Shown here in pieces: positions 1 to 64,000 of a stretch of DNA of 64,000 nucleotides. The notes beneath the pieces are model-generated. The model made no database searches and was not told where the DNA came from. It saw only the letters and a list, made by a program, of their open reading frames with translations. Numbering within the stretch: position 1 is the stretch's first letter; each line of letters starts with the position of its first letter. The stretch is from Basidiobolus meristosporus CBS 931.73. Its lineage: Eukaryota > Fungi > Basidiobolomycota. Location of the stretch: contig MCFE01000511.1 in the NCBI GenBank assembly GCA_002104905.1, forward strand, positions 784 through 64,783, read 5' to 3'. The translations under genes were made by a program, and so were the position numbers.

Positions 1-1830
1 GTCAAGCTAGATGGTCCCTGTTCCTGTCTAGCTTTAACTTTGCCATTATCTATAGACCAGTGAGACCAGGAAAACCTGATGCCTTGTCCAGAATGGTGGA
101 GTATTCCCTAGACAAAGGGGATGATGACTATCAGCAAATGAAATACCCTGTACTCAACAAAAGACACTTTGAATTCCTGGCAACCCAGTCCTCTAGTAGT
201 ATAACTCCTTTAACCCTTGAGGAAGTAAAGACCAGCAAAGTCACCAATTCCACAGCTGCTACAGTCAAAAAATATCTCAAGTCTCCCACTGACCCACCAC
301 CCAGGCTCCCAAACCTCCAACACCTACATCTAGTCAATGACATCATCTATTGCAAGCACCAACTATCTGTCCCAGACCCTGAGATCCAGTTGGATATTAT
401 AGGTTCTTGCCATGATTCTATGGCTGTATGACATTTAGGTACTGCCAAAACCATGAATGCAATCACAAGAGACTTCTGGTGGCCCAAGATGATATCCCTT
501 TTAAGGAGTACCTCCAGCTGTGAGATACATGTAATTGTGGAAAATCTGTCAGACACCAGCCATATGGACTTCTTTATCCCTTGCCAATCCCTGACCATTA
601 ATGATAGTCAATTTCAATGGACTTCATAACCCACCACCTAGAATTCAACCAAATTAACTCAGTTCTGGTAGTGGTGGATAGACACACAAAGATGGCTCAC
701 TTCATTCCCTGCAAGAATATTGATACCAAGAAAGCTGCCACTTAGTAATCAAGAGTATTTTCCTGCTCAATGGTATCCCAAGCTATATTGTATCTGATAG
801 AGGACCCCAGTTCATATCAAATTCTGGAAACACCTCATCCTCAGTCATATGGTCAGACTGAAATAATTAGCCAGATCCTTGAATAATGCTTCCAGTGCTG
901 TATCACCTATTGGCAAGACAACTGGACCAAGCTGCTAACACTTGCGGAATTTGCCTACAGCAATATATGTCATAGTGCAACTGGTCTCATCTCATTCTAT
1001 GCAAATGATGGTTTTCATCTGTAATTTAATATTTAGATTCCAACAACCCTGTGAGTCCCCCAGCAGTTAAACATGCATCAGCAATTTTAGAAATCCAAGA
1101 AGCACTCAGAATTAACTATCCTTAGCCCATGAGGGGTACAAGCAGTTGAAGTACATCAGATCATAACTTCACCACCTGGTAGACTAGGTTGGTTATTGCC
1201 CAAATGACCAAACTTGGGAACCTGCAACAAACATGACAAACTGCCAAGTTCTAGTTGCACTATCTCACCTGCCATACCCCAACAAGCCAAAGCCAAAAGC
1301 TTGAGGAAGGCCCCTCCAAAGAGGAGAATAGAGTCACAATTACGTGACATTCTTAACCTTTCATGATTTGTCTGAATCAAGCTGGTGAAGAAGTCCCAAT
1401 TCCTTATAGAGTGTTCTACTATATTCTAGCAACTTCTGGAAGGCTATAAGTCAATGTTACCTAATGGATCATTCTACAGAAGCTTCACTTTGTAATATAT
1501 GTTGATCATTACCATAGTTAATAATTACATACTACATGACGTAGTTACATGATCAGCTGACTCTTTGCATATCCCAATGTGATGTTCTAGTCTGTCTTTA
1601 ATATATTTCTATCTTGACACACTTACTGTGCCTCACCCCAGAACCCCATAAGTAATAGAGTTGTATCTCCCTCTTATGTACTCCTCAGTCTGATAAATAC
1701 AGGTCTTGAATCAACTGCCTTGCTGTAGAAATCTGCCTTGCCTTGTTGATCCATGCCTAGGTTCTTTCTTGGTCTTGCCTTGCCTAGTACTATTCCCCTA
1801 CCTTGAGTCTACTCATAACACCTACAGATT
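1..1830 (+). mobile_element. Degenerate Ty3/Gypsy chromovirus 3' half (RNase H end, integrase, chromodomain, probable LTR remnant)
   Basis: KPDALSR at ~69; integrase Zn-finger region HDSMAV*HLGTAKTMNAITRDFWWPKM; IVSDRGPQF near 790; chromodomain-like HLVD*VGYCPNDQTWEPATNM at ~1173-1235; many stops. The LTR boundary is uncertain. Confidence 0.75.
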
Positions 1831-2340
1831 CCATCTCATCCACCAGCAGGGAAATTCTGTTGATTAGACTTTTCACTTCTTCTCCTGGTAACATCTTTGT
1901 AGTGAAGAATTTCTGCCTAGAATGCACCATCTTGGCAGCCAAACATGACTAGTATGTGTCTTCCAGTGCCTTCCAGGCATTATTTGCTGGTTTTCCTCTT
2001 GAGCATTGAATTAGCAATTTGTCTTTGACATTAAGGAAACTGCAGGTAGAAGTACTTTGTTTTTTCTTGTGGTACTTTGATGATTCCTCCCCAACATTCT
2101 TAGGAGGAGATTATTCTCCCATGAGAACATCTGTAAAGCCTCTTACTTGCAGCATCATTTTCATCTTTACTTTCCACACTAGGAAACTCAATCCATCCAG
2201 CTTTTCAGTGGAGGGAAAAGTTCCAGTAATAATAGTAGTAGCCATTGCAGAGAATGACAGCTTGGGGCTCATAACCTGTTGCAAGAGTCTTTGAGAAATT
2301 AAAAGTGAATGGGATAACAAGTGGACCATGTGGTTTTCCC
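1826..2340 (-). mobile_element. Old Copia-A fragment (LTR end, PBS, start of gag)
   Basis: Reverse complement matches the Copia-A 5' region: PBS GGTTATGAGCCCC at ~2264-2276 and EKLDGLSFLVWKVKMKMML in ORF 2111..2491. Confidence 0.75.
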
Positions 2341-2449
2341 TCATTGATTTAATAGACTTGTTCTGTTGGATAGCGTCACATAGTGCCAGCCTATTTATAG
2401 TGCTGGATCTATCTGGCACTACATTTTCTACCATAATGCTCCAGACACA

Positions 2450-3300
2450 TTTCTCTCTGCAGATGCCTTCTTGCACAGATATACTGTGCATTGATAAGTA
2501 TCTTAACTACTTTACCTGCTGTGCTGTTTTCTCCTATATATGACTTTCATCTATATTTACCTAGCAACATGCTAAATCTCTTCAATTATCCAAACGTATG
2601 CTCTACCCTCACTCTGAAATGATTCATTATCTCACTGTAGAGCCTCTGCTTCCTGCCAAGCACAACATCCCTTGGCTACCTACAAGCTGTAGTACATTCT
2701 AGTATCTGACAATCCACTCCTATGTAAGCTAGGTCTGCCATACATTTCTCCCTCTACTGAATTCTGCATTAATCTCTACCCAAAGTGCTTTTTCACGCCT
2801 GCTTCCAGCAAATGGCCCATTAAACCAGATAATGTTACCCTCAATGTCAGACAGTGCTTGAAACTTCACACAGTGTGCCTTGTAGTTGTCAGAATAAAAG
2901 TACCTCTGCCCTCTAGAACGTCTGTTTATACTGATTGGGATGGTATCCAAAATACGCCTTATATGGAACCTGTTGCTGAACACTCTAAGATATGGATGTC
3001 TATTTGAGCTTATGAGCCTAGTATTCCAAGCTTACTCTAAGTCATTCATACCCTCTGCAATGTAGTTCTCCATTACTGTCAGCTGGGAATGAGAGCTTCT
3101 AGGACTTTTGTTGCCATGGATGATCAGATGAAACCTTGTGGTGCAATAGTTCTTGTAGTAGCAAAGAAGCTTAACCAGGGATCTCCTTGAGTTGCTTGAG
3201 GTAGACAGTCCACAGTACTTGGTATAGATCTCCTCTAGTGAGTCAAAAGGAAATCCAGAAATAGTGATGGGATTGATGAGAAAAGACCATTCTGATTATT
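2450..3300 (-). mobile_element. PIF/Harbinger-type DDE transposase relic
   Basis: Minus-strand motifs in the expected order: ILDTIPISINR (first D), QRYFYSDNYKAHCVKFQ...GNIIWFNGPFAGS, MADLAYIG (second D), RVRVEHTFG*LKRFSML (catalytic E). Frameshifts and stops are present. Confidence 0.8.
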
Positions 3301-3949
3301 AAGTCATAGCAAGATTGGTAGGTGATTGGGCTGAGGTTATTTGAGTCAATTTGGTGTAATCAGCCTTATTTATCTGATTTTCCATATATTAAGATCAGAT
3401 CCCCATCAATTGCCATGTATCCTATCATTATCTTGCAAAAATCAACCTCAAACAATGACTTGGTATCTTTATTGATGCTTTACTCACAAGTCTATAATCA
3501 GATAGGAAATCTGCCATTGATGCAATCTGACCTGTGTCAATGCAATCCCAGATGCATCATGCATAATATATGGAATATTCAACAATCACATCAGTTATTA
3601 TATATATTTCATATAAGACCAGGTTGATGCCAATGCACTACTGTATAAGTATCCAAATATGTCACTATGGTCTTTATACTAAGTTTCAACTCATCTTTAG
3701 TACATCCCAGACAAAACTCATCCCCCAGCTCAGAAGCTGGGTCTGGACCAGAGAAGTCAACATTGGATCCATTTGAGTTCTTGCTTTATGATTTTAGTAT
3801 GGCCCAAGTGTCAATGATGAGGCTTGATATAGATATTTGGGCACTACATATTAATCTAGCAGAACTAGATACCTCCACAAGTTGACAGAGACTGAAGAAC
3901 CTGAGTAGAAAGCTGTGGCATGAGCTCTACATCAAGATGCCAGCAGATA

Positions 3950-4820
3950 TATATAAGAAGATATTTAACAAAACAAGTATTGAAATCCAGAATGAGCTGA
4001 GAGCAAAGGGATTTGATGAGGAAGCCCCATAGGAGCAATATTGCATGCAATTTGCTCATTATGGGCCAGATGCGTCCATTTTGCCTCAACTTGGGGAACC
4101 AAACAGATTTTGAATGAGTTTTTTACCTACATTGACCAATGTTCTACATGATCTATTAATAGAGCTAGGTGGCTTCTAAGAGCAATAAGCACCGGACTCA
4201 TCCAGGCAACAGTTCCAAAGTATTGGACAGAGGGTAAATGAGTAACTTGAGAAAACACAAGGTGAGCTTCTAGTGGAAGAATGCAGTCTGCAAGCCGCAG
4301 TATCTAGATTGTGCCAGCATGCCTTGCTGGATTGATTACCATCCATTGCAACTTCAGCATGCTGGTGCACATCAGTCCAAACTATGCCAGCACCCTTCAC
4401 AAGAGCACCCCACATTGAGTCCATGTGTGGCGGGTCTACATGTGTGCTTCAGAGCAAAACCACCAGAACTTGCAAAACTGCTCATTTAGACACAAGTTAA
4501 AATGGTAAGTATCAGTGTAGCTTAAAGTGTGATTGGCGTTTATTTCCACTTACATTCAAGAAAAATATCCAAATATCTAGTTTTACCTGCCATAATGGTG
4601 GAATCCAATTGCACACATGATGCAAACATTAGAAGTTGCTGCAATCATCCATGCCAACCTCATTGCGTCAGATTGTGCCATAGTGTGCAAGATGGTCCTA
4701 CATGGTGCAAACTTGTCCAAGAGCAATCCTGCCTACCAGAAGCTACAATATTGCACCCAATAGCTCTTAGAGACTGCAGATTGAGCTGTGCACCCTGGCA
4801 AGGTATAATGTGATGGGTCT
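3950..4820 (+). repeat. Unclassified repeat X, copy 1 (decayed coding sequence, internal deletion)
   Basis: Aligns by eye with the reverse complement of 10630-12340 (shared peptide TSIEI.NELR..GFD.E); lacks about 0.85 kb that is present in copy 2. Confidence 0.75.
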
Positions 4821-4824
4821 ATTG

Positions 4825-5092
4825 GTTGTAAATATAGTATGTATACTTTTACATGGTTCTGGTATATGAAACATGTAAAATAGGTTTAGGTAGGTCCCTG
4901 GAGCATGTGCAAAGTGTGGGGCTGTTTGGAGAGCTTGGAGAATATTTATGCTGTGGGTACCTGATACATTGGTGAAAATACCCCAAGTGAGTTCTAACGA
5001 GAATTTTGGTCAGTATTCTCTAAGATCTGTAGGTAATGATCCAAGTGACCAAGTTAGGTTAATATTCAAGTGGAGTTGCAAATTTTACAGCA
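4825..5092 (-). repeat. Diverged Copia-A LTR
   Basis: Reverse complement resembles the 349-bp LTR (e.g. CACCAATGTATCAGGTACCCA, CCAAACAGCCCCACACTTTGCACATG). Confidence 0.7.
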
Positions 5093-5149
5093 TAAAGAAG
5101 TAATTGATGCACCAGATATAGCAATAACCTTACTGTCTGCAGGCAAGGT

Positions 5150-5775
5150 CATTGCAAAAGGACTCTGTTTGAGCTTACACTTAGATATCTCATATTAGGT
5201 TGGAGTTATCAGCCAGCATATTCAGAATGATGGATATGATCATATGGCAGCAGTTATGTGCATTTTTAGAAACCTACATAGAAGTGCTGACATCTGTGTT
5301 AGGTATACTTAGAAGTATTCAAAACAAGACCTTGTGGGACACTGTGATGCTGAAAGGGGGCAAAATTCAAAGGACAGAAGATCCACTGCAGGATTCACCT
5401 TTCATTACTGTTAAGGGGCAATTTCATCAAATTCAAGAAACCTACCACCTGGAGCACTATCTGCCACAGAGGCACAGTATTTGGCAGCCAGTGAAGCAAC
5501 AAAGGAAGCAATGTGGTTTAGAAAGCTTTTACAGATTGAGGCCTTAGTCTAGAGAGGCCTGCAACCTTATTTCATGATTATCAGGAAGGTATAGGAAAGC
5601 CTTAAAAGACTTATGCTTATGTCAAAAAATGCAAATCACTTTGCTTCAATATAATACAGGAAGCTGATAATAGGTAGAAATCCAGCTTTTCATGCTAGAA
5701 ATAGGCACATAGATATAGAACTTATTTGATACATAAAGCTATAGAGAATCATTTTGCTTATTTTACTGTCCTAAA
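5150..5775 (+). mobile_element. Old Copia-A RT/RNase H 3' fragment
   Basis: Diverged match to 9540-10110 (e.g. CCACAGAGGCACAGTATTTGGCAGCCAGTGAAGCAACAAAGGAAGCAATGTGG); frameshifted. Confidence 0.7.
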
Positions 5776-5845
5776 GAAAATTTCCAGCAGTAGCAGTGGT
5801 AGCCATTGCAGAGAAACAGCTTGAGGCTCATAACTTTATGTAAGA

Positions 5846-6194
5846 ATAATGTAGATATTGAAATTCCACCTAAATATTCACCTAAATTTGTCACTTAGAT
5901 CATTACCCTCAATTCCTAGAGAATACTGAACAAATTCCTTGTTGGGATTTACTTAGAATATTCTCACCAAAATACCAGGTACCCAGAACATGAAAATTCT
6001 CAAAGTTGTCCAAACAGACCCAAACTTTGCATACATGTTTTTGGGACCTTTCTTAACCTATTCTACGTGTTTGTAATGCCAAGACCAGGTAAAAGTGTAA
6101 GTACTACTTTTACATTCAATAAATCATCAAGTGAAAACCACATAATCTACTTGTTCTCCCAATCACTTCCAATATCTCCAAGACTCTTACAACA
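5846..6194 (+). repeat. 5' LTR of Copia-A copy 1 (left ~20 nt diverged)
   Basis: Matches 10179-10527 and ends TTACAACA; the left terminus does not match TGTTGTAA. Confidence 0.85.
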
Positions 6195-6206
6195 GGTTAT
6201 GAGCCC
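6195..6206 (+). promoter_or_regulatory. Primer-binding site for half-tRNAiMet (Ty5/copia type)
   Basis: GGTTATGAGCCC directly after the LTR is complementary to the anticodon arm GGGCUCAUAACC of fungal initiator tRNA-Met. Confidence 0.85.
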
Positions 6207-9200
6207 CAAGCTGTCACTCTCTACAATGTCTACTACTGCTATTACTGGAATTTTTCCCTCTGCTGAAAAGTTGGATGGATCTAACTACCAAGTGTGGAAG
6301 GTGAAGATGAAGATGCTGCTACAAGAAAGAGGCCTTTGGGATATTGTCATGGGAGAAGACTGCCCTCTTAAAAACATGGGAGAGGAAGCCTTAAAGTATC
6401 AGAAGAAGAACAAAGTGCCTTTAACTGCATCTGCCTTAATGTCAAGGACAAATTGCTAATTCAATGCTCAAGAGCAATAATGGCAAAGAATGCCTGGAAG
6501 GCATTAGAAGACGCCTACCAGTCATGCTCAGCTGCCAAGAAAATGTATCTGAGACATAAATTCTTTACTACAAAGATGCTGCCAGGAGAAGAAATGAAAA
6601 ATCTAATTAACAGAATTACCCTGCTGGTAGATGAGATGGAATCTGTGGGTGTACCAACTACTGATGCGGATGTGATAGTTACCATTCTGAATAGCCTGAC
6701 AGACAGGTTTCAGGGCCTTGTATCAGCCCTAGAGTCCAGAACTGAAGATTTGACCTTAAATTACGTATATGGAAGGCTCCTGGATGAAGAATTAAGAAAA
6801 TCAAGCGCTAATAAGAAGGAAGAAGAAAATGCTTTAATAAGCAATGATAACCAACAAAGGAGGTACCCAAGACCCTACAAAGGCAACAGCAGCCTGTTTT
6901 GTAACTACTGCAAAAGGAAAGGACACACATCAGACTGGTGTCTCAAAAAGAAAGATAATCAACAAAAGAAGCCTGAATATGGAAATGCTGCAACAACTGA
7001 AGATAGACTATTCATATCTGTACTAAATATGACCACAAACAAGGATTCTCAGATGTGGTATATTGACTCTGGAGCTTATCAACACTTTACACACCAAAAA
7101 GAACTTTTTTCCCAATATCAAGTAATTCCAATTAAGAAGGTTTTCATGGGTAACAATAAAACACTTGATGCAGTGGGAGAAGGAACCATCCAAGTAAACC
7201 TTAGAAGCAGTGAAAGAAGCTATACACTGACCTTTAAAGAAGTACTCTATGTACCAGAAATAGCCAAGAACCTACTCTGTGTAAGCAAGGCCACAGCAGA
7301 AGGACTCAGTTTCAGTTTTGACAATTCTGGATGCAGGTTCACTGATCAAAATGGTGTCCATATTGCTTTGGGCATCAGAGATCAGAATCTATACAAGTTG
7401 ACTTATATTCCATCATATCTGGAAGCCAATATAAGTAACTTAAATGAAGAAACACCAATGCTTTGGCACAGGAAATTTGGGCACATCAATTTTAATTATT
7501 TGCGTAAAATGATCAAAGATCAGCTAGTTTATGGAGTGAAAATTGATCCCTCAGCTAATTTGGAGCACTGTGAAGCCTGCATAAATGGGAAACAAGCCAG
7601 ACAACCGTTCAAGAGCTCTGGGTTAATCATAACTAAGAAAAAATTAGATCTAATTCACTCAGATCTGTGTGGACCTATGCAAAATTTATCCTTAGGCAGG
7701 ATGAAGTATTTAATCACTTTATTGATGATCATACAAGATAAACATGGGTCTACTTCATGGAGAGAAAGGAAGAAGCTCTGTCTAAGTTCAGGGAGTTTAA
7801 AGCCATGGTGGAGAGAGAAACTGGTGAAAAAATCAAGAAAATACGCTCTGACAATGGTGGAGAATATACCTCAACACTCTTCATCCACTTCTGCAAATTT
7901 CATGGGATAAAGCAAGAGACTACAGTACCATACTCCCCACAGCAAAATGGAGTAACAGAACAAGCTAACAGATCAATAGTTGATATGGCAAGATCTATGA
8001 TACATGATCAAAAGTTATCCTATGATTTTTGGGCAGAATCAGTTGCCACTGCTGTATACCTTAAAATTAGGAGTTATAACAGAATACTTTGTGATTCTAC
8101 TCCATTTGAAGCATGGCATGGATACAGACCAAGTGCAGAACATCTAAGAGTATTTGGGTGTACAGCATATGCCAAAAAACTGGCCGGAAATCAGTCAAAA
8201 TTTGAGCCAAAAAGTGTAAAATGCATAGTTTTGGGCTACTGCAATGAGAGTAAGGCATACAGACTCTACAATACCAAAGCAAAGAAACTGATCAAGTCCA
8301 GGGATGTGTTGTTTGATGAAAATTCAAAATTCTCAAAAAAATGACATCCGATGATGACAAAAATTTGATCTCAAGTCCACCAATTGTCAGGATTGAACCA
8401 GAGCAAAACAATGAAAATTTTTTCACTCCAGAGGACTCTACAACTGTGGTTCAGCCAGAATCAGTGCCCAGGAATATCCCAGAAGTGATCATTCCAGTAT
8501 CAAATGCCCAGAGATCCCAGCGGACAAGAAATAGCCCAAATTACTATATCAATGAGGGTACAAACTTAGCCTATGCCTATTCAGTCCATGTTGATAAACC
8601 CCAGACTGTAAAAGAGGCCCTAAATAGCCCTCAGACAAAGTTTTGGAGATCTGCAATGACTGAGGAATATCAGGCCCTAATGGAAAATCAAACTTGGGAC
8701 TTAGTCAAATTACCAATCAACCAAAAATCAATTGGATGCAGATGAGTCTTCAAGACAAAATACAAAGCTGATGGTACAATTGAAAGATACAAAGCAAGAC
8801 TTGTGGCCAAAGCATACTCTCAAACAAAAGGACTTGACTATACTGAGACCTTTGCACCGGTAGCCAAGTTTAATTCCATCAGATTAATATTGGCTATTGC
8901 AGACAAATATAAGTTTTTTATTCATCAAATGGATGTAAAAACTGCATTTTCAAGTGGAGAACTTGATGAGGACATGTATATGGACTAGCCTGATGGGTTT
9001 GTTGACCAAGATAACCCCCATTTGGTCTGCAAGCTCAAAAAGTCACTATATGGTCTCAAACAATCACCAAGAGCCTGGATTTGCACAATAGATTCTTATT
9101 TGGAATCCTTGAGTTTCAAAAGAAGTAATGCTGACTATAGTATATACTATAAGCCAGATAGAGCAAATCCAGTTGTATTAGGTATATATGTGTATGATCT

Positions 9201-10178
9201 TATTATAGCCGCCAATAACCTAGAAACGTTGGAAGAGACTAAATCCAGCCTATCTAATGAGTTCAAGATGTCTGATTTAGATGAACTTGGTTACTACTTA
9301 GGGATTAAGCTCTCTATATACAGAGGTACCCAGACTATCACCCTAAGTTAATCCAAGTATATTCAAGATATACTAAAGAAGTACAGAATGGAAGACTGTA
9401 AACCAGTGGCTACCCCAATGGAGACAAACCTTAACTTGGTGAAAACTCAACCAAATCAAGAGAGCTTGGTGCCATTTGAAAGCCCTGACTTTCCTTATCA
9501 ATCTATAGTCAGCAGTCTGATGTATATCATGCTTGAAACACGTCCAGATATCTCATATTTGGTGGGAGTTGTCAGCCAACATAATCAGAACCATGGATCT
9601 GATCATATTGCAGCAGTTAAGCAGATTTTTAGATACCCAAAAGGAACTGCTGATATCTGCTTAAGATATACTTATAAGGATTCAGAACAGGATCTTGTGG
9701 GATACTCTGATGCTGATTGGGGACAAAATTTAGAAGACAGAAGATCCACCACAGGATACACCTTTCTTTACAGTAAAGGAGCAATATCATGGAATTCAAG
9801 AAAGCAACCAACCGTAGTACTTTCCACCACAGAGGCAGAGTATATGGCAGCCTGTGAAGCTACAAAAGAAGCAATGCGGTTAAGAACGCTCTTTACAGAT
9901 TTAGGCCTATGTCAAAAAACACCTATTACTTTATTTCAAGATAATCAAGGATGTATACAATTAGGTAGAAATCCAACTTTTCATGCTAGAACCAAGCACA
10001 TAGATATTAGACATCATTTCATATGTGAAGCTATAGAGAATAACTTAGTTAGCTTAGCTTACTGTCCTACAAATGAAATGACTGCAGACATATTTACCAA
10101 ACCATTAGCTAGAGACAAGTTTGATTATCTTAGGTCAAAATTAGGACTAGTCAGTATGAACATTTAGCTGAGTGGGAG

Positions 10179-10527
10179 TGTTGTAAAAATTTGTATTTCC
10201 ACCTAAATATCTACCTAACTTAGTCACTTAGATCATCACCTTCAGATCCTAGAGAATACTGACCAAATTCCTTGTTGGGATTTACTTAGAATATTTTCAC
10301 TAAAATACCAGGTACCCAGAACATGAAAATTCTCAAAGTTGTCCAAACAGCCCCAAACCTTGCACACATGTTCTTGGGACCTTCCTTAACCTATTCTACG
10401 TGTTGGTAATGCCAAGACTAGGTAAAGGTATAAATACTACTTTTACATTCAATAAATCATTAAGTGAAAACTGCATAATCTACTTGTTCTCCCAATCACT
10501 TCCAATATCTCCAAGACTCTTACAACA
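10179..10527 (+). repeat. 3' LTR of Copia-A copy 1 (349 bp)
   Basis: TGTTGTAA...TTACAACA termini, preceded by the PPT. Confidence 0.92.
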
Positions 10528-10629
10528 TACAAAACATGCAGAATAGGTTTAGGAAGGCTCTAAGAGCATTTGTGAAACGTTTGGGGCTGTTTGGACAAGT
10601 ATAAGAATTTTCATGTTCTGGGTGCTTAA

Positions 10630-12340
10630 TATAATAGACTTGTTCCATTGTACCGTGCCAGGGCATACGGCGCAATCTGCAGTTGTAAAGAACAATTGGG
10701 TGCAACATTATAGCTACCAGAAGGAAGGATTGTTCTTGGACAATTTTGCACTATGCGGGACAATCTTGCACACTATGGCTCAATCTGACACAATGAGGTT
10801 GGCACGGATGATTGAGCCAACTTGTAATGTTTGCATCACGTGCGCAATTGGGTACCGCTATTATGGCAGGTAAAATCCGGTATTTGGATATGTTTCTTTA
10901 GTGTAAATGGAAATAAATGTGTATCACACTATAAACTACACTGATACTTACCATTTTGGTTATCCTCACTCCAATTGGACGGTATCTCAGTGGTTAATTG
11001 GTCCAAAAGTATCCTGAAGCTGGCAGCCCCAATTGGCTCATTGACTGCTAAAAAAGCTACCTAATTTGCCTTCAAATATCCCATTTTGCTCATTGAGCAA
11101 GTAAATCCCTGATCCTAGTGATTGGACAAGATGTCATAGCCAGCACGCAAGCAATTGTGTAGGTGCAAAACAGATCCAATAGCTGCACTGGTATTACAGA
11201 TGACATATATATATGCAGGGTGTTTATTTATAGGGGCTCTGTCTCAAATGTGAAACAACCTTGATATTACTTATATCAAAAATTTGATGGTCACTGATTT
11301 GCAATGGCTCAATTTGGATTGCAAAAAAAATGGGTTGTCAGGATCATTACAAATGTGAGCAATTCAAAGCAATTGCATTATCTTCTCCTGGGTTTTTTTC
11401 TCACAGGGAGTACTACTGAAGCATTTGGTAGTGACTCACTTTGCACAGCTATACTACTTCCTGGCTGACTATCATCTTGGCTACTTGTGTATTCATAGTC
11501 AGTATTTTGCATCCTAGTTGATGAGTGCGATGCTACAGCTTAGCCGCGCTGAATTGCTCCAACTGAACCAACTGAACCGGCCTGTAGTGCCACACGCTGA
11601 CGCGTTCTTTTACTTGCTAAGGGCTCTGGTGGTTGAGGCACTTCATGTTGGTCATCATCAGTCAGTTCACCAGAAGTAACTTGCTGATGGTCAGGCAAAA
11701 CGGCACGCGCAGGCGCGCCTTGACACGTTGAGATGGCCCTTGGCTGAGTTTGATGTGATGCTGCAAGTTGACACGACTTGGTCCGCTCCAATGGACTTGT
11801 GTCTAAATGAGCTGTTTGGCGAGTTCTTGTAGTTTTGCTCTGAAGAGCGTGCGTTGACCCAACACAAGTTGACTCAATGCACGTTGACTCAATGCTGGGC
11901 GTTCTGGTAAAGGGTGTTGGCGTACTCTGACTGACGTGTGCTGGCACGCTGTGGTTGCAAGAGATGGTAGGGAATCCAGCAAGGGGTGCTGGCACAATCT
12001 GGACAATGTTGCTTGCGGTCTGTATTCTTCCTCCTGAAGCTCACCATCTGATTCCTCAAGGTATTCACTTACCCTCTGTCTGATACTTTGGAGCTGTTGC
12101 CTGGATGAGTCCTGTGTATATTGCTCTCGGAAGCCACTTAGCTCTACTAATATATCACATAGTACATTAGTCATTTGAGGCAAAAACTCATTCAAAATTT
12201 CTTTGGTTCCCAAAGTTGAGGCACAAACGGACGCGTCCAGCCTGTACTGTGCAAATTGCGCTCAAAATTGCTCCCGCGCGACTTCTTTGTCAAATCCCCT
12301 CACTCTCAGCTCATTCTTGATTTCAATACTTGTCTTGTTA
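10630..12340 (-). repeat. Unclassified repeat X, copy 2 (decayed coding sequence, CpG partly retained)
   Basis: Homologous to 3950-4820; ORF-track pieces 11803..12213 and 11540..11995; cut at ~12340 by LTR-like repeat B. Confidence 0.7.
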
Positions 12341-12341
12341 T

Positions 12342-12775
12342 ATATTTTTAGCTCATAGTGATGTCATCAAGAATTCCACTGATACCTAGAATCTTCTAGA
12401 ACCTTGTCATTAGTAATCACTTGGCAATCAGGAAAAGTATTTAAGGGAAAGCAATCTCTCATCAATAAGTCATCCCTTCTATCAGTAACACTTCTACCTT
12501 ATTGATTAGCAGTTGATCACTGCACCTGCCTTCAACAGTACATCTCAGACCTGCCATCAAGGAGCTTTTCAGGGTAGTGCACAAGACACACAGAGGCCTT
12601 TGGAGACACTTGGAGCACCTAGGAAGCTAGAGAAGCAGGAGCTTTTACCATAGTGACATATTGACAAAGACACCAGCAGTTTAGACACAGAGGTTATTGC
12701 ACCCATCAGACACCTCACACACCTTGAGTTGTGTAGCTTCTCCCAGGAGTACCTCTACACCACCACACCGCACCA
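12342..12775 (+). repeat. LTR-like repeat B
   Basis: Near-identical reverse complement of 57995-58430; its flank is related to 13130-13420. Confidence 0.75.
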
Positions 12776-12784
12776 AAGGATATT

Positions 12785-15700
12785 AATGCAGTGTTGGGAT
12801 TTCTAGGATTGGCCGGCTACTATTGCCGCTTTGTCAAAAACTTTGCAACAATAGCTGCCCCCCTATACAAGTTAACGCAAAAAGGCCAGTGTTTTGTACG
12901 GTTGGAGCCTCAAAAGAGAGCATTCAATCAGCTGAAACATTCCCTGACATCACTGCCAGTGTTACATTTTCCCAATTGGGATGCAGGATTTTTTATTAAC
13001 TGTGATGCAAGTCTCACTGGTATAGGCACCGTACTGGGACAATACCACCAACCCGGCAAATTCCACCCAATTGGTTATGATTTATTGTTAAGGGATAGCC
13101 TCCCTTATATACTTTTCTCACTGGCTAAGTGATTTCTAATCATGGTATTCCAGAAGGTTCCGGATATCAATAGAAATCTTAATGACATCAGAAATACCTA
13201 AGAATGTTCCAAGTAGGTGCTGGAAGGTTCTAAGAGGCACAGCACATCCAACCAATCAGGAGTCAGTATTCTGAAACCTGTGTAACATAGGAATACCATA
13301 TATGGTAGGGATGGTGACATGGGTTGATCATGTGTCATGGGTACTGGTGCGGGTACTTGCCTAATATAGAAGTACTTATAGCTAGTAATCCTACATAAAG
13401 TGAGGGGTAACTTATGCAATAAGGTAAGCAGGTGTGATAGTCAACCGGCTTGTGGGATAGTACTGATCAGGTAAGACAAATGGGATAAAACTAAAATAAG
13501 TGTAGTAGAGATATAGTGAAGTAGAAAATATGGGAATGATTACATTTGTCAGTAGGTGTCACTGTCACCCCACTACACCGGAGTCAGAAGATAGGGACAA
13601 CCGCACCAATACCACTTGACCTACACCTCCATTGGGTAGGGATTGACTTTGTTGGCCCCTTTAGGAAAACAAAGAAAGGAAAACAATACATAGTAATTGC
13701 TACCAATTATTTCTCAAAGTGGGTAGAAGCCCAAGCTGTCTGAAATAAAGACCAGAAGACAACCACCCAATTCATTCTAGAACACCTCATCTGCTGGCAC
13801 AGATATCCTCAGATACTCCTGTCCAACAATGGTGGCTCCTTTCTGAACAACACCATGGCCCATTTGTGTGAAATGATGGGTGTGAAACAGGTCTTCACAA
13901 CCGCATATCACCCCCAGACCAATGGATTAACCAAGAGGATGAACCAGATGTGTTGCCACATACTAGAGAAGCTCCACTGGGAACATCCCCAATCATGGGC
14001 CAAGCTACTCCCACTGACACTCCTAGCAATGCGTATGATACCAAATAAAACAGCAGGTTTCTCCCTGTACAAAGTTCTGTATGGACAAAGGCCCAAGTGG
14101 CGTGAAGAAGCTGGTTTGACAATGGAAGGTGTCCCCTTGACAACACATAACAACTATGTAGAAAGGTTGATACACCATATTGCCCACCTATACCTAAAAG
14201 TATTCAAAAATGTTGACAAGCACCTTCCCCCTCCACCCAAAAAGGAGAAACTAACAAGACAAAAGTAAAAACCAGGCAATAAAGTGTGGTACAATCAAAC
14301 TGTTGCAGGCCTCAAGTTTTGCCCACAATTTACACCCCAATGGATTGGCCCTTGCACCGTTATTAGTTTGGACCATGGACCAAAGTACACCATCACCCTG
14401 AGCAATAAGACAATCAGCAACGTAGCACCAGCCCATCTGAAACCAAAGTGTGATTAAACAATTATCAGGAACAAGGATAGAGGAAGACACAGGATACATA
14501 CAAAGTTTATTAGAGGAGATTTTAGTCAATAAAGGTACAAATGATATGTGCAAGGAGGTTTGCCCAAAGGGGAGAACAAAAGAATGCATATGGAAAGCAA
14601 CAAAGGAAACAGTTCACCCAATATTGGCAATACCCTCCCACAAGCAAGAACCAAGATGATATCAAAAACAAAACTGACCTGCAAGTGTTGAGAGATATGG
14701 TGTGAGTGTTACATGCAACAAGAGCCACCTATGAAGAGTTGTTTACTGAGCAGTCACATTGATACAAGACACAATCAGAGAGGGACAAGACAAATTACCT
14801 ATGCCAATACAAAGCATGGAGATACTACCCAAGAAGACCGTGTACCACCTAAGAGGAGGTTCCTTGATCATTAAGGAGAAGGATGCCACACTGATTCCTG
14901 TATCCATACTGGACACAGTCAGACAGAAGACACAAGGAATCAACTGTTGTGCCCTCACAAGACCTGGAGAGCCCCCTTGTTTTGTTGCACACTTGCCATC
15001 AATAGATACCATGGTTGTTGAGGTATACACAGACCTAGTACAAGCAGCAAGAGCACCAGAAGTAGAACTCCCAATTGAAGGACTCCTCCAAGAAATTGCA
15101 AACATCTCAAACTGCATTTCTAAGAAGGAACCATCTTAGAGAAGATACGCAAACGGATTTAATACACCAGCCAGTTAACCCACGCAATCCACTGAGTTGC
15201 TGTGTTACAACTATTACAGTGGTTTACTATAGGACAACTCAGGAACCAGTACAAAGTCCAACTCCAAGAAGCCAAAGAAACCACCACAGACTCTGTAGAA
15301 ACCATGAGGCAAGTATAAAAGTGCCTCAACTGTGCCACAGTTTCTATGGAAGAACTACAATACATCTTTGAAGAAGCAAAAACTTGTTATTGACAATGGG
15401 TGACTGCCAGCCAAGTGTATGCCCTCTTGAAAGGTCCCCCACCATAATATAGAACACAAAAAGGACAAGCCCCAACAACATTTGCAAGATAAAGAAGCAA
15501 GACTTTATTGCGCTATTGCACCTTTTCTTGTTCTCCAACCCTCCCCAGGAACTTACCCAGAACCCTATGGTTTGTCAACTATTTGGCTCTGTGGAAAATA
15601 TCCCTTGAGCAATGCAAGCCGCACCCCACTCTGTCGCCAAATGGTACCAGGTATTTGCCCACAACCCCCTTGCAAGTGACAACCAGCAATGGTACTATGG

Positions 15701-16144
15701 TGACTCCCCATGCTCCGTGAACAAAATTAACCCTGGAGAAGTGAGTTAGTCAAAGAACTTCAAGGACAAAGCTCCCTCTTAACCCCCAGGATATGTGAGT
15801 ACTAAATGCAGTACCCACTCTTTGCCCAAGAGTTCCACCCAGAGTCCTACCCAAAGTCCCCCAGTATCCTCTCTATGATTCCCCCATGCACCCTCCCTCC
15901 TATCCCTGCCCTTATCTAGTTAGAACACTTACCATAACAGGAAGGTGTTCACACCCCTATTTTATAACACATTGTCTATTATCTAAGCCCCCCCAAGTGA
16001 TATATATGTACCCAAGTGAACCAGGTGAAGGGGATTTGGACAGAATAAACACAAGTCTTTATTACCTTGCTACCTTCTATTGGAAGCTATTTTGAACCAA
16101 GTGGTACTGACTTGACCTACAAGCTCTCCCACTCACCAAGTACA
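12785..16144 (+). mobile_element. Fragmented Ty3/Gypsy relic (RT thumb/RNase H, integrase, downstream extra coding-like region, possible LTR)
   Basis: FLGLAGYYCRFVKNFATIAAPL...CDASLTGIGTVLGQ (12791..); WVGIDFVGPF, TTAYHPQTNGLTKRMNQ, QWIGPCTV; interrupted by LTR-like sequence at ~13090-13530; AATAAA and a ...TACA end near 16144. Confidence 0.75.
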
Positions 16145-16145
16145 G

Positions 16146-17994
16146 TCAGTGATAACCCACAGTATTGATGCCTTCTGAGCACTTGAAACATTGCCTAGCT
16201 TGTTTGTCATATGAACATCCCTTAGAAACATTATATTTGATTGGAATTGAGTACTTTAGGCCCAAAACAAGCTGATTTTTCACCAATTGGCTCATTTTCT
16301 GTTCCCCAATGTGTCCTAGCCTCCTATGCCACATCTCCCAGTTGGTTTCATCAGTTTCAGCAATGTTTACATACTCAGGTACAATGATCTTGCTTTGTAA
16401 CATGTATATATTGTGATCTCTGATTCCCAAAGCTAACTTTTGTTAATTTTTGTCCATTCTCACTCAATATTGAGCAGCTCATCTTAGTAAAAACAAATTG
16501 CAGTCCTTGAGCAGTTGCATTACTGACTGAGAGTAGGTTCTTAGCTATTCCAGGTACATAGAGTACGTCAGTGAGTCTTGCTGTTGTTGCCCCTGAGCTA
16601 TTGCTCATATTTAGTTGTATAGACCCACTTGCAGTAGCTTCCAGAGCAGAGTTATCTCTCAGATAAGCCTTTCTTACAGGAATAGTCTTTAAGTTGCTGA
16701 ACCACTCCTTTATACCACAAATATGCTGTGAGGTTCCAGAGTCAATATACCATTCATTACTTTGGTTACTTGCACTCTCTTGTACAGTCACAAATAACTG
16801 TACATCAGTAGTTATATGGTTTGCCTGCTCTAGTTTCTGTTTTTTGTCTGCTTGTTTCTTCTTGCATTCTATTGCCCAGTGTCCTGGCTTTTTACAATAG
16901 TTGCAGCAACCAGGTTTTCTTTGGTTTTGTTGCTTTCCCCTCTTTTCTGTGTGCCTTTCTGAGCTGAATAAAGCATTATCTTCAATTTTCTTTGCTTGAT
17001 CATTGAGTCTGAGGTCTTCATGGAGAAGTCTTCCTTTGACATAGTCTAAAGTCAAATTGTCTTCTCTGCTCTCAAAAGAGAGTATGAGTGGCTCATACTT
17101 GTCTGGTAGGCTGCAAAGCAGACAGAGTATCTTGTCTTCATTATCTACACCAGCATTAATACTGTTAAGTTCTTCTGCAAGTGTCTCCATTTTGGTAATG
17201 AGTTGTAGCATGTCATCATCTGGCTTCTTCCTCATGTTGAAGAACTTTAGTTTTCAATAAAGCTTGTTTGATACTGACTTTTCTCTAAAGATCTTCTCTA
17301 AGGATTCCTGTGCTGCTATGGCAGTATTTGTGGCATGGATTTGTCCAATGAAGAAATCTAGCACATTGATATATATGGCCTTAAACGCCTTTCTCTCCTT
17401 CTCTTGAAACCTCTCCACTTCTTCTGCTGTTCCTTTGGGCTCAACTCCTTTTCCTGTTACTATATTCCAAAGCTTCCTTTCCTCAAGGTAGATCTGCATC
17501 TTGATTCTCCAAAGTCTGTAGTTCTGTCCATCAAACCTCTACTTTACAGGGAAGATGTTTGTGTTGCTCTGTTTGCTGGTAGAAGCCATCTTTAGAATAG
17601 ATTAAGGCAATTGGGGCTCATAACCTGTTGCAATCTAAGAAGTGATTTGGATATAAGGAACTTATCAAGAAATAGTGATAATAGTTGAACTGTTGTTTTT
17701 TAGTAAAGAAGCTCCATATTTATACATTTGTAGAAGTAATACTGCTGTAACACTAAGTAAGGAGGGTTTCTCAATATTCAGGAGCATTCTGTAACAGTTT
17801 CAGGGTTAGTACATAATGGTTAGTATTAGTGCTAATTTGATCCTGTCTATAGGGGAATAATCATAATATCATAGATCTGGAGAAAGTGGCAAAGTTATAG
17901 CTGTAAATTAGTCCCACAGTGACCAAGACTAGTTCAGAATTGCTAAGTAAATTTTTAGCTGCAGAATGATACCAAATAGTCCAATATTTCAACA
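16146..17994 (-). mobile_element. Copia-B element, 5' part (LTR, PBS, gag-protease, GAG-pre-integrase)
   Basis: LTR 17626-17994 (TGTTG...CAACA); PBS GGTTATGAGCCCC at ~17613-17625; CNYCKKPGHWAIEC, WYIDSGTSQH, MWHRRLGHIG; protein clearly distinct from Copia-A. Confidence 0.9.
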
Positions 17995-18132
17995 ATTACT
18001 GGAACTTTTCCCTCTGCTTAAAAGTTGGATGGATCTAACTACCAAGTGTGGAAGGTGAAGATGAAGATGAAGATGCTGCTGTAACAAAGGGGCCATTAAG
18101 ACACTGTCATGGGAGAAGAACGCCCTCCTAAT
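17995..18132 (+). mobile_element. Old Copia-A gag, left part (host of Copia-A copy 2)
   Basis: Diverged gag start; continues in register at 22819. Confidence 0.8.
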
Positions 18133-21100
18133 TGTTGTAAAAATTTGTATTTCCACCTAAATATTCACCTAACTTAGTCACTTAGATCATCACCTTCAAA
18201 TCCTAGAGAATACTGACCAAATTCCTTGTCGGGATTTACTTAGAATATTTTCACCAAAATACCAGGTACCCAGAACATGAAAATTCTCAAAGTTGTCCAA
18301 ACAGCCCCAAACTTTGCACACATGTTCTTGGGACCTTCCTTAACCTATTCTACGTGTTTGTAATGCCAAGACCAGGTAAAAGTATAAATACCACTTTTAC
18401 ATTCAATAAATCATCAAGTGAAAAACACATAATCTACTTGTTCTCCAAATCACTTCCAATATCTCCAAGACTCTTACAACAGGTTAAGAGCCCCAAGCTG
18501 TCACTCTCTGCAATGTCTACTACTGCTATTACTGGAATTTTTCCCTCTGCTGAAAAGTTGGATGGATCTAACTACCAAGTGTGGAAGGTGAAGATGAAGA
18601 TGCTGCTGCAAGAAAGAGGCCTTTGGGATATTGTCATGGGAGAAGAATGCCCTCCTAAAAACGTGGGAGAGGAAGCCTTAAAGTACCAGAAGAAAGAACA
18701 AAGTGCCTTTAACTGCATTTGCCTTAATGTCAAGGACAAATTGCTAATTCGATGCTCAAGAGCAAAAACTGCAAAGAATGCCTGGAAGGCATTAGAAGAC
18801 GCCTACCAGTCATGTTCAGCTGCCAAGAAAATGTATCTGAGAAGAAAATTCTTTACTACAAAGATGCTGCCAGGAGAAGAAATGAAAAATCTAATTAACA
18901 GAATTACCCTGCTGGTAGATGAGATGGAATCTGTGGGCGTACCTACTACTGATGAGGATGTGATAGTTACCATCCTGAATAGCCTGACAGACAAGTTTCA
19001 GGGCCTTGTATCAGCCCTAGAGTCCAGAACTGAAGATTTGACCTTAAATTACGTATATGGAAGGCTCCTGGATGAAGAATTAAGAAAATCAAGCGCCAAT
19101 AAGAAGGAAGAAGAAAATGCTTTAATAAGCAATGATAACCAACAAAGGAGGTACCCAAGACCCTACAAAGGCAACAGCAACCTATTTTGCAACTACTGCA
19201 AAAGGAAAGGACACACATCAAACTGGTGTTTCAAAAAGAGAGATTATCAGCAAAAGAAGCCTGAATATGGAAATGCTGCAACAACTAAAGATAGACTACT
19301 CATATCTGCACTAAATATGACCACAAACAAGGATTCTCAGATGTGGTATATTGACTCTGGAGCTTCTCAACACTTTACACACCAAAAAGAACTTTTTACC
19401 CAATATCAAGAAATTCCAATTAAGAAGGTTTTCATGGGTGACAATAGAACACTTGATGCAGAGGGAGAAGGAACTATCCAAGTAAACCTTAGAAGCAGTG
19501 AAGGAAGCCATATACTGATCTTTAAAGAAGTACTCTATGTACCGGAAATAGCCAAGAACCTACTCTCTGTAAGCAAGGCCACAGCAGAAGGACTCAGTTT
19601 CAGTTTTGACAATTCTGGATGCAGGATCACTGATCAAAATGGTGCTCATATTGCTTTGGGCATCAGAGATCAGAATCTATACAAGTTGACTTATATTCCA
19701 TCATATCTGGAAGCTAATATAAGTAACTTAAATGAAGAAACACCAATGCTTTGGCACAGGAGATTTGGGCACATCAATTTTGATTATTTGCGCAAAATGA
19801 TCAAAGATCAGCTAATTTCGGGAGTGAAAATTGATCCCCCAGCTAATTTGGAGCACTGTGAAGCCTGCATATATGGGAAAACAAGCCAGACAACCGTTCA
19901 AGAGCTCTGGGTTAATCAAAACTAAGAAAAAATTAGATCTAATTCACTCAGATCTGTGTGGACCTATGCAAAATTTATCCTTAGGCAGGATGAAGTATTT
20001 AATCACTTTTATTGATGATTATACAAGATACACATGGGTCTACTTCATGGAGAGAAAGGAAGAAGCTCTGTCTAAGTTCAGGGAGTTTAAAGCCATGGTG
20101 GAGAGAGAAACTGGTGAAAAAATCAAGAAAATACGCTCTGACAATGGTGGAGAATATACCTCAAAACTCTTCATCCACTTCTGCAAAATTCATGGGATAA
20201 AGCAAGAGACTACTGTACCATACTCCCCACAGCAAAATGGAGTAGCAGAACGAGCTAACAGATCAATAATTGATATGGCAAGATCTATGATCCATGATCA
20301 AAAATTATCCTATGATTTTTGGGCAGAATCAGTTGCCACTGCTGTATACCTTAAAAATAGGAGTTATAACCAAATACTTTGTGATTCTACTCCATTTGAA
20401 GCATGGTATGGATACAGACCAAGTGCAGAACATCTAAGAATATTTGGGTGCACAGCATATGCCAAAAAACTGGCCGGAAATCAGTCAAAATTTGAGCCAA
20501 AAAGTGTAAAATGCATATTTTTAGGCTACTGCAATGAGAGTAAGGCATACAGACTCTACAATACCAAAGCAAAGAAGCTTATCAAGTCCAGGGATGTGTT
20601 GTTTGATGAAAATTCAAAATTTTCACAAAAAATGACATCAGATGATGACGAAAATTTGATCTCAAGTCCACCAATTGTCAGGATTGAATCAGAGCAAAAC
20701 AATGATAATTTTTTCACTCTAGAGGACTCTACAACCATGGTTCAGCCAGAATCAGTGCCCAGGAATATCCCAGAAGTGATCATTCCAGTATCAAATGCCC
20801 AGAGATCAAATTGGACAAGAAATAACCCAAATTATTATATTAATGAGGGTACAAACTTAGCCTATGCCTATTCAGTCCATATTGATGAACCCCAGACTGT
20901 AAAAGAGGCCCTAAATAGCCCTCAGACAAAGGTTTGGAGATCTGCAATGACTGAGGAATATCAGGCCCTGATGGAAAATCAAACTTGGGACTTAGTCAAA
21001 TTACCAATCAACCAAAAATCAATTGGATGCAGATGGGTCTTCAAGACAAAGTACAAGGCTGATGGTACAATTGAAAGACACAAAGCAAGACTTGTAGCCA

Positions 21101-22818
21101 AAGGATACTCTCAAATAAAAGGACTTGACTATACTGAGACCTTTGCACCGGTAGCCAAGTTTAATTCCATCAGATTAATATTGGCTATTGCAGCCAAATA
21201 TAAGTATTTTATTCATCAAATGGATGTAAAAACTGCATTTTTGAATGGAGAACTTGATGAGGATGTGTATATGGACCAGCCTGATAGGTTTGCTGACCAA
21301 GACAACCCCCATTTGGTCTGCAAGCTTAAAAGTCACTATATGGTCTCAAACAATCACCAAGAGCCTGGAATTGCAAGATAGATTCTTATTTGGAATCTTT
21401 GAGTTTCAAAAGGAGTAATGCTGACTATAGTATATACTATAAGCCAGATAGAGCAAATCCAGTTCTATTAGCTCTATATGTGGATGATCTTATTATAGCC
21501 ACCAATAACCTAGAAACATTGGAAGAGACTAAATCCAGCCTAACTAAGGAGTTCAAGATGTCCGATCTAGGAGAACTCAGTTACTACTTAGGGATTAAGT
21601 TCTCCATAGACAGAAGTATCCAGACTATTACCCTAAGCCAATCCAAGTATATTCAAGATATACTAAAGAAGTACAAAATGGAAGACTGTAAACCGGCAGC
21701 TACCCCAATGGAGACAAACCTTAACTTGGTCAAAACTCAACCAAATCAAGAGAGCTTGGTGCCATCTGAAAGCCCTGACTTTCCTTATCAATCTATGGTC
21801 GGCAGTCTGATTTATATCATGCTTGGAACACGTCCAGATATCTCATATTCAGTGGGAGTTGTCAGCCAACATAATCAGAATTATGGATCTGATCATATTG
21901 CGGCAGTTAAGCGGATTTTTAGATACCTAAAAGGAACTGCTGATATCTGCTTAAGATACACTTATAAGGATTCAGAACAGGATCTTGTAAGATACTCTGA
22001 TGCTGATTGGGGACGAAATTTAGAAGACAGAAGATCCACCCCAGGATACACCTTTCTTTACTGTAAAGGAGCCATTTCATGGAATTCAAGAAAGCAATCA
22101 ACCGTAGCACTTTCAACTACAGAGGCAGAGTATATGACAGCCTGTGAAGCTACAAAAGAAGCAATATGGTTAAGAAAGCTCTTTGCAGATTTAGGCCTAT
22201 GTCAAAAAACGCCTATTACTTTATTTCAAGATAATCAAGGATGTATACAACTAGGTAGAAATCCAACTTTTCATGCTAGAGCCAAGCACATAGATATTAG
22301 ACATCATTTCATACGTGAAGCTATAGAGAATAACTTAGTTAGCTTAGTTTACTGTCCTACAGATGAAATGATTGCAGACATATTTACCAAACCATTAGCT
22401 AGAGACAAGTTTGAATATCTTAGGTCAAAATTAGGACTAGTCAGTATGAACATTTAGCTGAGTGGGAGTGTTGTAAAAATTCGTATTTTCCACCTAAATA
22501 TTCACCTAACTTAGTCACTTAGATCATCACCTTCAAATCCTAGAGAATACTGACCAAATTCCTTGTCGGGATTTACTTAGAATATTTTCACCAAAATACC
22601 AGGTACCCAGAACATGAAAATTCTCAAAGTTGTCCAAACAGCCCCAAACCTTGCACACATGTTCTTGGGACCTTCCTTAACCTATTCTACGTGTTTGTAA
22701 TGCCAAGACCAGGTAAAAGTATAAATACCACCTTTACATTCAATAAATAATCAAGTGAAAAACACATAAGCTACTTGTTCTCCAAATCACTTCCAATATC
22801 TCCAAGACTCTTACAACA
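18133..22818 (+). mobile_element. Ty1/Copia LTR retrotransposon, Copia-A copy 2 (young, nearly intact)
   Basis: LTRs 18133-18481 and 22469-22818 differ by 5 substitutions and 1 indel by my count; 5-bp TSD CTAAT/CTGAT; gag-pol is broken only by two 1-nt shifts in A runs. Confidence 0.97.
18513..22457 (+). pseudogene. gag-pol polyprotein of Copia-A copy 2 with two frameshifts (~19875, ~21325)
   Basis: ATG at 18513; ORF-track pieces 18354..19925, 19831..21381 and 21390..22457 join into gag-PR-IN-RT-RH (LYVDDL; SDADW). Confidence 0.88.
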
Positions 22819-23628
22819 CTGATAACATGGGAGAGGAATCCTTAAAGTACCAGAAGAAAGAACAAAGTGACTTCAATAGCAATTGCCTTAATGTCAAAGA
22901 CAAGTTGCTAATTCAATACTCAAATGGAATATGGCAAAGAATGCCAGGAAGGCATTAGACAATGCCTACCAGTCATGTCAAGCTTCCAGGAGGATGTATC
23001 CTAGACAAAAATTCTTTGCTACAAAGCTGCTGTGAGGAGAGGAAATAAAAAATCTAATTAATAGAATTACCCTGCTGTAACATGGGATGGAAATTGTCAG
23101 CATACAAACTACTGATGAAGATGTAATAGTCACCATCCTGAATAGCCTGACAGACCAGTTTCAGGGTCTTGTTTCAACCTAGAGTGCAGAACTGAAGATT
23201 TGACCTTATATTATGTATATGGAAGGCTCCTGGATGAAGAATTCAGAAAATCAAGGGCAAACAAGAAGGAAGAAGAAAATGATTTAATGTGCAATAATAA
23301 CTAACAAAGAAGATACTAAAAACCTTTTAAAGGCAATACCAATCTGTTATGCAACTACTGCAAAAGGAAAGGACACATATCAGACTAGTGCTTGAAAAGT
23401 CAGACAGTCAGCAGAAAAGCCTGAATGTGGAAATGCTGCAACAACTGAAGATAGACAAATCATATCTGCACTAAATATTGCCGCAAACCAGGATTCTCAG
23501 ACAGAATATATTATACATGGAGCATCTCAACACTTACACACCAAAAAGAACTTTTTTCCCAATATCAAGAAATTTCAATTAAGAAGGTTTTCATGGGTGA
23601 CAGTAGAACACTTGATGCAGTGGGGGAA
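22819..23628 (+). mobile_element. Old Copia-A gag/protease, right part
   Basis: Diverged, stop-rich continuation of 17995-18132. Confidence 0.8.
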
Positions 23629-23629
23629 G

Positions 23630-24036
23630 AATCCCAATAATAGCAGTAGCAGACATTGCAGAGAGTGTCAGTTCAGGGCTCATAACCTGTGGTAAGAGTC
23701 TTGAAGATATTGGAAGTGATTGGGTGAACAAGTGGATTATGTAGTTTTCTCTTAATGGTTCATTGAATGTAAAGGTAGTATTCATACTTTTACATGGTCT
23801 TGGCATAAAAGACATGTAGAATAGGCTTAGGAAGGTCTAAAGTACATGTGTGCAAAGTTTGGGGCTGCTTGGACAACTTATCTAATTTTCACATTCTGGG
23901 TACCTGATATTTTGGTGAGAATATTCCAAGTAGATCTCAGCCAGGAATTTGGTCAGTATTCTCTAAGATTTGTAGGCAATGGTTCAAGTGACTAAGTTGG
24001 GTGAATATTTAGGTGGAATTCCAAATTTTTCCAACA
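23630..24036 (-). mobile_element. Old Copia-A 5' LTR (23688-24036), PBS and gag start
   Basis: 349-bp diverged LTR followed by GGTTATGAGCCCTG. Confidence 0.8.
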
Positions 24037-24449
24037 AAAACCACATGATCTACATATTTCTCAATCACTTCCAACATCTTGAAGACTCCTTCAACAGTTA
24101 GATCTCCAAGACAATTGCAATATGCAAGCCATAGGATCCATTAGGTTAGTTTGGTGATCAAAAATCCTCCAAGACTTGATTGCTACCTGAGCAAGCAGAC
24201 TCCAAGGCCAATGATTTGTTTAGCGGTCAGTCAGACAGATACCCAAGACATAGGAATGGTGTGAGTGTAGAACCGGATGTTTTCGGTGGTATGCACCACG
24301 TTCTTATACTTTAAGCTCACGGAATATCTGCTGGATGATACTAGTGGGTGTTGGGATTTCTGAGAGGGGTCGAGTCTTTGACTACCACTTTAATGGGATC
24401 CCTTCCAACCGCCCAAAGCTGACAATTCAGCTCTCTGGGTCACCACGCT

Positions 24450-27400
24450 TCACCGGGACTTTTCAGAAATGAGAATTAGCGCCCGTTTTCAGCCGTGAAT
24501 TTGCATTTGACATAAAGACCATCACACACACCATCCTGGGTGGAGGATGAGGCCTAGCTTGTGGCTCGCAAGATGTTAGGGGCAATACAACACTGATGGA
24601 CCCCGTGATCCGGAGCACTTCGATCGAAGGAATGCCCGCTGGAGCCGTTAAGATCGAAGAGGAACAAGTGGGATGCGCACACCGGTCGAGGTCGACATGC
24701 CGCGAAACCTCCCCACTCTGGTGGGAGCGCACCAATCAGGATCACCCACATTCGCGGGGAATCTCTGGATCCCCGCCAGCAGAGTAGAGCCTGGAACTGG
24801 CCAAGGTGTGCATGGGAAGTCCGATCAGAATGTGGGACGTGGTTTGGCCGAGAGAGGTGAAGTATGTTCATATGACAACGCTCCTCCCTTGGTCTCGGTT
24901 AACTCATTGCCAGGTGAAGCACTCCCCCCCCTCAACTGATTCCGAAAGGTTCCGGCTGGTGGATGGTGGATGGTGGTACCAGCATCTCTCAGCTTCCAGA
25001 GACAACTCTCCAAAACGGTGACCCAAATCGTTGGCAGCTTTCGAGTCAACCAGGAACTCCCTCCCCCCGCTACCCCACCGGGTAGATCAGGGCTGTATCG
25101 ATTCGCATCCAAAGCTTCATGTTCATCCGCCGGATTTGTACATCATCTAGGTGGGGAACCAGTTTTGCTCACCACCACCGTTGGGAAGCGGCCGCCGTAG
25201 AATGGGGAACCGGTGGGGGAGGGGGTGGACTCTCTACACCGGTTCGGACAGATTGTCTTCGTTGATCATTCGCCCATTGGATAGGCGTGAGGACCTGGTG
25301 GAATGCTCCACACGTCCAAACACCCATCCACCTGACATCACACCCAACCCAAAAGCTTAACCGGATTCACCGGATCATGGTGACCGCATTCACAACAGGC
25401 ATCGAAATAGCAAAGGGTTGTAGCGGCCCACCGAGACGAAACGCATGGGTCCGAGGTCACCCGACCAGCCACTCAAAGGACAGTTCCATCCTGGCGACCC
25501 ATTCGATGCTTCGAACCAAGCCCGCCTCCTCCGGCTCCTAGGGTAGCCGCCTTGGGTCATTCCAATTTCCTCCTTTGGATGGAGGGAGGGGGTGAGAGTG
25601 ACAGGGCCGGGATTCATTCATTGGGTAGGGTATCTAAGGTGGATCCCACCTAGAACCCGCGATTCCATGCCCCAACAATGGGTTGGCGTGAGGTGAACGC
25701 CGATGCCAATGCTAATTTGGGACAGGCCACGGGCTGCCCACCTCCGGATCATTCCAAGCCAGAAAGATCCCTTCACCGCATCCCTCTGTCCTCCACGGTC
25801 CCACCATGGCCCACCTCAGCAGGAGAATCCACGGGTTGGTTCAGGTAGCCCCACATGGAGAAAGGAACCGCGCACCGGGGACCGGCATCTTGATCAGGCG
25901 AGATGGATGGTCCAGTTGTGACCCGATCCAGCGTGCGACAGGATCTCATCTCTGAATCCCTCATCCGGACAGCCTTTGGCATCCAGTCGATGAATACGCT
26001 GAAGCGAGGGGAAGTCTTCCGAGAGGAAGGGATGTCCCCCCCCCCATATCGTGCACCTGACTCGCCCTTGTCGTACCTACCTCCTTGTGTGGGATGGATG
26101 TTGTGGAGTGGCCAACCTGGTCAAAATACGAACCCCTCGGACGGTTGGACACCGACGGATCCCCTGGGGCCTCCTTCCATCCCCAGGTCTCCTCACCAGT
26201 CGAACGATTTCCTGGCGCTTGGAGATAGGCATGGGGTTGCCAACGATGTAGCAACACTCCTCCGCTTGGCCTGCCGTAGATGATCTCCCATGCTACTTAG
26301 GGTGGTCGGCTGGGGGTAATGGACGCCAACGTGCGGTGATGAAATACCGCTTACTTGGGATGCGACGACCAAGGGATCAGAGACCGGGTGCACTCACGAT
26401 GTAAGGGAGCACACGTTAGTGTATACAGCGACCCAGAGTCGTTTCCTGGATGCAACATCTCTAGCCGGCACGACGGGGCTCTCTGCCCGATGAAGCTTGG
26501 TGGGAACACCTGACGGAGCTGGGTATGGGCTTCGGATGGGCGGATGTCGGTTCCCTTGGGTCCCAACCGGCAAAGGGTTCCTGGTTGGTTTGGATGGGGT
26601 TCAATCGAGACCATTCGTGACAAAGGTGGGGAGCGTCACCTCGGTAGGGGGAGGGTGTTCCTGCGAATTCATCGGCCAAGCTACCCACCCGAAAGCCCAC
26701 TGCTTTGGATCCCACCTAAGGTCGTGAATGTCGCTCAGGTGCTTGGGTGGACGTAGGCGTGGACCCACGGCGACCAATCCTTTGAACCAGGTGGGGGTGG
26801 ACCTGTATGGTGGTAACCACCTGATCCAACTCAATTGGACAACTTGGGGATTTGGCATCGGCACTGATAAAATCATCCTCGCCCATGGAGAATCTTCAGC
26901 TCGGGCCAAACATAGCGAACCTTAATAGATGGAGCCAGCCGATTTCGTGCAAATCGATCTTGTCACTCACCATGTGACCCCCCCCCAAGGACGCAGTCAG
27001 CTGGAGCGATCGTGTATGGGTCGAGCAGGATGCCGCCCTCCGATGAATTCAAGGGTTGGTGGCGGGGAAGGGGAAGGGGAAAAGAAAAAGGAAGGACACG
27101 GACAAGGGAAAACCTATGTTGGACCCGGGTGGACGAGCCGTGAATTGGATCCTGGGCGGAGGAGGAGGAAAGATGCCGAGACTGAGCTGGGACCTCATCC
27201 CAGGCCACAAATAGCGAGCAACAAGCAGAGGGGAGGGGGAATCTACGGTTATGGAATTATCCACCAATGCAGCGAGGCGAGAATACGGACACGATGGGAT
27301 AACGGTAGCTTCTAGCGCACTGTGGCCGTGGCCAATGGGAAGACAAGATGAACTAGATAGCTGATTACCTCGATCCTCGACTTTCCCGATCCCAACTGGA

Positions 27401-28300
27401 AGGGGGATCCCCCGGATCCTCCACCGGATATGGTAGTTCGTGCAAACGGTCCTCTGGTACGAATTCCTACTAGTGGCCACACCGGTCGACCAAGACACGA
27501 TTGGTTCATTGGGATCTGGTGATAGTGTAAACCAGATCAGTGGTAAATTGGTTGCCAACATGGTGGCTGTATTATTGCTATATCATTGGGGTGGTCTCAC
27601 CGGCAATTCCACCCATCTCCACTGGGTGGGTATGAGAAATGACATAGGTCAGGGATCTGGTTCTGGTTTATTTACAGTTACAGTTACAGGTACAAGCACA
27701 GTCACAGGCACAGGCACAGGCACAGCTATGGATGTAGGTATGGTCATGGAGGTGGACATAGCTAAGGATGTGAGGACGGGGGCAAGCGTGATTAGGAACT
27801 GTGAAGTGGGTTCGGTTCCTAATGCCCGAAAGGAAGATGAGGCTGGTGCCTTGGCTGAGACAGGATCCGGATTAGCATGGAGGGCACGCATAGACATATG
27901 GGGACCCAATCCTGATTTAAGTCAACAATCGCGGTATGAACCAATGGTGTGGTGAGGTAAGGCATTTTGGCGTGATCAAGACATCGATTTTCTGGACCCA
28001 ATTCTTGGTACGGACTGGCCATAGGCTCGCTGACTGCCCACCGGTCAGACAAGCATCCCCACCACGGCGAATCGAATGGTTTCTGCTGACCAATCCTACC
28101 GATTCGGTCTCCCACGATCCGCATCTCCCTCACTCTCCTGGCTACCAACCGCCCCGGTGGAGACTGGGGGCACGGATGACGTCAAGGCTCCAAATGAAAC
28201 TCCCCGACACATCCGGATCACCAACCATTCGACTCGCCAGCATCACTCATCGTGACCAAGCAGATCCCTGTAGTCACCAAAAGGCACGGGAGACGGGCAG
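24450..28300 (-). mobile_element. Putative DIRS/Ngaro-like tyrosine-recombinase retroelement relic
   Basis: Heavily frameshifted motif traces in DIRS order: VCTNY...CLPIGHGHSALE (gag Zn-like), PYIVSAPGL and SLPLGR (RT), YFDAC, EDN, WFPT/NPAD (RNase H, ~25125-25161), SRDSPR..ILIG and SGHSF (YR, ~24626-24640). Weak evidence; needs an HMM test. Confidence 0.4.
27674..27727. repeat. Degenerate hexamer tandem repeat (ACAGKY-like)
   Basis: acagttacagttacaggtacaagcacagtcacaggcacaggcacaggcacagct. Confidence 0.8.
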
Positions 28301-29384
28301 TGGTGATTGGAGGGCAAGGTCAGCCCAGAAACGATCTCGCTCCCCTGCTACGGGGATCAGATGACTAGATCCGAATGGGAAGGTTTTGGCTAGGGAGAGA
28401 CATCGGAAAAGACAAGGCTTGGGTGAGTACAGCTCAGGCAGGAATCCCCCTCAGGACCGTTGTGCTTCGTGAGCACACCAATCAACACCCCCCACTTCTC
28501 GGATGGAGACCAATCTGGTGTTCAGTTCGGCAAGCCCATCGGAGAATCTCCCCCGAGTTAGTCCGCTGATTGGGTCGAGTGGAATCGTGTGGATTGCATC
28601 CAGTTAACCTAATTCCATGTCAAGGATTTTCAACTCATTTGCCCCCGTCCGTTCGTTCAGACGGCAGCCGGCACCATGAGGGTGGTGCGGTTGGGCTACA
28701 GCACTATGGCTCAGCAGCTTCATGACTTGATTTCTCGCTCATCTCCTTCACAGCTGGTGGTTAGGTTTGCTGTGCCGGACGTGCTGATTCGACGACCAGC
28801 AAACCGGAGAGTGGTATCATTTCCGTGGTGCTACATACGTGCATGGAGGGGGAAAGATTGACTACAGAGGTGGCGACCATATTTGGCCATCGATGCGGTG
28901 TAATGAATCCAGAACCTTACTCATGATTTCAGGTTGAATCCCATAGGGTCTGAACTGAACCCTAATCTCTCGATGCGACCGGCATAAAAGGGAATGGTGA
29001 GTGGAGCGCAGGGTAGGGTTAGGTTGGATGGGGGTGAGAATGAAGAAATCCCTCACGGTTGTTTGGAAGCATGCGTCATGTGAACGTTGCGGCAGAATTG
29101 CCCGGCTACCACCAACCAATGTCAGGTTCACACACTAATTTCGTACCATACATGGATGGTCAAACCCAACCGGTAAGCCATTTAATACTAGACAAATACA
29201 AAACGTGGGCACATGAGGCAACGGTATGGGGAGATTTCGCTCTATGGGTGGGTTCCAACACATTGATGGTGAATATTACGATGATGTTGGGGGGAGGAGA
29301 ATGACGGAGGGGTTGATGCTGAGATGGATGAAAGCTACATTCATAATATTACATTACAGTGGGTCACGATACAAAACATATCAA

Positions 29385-31416
29385 TCATTGGAATTGGTTG
29401 AATCTATTGGCGTGGTTTCCGGGACGGGATGTTGGAACCGGTGTGCTCGGTGGCTGCGGTGGCAGATTCATGAGCGAGCTGATGTTGGGCAGCCGATGCA
29501 TAGATGGATTCGTATTGGGTCCCGGGCTTGGTGGGTGATAGTAGTGAGGATGATCTGATAGTGTAGGCGGCTGATATGTTGACGACTGTGTTGAAGCAGG
29601 ATGGTTATCTGACCACCTGGCTTGAGGAGTTCCTGGGAAGTGTGGCCTATGCACGCTCTCGTACTGTTTATCGCTAGCCTTGTTACCCGGCAGATAGGAA
29701 TGAGGCGGCTGTGATGACCGGTGTGTGTCGTACTCGCCAGCGATGAGAGTGCGTGTGGGAATCGGGGCTGGATAGGAGCTGTTCTGAGGGGAAAGGAGAT
29801 TCTGGATGGACAGCACGGAATCGCTGTTGGAGCGCAGCGCTGGGACAGGGGATCTTCTTGCTCTTTCGTTGAATAGGTGATTAGACCCAATGGACTTCTC
29901 GGAATCGGGGGTATTTCGAAAACTTGGGATGTATGTTGACGGAGACTCGTGTTTGAGATCCGACGAATGCTGCCAGTGAGGACGTGTGGGGGTGCTGGGT
30001 TTGGAATACAGTGGAGTGTACGGGTCAAGATGTGTGGGGAATGAGCTTCTGTTGGGCCCCTTGGTATCTAAGTAAGCCGGGCGCTCAGGCGAATGGGATG
30101 GTGGGAATGGCCCAGGATAGTATCCAGGTTGATAGTGACTACTTTCTGTCGACGGGTGAGCTGAGTTCTCTGCCGACCTCCTTTTGACGGGTTTGTAGTA
30201 TTCTTGGTCCTCCGAAGAGCGTTTTCGTCGGTCCTCCGCCTCGATATGATCATCCTCCGAAGATCCAGAACCCCCGGACTCCTTCTGCCCATTCCCCGGG
30301 GCCTTGATGCTTGGGGGACTCTTGCTCTCAAACTTCAGGGTGTCGCGCTCCGAGGGGGAGCCTGCACTGTCTTTCCACTTGCTTCCTCGTCTAAAGAAGG
30401 GCCGTTCAATAGATGGGCCGAGATGGATTATGCAAGATGACATATACCTTCGTATTTCCTTACGAATGCGTATTTTCAATCCTTGATCCGCAAATGAACG
30501 TGATAATGGCGTGGATTCTGCCCAGTGAAAAAAACGGATCAGTACATGAGCATCGAGGGAGAAGCGACCAAAATGAGCGGATACCTTCCATTCCGGGAAA
30601 ACGCTTAGCCGAATATACCGTAAATGTATCAGAGCATATGGAGCTGCAGTAGAAGACCTCCATCCTACAAATCCACCGTACATTAGTTTCCGGGAAGGGG
30701 AAGCACCACGCGAGTGGGCGGTATTGGGGGGCTGCACCTACCCAACGATCTCAAACAGGGTAAATTTCAATCGATATTTCCCCTCCATGCGAACCGATAG
30801 GTCGGGAAAGACGAAGAACCCGCCGTCCGAATTATCCTCGTCCTTCAAGTGATACAGGGAAGAGACGAGCGAGCCGGTGGTGGAGCGTGTTTTGCCATCC
30901 TGAAGCAAATGCATCTCGTCGTCGGAATCGGCCAGCATTAGAGACGCGTACATGAAGTAATAAGGGTTGTAGAGGAAGGTTCTATCCAAAAGAGATACGA
31001 AGTTTGAGCACATGGGCGAAACCCTTTCCGCCGTACCAGAAACCCCCACTTACGTTTTGTCCAGCTTCATGGAAATGTCCGACACCCTGAGTTGAATGAT
31101 TGGAGGTGGGTCGATAGGGCGTCTGTCGGCTAAGGACGAGCGGTTACGAGAAGCAGGGAGAAAGATTAGTCCTCTGTTGAGCAGACAACTGCGGCTCCGC
31201 TATACCTTACCCTTTTCACCTATACCACACATGCGGGATTGCTTCGGCTGTTGTCTCAAAGTAAGATCAAAAATCCTTGAAAAGAAAGCACCGCATTAGG
31301 TGTGCTCCTTTGTAGTGACAATAAGGGAGGGAGGGAGGAGAGGCTACTTACAATTCATGTCGCGAATGCCGTTTTTGATGTACTTGTGCAAATTGGTACG
31401 AGAGACTTTCGTCCAT
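29385..31416 (-). CDS. Velvet-domain transcription factor (VosA/VelC-like), multi-exon
   Basis: Spliced velvet domain: [116 protein letters not shown]; GT-AG introns; Pro/Ser-rich C terminus; inferred ATG at 31416. Confidence 0.92.
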
Positions 31417-32229
31417 ATCCAGAAGTAATACAGATAGGAGGCAGAAATATCAAACGGGCTAGCTAGCTACGAGAATGGTGGCGGGCAGTAATATGGTTCA
31501 AGGAAATGATGTATCTTCTCTCGCACCCAAGGCTGGACCTGAAGTAAAGAGATGTTTGGGGAAGGAAATTCGGGCAATGGTCAAGTAGTGCAGAATCGAA
31601 TTAAAATGCGGATGACTCAGGGTAGAGGTTTGGCAGAGCTTCGGTGGGCCACTTTGAAGAACAAGGTACAAATATAATCACCCGCGAAGTATTTACCTAT
31701 TTATTACAACGCGCTCGAGATGTTCATGTAATTCAATCAACTGAGTAACCTCAATACAGGCCCAGAGGAAGTGGGGTGTCTCAAGATCAATAAGTATATG
31801 TATATCAACGTGTATATATACGTACTCGCATATATATGTATCAGTGATTACTGTCGTCGCTGGCTTGCCAATTCCAGCAAATCCCATTAAATTGCTCTCT
31901 CATTAGTGGGTGCTCAGCCAATCCGATTATGGCAGCCATCAAGGTTCTTAACAAATTTTCCGCGAGAGACAGAATCTTGACTGATGCTATATAGAGAGAC
32001 CGAATCTTGCCTGATGCCATATTGGGGCAGCAAATCCATTTATGGCCGTTGCAGGGAACGAGTGGACATATACAAGGCCGTATTGTCCAACAAATATATA
32101 TATACATGGGATATCGCTATCCGCCCTCGACGGGGTGGAGGGAAATGTCGCTGTGTTTGGAAATCCATGCTTGATCTAGAATAGAACCCTTTCTTCGTAT
32201 AGCCTATTTAGAGTTTAGCTGCTTAATCA

Positions 32230-32268
32230 GCGGTTTACGGTTTACGGTTTGCGGTTTTGCGGTTTTGC
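32230..32268. repeat. Five tandem CGGTTT(T)R units in the velvet/MMADHC divergent intergenic region
   Basis: gcggtttacggtttacggtttgcggttttgcggttttgc. Confidence 0.8.
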
Positions 32269-33329
32269 AAACGACTCCCGATTTGGGCCAAGTAGGTTAC
32301 GTTTGTTCGTGATCTAATTCATCGACAATAGATGACTCACCGAATGATTCCTGGTCTGTGGACACAGTGCTCAAGTCACAGTAATACACTGATCATCTTG
32401 CATGTTGAAAGCCCAACAGATCGGTTCTATTCAACCAGCAGCAGGGGCTCGACATGATTGTAAGCTTAACGAGGGGACAATCACGATGTAAGCGAGATTC
32501 CCTGGTGCTTTCCATTGACACGCCAAGATAAACCGGCTTGAGTGCAACATTGAATAAACCAATTATCTTGAGACACACTTCATGTTTCCCCCTATATATA
32601 TCCATCTCCTGTAAGCAGTTTAATCTAACTGGCTTCAGTTACTTTGTACTATGATGCAGTTTGGCTCATTCTGATATTTTCAGCTGGATGCTGCTACACA
32701 ATCCATTTCTTTTAACTATGACTTGCATATTATCATACTTTTCCCTTTTCCTGGTTGCTAATAGAGCAATCTCTATTATCCTGCTATCCCCACCTGATTG
32801 CTGACTAATTAAGGATATTTCACACTGTGAAGTAGTAGGTAATCACACAAGAAATACAGGCTTGGATTATGGTTGATTAGCATATCAATGCAGACATGTG
32901 AATCAGGAGAATGTTGCAAATCCACTCATGTGTATTTTTTGCTATATTTGTGGTGAGCTGCAACCTGCAACTAATATAAACTAGCCAATGCACCTGCTTT
33001 TCTCCGTTGGTGGTATGGTAGTTAGTTACTCGAAAACCCCAACACCTGAAAGTGTGGAGTCAAGATTGAATTAGTGTTGGTCACAATACAAAGAAGGGTC
33101 AACAATTCATTTGTAGCAAAAGAGAAGCCTGGGGATCGTGATTTGAACCCCCTTATCCACTTCACCTGCAAAGATCATTCAGATTAGGCAATTGACTCAT
33201 CCTCCTTCATCTCATCAGGGAGAGCAAATTTTCATTGGCCACCGAGGGATAGACATTCCAATAAATAGGTTCATCCAGCCTTCAGGGGGGCTGACTGCTA
33301 TTTCTTGCAACTGAGCCGTATTCTCGAGA

Positions 33330-34011
33330 ATGCAACCAGTTTGTCTATCTTCAACTTCGACCGAGCCACCTCACACCAAACAGGGCTTCAAGAGTGTTCG
33401 TAAACCTAGGGTGGAGCCATTAATCCCCTCGACACAACGCACTTTCACCCACGAGGCCACCAAGTTGCCATACGTACTGGAATATTCGGCTCATGCTTGC
33501 ACCAAACGCTTCCTGCGAGAACTAGCCTTCGTGTTCCCCTCCGTCAACACGGAGGGTTGTTTGATCGTGCCTACCTTCCAACCTTGCCAGTACGACCTAG
33601 TTGCGGTCGGAGACGACGTTGCTAAAGAGAAGGATGACAAACTAGAGAGCGTGAGTACACCGTGCCCCTTGACCCCAACTTGGCTCTGTTCGCTGATGGG
33701 TTTTTTTCACCGTTATGTAGTTCTACGATTGGGCCAACAGGGTGTGCAAGCATCTGCACAGTAAAGGATACTGGGCAGATTTCACCGACCCCGCCTCTGG
33801 GTACCCAATCTTTTCCGAGCGTGGCCCCTCTTACTATCCGGATGTGATAGGGGCGGAGCTGTTCCTGAAGTACGAATTGGTGAACACAGGCTGTTGCCAG
33901 ATCATGTACCATCCGGTGTACGGCACCAAATCCTATCCCGCCACCATGTTCACCACCGCCCCGGCCTCCGAACTCGCGGCGGCCATCGAAAGGATTTCCC
34001 TTCGTGACTGA
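33330..34011 (+). CDS. MMADHC: MMADHC/cblD-like cobalamin trafficking protein (2 exons, intron 33651-33720)
   Basis: EYSAHAC...RELAFVFP...IVPTFQPCQYDLV...EKDDKLES|FYDWANRVCKHLHSKGYWADFTDPASGYP...GCCQIMYHPVYGTKSYPATMFTTAP matches the conserved MMADHC domain. Confidence 0.88.
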
Positions 34012-34490
34012 GCGTCCCATCCGACGCTAGCCTATTGTTTGTTTTTTCACGCATCATGGAAACCGAGCCACCTCTTTTCACGGACATTGTTATTTCAGTT
34101 GATTTATGGACACTTTCATCACTTATCTCATATCGGTTTGTTTGTTTGGCCTCGAGCCTATCGGAGTGGGGCGTGGATTAGATGGATAAGCACTCGCCCA
34201 CCTGATCAATAAATGCCCCAAGATTAGATTTGATCTAGATGGTTACACCGTTCTGCTACACGGTGATTTTATTAGGTGGGATAGCGTACTACTTATGCAC
34301 AACGTCCAGTCGGAGGAAAGGAAATGTGGGCGTGGTTGAACATGGGGAGTAGGGTAGAGGAAATGTACAGGTGATATTGAACAGTGGGAATGGAGCGGCG
34401 GCGGTCAGTCGATAGAATGGGCATTATATCTGACAGCTTGGTGGGGAATGGTGGGTCTATCTCGAGTCCCCCCACGAGAAGTCTGGCGAG

Positions 34491-35840
34491 TTAGGAGTGG
34501 TTCGGCCAGGCGGTGGAGGTCACCCCATGCGAATGTTGATGTTGATACAAGAATTCTGGTTTGGTGTTCGATGGCCCGTGGCTTGATTTGTAGGGAGTGT
34601 TGGAGATGGGAAGGTTGATGGCGTGATCCAGACCAGCCAAGATGCTTGACGTGCGAGACAACAGCATGCTGAGATGGGTGATCTCGCGCTGTAGCTCCTG
34701 GCGGTGTGCTTGCAAGTCTTCCCGGGTGAATTGATTAGGCGCGGGATACGAAGGATACTCGCAGCCAGGTGGGAACCCTTTGGATGATAGGTGCGAAGGA
34801 GGCGAGACGGGCCGCTCTTGACCATTCAGGTGTGGGATCTGGATAGGCGGGAGGGTGGGTCGGGAGCTATCGTAGACGGAAGCCGAGAACGAATCCGAAG
34901 TACGTGGTGAACTTGGAGAAGAGGACGAGTCGGAGCTCTGAATATGTGGAGACAACGAAGCAGAGTGATGGATAGATGGGAGCGAGTGAGCACTATCGGT
35001 AACGAAGGAGGAGTCGATTGATACCCTGCCCGAAGATAAGCCTGAGGATTGGATATCATGGGACCCATCGCAGCAATGGTCGACTCTACGATGCTTGGCG
35101 GCATGCTCATGTTCGCTGGGAGTAGGGGCCGGACAGCAACTATGCTGCGAGTGATGAACTGGCTCAGTGGGATAGCAGTGATCATGATGGCAGCAAGACT
35201 TTCTTCTTTCCCCATGGTCCTCACCACACAGACCAGACGATTTAAGATGAGTGCGGGCGGTTGGATTTCCACTGTGGAAGTTTCTCTTGCGTCTCTTGAT
35301 CACGGAGCGCTTCATGCTTACCGGGCGATGAACTCCGTGCAGCTTGAAGTATAGTCCACAAGCGTTACAGATCGTGGTCCCAGTCTCGTCGCGGCGCCAT
35401 AAAGGGGTGGTGTCGGTGCCACAGTTGCTGCAGATGAGGTTGCTTCGGTTTGCTTGGGTCTGACCAAATGAAGAGCAATCGCCGCAAGGAGGTGTTGGTG
35501 AATTGGATTCACGCTGGGCATCTCCTGCGCAAGGATTTCTCGCACTTTCATCCCCCGAGGATGGTGGGCCAGATTCCTTGGGGGAGGCTCTCTTAAGCCA
35601 TTGGGGGCGAGTAGTGTTTCGAGACTTCATATACAAGCCGCATGCATTACATATAGCATCTCCATTGGCAGCACGTCTCCACAAAGGAGTGGTGGTGGTG
35701 CCGCAATTGGAGCACACTGTGGAAGAGCCACTAGAGCCTCTTCCCTTAGAGCAAAGCTCTTTATTGGTTTCAGTTAAACAGGAAGGCTCGGCCATCTCTT
35801 GTTGAAGGCCAATGCTTGGGTGGTTGTCGTCAGGACTCAT
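34491..35840 (-). CDS. Two-finger GATA transcription factor, SreA/Urbs1/Fep1-like
   Basis: Two [13 protein letters not shown].....ICNACGLY fingers, Cys residues in the linker, [11 protein letters not shown] basic tail, C-terminal coiled coil [22 protein letters not shown]. Confidence 0.9.
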
Positions 35841-36500
35841 GGATATCGATTATGAGTCGGGAATTTTTCCGAACAGTTTAATCTCTCTGCGGGATAGAGC
35901 GGCGGTCAGGTGGGCGGAAGGAAGGTACGAATACACGGCGGAGCAATCGGAAGCCAGAGGTTGGTTATGGAAAGATTCAAAGGATGAAGCTTTTATCAAT
36001 AGTGCTCCGTAGCGAAACCCGGCGGTATTTATAAGCATCGTGGCTATCAAAGAATCAGACTCCGGTCTCAAGTTGCTGCGCTGAATGACCATATACGAAC
36101 TAGACATTACCAGTTGGCGCACAAGCATGTGTGGATGCAATTGGATTTCCTCCAAAATGATACGAATCCCATCCATTCCGGTGATGTCTCACTACTTTTC
36201 TTCACTCTATTGTTTAATCAATCCCACCATATATGGACCGCATCCGCTAACCAATAATTACAAATGGTAGCATTCAGAGGATTCTGGGTTATACCGAATC
36301 CCATAGGTTCGCTCGAGATCAAGATGCGATGATTCGTTCGATACCGCACCTGGTGATTGGGTAAATCACATAGACGATCGCCTCTGATAAAACAAACCCC
36401 AAGTGCATCATGAAAAAGGATAATCAGTGGATTGGTCTTCTAGCTCCAGATCTGGGCAAAGATATCCATCTCTATGGTAACATTATTCACGAGGGGTTGG

Positions 36501-36523
36501 GATAAGCAATGATAATCTTATCA
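36501..36523. promoter_or_regulatory. Cluster of GATA sites upstream of the GATA-factor gene
   Basis: GATAAG at 36501 plus palindrome TGATAA-TC-TTATCA at 36510-36523. Confidence 0.4.
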
Positions 36524-37749
36524 CGAAGCTAGAGCAGGAATCAGGATTGGTGCGCGATGGCAGCAGCACTTGCTCCAGGGTGTATGCTGGCTTGCGTTGG
36601 AGAGAACGGTGGGCCGTATCCATCAAGCTGAGAACTTGATGTCATTTCATTCCATCTTTGCATCATGACGCTTCCTAAATGGAGGATTTTTCCTTTCTAC
36701 TTGGTATTAATTGCTCACCCATTTGGTGATCCATGCCGAATATGGTTATCACCAGCAAGGTGATAGATATCCAATTATTCTTTTTTCTCACTTGGCTTAG
36801 AGTTCTGATGAATGCTGCTTATTTGGGACCGAGCAAGCCATTGGCCAGCTCTTTTCATAATGCCACCTCTTTTGGTGCTATTCAAGGACCATCATTATCC
36901 CGATGGTATCTAGGACCAGACTGGCCAAATGTGCCGATTATAACGCTATTTTTACGCGGTAGTGTTGCAACGGGAGGTGACGGGTAAGCAAATAGAGAGC
37001 GGGAATTCATCAGCACCTACCAGGTGGTCTATCTTGCGAATCTGTCTTAGCTGTGGGAAATCAGCCAGCGATAGCAATTTGGGCCATTCGTGGCTTCATG
37101 CAACCTGGTAGCTTACTGGAGGAAAAGGTGGCTGGCAGGGTGGACAGAGCTTGAGTGCCGAGTCAGTAACTCGCACTTCAAGTGTACCTTGCCACCGATC
37201 ATATAGGCTAGATTCTCATCACAGAATGTTTGTCAACAACCTAAGCATGCCAAATACAAACCCAAAATCAGCCTGGGATTCCATCAGGAAGTTCGATATT
37301 TGAACCATTTAGTTAATCTGTTGATTTATAAGTGGGACAACGGAATATGGGGTATTTTCCCAGTCTAGACGGCACTGGTGTCCTCATTTGTTGGTGCCAC
37401 CCAACGTTATCAGTAGATAATCATGGTTCCACGTTTTGGTGGATGAAATTAATGTATATCATTTATCTAATCAGTGGAAGATGGCTTCATTCCGTGGAAT
37501 CTTCAAGTCATGATGGTTACTCCACCATTAATTATTCCCATGTCATCGCGTGACATATTACAGAAAAGTGCTGTGCTGAACATCCTATCACGGCGATGCT
37601 CATGGCAACTGATGACTGTTTTAGGTGGGTTGATTGGCTATCATTTCATACATCGTATAATACACTTTATTGATTTGTAATAGCCTGGGATGAGGATATG
37701 ATGTGATGGGGCTGAGAAGCAGATATAGCTAAGCCTTACTCTTCTTCCT

Positions 37750-40088
37750 TCAGAGGTTGACATTGGATTGCTCCAAGCTGGGTTGTCCAAATTGGTTGAG
37801 GTAGTTGTTCCAGTCGTTGAAGTCGATCTCTATTTGCAACAGGTTGAGGAGCGGCGCGTCGTGGTTGGATCCCGAGGTGGGATATCCTTGCATGCTATCA
37901 TTAGGAAGCAATGTTGCATCCTCACACATAGTTGGGAGTTGTGAGATAGAGGGTGGTGGCATTTGTTGTGGCGGATAGAAGTTCATCGTATCTTCAAGAA
38001 TACCATGTGGCATGAACGACGTGGGTTGTTGGAGCTGGGTGATAGGGTCATCTAGGCAGATGTTTCCGTTGCTTTCATTTGGGTTGAGCACAGGGCATTT
38101 ACCAGTGCATTCTTGGCTTGGGGCAGGTGGTTGTACATCTGGGTTAGCTTCGTCATAAAATGACTTCAAGCTTGTGACCTCAGAGAATGCAGGAAGAACC
38201 ACGACAGAGCTGGTATCGTTCCGGGGTGGTAGTTTCTCTGACACGTCAGGTGACAAGGCCACACTTGGGGGATCATAGAGAATGGGCTCTGCACCCATAT
38301 CCAAATCGGTAAGACCACGCACCTTTGCCAGGTCTTCCAAAATGGCCGAGACATGCCCTGCACCAAAAAACACATCACTGATCCGTTTCATGATAGCCAG
38401 GTTCACTGCGAAATTGTTCCTTGCCACCCGAGCAAGCTCCGAGTCCTTCGACATAGCATTGATCAAATGGATGGCGCTCGCAGAAAACATCAGCCCTGGC
38501 CTTGCCGGGTTGCCATGCAACATCCACTCCAGGGGAGTGTGGTAGGCTATCCATGTAATGCGGCTAGCTGCTCGCTGGCATATCAGCTGGGCAGGGTTGA
38601 TCTGCGTGCTAGCATTGTTATGTATCGGGATGAACGGTCGATTCAGCAGAATCACCGAGTACTGATAAAACGTGTGGAGCAAACTGCCATGTGGTGTGCT
38701 GATGGTACGGCTATGGTAGTCCACTCGGAACTCTGGTGGAATGGAGGCCTCCCAGTCACTCAGCGACTTGTTGAGCGACCATAGGTTACTGCTTGCCTTA
38801 ATTCGACCATCACCACGAAGAACATATATCGTCTGGATGATTTTACTGATGAGCATCGTCATGCGAACCGATTGTGCGAGGAACCGGATGCTCCTGTTGA
38901 TCTCTGGGCTGAGTTCTCCCTGGTTGAGCTCCAGGGGAAGCGTGGTGTCGAAGTCCTCCTCATTGATGGCTAACGGCTTCCCGCCCAGAGCGCTGTGGAA
39001 CCGATCGAATATCACACACCCCCACCAGGCAAGCTTGCGGTTCTGCTTCTCAATGGGGTCCAGATTCTCCGATTCAAGGTTTCGATGGAGCCCTAGGTCT
39101 TGCGCCATTCTGATCGCTATCCCTAAAAACAACCACCCGCCCATCGGGTTGAATGACATGAGCAGGAGACCCTGGATAGTGTGCAGATTAGAAGTGGTAT
39201 ATTGTTTGTCAAGTGCTGACTTGGCTTCCTTGAAAAAATACACAGTGGCTGAGCGAGAGATCTCTGGGGTTTTGAAGACAGTGAGCCCTTCCAGTACGCA
39301 ACCGACGGCAAATATTGCGTTCATCAGCACCTCCGGGATCTTTTCACCCGAATTCAGCCTCTCGAGAAACCTTGCCTTGTTGAAGACCGGGAAATACGGG
39401 TGTGAACGAGTGAAGTAAACCTCGATCAACTTGTCTTTGGTTTCTTGGCTTGGAAAGTTGGATTCCGGAAGTTTCGGTAGTTTCATGTTTTTTATATCAC
39501 ACATGAATTTCCTGAATACCCCGTTAACATGGTATTTTCCTCCCTCCAAGAGGTACATCCCGGAGCTGCTGCCGACATATCTGTACCCTGATCCGTCTGT
39601 GATGGTGAGCTTAGTGAGTTTGTCGTTCGTGTTTTCCATCTCTTCACTGTCCGAGCTTTCTTGTACGAAGGTCATCTAAAAAGAAGATGAGCATTAGTGT
39701 CCAAGGGAAGGGTGCTTATACATGACCAGCAGTTGGTTACCTCTCTTTTGTGGCTTGAAGTACCTGCGTTGCTTGGCAGACCTAAATCGGCTGCTGCTGC
39801 TGGTTCTGGGGAAGAGTGGGAGTCGTTGTCTAATAAGGTGGCAAGGGCAGCTTCGATCCGTTTAAGACGCCTTTCAAGAGCTTTGGAGTCCGATGCTTGT
39901 GGACCTCTCTTTTTCGGGACATCTAAGAAGGTGCACTCATATCCAAACATGGCACAGTTCGTACAAGCAGGCTTGAGAACGTCACATTTCACTTTCTTTC
40001 TACGACAAATATCGCAGGCACGCATGGTTTTTGATTTTGTCGGTGTACTCTCTACAGTATTCGACTCGTCTATTGTACCTGTTTTCAT
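37750..40088 (-). CDS. Zn2Cys6 fungal transcription factor with fungal-specific TF domain, copy 1 (intron 39676-39740)
   Basis: RACDICRRKKVKCDVLKPACTNCAMFGYEC; YVGSSSG; YFTRSHPYFPVFNK; GIAIRMAQDLGLHR; RKLAWWGCVIFDR. Confidence 0.95.
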
Positions 40089-40458
40089 TATGGAAAATTA
40101 CTCTCTGGGTGGTGCGAACTACTTGTCATAACTGTCTGTAACTTGAACAATAGCTACTGCTACTTTATGTAGTTTTCAGTTTGATCCCTTAATGAATGAT
40201 ATCGGTGGATAAATGGACAAATGTTTTGACCGATAGGCCCAAAATATTGTTAAGATGACGTTTAAGCATATTAGTTTAAATGATGATTAAGTATATACAT
40301 ATTTGTCACATTGATGATCCACCTCCAAAACAGGTATTTTATCTATGTTAAACCTATTCTTATCCTCATCCGAAGGTTATTCAGTAAAAGGCTGAATGGT
40401 AGGATGCCTAACGCAATTCTCCTTCCTGGTGAGGATGTCACTGATTAGCATTGGATTA

Positions 40459-42720
40459 CTATAAGCTGGGTTGTCCAAATTGGTTGAGGTAGTTGTTCCA
40501 GTCGTTGAAGTCGATCTCTATTTGCAACAGGTTGAGGAGCGGCGCGTCGTGGTTGGATCCCGAGGTGGGATATCCTTGCATGCTATCATTAGGAAGCAAT
40601 GTTGCATCCTCACACATAGTTGGGAGTTGTGAGATAGAGGGTGGTGGCATTTGTTGTGGCGGATAGAAGTTCATCGTATCTTCAAGAATACCATGTGGCA
40701 TGAACGAAGTGGGTTGTTGGAGCTGGGTGATAGGGTCATCTAGGCAGATGTTTCCGTTGCTTTCATTTGGGTTGAGCACGGGGCAGTCGTCGCTGTATTC
40801 TTGGCTTGGGGGAGGTGGGTACGGGTGTGAATCGGGGGTGGTCTTGTTGTAGAACGCTTTTATGATTTCTACGGCGGAGGAAGAGGGTAGGACCATTACA
40901 GAGCTGGTATCATTCCGGGGTGGTAGTTTCTTTGACACGTCAGGTGACAAGGCCACACTTGGGGGATCATAGAGAATGGGCTCTGCACCCATATCCAAAT
41001 CGGTAAGACCACGCACCTTTGCCAGGTCTTCTAAAATGGTTGGAATATGACCAACACCGAAGAACACATCACTGACCCTCTTCAAGATAGCCAGGTTCAC
41101 TGCGAAATTGTTCCTTGCCACCCGAGCAAGCTCCGAATCCTTCGACATAGCATTGATCAAATGGATGGCCCCCGCAGAAAACATCACCCCTGGCCTTGGT
41201 GGATTGCCATGCAACATCCACTCCAGGGGAGTGTGGTAGGCTATCCATGTAATGCGGCTAGCTGCTCGCTGGCATATCAGCTGGGCAGGGTTGATCTGTG
41301 TGCTAGCAATGTTGTGTATCGGGATGAACGGTCGATTCAGCAGAATCACCGAGTACTGATAAAATGTGTGGAGCAAACTGCCATGTGGTGTGCTGATGGT
41401 ACAGCTATGGTAGTCCACTCGGAACTCTGGTAGGAATGGAGGCCTCCCAGTCACTCAGCGACTTGTTGAGCGACCATAGGTTGCTGCTCGCCTTAATTCG
41501 ACCATCGCCACGAAGAACATATATCGTCTGGATGATTTTGCTGATGAGCATCGTCATGCGAACCGATTGTGCGAGGAACCGGATGCTCCTGTTGATCTCT
41601 GGGCTGAGTTCTCCCTGGTTGAGCTCCAGGGGAAGCGTGGTGTCGAAGTCCTCCTCATTGATGGCTAACGGCTTCCCGCCCAGAGCGCTGTGGAACCGGT
41701 CGAATATCACACACCCCCACCAGGCAAGCTTGCGGTTCTGCTTCTCAATGGGGTCCAGATTCTCCGATTCAAGGTTTCGATGGAGCCCTAGGTCTTGCGC
41801 CATTCTGATCGCTATCCCTAAAAACAACCACCCGCCCATCGGGTTGAATGACATGAGCAGGAGTGCCTGGATGGTTTGCAAAGAAGATTCGGTATATTGT
41901 TTGTCAAGTGCTGACTTGGCTTCCTTGAAAAAATACACAGTGGCTGAGCGAGAGATTTCTGGGGTTTTGAAGACAGTGAGCCCTTCCAAGACGCAGCCGA
42001 CGGCATAGATTGCGTTCATCAACGCCTCCGGGTTCTTTTCACCCGAATTCAGCCTCTCGAGAAACCTTGCCTTGTTGAAGACTGGGAGATACGGATGGGA
42101 GCGAGTGAAGTAAACCTTGATCAGTTTGTCTCGCGTTTGTTGACCTATGAAATTGGACTCGGGTAACTCCGGTAGTTTCGTGCCTTTACCATCACATATC
42201 AACTTCGTGAAAATTCCGTTCACATGGTATCTTCCTCCCTCCAAGAGATACATCCCGGAGCTGCTCCCGACATATCTGTATCCCGATCCGTCAGTGATAG
42301 TGAGCCTATTCATTTCTTCGCACATATTCACCGACTCTTCGCTGTCGGAGCTTTCCTGTGTGAAGATTAGCGTTGTGTCCAAGGTAAGGGTGCTTGTGTG
42401 TGATCGAAGCTTTTAGTACTTACTTTGCTTGCCGGCGGGTCAAAGGAGTGTGAATCTTTATCTAACAAGGTGGCAAGAGCCGCTTCGATTCGCTCGAGAC
42501 GTCTTTCAAAAGATTTGGAGTCCGATGCTTGTGGACATCTCTTTTTCGGAATATACAAAAAGGTGCACTCGTATCCAAACATAGCACAATTCGTACAAGC
42601 AGGCTTAAGAACGTCACATTTCACTTTCTTTCTACGGCAAATATCGCAGGCACGCATAGCCTTGGGTTTTATAAGTGCGTTCTCTACATTAGTGGGCTCG
42701 TCTATAGTATCAGTTGTCAT
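40459..42720 (-). pseudogene. Zn2Cys6 transcription factor, tandem copy 2 (1-nt insertion at ~41432; intron 42356-42423)
   Basis: Paralog of 37750-40088. ATTCCACCA became ATTCCTACCA (frameshift), KKRGP became KKRCP, and the tail codons GAG CAA became TAG TAA. The frameshift could be an assembly error. Confidence 0.8.
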
Positions 42721-43075
42721 GATGAAAAGTAGCTATCCGGGTGGCGCGAACTACTTGTCATTACTGACTGTAACTTAACGTTGTAACATACAGAAGCGCC
42801 AACTGTTTACTTATGTACAAATCCGTACAGCAGTGGGTCTAGTTTTATTAGGATCCAGATGTCCTATTCTACCATGTGAGTGGTAGTAGCGGATAAATGG
42901 AGAAATGCCGCGACCGATTAGCCCTCAATATCGGTAAACATGTTGATCATCGAAGTCAGGTAATCCAGGTAACATTTATCTTAGGCTTAGTATAATATCG
43001 CTAATTAAGCATCCAACTAAGCCTAGGAAGCGCCAATATAAATGCGGGATGTATGAAGCAGGCTAGTCTACAACA

Positions 43076-43483
43076 ATGTCGGAGCAAGTCCAATTGAAAA
43101 GTATCCCAGGGGGTTATTCTGTTTTTGCACTGCTAACGCCATCCCAGAGACGTCAACTATTCGTAGTGTATATCTCCATCATTCTAATCTTCCTATGCAC
43201 AGCCTTCATATTTCAAGAGGCAATTCAAAAGCATCGGTTTTTGATACTGAGCGTCGCATGCTTGTCAATTTCCCTGATTCTCACTGGGATAATGGTAAGT
43301 GCATATGGTGTGTCTGTGATGTGGCTATGGTGTGGCAACATATTTATCCTGATTTCACAGATCAAGGTACTTCATCAACCACCTACCATCCTGGTGAGTG
43401 TTCCTCCCTCCAACGACCTGGAGGAAGTTCTAGTCTGGCCAAGCCCACCTGCCGTGGTCAAGATCAAGGGGCCAGAGAGTTGA
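43076..43483 (+). CDS. Small hypothetical membrane protein (about 2 TM; probable 66-nt intron 43295-43360)
   Basis: Two hydrophobic stretches; ATG|GTAAGT...CCTGATTTCACAG intron-like segment; no family recognised. Confidence 0.5.
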   Translation: MSEQVQLKSIPGGYSVFALLTPSQRRQLFVVYISIILIFLCTAFIFQEAIQKHRFLILSVACLSISLILTGIMVSAYGVSVMWLWCGNIFILISQIKVLHQPPTILVSVPPSNDLEEVLVWPSPPAVVKIKGPES

Positions 43484-43659
43484 GACGTACATACACAAGC
43501 CGCGCAATAAACCCCACTGTACATTTTAAACATTACTTTTATATTGGTGGATGACACATGTATTCCAGAATTTCACTACTTGTGCATTTCGTTAAAAATA
43601 ATCCCGTCCTGAGGAAATACATTACAAAGTTGGGTGTATAGATGGGTGGTAAAGGGCGC

Positions 43660-46600
43660 CTACTCCTTCACTGGCTCTGGCTCCTGAGTGGCTTGGGACG
43701 AAGCGTCGTCAAAGTCGACGTCACCGCGAATAGACCCGGTACCTGTGGTGTTCACTAGATGGAAAATGGAGGCTTAGAGAAACATTCTCAATCGGCACAA
43801 CAGCTTTCGAAACTCAGTACCTTCTAGACTCAAATGGCTCATGGTTTCATCAATGCGCTCATCATCGGGTGCGGATAACAGCTAAATGGGGAGGTGGATT
43901 GAGTTGGTCGAACGGCTGATAATACTCGCTTCGTTACTAACCTCATCCTCGTATGCATTCCCATTCATGGATTTCTGGCTGTGAGTGCTATCATTGGCCG
44001 TGAGGCTTTCCTTCAGCTCTGTGCGCAGGATACGGGATCAGCTAAAGGGCTCGGATAAGGTAAGATCGGGGCTTTCTTTACCTGGTTGCTGACTTGCGTC
44101 TGATTTGAGCTCAGAATATGCTATGGAAGGAGTGACGGTTTTTTTGGACTTGGCGGTCTCCTCGGCAAGTAACGCCTATACACCATCGTATTGGTAAACA
44201 AAACACAAACCCAAACGTTTTCTAGCAATGGACTTACCGCCTTGTAATCCGCAAACAGCTCCTCATGCTCTTGAGGGTCAGCAAGGGAGTCGGCGATTTT
44301 GGATTTGTTGGATTTGACAAGCTGCTCCTTCCACAGGGCAACGATCCTGGACATATGACTATACGAAAAGTTCAATCAATCAACTCACATCTTCCTCGAA
44401 TACCTGGCAATTACCTGGGAAGATAGGTTCTTGCGAAGAAAGCAGCTTCGGGGATTCTGTCGGTATTTACCAGAATATTTAGACAGTTCTCAAGGTCGCC
44501 CAGGGACCAGTAGCAAGAGAAGGCGATGTTGTTTTTTCCCTCGTCGGCAGCCTTCTGGGCGAGCTCCTGCATCCCGTCGACGTTACCGCAGGCGGTGTAC
44601 ATGAGCAACAGTCCGCTTAGGTCATTTGCCTTCTTCAGGCATTCTTCGGCCAGATTGAATTTCCAGTTGTTTAATGCGACATCGCCAAGAATTCTCCATC
44701 TACTTTCCGAGTCGGTGCTCTTCGCGATTTCATGAGCGAACTCGAGGCGGTTAAGTTGCAGGGCAAGGTCAAACTTGTGCTCGTTATCCGTGGTCACTTC
44801 GAGGGCCAGTTCCTTGAGGTCTTGGCCTTCCAAGAATCTAGCAACCCGGTTTCTTTGGTCGTGACTGATCTGAGGTAGAAGGCTCTCGGCGGTCTCGGTA
44901 TCCCCACGAAGAATGGCGGTCTGGTACTCAACAACCGTCAACGAAAGATTGTAGCTATAGACGTTGGCATCTTTGTCGGCAAGGTAGATTCTATTATCAC
45001 GAGGGATGTACCCAAGGAGATACATGTTGGTGTCAAAGTGGGCGATGGTGTTGACTTGACCACCAACCAGGTAATTCAAGCGGTTCAGGGTGTTGGTATA
45101 CACGAAGCAGTCACCAACCCAATAACCGGTCTTGATGCTTTCTGGAATCTCCGTAACAAACTCCAGTGCATCCTCCACTCCTTCGTCGCCTGGGTTTCCA
45201 CCACTCTCGATGAATTCGTTGTATGCTGCCCGATTGAATCTTAGAACAAAGAAAGAATCATCCGATGCGATGGTCACGAGATCACCAGCCTCGGACCAGT
45301 ACACATTAGTAGCAACAACGTCAATACGTCTGACTAAACCTCCGGTCTCCCAGTCATAGAAATTGAGGAAGGAGGAGCCACGAACTCCAACAAGAACGCC
45401 TCCGAAAAGTCCTTCAATAGAGAACTTCACATGTGAGAGTAGCCCGGACTTTTCCTTGAAGTTTTTGTTGAACACTTTGACGCTGCTGGAGGACTCCCGG
45501 ATGGCATATCTGTTCGAATCAACAGGTTACTTCCAGCTCTGCGGCTTCCGTGGGGCAGGTGGTTTATGCAACTTACTCGTTTGAATCGGTAGCCCAGACA
45601 AACTCCAGGGCACGGCCAAAGCTCTTGTTTCTCCAAGCAAGAGCGGTGTAGATGATATATTCGCCATCACCGCAGACAACCACAAATCTAGTGGAAACAA
45701 GACACGCTTAGTAAAGGGATCTGTGTCTATGATGAACGGGGCAATAATGGAATACCTTCCGTTAGGGCTGTGTTGCAACGTTTGAGGATATACTTCACAA
45801 CTACCCAAGTCTTTGACGGGAAGAGTCATGCGCTCACCCTCTTTGGAATATTCCTCTAAAACACACGGGAATCTAGTTCAGTGGTCATGCTAGAACGCGT
45901 ACCATGACAAGGAAACCTACCGATTCCACTCTTCACGTTTGTAGTCAAGATCTCGTTGTGTCTTGCCCAAATGATTTTCCCGCTATTATCCATGCTGATC
46001 GCAGGCTCCTCACGGCCAAGCTAAAACACTGGTGTGAATAGTCCGCGTCAATTCATCGCCATAGAGCTGCTAACACATACCTTAATAACGACTGCACCCT
46101 CATCGTAACCGATACCAATATCGTTAGAGCCTCGCTGATAAGCCAGCACCCATCCACGATCCAATCCGTAGTTTAGGGTGTTTTCAATGCGATAGGTGTT
46201 GGCGTGCCAGATCTTGACTGAGCCTGTTATGAAAGCGAAGAGGTCAGCTCCTGTAGTACGTGTACCAAATGGTCAAAAGGTCAACAACCATCTTCACTAG
46301 CAGTCAGGATAACTGGCAATTCAGGGTGGAAGCAGGCGGCGGAGACATTCTGGCTATGACCTTCCAATGTTTGCACGCAACTCTTGTTTTGGTAGTCCCA
46401 GATCTTCACCAGCCTAGCAACAGAAAATGTAAGCACAGGCAGCCTCGATAACACGGGTAGATACTGACTTGTCGTCGGCTCCAGATACGAGATAGGGCTT
46501 ATCACCACCACTGTAATAGTCCACAGTGTTTACTCCTTTATCGTGACCTTCGAGAGTGAAGTTGGCAACGGGGGATCCCACATTCCAAACCTTGAATACC

Positions 46601-47475
46601 AATCAATATCAAGCCATGGACAAGACTCGAGATGAGCTGAAGAGTACCTTGATGGTTTTATCGAGAGAAGCACTAGCAAAGGTATTGGTATCTTTTGGAT
46701 TGAAATTGACCATCATGACGTAGTGGGAATGCCCTTCAAAGACCTAGGATACTGGTTAGTCCAGGGCTCAACAACAGCGGTAGACCTGAAGGCCTTACCT
46801 GCATGCACTTCCATCCTTTTTCCCAATTCCATAATTTGATGGTCATATCATCACTACTACTGAGCACATAAGGTTGTGTGGGGTGAACAGCAATACTACG
46901 GATATAATCCACATGGGCATCGAAGCTGGCAACTTTCTCGTGTGTGTTGTAATTGAAGACGCGAAGCTGCATATCATCAGAACCAGCAATAAGCCAACTC
47001 TTTCTGGCGATAAATTTGGCAGCACGCACTGTAGTTTAAGATGATCATCAGCATCAATGCGAGGAAAAGTCGTCACACTACACGAATCGCGTGCAGATGA
47101 GGACGCTGTAAACAAACGGACCTGGCAAATCGGTTACTTCAAAGGTCTTGACCAAGCTCTGAAAATGAGAAGTGAATGAGTATTTTGGTGGTTGGTAGCT
47201 GGGGTGTCTCCAGCCAAGAATCACCGTGCGCACTAAGAGAGTTTCCAGTGATTGAGAGACGTTGACTGTACCTGAGTCTCGTAGTTCCAGACGTAAACAT
47301 TGCCATTGTACAAACTAGCCATAACCCAAGGCTCAGTAGGATGTAGGTCAACACATTTGACTCTGTCAGACCGAGACAAAAGTTTTTTCTAAAAGAGCAA
47401 GATGAATAAGAGGGCGACGTAAAACAAGAGAAGGAAGAACACCAAATGCAGGCATACTTTGATGTCGATTTTCAT
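43660..47475 (-). CDS. SEC27: Coatomer beta' subunit (COPI), multi-exon
   Basis: MKIDIK|[39 protein letters not shown]; WD40 repeats; coatomer WDAD region to [10 protein letters not shown]; acidic tail. The last exons are inferred. Confidence 0.95.
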
Positions 47476-47927
47476 CTCCAAGTAAGAAAGTCTATTACAG
47501 CTTGTTACAAAGACGGCAACAAAGAACGCTTTGGATATGTCAAGCCTTGAGGTATTGTTTCCATATAATGTATGAAAATTGATGTTCAACTATAAGCCGT
47601 GGCTGACGACTGATTTCTTTTGTCCAATCAGAGAAGAATACCTGTGTCCAGCACTATGCTTAATGCCAACAGAATAAGCAAACAACACAAGTTACGCCAT
47701 GGTTTAGTATGATCCTAAGCGAAATCCCCATTATCCTGAGCGAGATCGGTATTGAGAATTAGGGTTCGGAATACTATTTTTGGGGGCACAAATTGAAATA
47801 TAATTGTTCTTTGTCACCAATGGATAGCCATTTCCGTGCAAAATGGTTTAATCGAAAGTCATAAAAGAGTAGCCTGCTGCTCTTTACATGATCAATTTAG
47901 TTTCACCTGTCTTTGCAGTGGTAGACC

Positions 47928-49296
47928 ATGGGCTCGTTGTTGGAACAGCAAAAGGCCTTCAAAAAGAGACTGGCAGCTCAGCCAGTCATACAAAGAGCAC
48001 ATGTAGCAGGCCCACCACCACCAAATCTGTACACACCAATACCAAGCCAACTTCAAGATATTTTGGAGCCGGCAAAGAAAAAACAAAAGATAAAAAAAGG
48101 CAAGTAGACTTGGCACTTGTTCTTCGAGGGGCAGTGCACGGTATATTCGAGGTTGCTGTACACATGTAGTTTTCGAGCTATCTAGTCACATATTCACGCG
48201 TCTAAGAGGATAGTGACTTGTTCTTAGTTGTATGGTGTTTGCTTAGAAACCCATCCTCGCTGCGAATATTTGCAAACCAGCACAAGCACATACTGATGTT
48301 TTAAACTCGATAGTTCTTCCGGAAGCAAGTCCAGCGGTTGGTGGACGGCACACACTCAGTATGGTGTATACGGTGATCAATTTCCTCAAAGTAAGCCTTG
48401 GAAAGTTGACGTGGCCTGAACTGCCACCAGGATAGTTGTTGATTTATTGTTCAGTCAGTAGAAGAACCACAGACAGCAGACGATCTGAAGCGGCATGTTG
48501 GTGCTGACCTTGACGTGAATCCAGAGTTGTATCAAACCCTGACACAGAACAACAAGATCGACTATGACACCAAAACCCATATGTTCTCCTATCGGGTAAC
48601 TATGTGTTGTAGAGACTAGTCATTCAGCGGCGCGTCTAATGCCAATCAACTGAATATTCTTAGCCAGCATATAACATCAAGACGAAAGAAGATCTGTTGG
48701 CACTCTTGCAAGAGAAGCAGGACGAGGGGGGTATGGAGGTGCGAGAGCTGAAGGATTCTTACATTGATGTGAAAGGAGTTGTTGAGGTACTTGCAGCTTC
48801 ATCTGGGAGTAGTCTTTTGGGATGCTGACTGTGGTTGGGATAGGAACTGGCTGAAGCAGGACAAATCTACATCATTCGAAATAAGGATGAGACCCCACGC
48901 ATTCTATTTTACAACGATGCCCGGCTCAACTGCGATTTCGATGCAGGTGACGATATTGGTTTCGAAGCTTTCCCCTGGACCATTCGATGGCTAACGTTTC
49001 ACCATTGCTAGATTTCAAGCAAATGTGGCACGATCTACGAGCACCTGACGAGACCGATTTGCCTGCCGAGCTCGACAAAGGTAACCTCATTGCATTGGGC
49101 CCGCTTGTGCGTGTTACTCACCACCCGATCTTCGACTGGTTTAGCCGGACTCAAAACGATGGAGGTGTTCGAAAAGAAAGCCAAGTCCGACGAACCGAAG
49201 CACAAGAAATCCAAGGCCAGGAATCGGAAGGTCAAGATCACCAACACTCATTTGGAGGGCATCGATCTTACACAGGATTATGTTGCGCCCAGATGA
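47928..49296 (+). CDS. TFA2: Transcription initiation factor TFIIE beta subunit, multi-exon
   Basis: MGSLLEQQKAFKKRLAAQP; HTLSMVYTVINFLK; YRPAYNIKTKEDLLALL; ILFYND; FKQMWHDLRAP; RKVKITNTHL. Confidence 0.88.
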
Positions 49297-49463
49297 ACGT
49301 TGCGGGAAATCAAGTGAGCCTAAACGAAATTCACAATATCCACAAAGCACTGGCTGTCATAGTTGCGCTCAAAACATGAATAAATTTATTGTTTTTCGTC
49401 GTTCTGATTATTTGAGATACAATGGGAGTAAGGAGAGAAGTGTGCATGATGATCCATCTCGAT

Positions 49464-50187
49464 TTAGGCGAGAAGGGCATCCTTCTTGGCTTGCACACGC
49501 TCAGCACGACGCTCACGAGCGGCCTTAGCCTTGAGACGGTGAGCCTCGGCTTGGTCAGCAATAAGCTTAGCTCTGAGCTTCTCGGCCTTGGCCTTGTGAA
49601 TGAACTCCATGAGAACACGCTTGTTCTTGAAGACATTACCTTTAGACTTCATGTAGAGAGAGTGGTACAAGTGCTTGTCGATCTTGCCGGCTTCACGGTA
49701 CTTTCTCAACATACGTCTCAAAACACGTTGACGACGCATCCAAAGGACTTGGGTGGGCATACGAGCCTCGGCGGTACCTCTACGTTTACCAGTGCCAGTG
49801 TGACGTCCCTTGCGCTTGGCAGCGAGTTTTTCACGGACTCTGAAACGAGAGTGAACAACGTTGGGCTTCTTGATGATAAGACCATCCTTGATAAGCTTGC
49901 GAATGTTTTGACCTGGGGAGAGGGTTGGAGTTCGGTTAATACGCGCAGCACCACATAGTGTCGTATCGACTGGTACTTACGAGAGTTGGCGTTGCCGATC
50001 TCATTAACTTCGTTAGGATCGATCCAAACCTTTCTCTTGCCGCACTTGAGGACGCTAGCGGCCAAACGCTTCTGACTGCTTAAAGAAACCCTACGTCAAT
50101 GCGGATTAGTGTCAGCAATGGATGGCTGCATTCGACTCGATCAATGGATACAGATCCAGTCGATTTCCACTAATGAAATCCTTACAT
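49464..50187 (-). CDS. RPL19: 60S ribosomal protein L19 (eL19); start codon split AT|G by intron 1
   Basis: AT|GTAAGG...TAG|G GTT TCT gives [38 protein letters not shown]; [36 protein letters not shown]. Confidence 0.95.
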
Positions 50188-50318
50188 TTTCCGCTTGAAG
50201 CAAACTGTCGGGCAGTAGAGGGGAAAAAGAGAAAGAAACCCCGCCTACCCGGTAAAAAATAGCATTTAACGGGTGCCGATTATTGCGTAAAAATTCTTTT
50301 GACCTGATGCCAATTAAA

Positions 50319-50382
50319 CTTATGATAGGATCCGGCACGCTCCATTTCAAATCTTATGATAGGATCCGGCGTGCTCAATTTC
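50319..50382. repeat. Tandem ~34-bp duplication in the RPL19/ABCB divergent promoter
   Basis: cttatgataggatccggcacgctccatttc followed by cttatgataggatccggcgtgctcaatttc. Confidence 0.85.
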
Positions 50383-50556
50383 TTTGCGTGATGGAACCAT
50401 ATCACGTGGCGAGCGGGATTTGTCCCCGGTGGAGTTACATGTTCGGCCGAAATGTTGATTAAGGAAAACGTAGTCTGATCACCTGTCATGCTCACTGCAT
50501 ATAACTATAAATAATGGCCATCTAAGCTCGTTGAATATCATTGCTCCATTGCTGGA

Positions 50557-53500
50557 ATGATACTCAGTGATCTACCTGACGAGAAGGGAGTGACCTCGAA
50601 AGAGAAACGATATGGCTACTTTGATCTCTATCGCTATGCCACAGGCGACGACAAGGCGCTGATGTTGCTGGGCCTAATGGGCGCGTCGGTATCAGGAGTG
50701 GCTGCTCCATTGATGACGATGGTTAGCGGTGATTTGATCAACCTGTTCTCGCGATACTTTGCCGCCGATTCACCCGTTAGTACGGATCATTTCAAGAAAG
50801 ATGCCAATGCCCTTGTTCTTTACTTTGTATGTATCGGAGTGGTCGCATTTGTCTGCTGTTATGCATCCCGTTGCACTTTTGCCTGGACTGGAGATCGTAT
50901 TGCCCGCCGCGTGCGAGAAGCTTATCTTAAAGCCGTTCTTCGTCAAGAGATCGCTTACTTTGACCAACTTGGGCCTGGCGAGGTTGCGACTAGGATCTCT
51001 CGCGACACGCATTTGTTGCACGACGGGATTTCGATCAAAGTGACCATGGCGTTCCAGGTTCTTTCAATCATCATCTCAGGGTTTGTCGTTGCCTTCATCC
51101 GAGATTGGAAGCTGTCCTTGGCGCTGTGCTGTCTGATTCCACTGGTGCTCGTAACTCTCACTGCTTGTGCTTAGTAAGTTTCTCCCAAGCCTCGTAATTT
51201 CAGAATACCTGACCTCTTAGCAATGAGTAGCTACATAGAGAAAATGGCTCAAAGAGAATCGGACCTCCAATCGAAGGCTGGTACTCATGCGGAAGAGGTG
51301 ATTGCGAGTGCACGAACCTTCACCACGTTCGGTATCCAGGGTAGATTGGCAGATACATTCGAGTGTTTCCTGCAGCAGATCGAAGCTATTTCAAAGATGA
51401 AGGCTGTAGCGTCAGCATTTAGCCAATCAGGCGTTTTATTGTGGATTCTACTGGTCCATTGCCTCGCTTTATGGTACGGCGGTAGGCTGGTTGTGGATAA
51501 GGAAATTGAAGTTGGCACCGTTAATACTGTGCTTGTCTCGGTAGGTCACTATACCAATGGTTGCATGCTGCACGGATTGACAATCTTTGCCCGCTGTTGC
51601 AGGTATTCCTAGGCGCGCTTTCCCTCAATGGGATTGCCCCTACCTTTCAAGCATTTACCAAGGCAAGAGGTGCTGGCTCCAAGCTATATGATGTTATTGA
51701 CCGCGTCCCACCCATCGATTCAGCATCTCCAGAAGGAAAAGTCTTGGACAGCCCCGTTGGCCACATCCAATTGTGCGACGTGGTTTTTCAGTACCCTGCC
51801 CGGCCTACTGTGGAGGTATTGAAGGGAATAAGTTTGGATGTGAGGCCTGGTACAACCGTGGCGCTGGTGGGTTCTTCGGGATCGGGGAAATCTACCATCA
51901 TCGAGCTGATTGAACGATATCACGACACCATTGGCGGCCAGGTTTTGTTCGATGGCCATGACATTAGACAGCTTAACTTGAGATGGTTGCGGCGAAACAT
52001 CTCTTTAGTCTCGCAAGAACCTACGCTATTCAGCACGACAATATGGGAAAACGTCGCGTACGGTCTGATTGGGACCGAATCCGAAAGCCTGGACAAAGAT
52101 GCCAAAATGAAGCTCATAGTAGAGGCTTGTAAAATGTCCAATGCCCACGATTTCATCATGGATCTTCCACTTCAATACGAAACGTTGACTGGTGAGCGTG
52201 GGTTTCTCCTTTCTGGTGGCCAGAAGCAACGCATAGCCATCGCTCGTGCTGTAGTGAAGAATCCAAAAGTGCTTCTGCTGGATGAGGCCACCTCTGCTCT
52301 GGACACCCAGGCAGAGGGCATCGTTCAAGATGCTTTGAACCGTATCGCACAAGATCGTACCACCATTACCATCGCCCATCGATTGTCAACTATTCGCCAC
52401 GCAACAAAAATAGTTGTCATGGATGGTGGAGAGATAAGAGAGTCTGGAAATCATGCTGAGCTTATGGAGCTCAACGGTATCTACGCCAAACTCGTAGAGG
52501 CGCAATCGGTTGATACCAAGTGTAGCACACAGTTGGTTTCCGAGAGCAAGAGCGCGGAGGAGGTAGTCGGTGACCCTCCCATTGATCAGAATAGCACAGT
52601 TATGAGTGCGCTTGAGGCTGGATCAACCAAGTCACACAATACTCTTGAATTGATCATCGCCATTGCTAGGGCTAACTACCAAGAGATAGGATATACGATA
52701 ACCGGCTCGCTGTCATCTATCATTAATGGCGGTATCAATCCTGTCTTCGCTATTCTTTTCGCTCACTACGTAACTGACTTAAGCACCAGTATTACGGATT
52801 CTGATGCGACGAACAACAAAAACCACTGGACCTTACTGCTGCTTTACGTCTCCGTTGCCGCATTCATAGCACAGTGGCTTTCAACCTATAGCTTCCTTAT
52901 TGCTAGCGAACGCTTGTCAACTCGATTGCGCTCATCCTGTTTTCGTTCCATTCTGCGCCAGGACATAGGATGGTTCGATAGGAAAGAGAATACGGCCGGC
53001 TCTCTGACGTCCAGTCTTGCTTTGGATGCCACCCTTGTGCAGGGTCTTACGGGAATGACTGCGGGAGTACTCATCAACTTCACTACCTGTATTGTGGTGG
53101 GGATTGTGATCGGATTCGTATTTGATTGGAAGTTGACTCTTGTGGCTCTCCCTTTTGTGCCCATCCTTGGTGGTGGCTGCAGTGGTTGATATGCACATGT
53201 CCGAGGGTTATCATGAGCAGATACGAGAGTCCTATGAGATTTCCTGTCAGATTGCATCGGAGTCGGTGAGGGCCATCCGTACTGTAGCTTCGTTGACGCG
53301 GGAAGACAACGTCTGCCATATATACAGTGAGGAGTTGGAGAAGCCGATGGCAGCTGGCAGAAAAAATGCCCTCGTTGGCTCCCTGGCGTATGCCTTCTCG
53401 CAGAGTATCATCTATTTTTCGACTGCACTAGTCTTCTGGTATGGTGGTGAAAGGGTAAGCATATAACGGCCCATTGCTAAGAACATGAGAACTGACTATT

Positions 53501-54460
53501 AGTTGAAATTAGATTATCGACTCTGGTCACATCAACCATCTAACTAGCTTTATCATTGTCTCGGAAGGGGTGATTTTCGGTGCACAAAGTGCTGGCCAAA
53601 TCTTTGCTTACTTCCCCGACATCTCCCGCGCAAAAGCTGCCGCATCGAATATACTAAACCTTCTGCAACGCAAGCCTCGGATTGATACTTGGTCCATAAA
53701 TGGCGCCTCCCCCGCAAAAATCGAGGGATACATCCATTTCGAGAATGTGCACTTTGGCCACTACGCAAATCAGCCTGTTCTGCGAGGCCTGAATTTCGAG
53801 GCCAGACCAGGTCAGTATGTTGCTCTAGTTGGTCCCTCAGGTTCTGGGAAATCTACCGCGATTAGTCTCGTCGAAAGGTTTTACGATGTTCAGAAGGGAC
53901 AAATCCTACTGGATGGCAGGAACATTGCTGAGCTAAACATAAATACGCTAAGACGGCTCATCTCATTAGTATCACAAGAGCCAACCTTGTACAACATGTC
54001 CATTAGGGAGAACATTGTCATTGGCGTTGAAGGCTCAGTGGCTCAAGAAAAGGTTGAGCAAGTATGCCGTGACGCTAACATCCATGATTTCATCATGTCT
54101 TTACCGGATGCTTACGAGACAAATGTTGGTGGTGGCGGCGCTCAGCTCTCAGGCGGACAGAAACAGCGGATATCAATTGCACGCGCTCTGATCCGAGATC
54201 CGAAAATTCTACTTTTGGACGAAGCAACTTCTGCTCTTGACTCTCAATCAGAGCGAAGCGTACAAAGCGCCCTTGACAAAGCCTCTCACGGTAGAACTAC
54301 GATAGCTATAGCACACCGCCTTTCAACCATTCAACATGCTGACCTGATCTGCGTTCTTAAAGATGGAATAATTGTTGAGAAGGGTTCGCATAAGGAGCTA
54401 TTGGGCTTACAAGGCACATACTACAAGATGGTTCAAGAGCAAAATATGCATGGGGGTTGA
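50557..54460 (+). CDS. Full-size ABCB (MDR/P-glycoprotein-like) transporter; 1-nt frameshift at ~53170
   Basis: TMD-NBD-TMD-NBD; Walker A GSSGSGKS and GPSGSGKS; signature LSGGQKQR twice; LLLDEATSALD; three short introns. Confidence 0.92.
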
Positions 54461-55127
54461 TGCCACTTCACTATATATATATACAATATATTCATATTTT
54501 TGCATTAATTGTATTATGAGTGGGCTGATTTTACATTAATGGGATTGTATGCTTTGATGTATGGGAGGTACCCAATGTGCATAAGTATCATTGATACATC
54601 TAAATTTCTCCAAACTCATACAATTAATGACAGAACACTCAGAAACATAATAGATAGTGGCTAAGGGGAAGTAATAGCATACCATAGATTTTACTGTAAA
54701 TCAGCAACTATGAATGATGCATTATATGGCATATCACAGCTACTCAACCGTACACCATTTTTTCTGGGATGAGAAAGGGTTTAAACAGATATATGACACT
54801 TATGAAGCAAGTCACAATTGTGAAAAAATTAAGCTTATGATCCTGTCAAGGGAGTATCACAAAGTCACAAAATAGGAATTCTGTGACTGAGTAGTATTGA
54901 TGCTATCAGGATACAGTACAAATAATGTCAGAAAAATAATGCTCTCTGAATGTCAAAGAAAACTTGACCAAAGATTATCAATTATATATTGTCCTCTACA
55001 GCTTTTCAAATTATAGAATATATAATGTATATGTGCCAAGACCCAGTATAGAAAGTGGGATTTCTATCTATTTAGTGGATCCTTAATTTCCTTATAACAG
55101 AGTGACAGGGGAGTTCTTATTGAAAGT

Positions 55128-56206
55128 GTCTTGGAGATATTAGAAGTGATTGGGAGAACAAGTAGATTATACATGGTCTTGGAGTGGTATACACATTGAA
55201 TAGGTTAAGGAGGGTCCCAAGAAAATGTGTGCAAAGTTTGGGGCTGTTTGGACAACTTTGAGAATTTTCATGTTCTGGGGAAATATTCTACAGTAAATCC
55301 AACTAGGAGTCTGGTCAGTATTCCCTAGGATTTGAAGGTAATGATCTAGATGACTACATTAGGTGAATATTTAGGTGGAATTACAAATCTTTACAACACT
55401 CCCACCCCTACTAAATGCTCAAACTGACTAATCCTAATTTTGACCTAAGATATCTAAACTTGTCTCTAGCTAATGAATTGGGTAAATATGTCTGCAATCA
55501 TTTCATCTGAAGGGCAGTAGACTAAGCTAATTAAGTTATTCTCTATAGCTTCATGTATGAAATGATGTCTAATATTCATGTGCCAGTTCTAGCATGAAAA
55601 GTTAGATTTCTACCTAATTGTGTACATCCTTGATTATCTTGAAATAAAGTAATAGGTGTTTTTTGACATAGGCCTAAATCTGTAAAAGGCTTTATTAACC
55701 ACCTTGCTTCTTTTGTAGCTTCACAGGCTGCATATACTCTGCCTCAGTGGTAGAAAGTGCTACAGTTGGTTGCTTTCTTGAATTCCATGAAACTACTCCT
55801 TTACAGTATTGAAAGGTGTATTCTGTTGTAAAAATTTGTATTTCCACCTGAATACTCACCTAACTTAGTCACTTAGATAATTACCTTCAAATCCTAGAGA
55901 ATACTGACCAAATACCTTGTTGGGATTTACTTAGAATATTTTCACCAAAATACCAGGTACCCAGAACATGAAAATTCTCAAAGTTGTCCAAACAGCCCCA
56001 AACTTTGCACACATGTTCTTGGGAACTGCCTTAACCTATTCTACGTGTTTGTAATGCCAAGACCGGGTAAAAGTATAAATACTACTTTTACATTCAACAA
56101 ATCATTAAGTGAAAACCACATAATATACCTGTCCTCCCAATCACTTCCAATATCTCCAAGACTCTTACAACATATTCTGTGGTGGATCTTCTGTCTTCCA
56201 AATTTT
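55128..56206 (-). mobile_element. Old Copia-A 3' end (RNase H, PPT, deleted 3' LTR), host of two newer insertions
   Basis: Reverse complement of the Copia-A RNase H; PPT at ~55399; LTR remnant 55130-55398. Confidence 0.8.
55824..56172 (+). repeat. Copia-A solo LTR (349 bp) with perfect 5-bp TSD TATTC
   Basis: TATTC-TGTTGTAA...TTACAACA-TATTC. Confidence 0.93.
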
Positions 56207-57591
56207 TGTTGTAAAAATTTGTATTTCCACCTAAATATTCACCTAACTTAGTGACTTAGATCATTACCTTCAAATCCTAGAGAATACTGACCAAATTCCT
56301 TGTTGGGATTTACTTAGAATATTTTCACCAAAATACCAGGTACCCAAAACATGAAAATTCTCAAAGTTGTCCAAACAGCCCCAAACTTTACACACATGTT
56401 TTTGAGACCTTCCTTAGCCTATTCTATGTGTTTGTAATGCTAAGACCAGGTAAAGTATAAATACTACTTTTACATTCAATAATTCATTAAGTGAAAACCA
56501 CATAATCTACTTGTTCTCCAAATCACTTCCAATATCTCCAAGACTCTTACAACAGGTTATGAGCCCCAAGCTGTCACTCTCTACAATGTCTACTACTGCT
56601 ATTACTGGAATTTTTTCCTCTGCTGAAAAGTTGGATGGATCTAACTACCAAGTGTGGAAGGTGGAGATGAATATGCTGCTACAAGAAAGAGGCCTTTGGG
56701 ATTTTGTCATGGGAGAAGAATGCCCTCCTAAAAACGTGGGAGAGGAAGCTTTAAAGTACCAGAAAAAAGAACAAAGTGCCTTTAACTGCATTTGCCTTAA
56801 TGTCAAGGACAAATTGCTAATTCAATGCTCAAGAGCAAAAACGGCAAATAATGCCTGGAAAGCATTGGAAGACACCTACCAGTCATGTTCAGCTGCCAAG
56901 AAAATGTATCTGAGACAAAAATTCTTTACTACAAATATGCTGCTAGGAGAAGAAATGAAAAATTCAATTAACAGAATTACCCTGCTGGTAGATGAGATGG
57001 AATCTGTGGGTGTACCAACTACTGATGAGGATGTGATAGTTACCATCCTGAATAGCCTGACAGACAAGTTTCAGGGCCTTGTATCAGCCCTAGAGTCCAG
57101 AACTGAAGATTTGACCTTAAATTATGTATATGGAAGGCTCCTGGATGAAGAATTAAGAAAATCAAGTGCCAATAAGAAGGAAGAAGAAAATGCTTTAATA
57201 AGCAATGATAGCCAACAAAGGAGGTACCCAAGACCCTACAAAGGCAACAGCAACCAGTTTTGTAACTACTGCAAAAGGAAAGGACACACATCAGACCGGT
57301 GTCTCAAAAAGAAAGATAATCAGCAAAAGATGCCTGAATATGGAAATGCTGCAACAACTGAAGATAGACTATTCAGATCTGCACTAAATATGACCACAAA
57401 AAGGATTCTCAGATGTGGTATATTGACTCTGGAGCATCTCAACACTTTACACACCAAAAAGAACTTTTTACCCAATATCAAGAAATTCCAATTAAGAAGG
57501 TTTTCATGGGTGACAATAGAACACTTGATGCAGTGAGAGAAGGAACTATCCAAGTAAACCTTAGAAGCAGTGAAGGAAGCCATACACTGAC
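56207..57591 (+). mobile_element. Copia-A copy 3, 5' part (LTR 56207-56554, PBS, gag-protease), truncated
   Basis: PBS GGTTATGAGCCCC at 56555; gag ATG at 56586; interrupted at 57592 by sequence starting TGTTG. Confidence 0.9.
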
Positions 57592-58600
57592 TGTTGTATC
57601 CAAGAGAAAGTGTAATAAAACTCTTGAATGGTTTAACTGAACCAAATGGACAATTAAGTGCAGAATCTTAGAATTGTCAGAGAGTGGCGGAAATATTAGC
57701 AGAAAGATTCTGATCTAATATTGGTCTTAGATATAGCTGAGTTGGCTATAAAGACAATGATAATTGTTTGCTAGGCAGGCTAGGCTTAGTGTTCTTTGGA
57801 GTGCTAGATATAGTAGGCTTGGATAGAAACTAGAATGGAATTGTTGAATTCTTATTTTTGCTGAGACAGAATCTAAATTTTGTTGAGACAAACACTAAAC
57901 CAAAAGGTTCAGTAAACTTTATTTATACTTTTCTGATCAAGTTGAATTAGTAAGTGCCAAGGGACTGGATTGATTGAAATCAATTTGGGTGTTCATAGGT
58001 GCGTTGTGGTGGTGTTTAGGTACTCCTGGGAGAAGCTACACAACTCAAGGTGTGTGAGGTGTCTGATGGGTGCAATAACCTCTGGGTCTAAACTGCTGGT
58101 GTCTTTGTCAGTATGTCTCTATGGTAAAAGCTCCTGCTTCTCTAGCTTCCTAGGTGCTCCAAGTGTCTCCAAAGGCCTCTGTGTGTCTTGTGCACTACCC
58201 TGAAAAGCTCCTTGATGGCAGGTCTGAGATGTACTGTTGAAGGCAGGTGCAGTGATCAACTGCTAATCAATAAGGTAGAAGTGTTACTGATAGAAGGGAT
58301 GATTTATTGATGAGGGATTGCTTTCCCTTAAATACTTTTCCTGATTGCCAAGTGATTACTAATGACAAGGTTCTAGAAGATTCTAGGTATCAGTGGAATT
58401 CTTGATGACATCACCATGAGCTAAAAATATGCCAAGAATGTCCTGGAAGGTTCTAAAAGGCACAGCACTCTCAACCAATCAGGAATCAGTAGTCTGAAAC
58501 CTGTGCAACATAGAAATACCATATATGGTATTGAAATGGTAGGGATGGTAACACAGACCTAGGTCATGTGTCACGGGTACTGACGCGGGTACTTGCCTTA
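57592..58600. repeat. LTR-like repeat block including repeat B (57995-58430, minus)
   Basis: Matches 12342-12775 and 13130-13420; non-coding and AT-rich; boundaries uncertain. Confidence 0.55.
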
Positions 58601-58849
58601 TATAGATACATCTACTGATCACAAAGCTGAATAACATCTGGGATAACTAATGCTAATAACTAATCAGGGTAAACATCATATGGGGATAATACTGATAATA
58701 TGGGCAAAAGAAGAATGGGATAATACTGATAAGATAAAATATGGATAAGTATATCATAATGACTATATAAATAAACTTGTCTGTGGGAGGTATGTTTACC
58801 CTACCACAGCGTAAGATATATGAAAATTACATCATCAATCAACTGATGT

Positions 58850-59453
58850 CTTGGCAACTGCACAGTGGTTGGATAGATCTCAGATGACTAATCACCTGGG
58901 AAGGCTTGGCAGATAGGTTGATAACGTAATGACCATTTGAAAATAGATCAGGTGTGATAGCTAAAAATAGATTCTGAGGTGGGATAAAATAAACTGTAAC
59001 TGGAATCTGTTATGTTTGGGTTAGGGAAAATCAGTTAGGGTACTAGATTTTCTAACAGAGTAAAATTGGCTAAGTTTTAAATGTTGATGCACAACATCAC
59101 TTCCTTCCAGAAGAGGAGTTTTTTGATACCTTCTGGGTTCCTCTGTGGCTCCAATACTGATCAATAATGGCAACATCATCAAAGTTGGTGTAAGGTTCCC
59201 AGGTGTTGTGTTTGGCAGCATAGCCTTTCCACTTGACTAAATAAAGGCAATTTGGTTCTTCTCCTTCATGGTCCACAATAGCTTCAACTTCATAGGATTC
59301 CAAAGTTACTGGGTCTTGAGAAATAAGTTTGAGTGAAGAAGGTGAAAAGTTTTTGGGTAGCAGTGCTCCAGTGTTATCCTGAAGTACATAAGATCCTCCA
59401 GTAGTGCGTCTGACAACCTTGAATGGTCCTTCATACTTTGGGTCAAGCTTAGA
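58850..59453 (-). mobile_element. Ty3/Gypsy chromovirus 3' end (integrase GPF motif, chromodomain, PPT, start of 3' LTR), cut off at ~59453
   Basis: SKLDPKYEGPFKVVRRTTGGSYVL...YEVEAIVDHEG...YLVKWKGYAAKHNTWEPYTNFDD...YW; PPT GGAAGGAAG then TGTTG. Confidence 0.88.
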
Positions 59454-59475
59454 TTACCGGATTGGATCTAGTGTC

Positions 59476-59585
59476 TTAGGTTAGGGGAGGGAAAGTCACC
59501 AAGGTAGGTGAAATCTTTATTTGATTTCAGACAAGTCTAACTACAAATAAAGAAGCCAGCTGGGAATAGAAGATTCCCAAAGTAA
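59476..59585 (-). mobile_element. Telomeric retroelement 3'-end fragment F1 (~110 bp)
   Basis: Begins TTAGGTTAGGGG on + and carries the same GTCACC..GGTGAAATCTTTATT..AAAGAAGCCA terminal motif as the LINE. Confidence 0.75.
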
Positions 59586-59862
59586 AGGGTTAGGGGGGAG
59601 GAAAGTCACCAAGTGGTGAAATCTTTATTTACTTATGACAAGTATCTAAAGAAGCCATGTTAATCTGAAGTAATTCCTAGAAAGCTAGGTCTGAGAGATA
59701 TCTTCCTGGTAAGCCAGGTCTGAGAGTTGAGAAGCTGAGTGGTACTATATTTCCTAGTTAGCTAGGTCTGAGAGAGGTTTCCTGGAAAGCCAGGCCTGAG
59801 AAGTGAGAATCTGAATATATCTGAGCTAAGTTATACTGGTTTGCGGTAGCTGAATTGTGGCC
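59586..59862 (-). mobile_element. Telomeric retroelement unit F2 (~277 bp, hairpin-repeat body)
   Basis: Begins AGGGTTAGGGGGG on +; same terminal motif; four CCTRG-N4-CYAGG hairpins; no RT-like coding. Confidence 0.75.
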
Positions 59863-62800
59863 AGGGTTAGGGGGGGAGACAGTCACCAACAGGTGAAATC
59901 TTTATTTCAGTTGAAACAAAGAAGCCAGCGCTACTGCTGTAGCTTTGATACAAGAATGTGTAGCTGAGGGGAATTTGTAGGTAAGTTAATAAGAAGTGAT
60001 GATAGTTCTTCAGTGCTCAAGACACTGTTCAGTGGGAAGGGGGGTAGCAAGAGAGTTAAGAATGACTTGTGAACAACATTAATGAGGGGAATGTGATAAG
60101 GATTGATATTCATCATAAAGGGAGTGTGCTGCTGCAGATATTGCTGCCAAAGGTCTGTCAGGTACTTCTGGTAGGCCAGCTTGGGTTTTTCTGACTGCAG
60201 AATATAGTGAGCAAACTTCTTGACTTCAGGATCTCCAAGTATTGTTCTCCAGCAGGAGTCAGGTGTTGTGTGGTGTGTTCTCTTCCAGGCCTTAATCAAT
60301 GGGTTGTTGCAGTTGTGAAGTCTGAGGTATAATCTGGTTCTAAGGTAGAGAAGTCTGATCTTATAGGGCATAAACCCAAAAGCACCAAGAATAGCATGTC
60401 TGTAGGGGCATTCAGGCAAATGAGGCACCAAGGAGGTAATGCACCATACTGCAAACTTGTCAAGCTTAGTGCAGTCTCTAGAAGTAAGAGAGAGAAGTGG
60501 TAAGCCAAATTCCAGGACAGGGAAGACAAACTGCTTGAGTAGAAGGAGGCAGCTGGGAGCTGAAGTTGTAGGAGGAGTAACAGCCAGTAGCTTGTGGAGT
60601 GCCTGTCTTGCCAGGATAATTCTCTTCTTCAGGTGTGCTCCAGAGTCTAGTCCAGTAGGAAGGAAAGGAAAGCCAAGATATGTAGCAGAAACCTGAGCAG
60701 GTAGAGTGGAGTTCTCCAAGTTGATAGGAGAGCCCAAAGGTACTGTCTTTGCAATGGAAAGCTGGAGATTATTCTTCTGCAGATACTGCTGGATGGTCTG
60801 GGAGTCTTGTTGCACATTGGAGGAGGATATTCTGATGTCATCAGCAAAGAGAGTAACCAGGCAGTCAGCTGAGAGTCTTGGGAAATCATTCAGGAAGATG
60901 GCAAACAGTATAGGACCAAGCACAGAGCCTTGAACCACTCCATTAGGAACTGAGAACACAGCTGATTGCTCACTTGGGTGCAGAATTCTTGCTTGTGGAT
61001 CCAGAAACAGAGACCTGACAAGGAGGGTGAGAGAGGTACTGGAGAAGCATTGCAACTTGGACCAAAGCAGATTTCTGTCAACTTAATCAAAGGCCTTAGT
61101 AATATCAAACAGAACAGAGGGATACTTGCACTGGAGAGAGTGATCTTGGCTAAGTATGACTGCATATTCCAAGGAGAGGCCAGGAACAAAGCCAAACTGT
61201 GCAGGATGAAACTTGAGGGAGTCAGAGTAGAGCTCCTGAGCAAGCAGAAGCTCAAACACCTTTCTGCAGGTGGGCAGCAGAGATATTGGCCTGTAGGAGC
61301 TAGGATCCAGGTGCTTTCCTTTACCCTTGTACAGTGGCAGAACATTTGCAAAGGACCATTCCTCAGGAGTAGAAAGCTGGGCTGAGCATTGCTGAAACAG
61401 TGGAAGCAGAAGTGCAGACATGGCCTTGGTACCAGTCTTCAGAAGCTCATAAGAGATTGTGTCCACACCTGGAGCAGTAGAGTTGGGAAGCCTCTTGAGC
61501 ACATTATGGATTCTCCTTTGATCAAGTGCAAGTGGGATGGGCAGAGTCTTGAAGTCAGGATGAAAGCCAGGAGTTGAGTACTGCTTTGTAGAGAAGAAGA
61601 TGTTAGCCAGCTGTTCTGTTGAAGGTAACTTCCTGGAAGAGGGCCTCATTGCCCTGTAGAGTCTTGATACTGTTCTTGTTATAGAGTTGGAAGATTGCAG
61701 AGGCAAGGAACTCATAATATGATCCCAGAGCTGAGTATGCAGAGTGTGGTGAATTGCCTTGGAGTGGTGTATTGCTGTCAGGAGGAGTTTCTCTGTTTTT
61801 GGGTTAGGGAAACTCAGGTAGCTTTGTTGCAGGGCTGAAACAATGGATTCCCATTTTCTTGAGGTAACAGCAGTAGTCTTGCATGGCAGTGAGAGGGAGG
61901 CAGACACCAGAATCAGATGCTTCACAAAGAGCCAGGCATAGTTGAGATCATCTGGCAGAGAAAGTAGCAAACTGGCAAGCTTCAAGTAGTTCCCAAAGTC
62001 TTTCTTCTGATTCTTGGTAGCTTTGTGGGTGAGCACAGTAAGTTTTGGCAGCTTCTTCTTCACAACTGGTTGCATAGAAAGGGACCAGGCTGGATGGTCA
62101 GAGGCTCTCAAGGATCCTAGCTCAGCTCCAGAGAATTGCTTAACTTCATTCACAATGTAGAGGGCAGCAGCAGAAGGGCAGATCCAGTCAACACATCTTT
62201 TCTCAGATTGAGCACCTAGTGCTAGCAGGTGGCTTTCTCTCAGGAAGTTCAGTAGGAATGTAGACCTTGGCTTCATTCTTGCAGTCAGAGTAGTCTTGTT
62301 CTCAGGATGGGGAATGTTGAGATCTCCAAGCAAGATAACAGGTGTTAATATAGATTGTTGGTATTGCTGAACCTTCTGGCATATAACTTGCACTTCTTGA
62401 AGGGCAAGACTTGGAGGCAGATAGCAGAGCACCAGACTGATAGTTGGCAACTGGAGAGCAGCACAGTAAGGGGAGTAAAGAGGAACACAGAGCTGAGGAG
62501 TATTGATGGTAGAAGAGATGAAGCAGATAGAGGAGGTATTCTTTGTTCTAGGAGTAGAAAAGCAATATAGATTAGTCAAAAGTATAGAGGGTAGCTGGAC
62601 ATCAATCAAACACAGGAGGGAAAATCTTGAAAGAAGTCTTTCTAGAGTTGGTCTTGATGGCTGTATGCTGTTGCAGTTAAGCAACAGAACTTCAGGTAGT
62701 CAGGCAGAGGTTGTAGCTTCTTCAGAGGCAGCATTGATAATGTGACCTGCAGAGTCCCAGAGCTCTTCAAATGGTGCATCACTTAAGTCAGCAAGGAGGG

Positions 62801-63346
62801 AAATGGCATGATTCTTGAGGAAGTATGCCACATCATAGGAGGGGGCTTGTCTCTTGATGGCAGCAAAGAAAGACAGAATGGCAACATGGGCTGGAGGCTT
62901 GTTGAACAGTAGAGAGTCAGAGGATTCAGATTCTTCAGGCACTATCTTGAAGTCAGTTTTCAGCCAGTTAAGGTTCTTCTCCACAAAGGTAACAAATGGG
63001 TCAGCAATGTTTTGGTCTAGGATAACCTCCAGAATCTTCCCTTTTCTCCAGGCCAGGTTGACAATTCTTGAGAGCTGAATATTGCATGCCTTGAGTGCTT
63101 TCCTGATGTTGGAAATGGGAGTCCAGGGAACTTGCTTCAAGTACACCACAGTCCAGGTAGAAGCTGGTGGTAGGTTTGCTGGGGGCTTGTAAGTCCTTCT
63201 GTGTTGCAATGGAGCTGCAGTAGTCAGATTGGAGTCCACATTCTCAGTAGAAGGTTTTCTTGATGTGTCTTGCTGAATAGTACTGGAGCTGGATGTGCTG
63301 ATAATTCTTGCTAGAACCTTGCCTGCATAAGTCTGAGGTATAGCTG
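59863..63346 (-). mobile_element. Telomere-associated APE-type non-LTR retrotransposon (LINE), 5'-truncated, 3.5 kb
   Basis: ORF1, APE and RT in one frame; 3' end is C7-TAACCCT with no poly(A); no TSD; flanked distally by another copy. Confidence 0.93.
59931..62699 (-). CDS. LINE ORF2: apurinic-like endonuclease + reverse transcriptase (one internal TAA at 61083-61085; no ATG before the APE domain)
   Basis: APE: LLLNCNS, LCYLPP, ILLGDLN, RCVDWI, ASDH. RT: APGVDTI, YRPISLL, QFGF, DITKAFD*VD, GVVQGSVLGPILF, LFADD, YLG. ORF-track pieces 61083..62684 and 59931..61055 are the same frame. Confidence 0.92.
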
Positions 63347-63350
63347 AGGG
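62700..63350 (-). CDS. LINE ORF1 (5'-partial), putative RNA-binding protein
   Basis: The frame stays open from the telomeric junction at 63350 to TGA 62700-62702 (…TYAGKVLA…VYLKQVPWTPISNIRKALKACNIQLSRIVNLAWRKGKILEVIL…). Confidence 0.75.
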   Translation of the reverse strand, partial: PSAIPQTYAGKVLARIISTSSSSTIQQDTSRKPSTENVDSNLTTAAPLQHRRTYKPPANLPPASTWTVVYLKQVPWTPISNIRKALKACNIQLSRIVNLAWRKGKILEVILDQNIADPFVTFVEKNLNWLKTDFKIVPEESESSDSLLFNKPPAHVAILSFFAAIKRQAPSYDVAYFLKNHAISLLADLSDAPFEELWDSAGHIINAASEEATTSA

Positions 63351-63843
63351 TTAGGGGGGGAGACAGTCACCAACAGGTGAAATCTTTATTTCAGTTGAAA
63401 CAAAGAAGCCAGCGCTACTGTTGTAGCTTTGATACAAGAGTGTGTAGCTGAGGGGAATTTGTAGGTAAGCTAATAAGAAGTGATGATAGTTCTTCAGTGC
63501 TCAAGACACTGTTCAGTGGGAAGGGGGGTAGCAAGAGAGGTAAGAATGACTTGTGAACAACATTAATGAGGGGAATGTGATAAGGATTGATATTCATCAT
63601 AAAGGGAGTGTGCTGCTGCAGATATTGCTGCCAAAGGTCTGTCAAGTACTTCAGGTAGGCCAGCTTGGGTTTTTCTGACTGCAGAATATAGTGAGCAAAC
63701 TTCTTGACTTCAGGATCTCCAAGTATAGTTCTCCAGCAGGAGCCAGGTGTTGTGTGGTGTGTTCTCTTCCAGGCCTTAATCAGTGGGTTGTTGCAGTTGT
63801 GAAGTCTGAGGTATAATCTGGTTCTAAGGTAGAGAAGACTGAT
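63347..63843 (-). mobile_element. Terminal 0.5-kb 3' fragment of the same LINE family
   Basis: Matches 59863-60359 with about 10 substitutions; same AGGGTTAGGGGGGGAGAC junction. Confidence 0.95.
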
Positions 63844-64000
63844 TTAGGGTTAGGGTTAGGGTTAGGGTTAGGGTTAGGGTTAGGGTTAGGGTTAGGGTTA
63901 GGTTAGGGTTAGGGTTAGGGTTAGGGTTAGGGTTAGGGTTAGGGTTAGGGTTAGGTTAGGGTTAGGGTTAGGGTTAGGGTTAGGGTTAGGTTAGGGTTAG
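63844..64000 (+). repeat. Telomere (TTAGGG)n, G-rich strand 5'->3' (right chromosome end)
   Basis: About 26 repeats running to the window end, with three TTAGG variants. Confidence 0.98.

What the first reader, a model, noticed from the sequence alone, without database searches (positions are those of the whole stretch)
59476..64000. Head-to-tail array of an APE-type LINE that appears to target or extend the telomere
Seen: four retroelement units (about 110, 277, 3480 and 500 bp), all on the minus strand, so 3' ends face the centromere and truncated 5' ends face the telomere. Each starts at a telomeric-repeat junction, none has a TSD, and the last is capped by (TTAGGG)n. Known: this polarity is what reverse transcription primed from the G-strand 3'-OH produces, as in Drosophila HeT-A/TART, Bombyx TRAS and telomeric Penelope-like Athena/Coprina. 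The fungal telomeric non-LTR elements I know (MoTeR, Cnl1) are REL-endonuclease types, whereas this one has APE plus a LINE RT. Inference: a possibly undescribed telomere-specific LINE family in an early-diverging fungus that co-maintains chromosome ends alongside telomerase-type repeats.
Basis: partly seen in the sequence, partly recalled or inferred. Interest (0 to 1): 0.92.

Follow-up and report, generated by a model that had tools for sequence, protein, structure and literature searches.

The report
Telomere-tailed LINE stack at chromosome end
The last 4.5 kb of this Basidiobolus meristosporus contig is a one-way stack of four shortened jumping-gene copies that end in the chromosome-cap repeat instead of poly(A); it belongs to a set of about 2,000 copies, seen so far only at contig ends, of a type I found in no paper on fungi.

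Summary
Four minus-strand units (108, 277, 3484 and 497 nt) each begin at a (G)GGTTAGGG junction, and a 157-nt (TTAGGG)n tract caps them at the true contig end.

One correction: only units 3 and 4 are the LINE. Unit 1 is a fragment of family B. Unit 2 is the 3' half of a 525-nt SINE-like family A. Both share only the LINE's 3' module.

The full-length LINE is 4573 bp:
- ORF1 has a zinc ribbon, a coiled coil and an RRM-like domain.
- A conserved in-frame UGA-CUN separates ORF1 from ORF2.
- ORF2 carries a divergent AP endonuclease, confirmed by fold, and an RT.

The tail has two hairpins supported by covariation, then a C-run, then UAACCC. The tail motif occurs 2,077 times in the genome. In every contig sampled its orientation matches the adjacent telomere or contig end. 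All of about 80 parsed units keep their 3' end, and none is nested. Junctions usually hold one TTAGGG. A TERT gene is present.

Most likely a telomeric G-strand 3'-OH, paired to the CCCUAA tail, primes the cDNA. Whether that end is natural or cut by the endonuclease is unresolved.

Known fungal telomeric non-LTR elements (MoTeR, Cnl1, FoTeR) use a REL endonuclease. This scan has already flagged the same system on other contigs of this genome.

The parts
59476..59487 (+). Innermost junction: TTAGGTTAGGG joins non-array DNA (a Ty3-like fragment) to the first unit
59478..59585 (-). Unit 1: 3'-terminal ~107 nt of partner family B, 5'-truncated, with the shared 3' module
   Evidence: 99-100% identical to copies in L018, L017, L009
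59586..59862 (-). Unit 2: 3' 277 nt of the 525-nt non-coding family A. Full copies have tRNA-like A and B boxes. It contains four 28-nt internal repeats.
   Evidence: (D4)
59863..63346 (-). Unit 3: LINE copy lacking its first ~1090 nt. It matches 1085-4567 of the 4567-nt L012 reference used; the full element is 4573 bp.
   Evidence: 99.0% identical to the L012 copy
59863..59877 (-). Terminus of unit 3: C-run followed by UAACCC(U), in the sense orientation
59883..59896 (-). 3' hairpin H2: 5 bp, UCACC/GGUGA, with a loop that varies between families
59899..59922 (-). 3' hairpin H1: 10 bp, includes the AAUAAAGA block
59931..62699 (-). ORF2, 922 codons: APE then RT. This copy has a premature TAA at codon 539.
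61083..61085 (-). Copy-specific nonsense codon. The window reads AFD*V where intact copies read AFDSV.
60666..61304 (-). RT core (Pfam RVT_1, ORF2 residues 466-678, FADD at 618-621)
61995..62699 (-). AP-endonuclease-like domain (ORF2 residues 1-235). Motifs: LLLNCNS, LIDV, GDLN, VDW, SDH.
62700..62702 (-). In-frame UGA ending ORF1, followed by CUA. ORF2 continues in the same frame with no AUG.
62703..63346 (-). C-terminal 214 codons of ORF1, truncated at the 5' end
62943..63167 (-). RRM-like beta-alpha-beta-beta-alpha-beta domain of ORF1 (residues 357-431)
   Evidence: best Z 8.2, many RRMs at Z 6-7; Foldseek not significant
63347..63843 (-). Unit 4: outermost LINE copy, 3' 497 nt only
   Evidence: (D2, 98%)
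63844..64000 (+). Terminal (TTAGGG)n at the contig end, G-strand running 5'->3' outward

Best explanation
This is the end of a B. meristosporus chromosome, built by repeated addition of telomere-specialised non-LTR retroelements.

The autonomous element is a 4573-bp LINE. It has a 5' UTR and an ORF1 (zinc ribbon, coiled coil, RRM-like domain). An in-frame UGA separates ORF1 from ORF2 (AP-endonuclease plus RT).

The LINE and several non-coding partner families end in the same 3' module: two hairpins, a C-run and one or two UAACCC units. There is no poly(A).

Proposed mechanism:
1. ORF2p recognises the hairpin module.
2. The terminal CCCUAA of the RNA pairs with a telomeric G-strand ...TTAGGG-3'OH.
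3. That 3'-OH primes the cDNA.
4. Each copy therefore lies with its 3' end toward the centromere and its 5' end, often truncated, outward.
5. The next element or telomerase then extends that end.

Shown: anatomy, polarity, junction content, restriction to telomeres in the sampled data, recent activity, and presence of TERT.

Inferred: the priming step, recognition of the hairpins, and UGA readthrough.

Unresolved: whether the 3'-OH is a natural or eroded chromosome end (possibly with template jumping between RNAs) or a nick made by the APE domain. I lean about 55:45 toward end-priming.
For: Anatomy:
- 15 of 30 fetched copies are 4573 bp with a common 5' end. Several have both ORFs open.
- RVT_1 scores 1.6e-25, and L1 ORF2p is the best solved relative at 2e-21.
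- The N-terminal domain folds as an AP endonuclease: APE1/ExoA 1e-9, TRAS1 EN 1.6e-8. Its active-site motifs are kept across families only 48-62% identical.

Targeting:
- The tail 16-mer occurs 1856 times forward and 221 reverse, against 5 and 3 for the control. (TTAGGG)5 occurs 7145 forward and 73 reverse.
- On C1, C2, C21 and C22 every tail lies within 22 kb of the terminal tract. The reverse-strand tails on C27 and C80 lie within about 25 kb of the contig starts (1364-24745).
- All 30 LINE loci are in one-way arrays or at contig ends.
- 16 lone TTAGGG hexamers inside the window carry no insertion.

Terminal addition:
- About 80 units all keep their 3' end, are colinear and are never nested.
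- Of 73 junctions, 46 have exactly one TTAGGG, 17 have two, 5 have three to seven, and 5 have only 3-5 nt of microhomology.
- Innermost LINE fragments are 88-98% identical to the reference; outer ones are about 99%.

3' module:
- 15 base pairs, 97% paired. 4 pairs show compensatory changes, and 0 of 500 shuffles reach the observed values.
- The module is shared by the LINE and its partners.

Independent support:
- The same tail and head-to-tail junctions occur in contigs from other samples.
- Short-read unitigs show dozens of different junctions between a truncation point and a tail start.
- A TERT RBD is found on C935.
Against: - No RNA data exist, so the RNA 3' end is inferred from DNA copies only.
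- The APE domain is conserved. This argues that cutting matters and weakens a pure end-priming model.
- The genome-wide map is incomplete. Rare interstitial copies cannot be excluded.
- The reverse-strand share of tails (10.6%) exceeds that of telomere tracts (1%). I could not explain this.
- The age gradient rests on identity to one reference copy in a few loci.
Confidence: 0.8

Rival explanations
1. TRAS/SART-like mechanism. The APE domain nicks the G-strand inside duplex telomeric repeats, either in the terminal tract or at the TTAGGG between stacked units. Ordinary target-primed reverse transcription then inserts the element internally. The natural chromosome end is not used.
For: The APE fold and its catalytic motifs are conserved across diverged families. 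TRAS1 EN is among the structural matches. TRAS1 has the same polarity relative to the telomere (established knowledge, not tested here). A TTAGGG target duplication would be invisible.
Against: If nicks fell anywhere in a tract of 25-40 repeats, the number of proximal repeats should vary widely. Instead 63 of 73 junctions have one or two, and 5 have less than one. No unit is interrupted by another. Inner copies look older than outer ones. Lone TTAGGG hexamers elsewhere are not hit.
Confidence: 0.35
2. An ordinary, untargeted LINE that piled up in subtelomeres through recombination, segmental duplication or weak selection. The telomeric hexamers would be incidental.
For: Subtelomeres commonly collect repeats. 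The region just inside the array (58808-59475) is itself repeated at other ends.
Against: 5' truncation points and neighbouring units differ from locus to locus, so the copies are independent events. 68 of 73 3' ends abut at least one full TTAGGG and the other 5 abut 3-5 nt of it. There is no poly(A) and no target-site duplication. Orientation matches the telomere. None lies in the other 59 kb of the window.
Confidence: 0.03
3. Assembly artefact: long-read chimeras or mis-joined repeats at contig ends.
For: Nearly all contigs are oriented telomere-right, which is an oddity of this assembly. Some contigs stop inside an element.
Against: The same tail-to-next-element junctions are seen in short-read unitigs of the sample. 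They also occur in independent assemblies from other samples.
Confidence: 0.01

Closest known systems
TRAS1 / SART1 (R1 clade, Bombyx and other insects)
   Same: APE-type LINEs specific for telomeric repeats that coexist with telomerase-type repeats. TRAS1 has the same polarity. The TRAS1 endonuclease is a structural match to this APE domain. PMC10088271 lists them as telomere-associated.
   Different: TRAS and SART have poly(A) tails and, from my own knowledge, CCHC knuckles in ORF1. They also sit inside long repeat tracts. Here the tail is one or two telomere units, ORF1 has a zinc ribbon, coiled coil and RRM-like domain, and the units abut each other. Clade membership was not tested.
HeT-A / TART / TAHRE (Jockey clade, Drosophila)
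   Same: Head-to-tail one-way arrays at chromosome ends, with 5' ends outward and variable 5' truncation, and with non-autonomous members relying on an autonomous RT.
   Different: Drosophila lacks telomerase and the elements end in poly(A). Here TERT is present, TTAGGG caps the array, and the tail imitates the telomere.
MoTeR1, Cnl1, FoTeR (fungal telomeric non-LTR elements, CRE clade)
   Same: Fungal non-LTR elements found in or next to TTAGGG telomeres (PMC12857005).
   Different: Those encode a single ORF with the RT followed by a REL (PD-(D/E)XK) endonuclease. This element has an N-terminal APE, no REL domain and a separate ORF1.
Endonuclease-deficient Penelope-like elements (Athena, Coprina)
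   Same: A 3' end carrying reverse-complement telomere repeats, 5' truncation, 3' end toward the centromere, and a proposed pairing with the G-overhang.
   Different: Different RT class and no endonuclease. Here there is a LINE-type RT (closest solved relative L1 ORF2p) plus a conserved APE.
Stringent-type LINE/SINE pairs (UnaL2/UnaSINE1, ZfL2; PMC4176376)
   Same: The LINE and its SINEs share a 3' stem-loop followed by short terminal repeats in place of poly(A).
   Different: Here the terminal repeat is the telomere unit and insertion is confined to chromosome ends.
Zepp (Chlorella), Tx1-1_ACar (anole), GilM/GilT (Giardia)
   Same: LINEs that accumulate at telomeres in other eukaryotic lineages (PMC10088271).
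   Different: Other clades and hosts. From my own knowledge, the Zepp and Tx1 types end in poly(A). I found no report of SINE partners for them.

Membership tests
APE-type non-LTR retrotransposon (LINE) | AP-endonuclease-like domain N-terminal to the RT | tested here: met
   AF2 model with pLDDT 73. Foldseek gives APE1/ExoA at 1e-9 and TRAS1 EN at 1.6e-8. Pfam matches cover only the C-terminal half and fall below threshold. The motifs N8/N10, D32, GD126xN128, D171 and SD201H202 are conserved.
APE-type non-LTR retrotransposon (LINE) | LINE-type reverse transcriptase with the YxDD box | tested here: met
   RVT_1 at 1.6e-25. L1 ORF2p at 2e-21 with the family profile. FADD at residues 618-621.
APE-type non-LTR retrotransposon (LINE) | No LTRs, variable 5' truncation, intact 3' ends | tested here: met
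APE-type non-LTR retrotransposon (LINE) | Target-site duplication flanking insertions | tested here: not met
   None at any junction. This is expected for terminal addition, or the duplication is hidden if the target is TTAGGG.
Named LINE clade (L1, Tx1, R1, Jockey, CR1, RTE, Tad, I) | Placement in an RT phylogeny with curated clade references | not testable with these tools
   No clade reference sequences could be fetched. Beyond its own small family (and one multi-stretch Artemia gene model), the best hits are generic RTs at 280 bits or less. The nearest named neighbours are arthropod 'X-element'- or 'jockey'-like proteins at 27-31% identity over the RT only. No RNase H, zf-RVT or CCHC domain was found.
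TRAS/SART-type telomeric LINE | Poly(A) tail and insertion at a fixed site within long telomeric tracts | tested here: not met
   No poly(A). Junctions hold mostly one TTAGGG.
TRAS/SART-type telomeric LINE | Endonuclease that cuts telomeric repeats specifically | not testable with these tools
   Needs a nicking assay.
MoTeR/Cnl1/FoTeR (CRE clade) | REL (CCHC plus PD-(D/E)XK) endonuclease C-terminal to the RT | tested here: not met
   No such domain was found in Pfam or in the alignment. The APE lies at the N-terminus. The REL definition is taken from PMC12857005.
Drosophila-type retrotransposon telomere | Absence of telomerase and of short telomeric repeats | tested here: not met
   Telomerase_RBD scores above its cut-off on C935. 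The array is capped by (TTAGGG)n.
Stringent-type LINE-SINE partnership | 3' stem-loop and terminal repeat shared by the LINE and non-coding partners | tested here: met
   Two hairpins, with 4 of 15 pairs compensatory and 0 of 500 shuffles reaching the observed values. The module is present in the LINE and in families A to D. Recognition by ORF2p was not tested.
L1-like (type II) ORF1p | Coiled coil followed by an RRM and a C-terminal domain | tested here: inconclusive
   Weak coiled-coil hits at residues 155-215. RRM-like topology with VIA Z of 8.2 to 6 against many RRMs. Foldseek found nothing at E<=0.001, and there is no Transposase_22 hit.

The most novel reading that the evidence does not exclude
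The LINE/SINE stacks are a working second system for building chromosome ends, running beside telomerase. Under this reading, RNAs ending in CCCUAA are copied directly onto eroded or freshly broken ends. That would heal breaks and could have allowed this fungus to carry a very large number of small chromosomes, as the hundreds of telomere-bearing contigs suggest. The many-chromosome karyotype is my inference from the assembly, not something tested here.
Probability: 0.3. Interest if true: 0.85.

Novelty: new variant of a known kind. Interest (0 to 1): 0.7.

Why it matters
Retrotransposons that specialise on telomeres have arisen only a handful of times, and they bear on how telomerase and retroelements are related.

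This case differs from the known ones in four ways:
- It adds an early-diverging fungus to the list.
- It is the first APE-type example in fungi that I could find.
- Its tail imitates the telomere instead of being poly(A).
- It comes with a set of non-coding passengers that share a structured recognition module.

There are about 2,000 copies at 99% identity, with intact ORFs, and telomerase is still present. The competition or cooperation between the two end-building systems could therefore be tested in a culturable organism.

Tried and rejected
- **Genome tools.** I could not map all 2,077 tails, count full-length copies, or fetch contig ends.
- **RNA evidence.** No RNA run holds the element. 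The laid runs are contigs only, so there is no information on transcripts or RNA 3' ends.
- **APE by sequence.** PDB sequence searches, with a single sequence and with a profile, did not detect the APE domain. Only the fold search did.
- **ORF1.** No Pfam family passed threshold. Foldseek found nothing significant.
- **Family A head.** Rfam and ARAGORN found nothing in the window or in the family A head. The A and B boxes were seen by eye only.
- **Clade naming.** Cluster names, the protein atlas and the representative library gave no usable clade label. The 572-bit Artemia hit is a multi-stretch gene model, not a close relative.
- **Alternative genetic code.** I considered a ciliate-type code for the two in-frame stops and rejected it. 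The UGA is the native end of ORF1 in every copy, and the TAA is specific to this copy.
- **Penelope-like element.** Rejected on the RT type and the presence of an APE.
- **G-quadruplex motifs.** None with loops of 7 nt or less on either strand, although G-triplets are 65 against 9.


Full report
**What is in the window.** The + strand from 59476 to 64000 holds four copies of a conserved terminus at 59478, 59586, 59863 and 63347. On the + strand each reads (G)GGTTAGGG, a G-run, AG..GTCACCAA..GGTGAAATCTTTATTT. The last unit ends at 63843. From there 157 nt of (TTAGGG)n run to the window end. That end is also the end of the 64,783-bp contig. The tail 16-mer is absent from the other 59 kb of the window. 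The organism is Basidiobolus meristosporus CBS 931.73: a Zn2Cys6 gene in the window is 100% identical to its protein on a contig of exactly this length.

**The units are not all one element.** Units 3 (3484 nt) and 4 (497 nt) are about 99% identical to a LINE that has at least 39 near-identical copies on other contigs. Unit 2 is the 3' 277 nt of a 525-nt non-coding family A. The 5' end of full family A copies shows tRNA-like A and B boxes by eye, but ARAGORN and Rfam do not call it. Unit 1 is the last 107 nt of a third family, B. All three share only the 3' module of about 70 nt.

**The full-length LINE.** In 15 of 30 fetched loci the copy runs 4573 bp to a common 5' end.
- The 5' UTR is about 195 nt. 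Its first 102 nt are tandemly repeated up to about five times in some copies, and it contains CCCTAACCCTAA.
- ORF1 has 511 codons: a CxxC...CxC zinc ribbon, a coiled-coil region and a conserved C-terminal part.
- A single UGA ends ORF1.
- ORF2 follows in the same frame with 922 codons and no AUG.

The 15 full copies are 98.5-99.7% identical, and several have both ORFs open. This indicates recent activity. The window copy lacks its first ~1090 nt and carries one nonsense codon, at 61083-61085, which reads AFD*V where intact copies read AFDSV. It has no indels. It is a dead copy.

**The enzymes.**
- The RT is clear: RVT_1 at 1.6e-25, L1 ORF2p at 2e-21 with a family profile, and a FADD box.
- The endonuclease is very divergent. 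Pfam sees only its C-terminal half below threshold, and PDB sequence searches miss it.
- A model of residues 1-250 (pLDDT 73) matches AP endonucleases at 1e-9 and the TRAS1 endonuclease at 1.6e-8.
- The motifs LLLNCNS, LIDV, GDLN, VDW and SDH are kept in sister families only 48-62% identical. The domain is therefore under selection. The first acidic residue is Asp rather than the usual Glu.
- ORF1 residues 357-431 fold as beta-alpha-beta-beta-alpha-beta. They match many RRMs at Z 6-8, but Foldseek found nothing significant. I call the domain RRM-like only.

**The 3' module.** The last 65 nt or so fold into a 10-bp hairpin that includes the AAUAAAGA block and a 5-bp hairpin (UCACC/GGUGA). A C-run of 4-11 and UAACCC follow. 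I tested 13 tails from the LINE, families A to D and related elements from other samples:
- 97% of cells pair.
- 4 of 15 pairs show changes on both sides.
- No shuffle out of 500 reaches the observed values.
- Sliding the partners drops pairing to 40-51%.
- Loops differ in sequence and length while the stems hold.

A structured 3' end followed by a short repeat, shared by a LINE and its non-coding partners, is the layout of 'stringent' LINE/SINE pairs (PMC4176376).

**Genome-wide behaviour.**
- The tail 16-mer occurs 1856 times forward and 221 reverse (control 5 and 3). (TTAGGG)5 occurs 7145 forward and 73 reverse, so the contigs are almost all oriented telomere-right.
- In the contigs where both lists overlap (C1, C2, C21, C22), every tail lies within 22 kb of the terminal tract.
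- The two listed contigs with reverse-strand tails (C27, C80) have them within about 25 kb of the contig start.
- All 30 LINE loci lie in one-way arrays or at contig ends. Of the 14 that reach a contig end, 10 end in TTAGGG repeats and 4 stop inside an element.
- About 80 units parsed from these loci are all colinear with their family and complete at the 3' end. None is interrupted by another.
- Sixteen lone TTAGGG hexamers in the interior of the window carry nothing.

**Junctions.** I examined 73 junctions outside the window:
- 46 have exactly one perfect TTAGGG against the G-run.
- 17 have two.
- 5 have three to seven.
- 5 have only 3-5 nt that overlap the truncated neighbour.

Full-length 5' ends are followed directly by GGTTAGGG or by a few extra bases. 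Innermost LINE fragments are 88-98% identical to the reference and outer ones about 99%. This fits youngest-outermost addition, although it rests on few loci.

**Independent support.**
- Contigs assembled from other public samples encode ORF2 proteins 48-80% identical. They show the same tail, the same head-to-tail joins and the same ORF1-UGA-CUN-ORF2 arrangement.
- Short-read unitigs of the sequenced sample show dozens of different joints from internal LINE positions to tail starts, with 0-13 letters between.
- A Telomerase_RBD match above its cut-off lies on contig C935.

**Mechanism.** The simplest reading is that the RNA's terminal CCCUAA pairs with a G-strand ...TTAGGG-3'OH, which primes the cDNA. 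This explains four features: the polarity, the obligatory hexamer, the lack of poly(A) and the lack of target-site duplications.

Two sources for the 3'-OH remain possible:
- **A short or eroded natural end,** possibly with template jumping from one RNA to the next. Supporting this: the predominance of a single repeat at junctions, the sub-hexamer microhomology junctions, the absence of nesting and the age gradient.
- **An APE nick,** as in TRAS1. Supporting this: the conserved APE domain.

I put these at about 55:45. Neither can be settled without RNA data or biochemistry.

[quoted passage not shown] The fungal ones (MoTeR1, Cnl1, FoTeR) are REL-endonuclease elements of the CRE group (PMC12857005). 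I found no paper on telomeric retroelements in Basidiobolus or other early-diverging fungi, and none on a telomere-specific SINE. The library holds open-access papers only.

The clade of this LINE is unresolved. Beyond its own small family (and one multi-stretch Artemia gene model), the best hits are generic RTs at 280 bits or less. The nearest named neighbours are arthropod Jockey- or X-element-like proteins at about 30% identity over the RT.

**Verdict.** It is a new variant of a known kind. This scan has already flagged the same system on other contigs of this genome, so this window is one more instance of it.

Noticed in passing
window 62700-62702 (and L033-L041): ORF1 ends in an in-frame UGA followed by CUN, and the APE motif starts 4-5 codons later in the same frame, usually with no AUG. 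This is conserved in six families 48-80% identical. It suggests that ORF2 is made as an ORF1-ORF2 fusion by stop-codon readthrough. The four papers that matched my search terms were not opened, so I know of no report of this for LINEs.
   Followed up: partly
window 59863-63346 versus 24001-54000: CpG is almost absent from the LINE (observed/expected 0.01-0.04). The same ratio is 0.78 in the gene-rich part of the window and 0.14-0.19 in the other repeat-rich parts, while GpC is normal. This looks like long-term CpG methylation and deamination aimed at repeats.
   Followed up: partly
L007, L020, L025 (5' ends of full-length copies): The first 102 nt of the LINE's 5' UTR is tandemly repeated 2 to about 5 times in some copies. 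The UTR also contains CCCTAACCCTAA. This may be a promoter monomer or a buffer against erosion.
   Followed up: no
window 61802-61809: GGTTAGGG lies inside ORF2 on the + strand, so the sense strand reads CCCTAACC within TTCCCTAACCCA. These codons encode the invariant FPNP motif. A CCCTAA lies at a matching distance into ORF2 in 8 of 10 related contigs from other samples; codon-level correspondence was not checked.
   Followed up: no
window 58808-59475: The DNA just inside the array includes a chromodomain ORF (59097-59303, minus strand, Pfam Chromo 1.2e-15). The region recurs at 97% identity at other chromosome ends (L013, L024). It also forms the middle of a chimeric 935-nt tailed element, 'E'.
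   Followed up: partly
L012 1500-6071 (full LINE): There is strong strand asymmetry. The strand continuous with the telomeric G-strand has GC skew +0.24 and 65 G-triplets, against 9 on the sense strand. No canonical G4 motif is present.
   Followed up: partly
whole assembly: Nearly all telomere-bearing contigs are oriented with the telomere on the right (7145 against 73). The tail motif is reverse-strand in 10.6% of cases, more than the telomere ratio predicts.
   Followed up: no
L010 960-1510 (family A, full copy): The head of family A carries TAGCCTTGTGG and GGTTCAAATCC, which resemble Pol III A and B boxes, with CCCTAACCC between them. ARAGORN and Rfam do not call a tRNA.
   Followed up: partly
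run X5: A 2022 run labelled as another organism holds two short contigs (258 and 183 nt) about 99% identical to the LINE's ORF2, at very low depth.
   Followed up: no
window 37750-39675: A Zn2Cys6 transcription factor gene has an 88% identical paralogue on the same contig.
   Followed up: no
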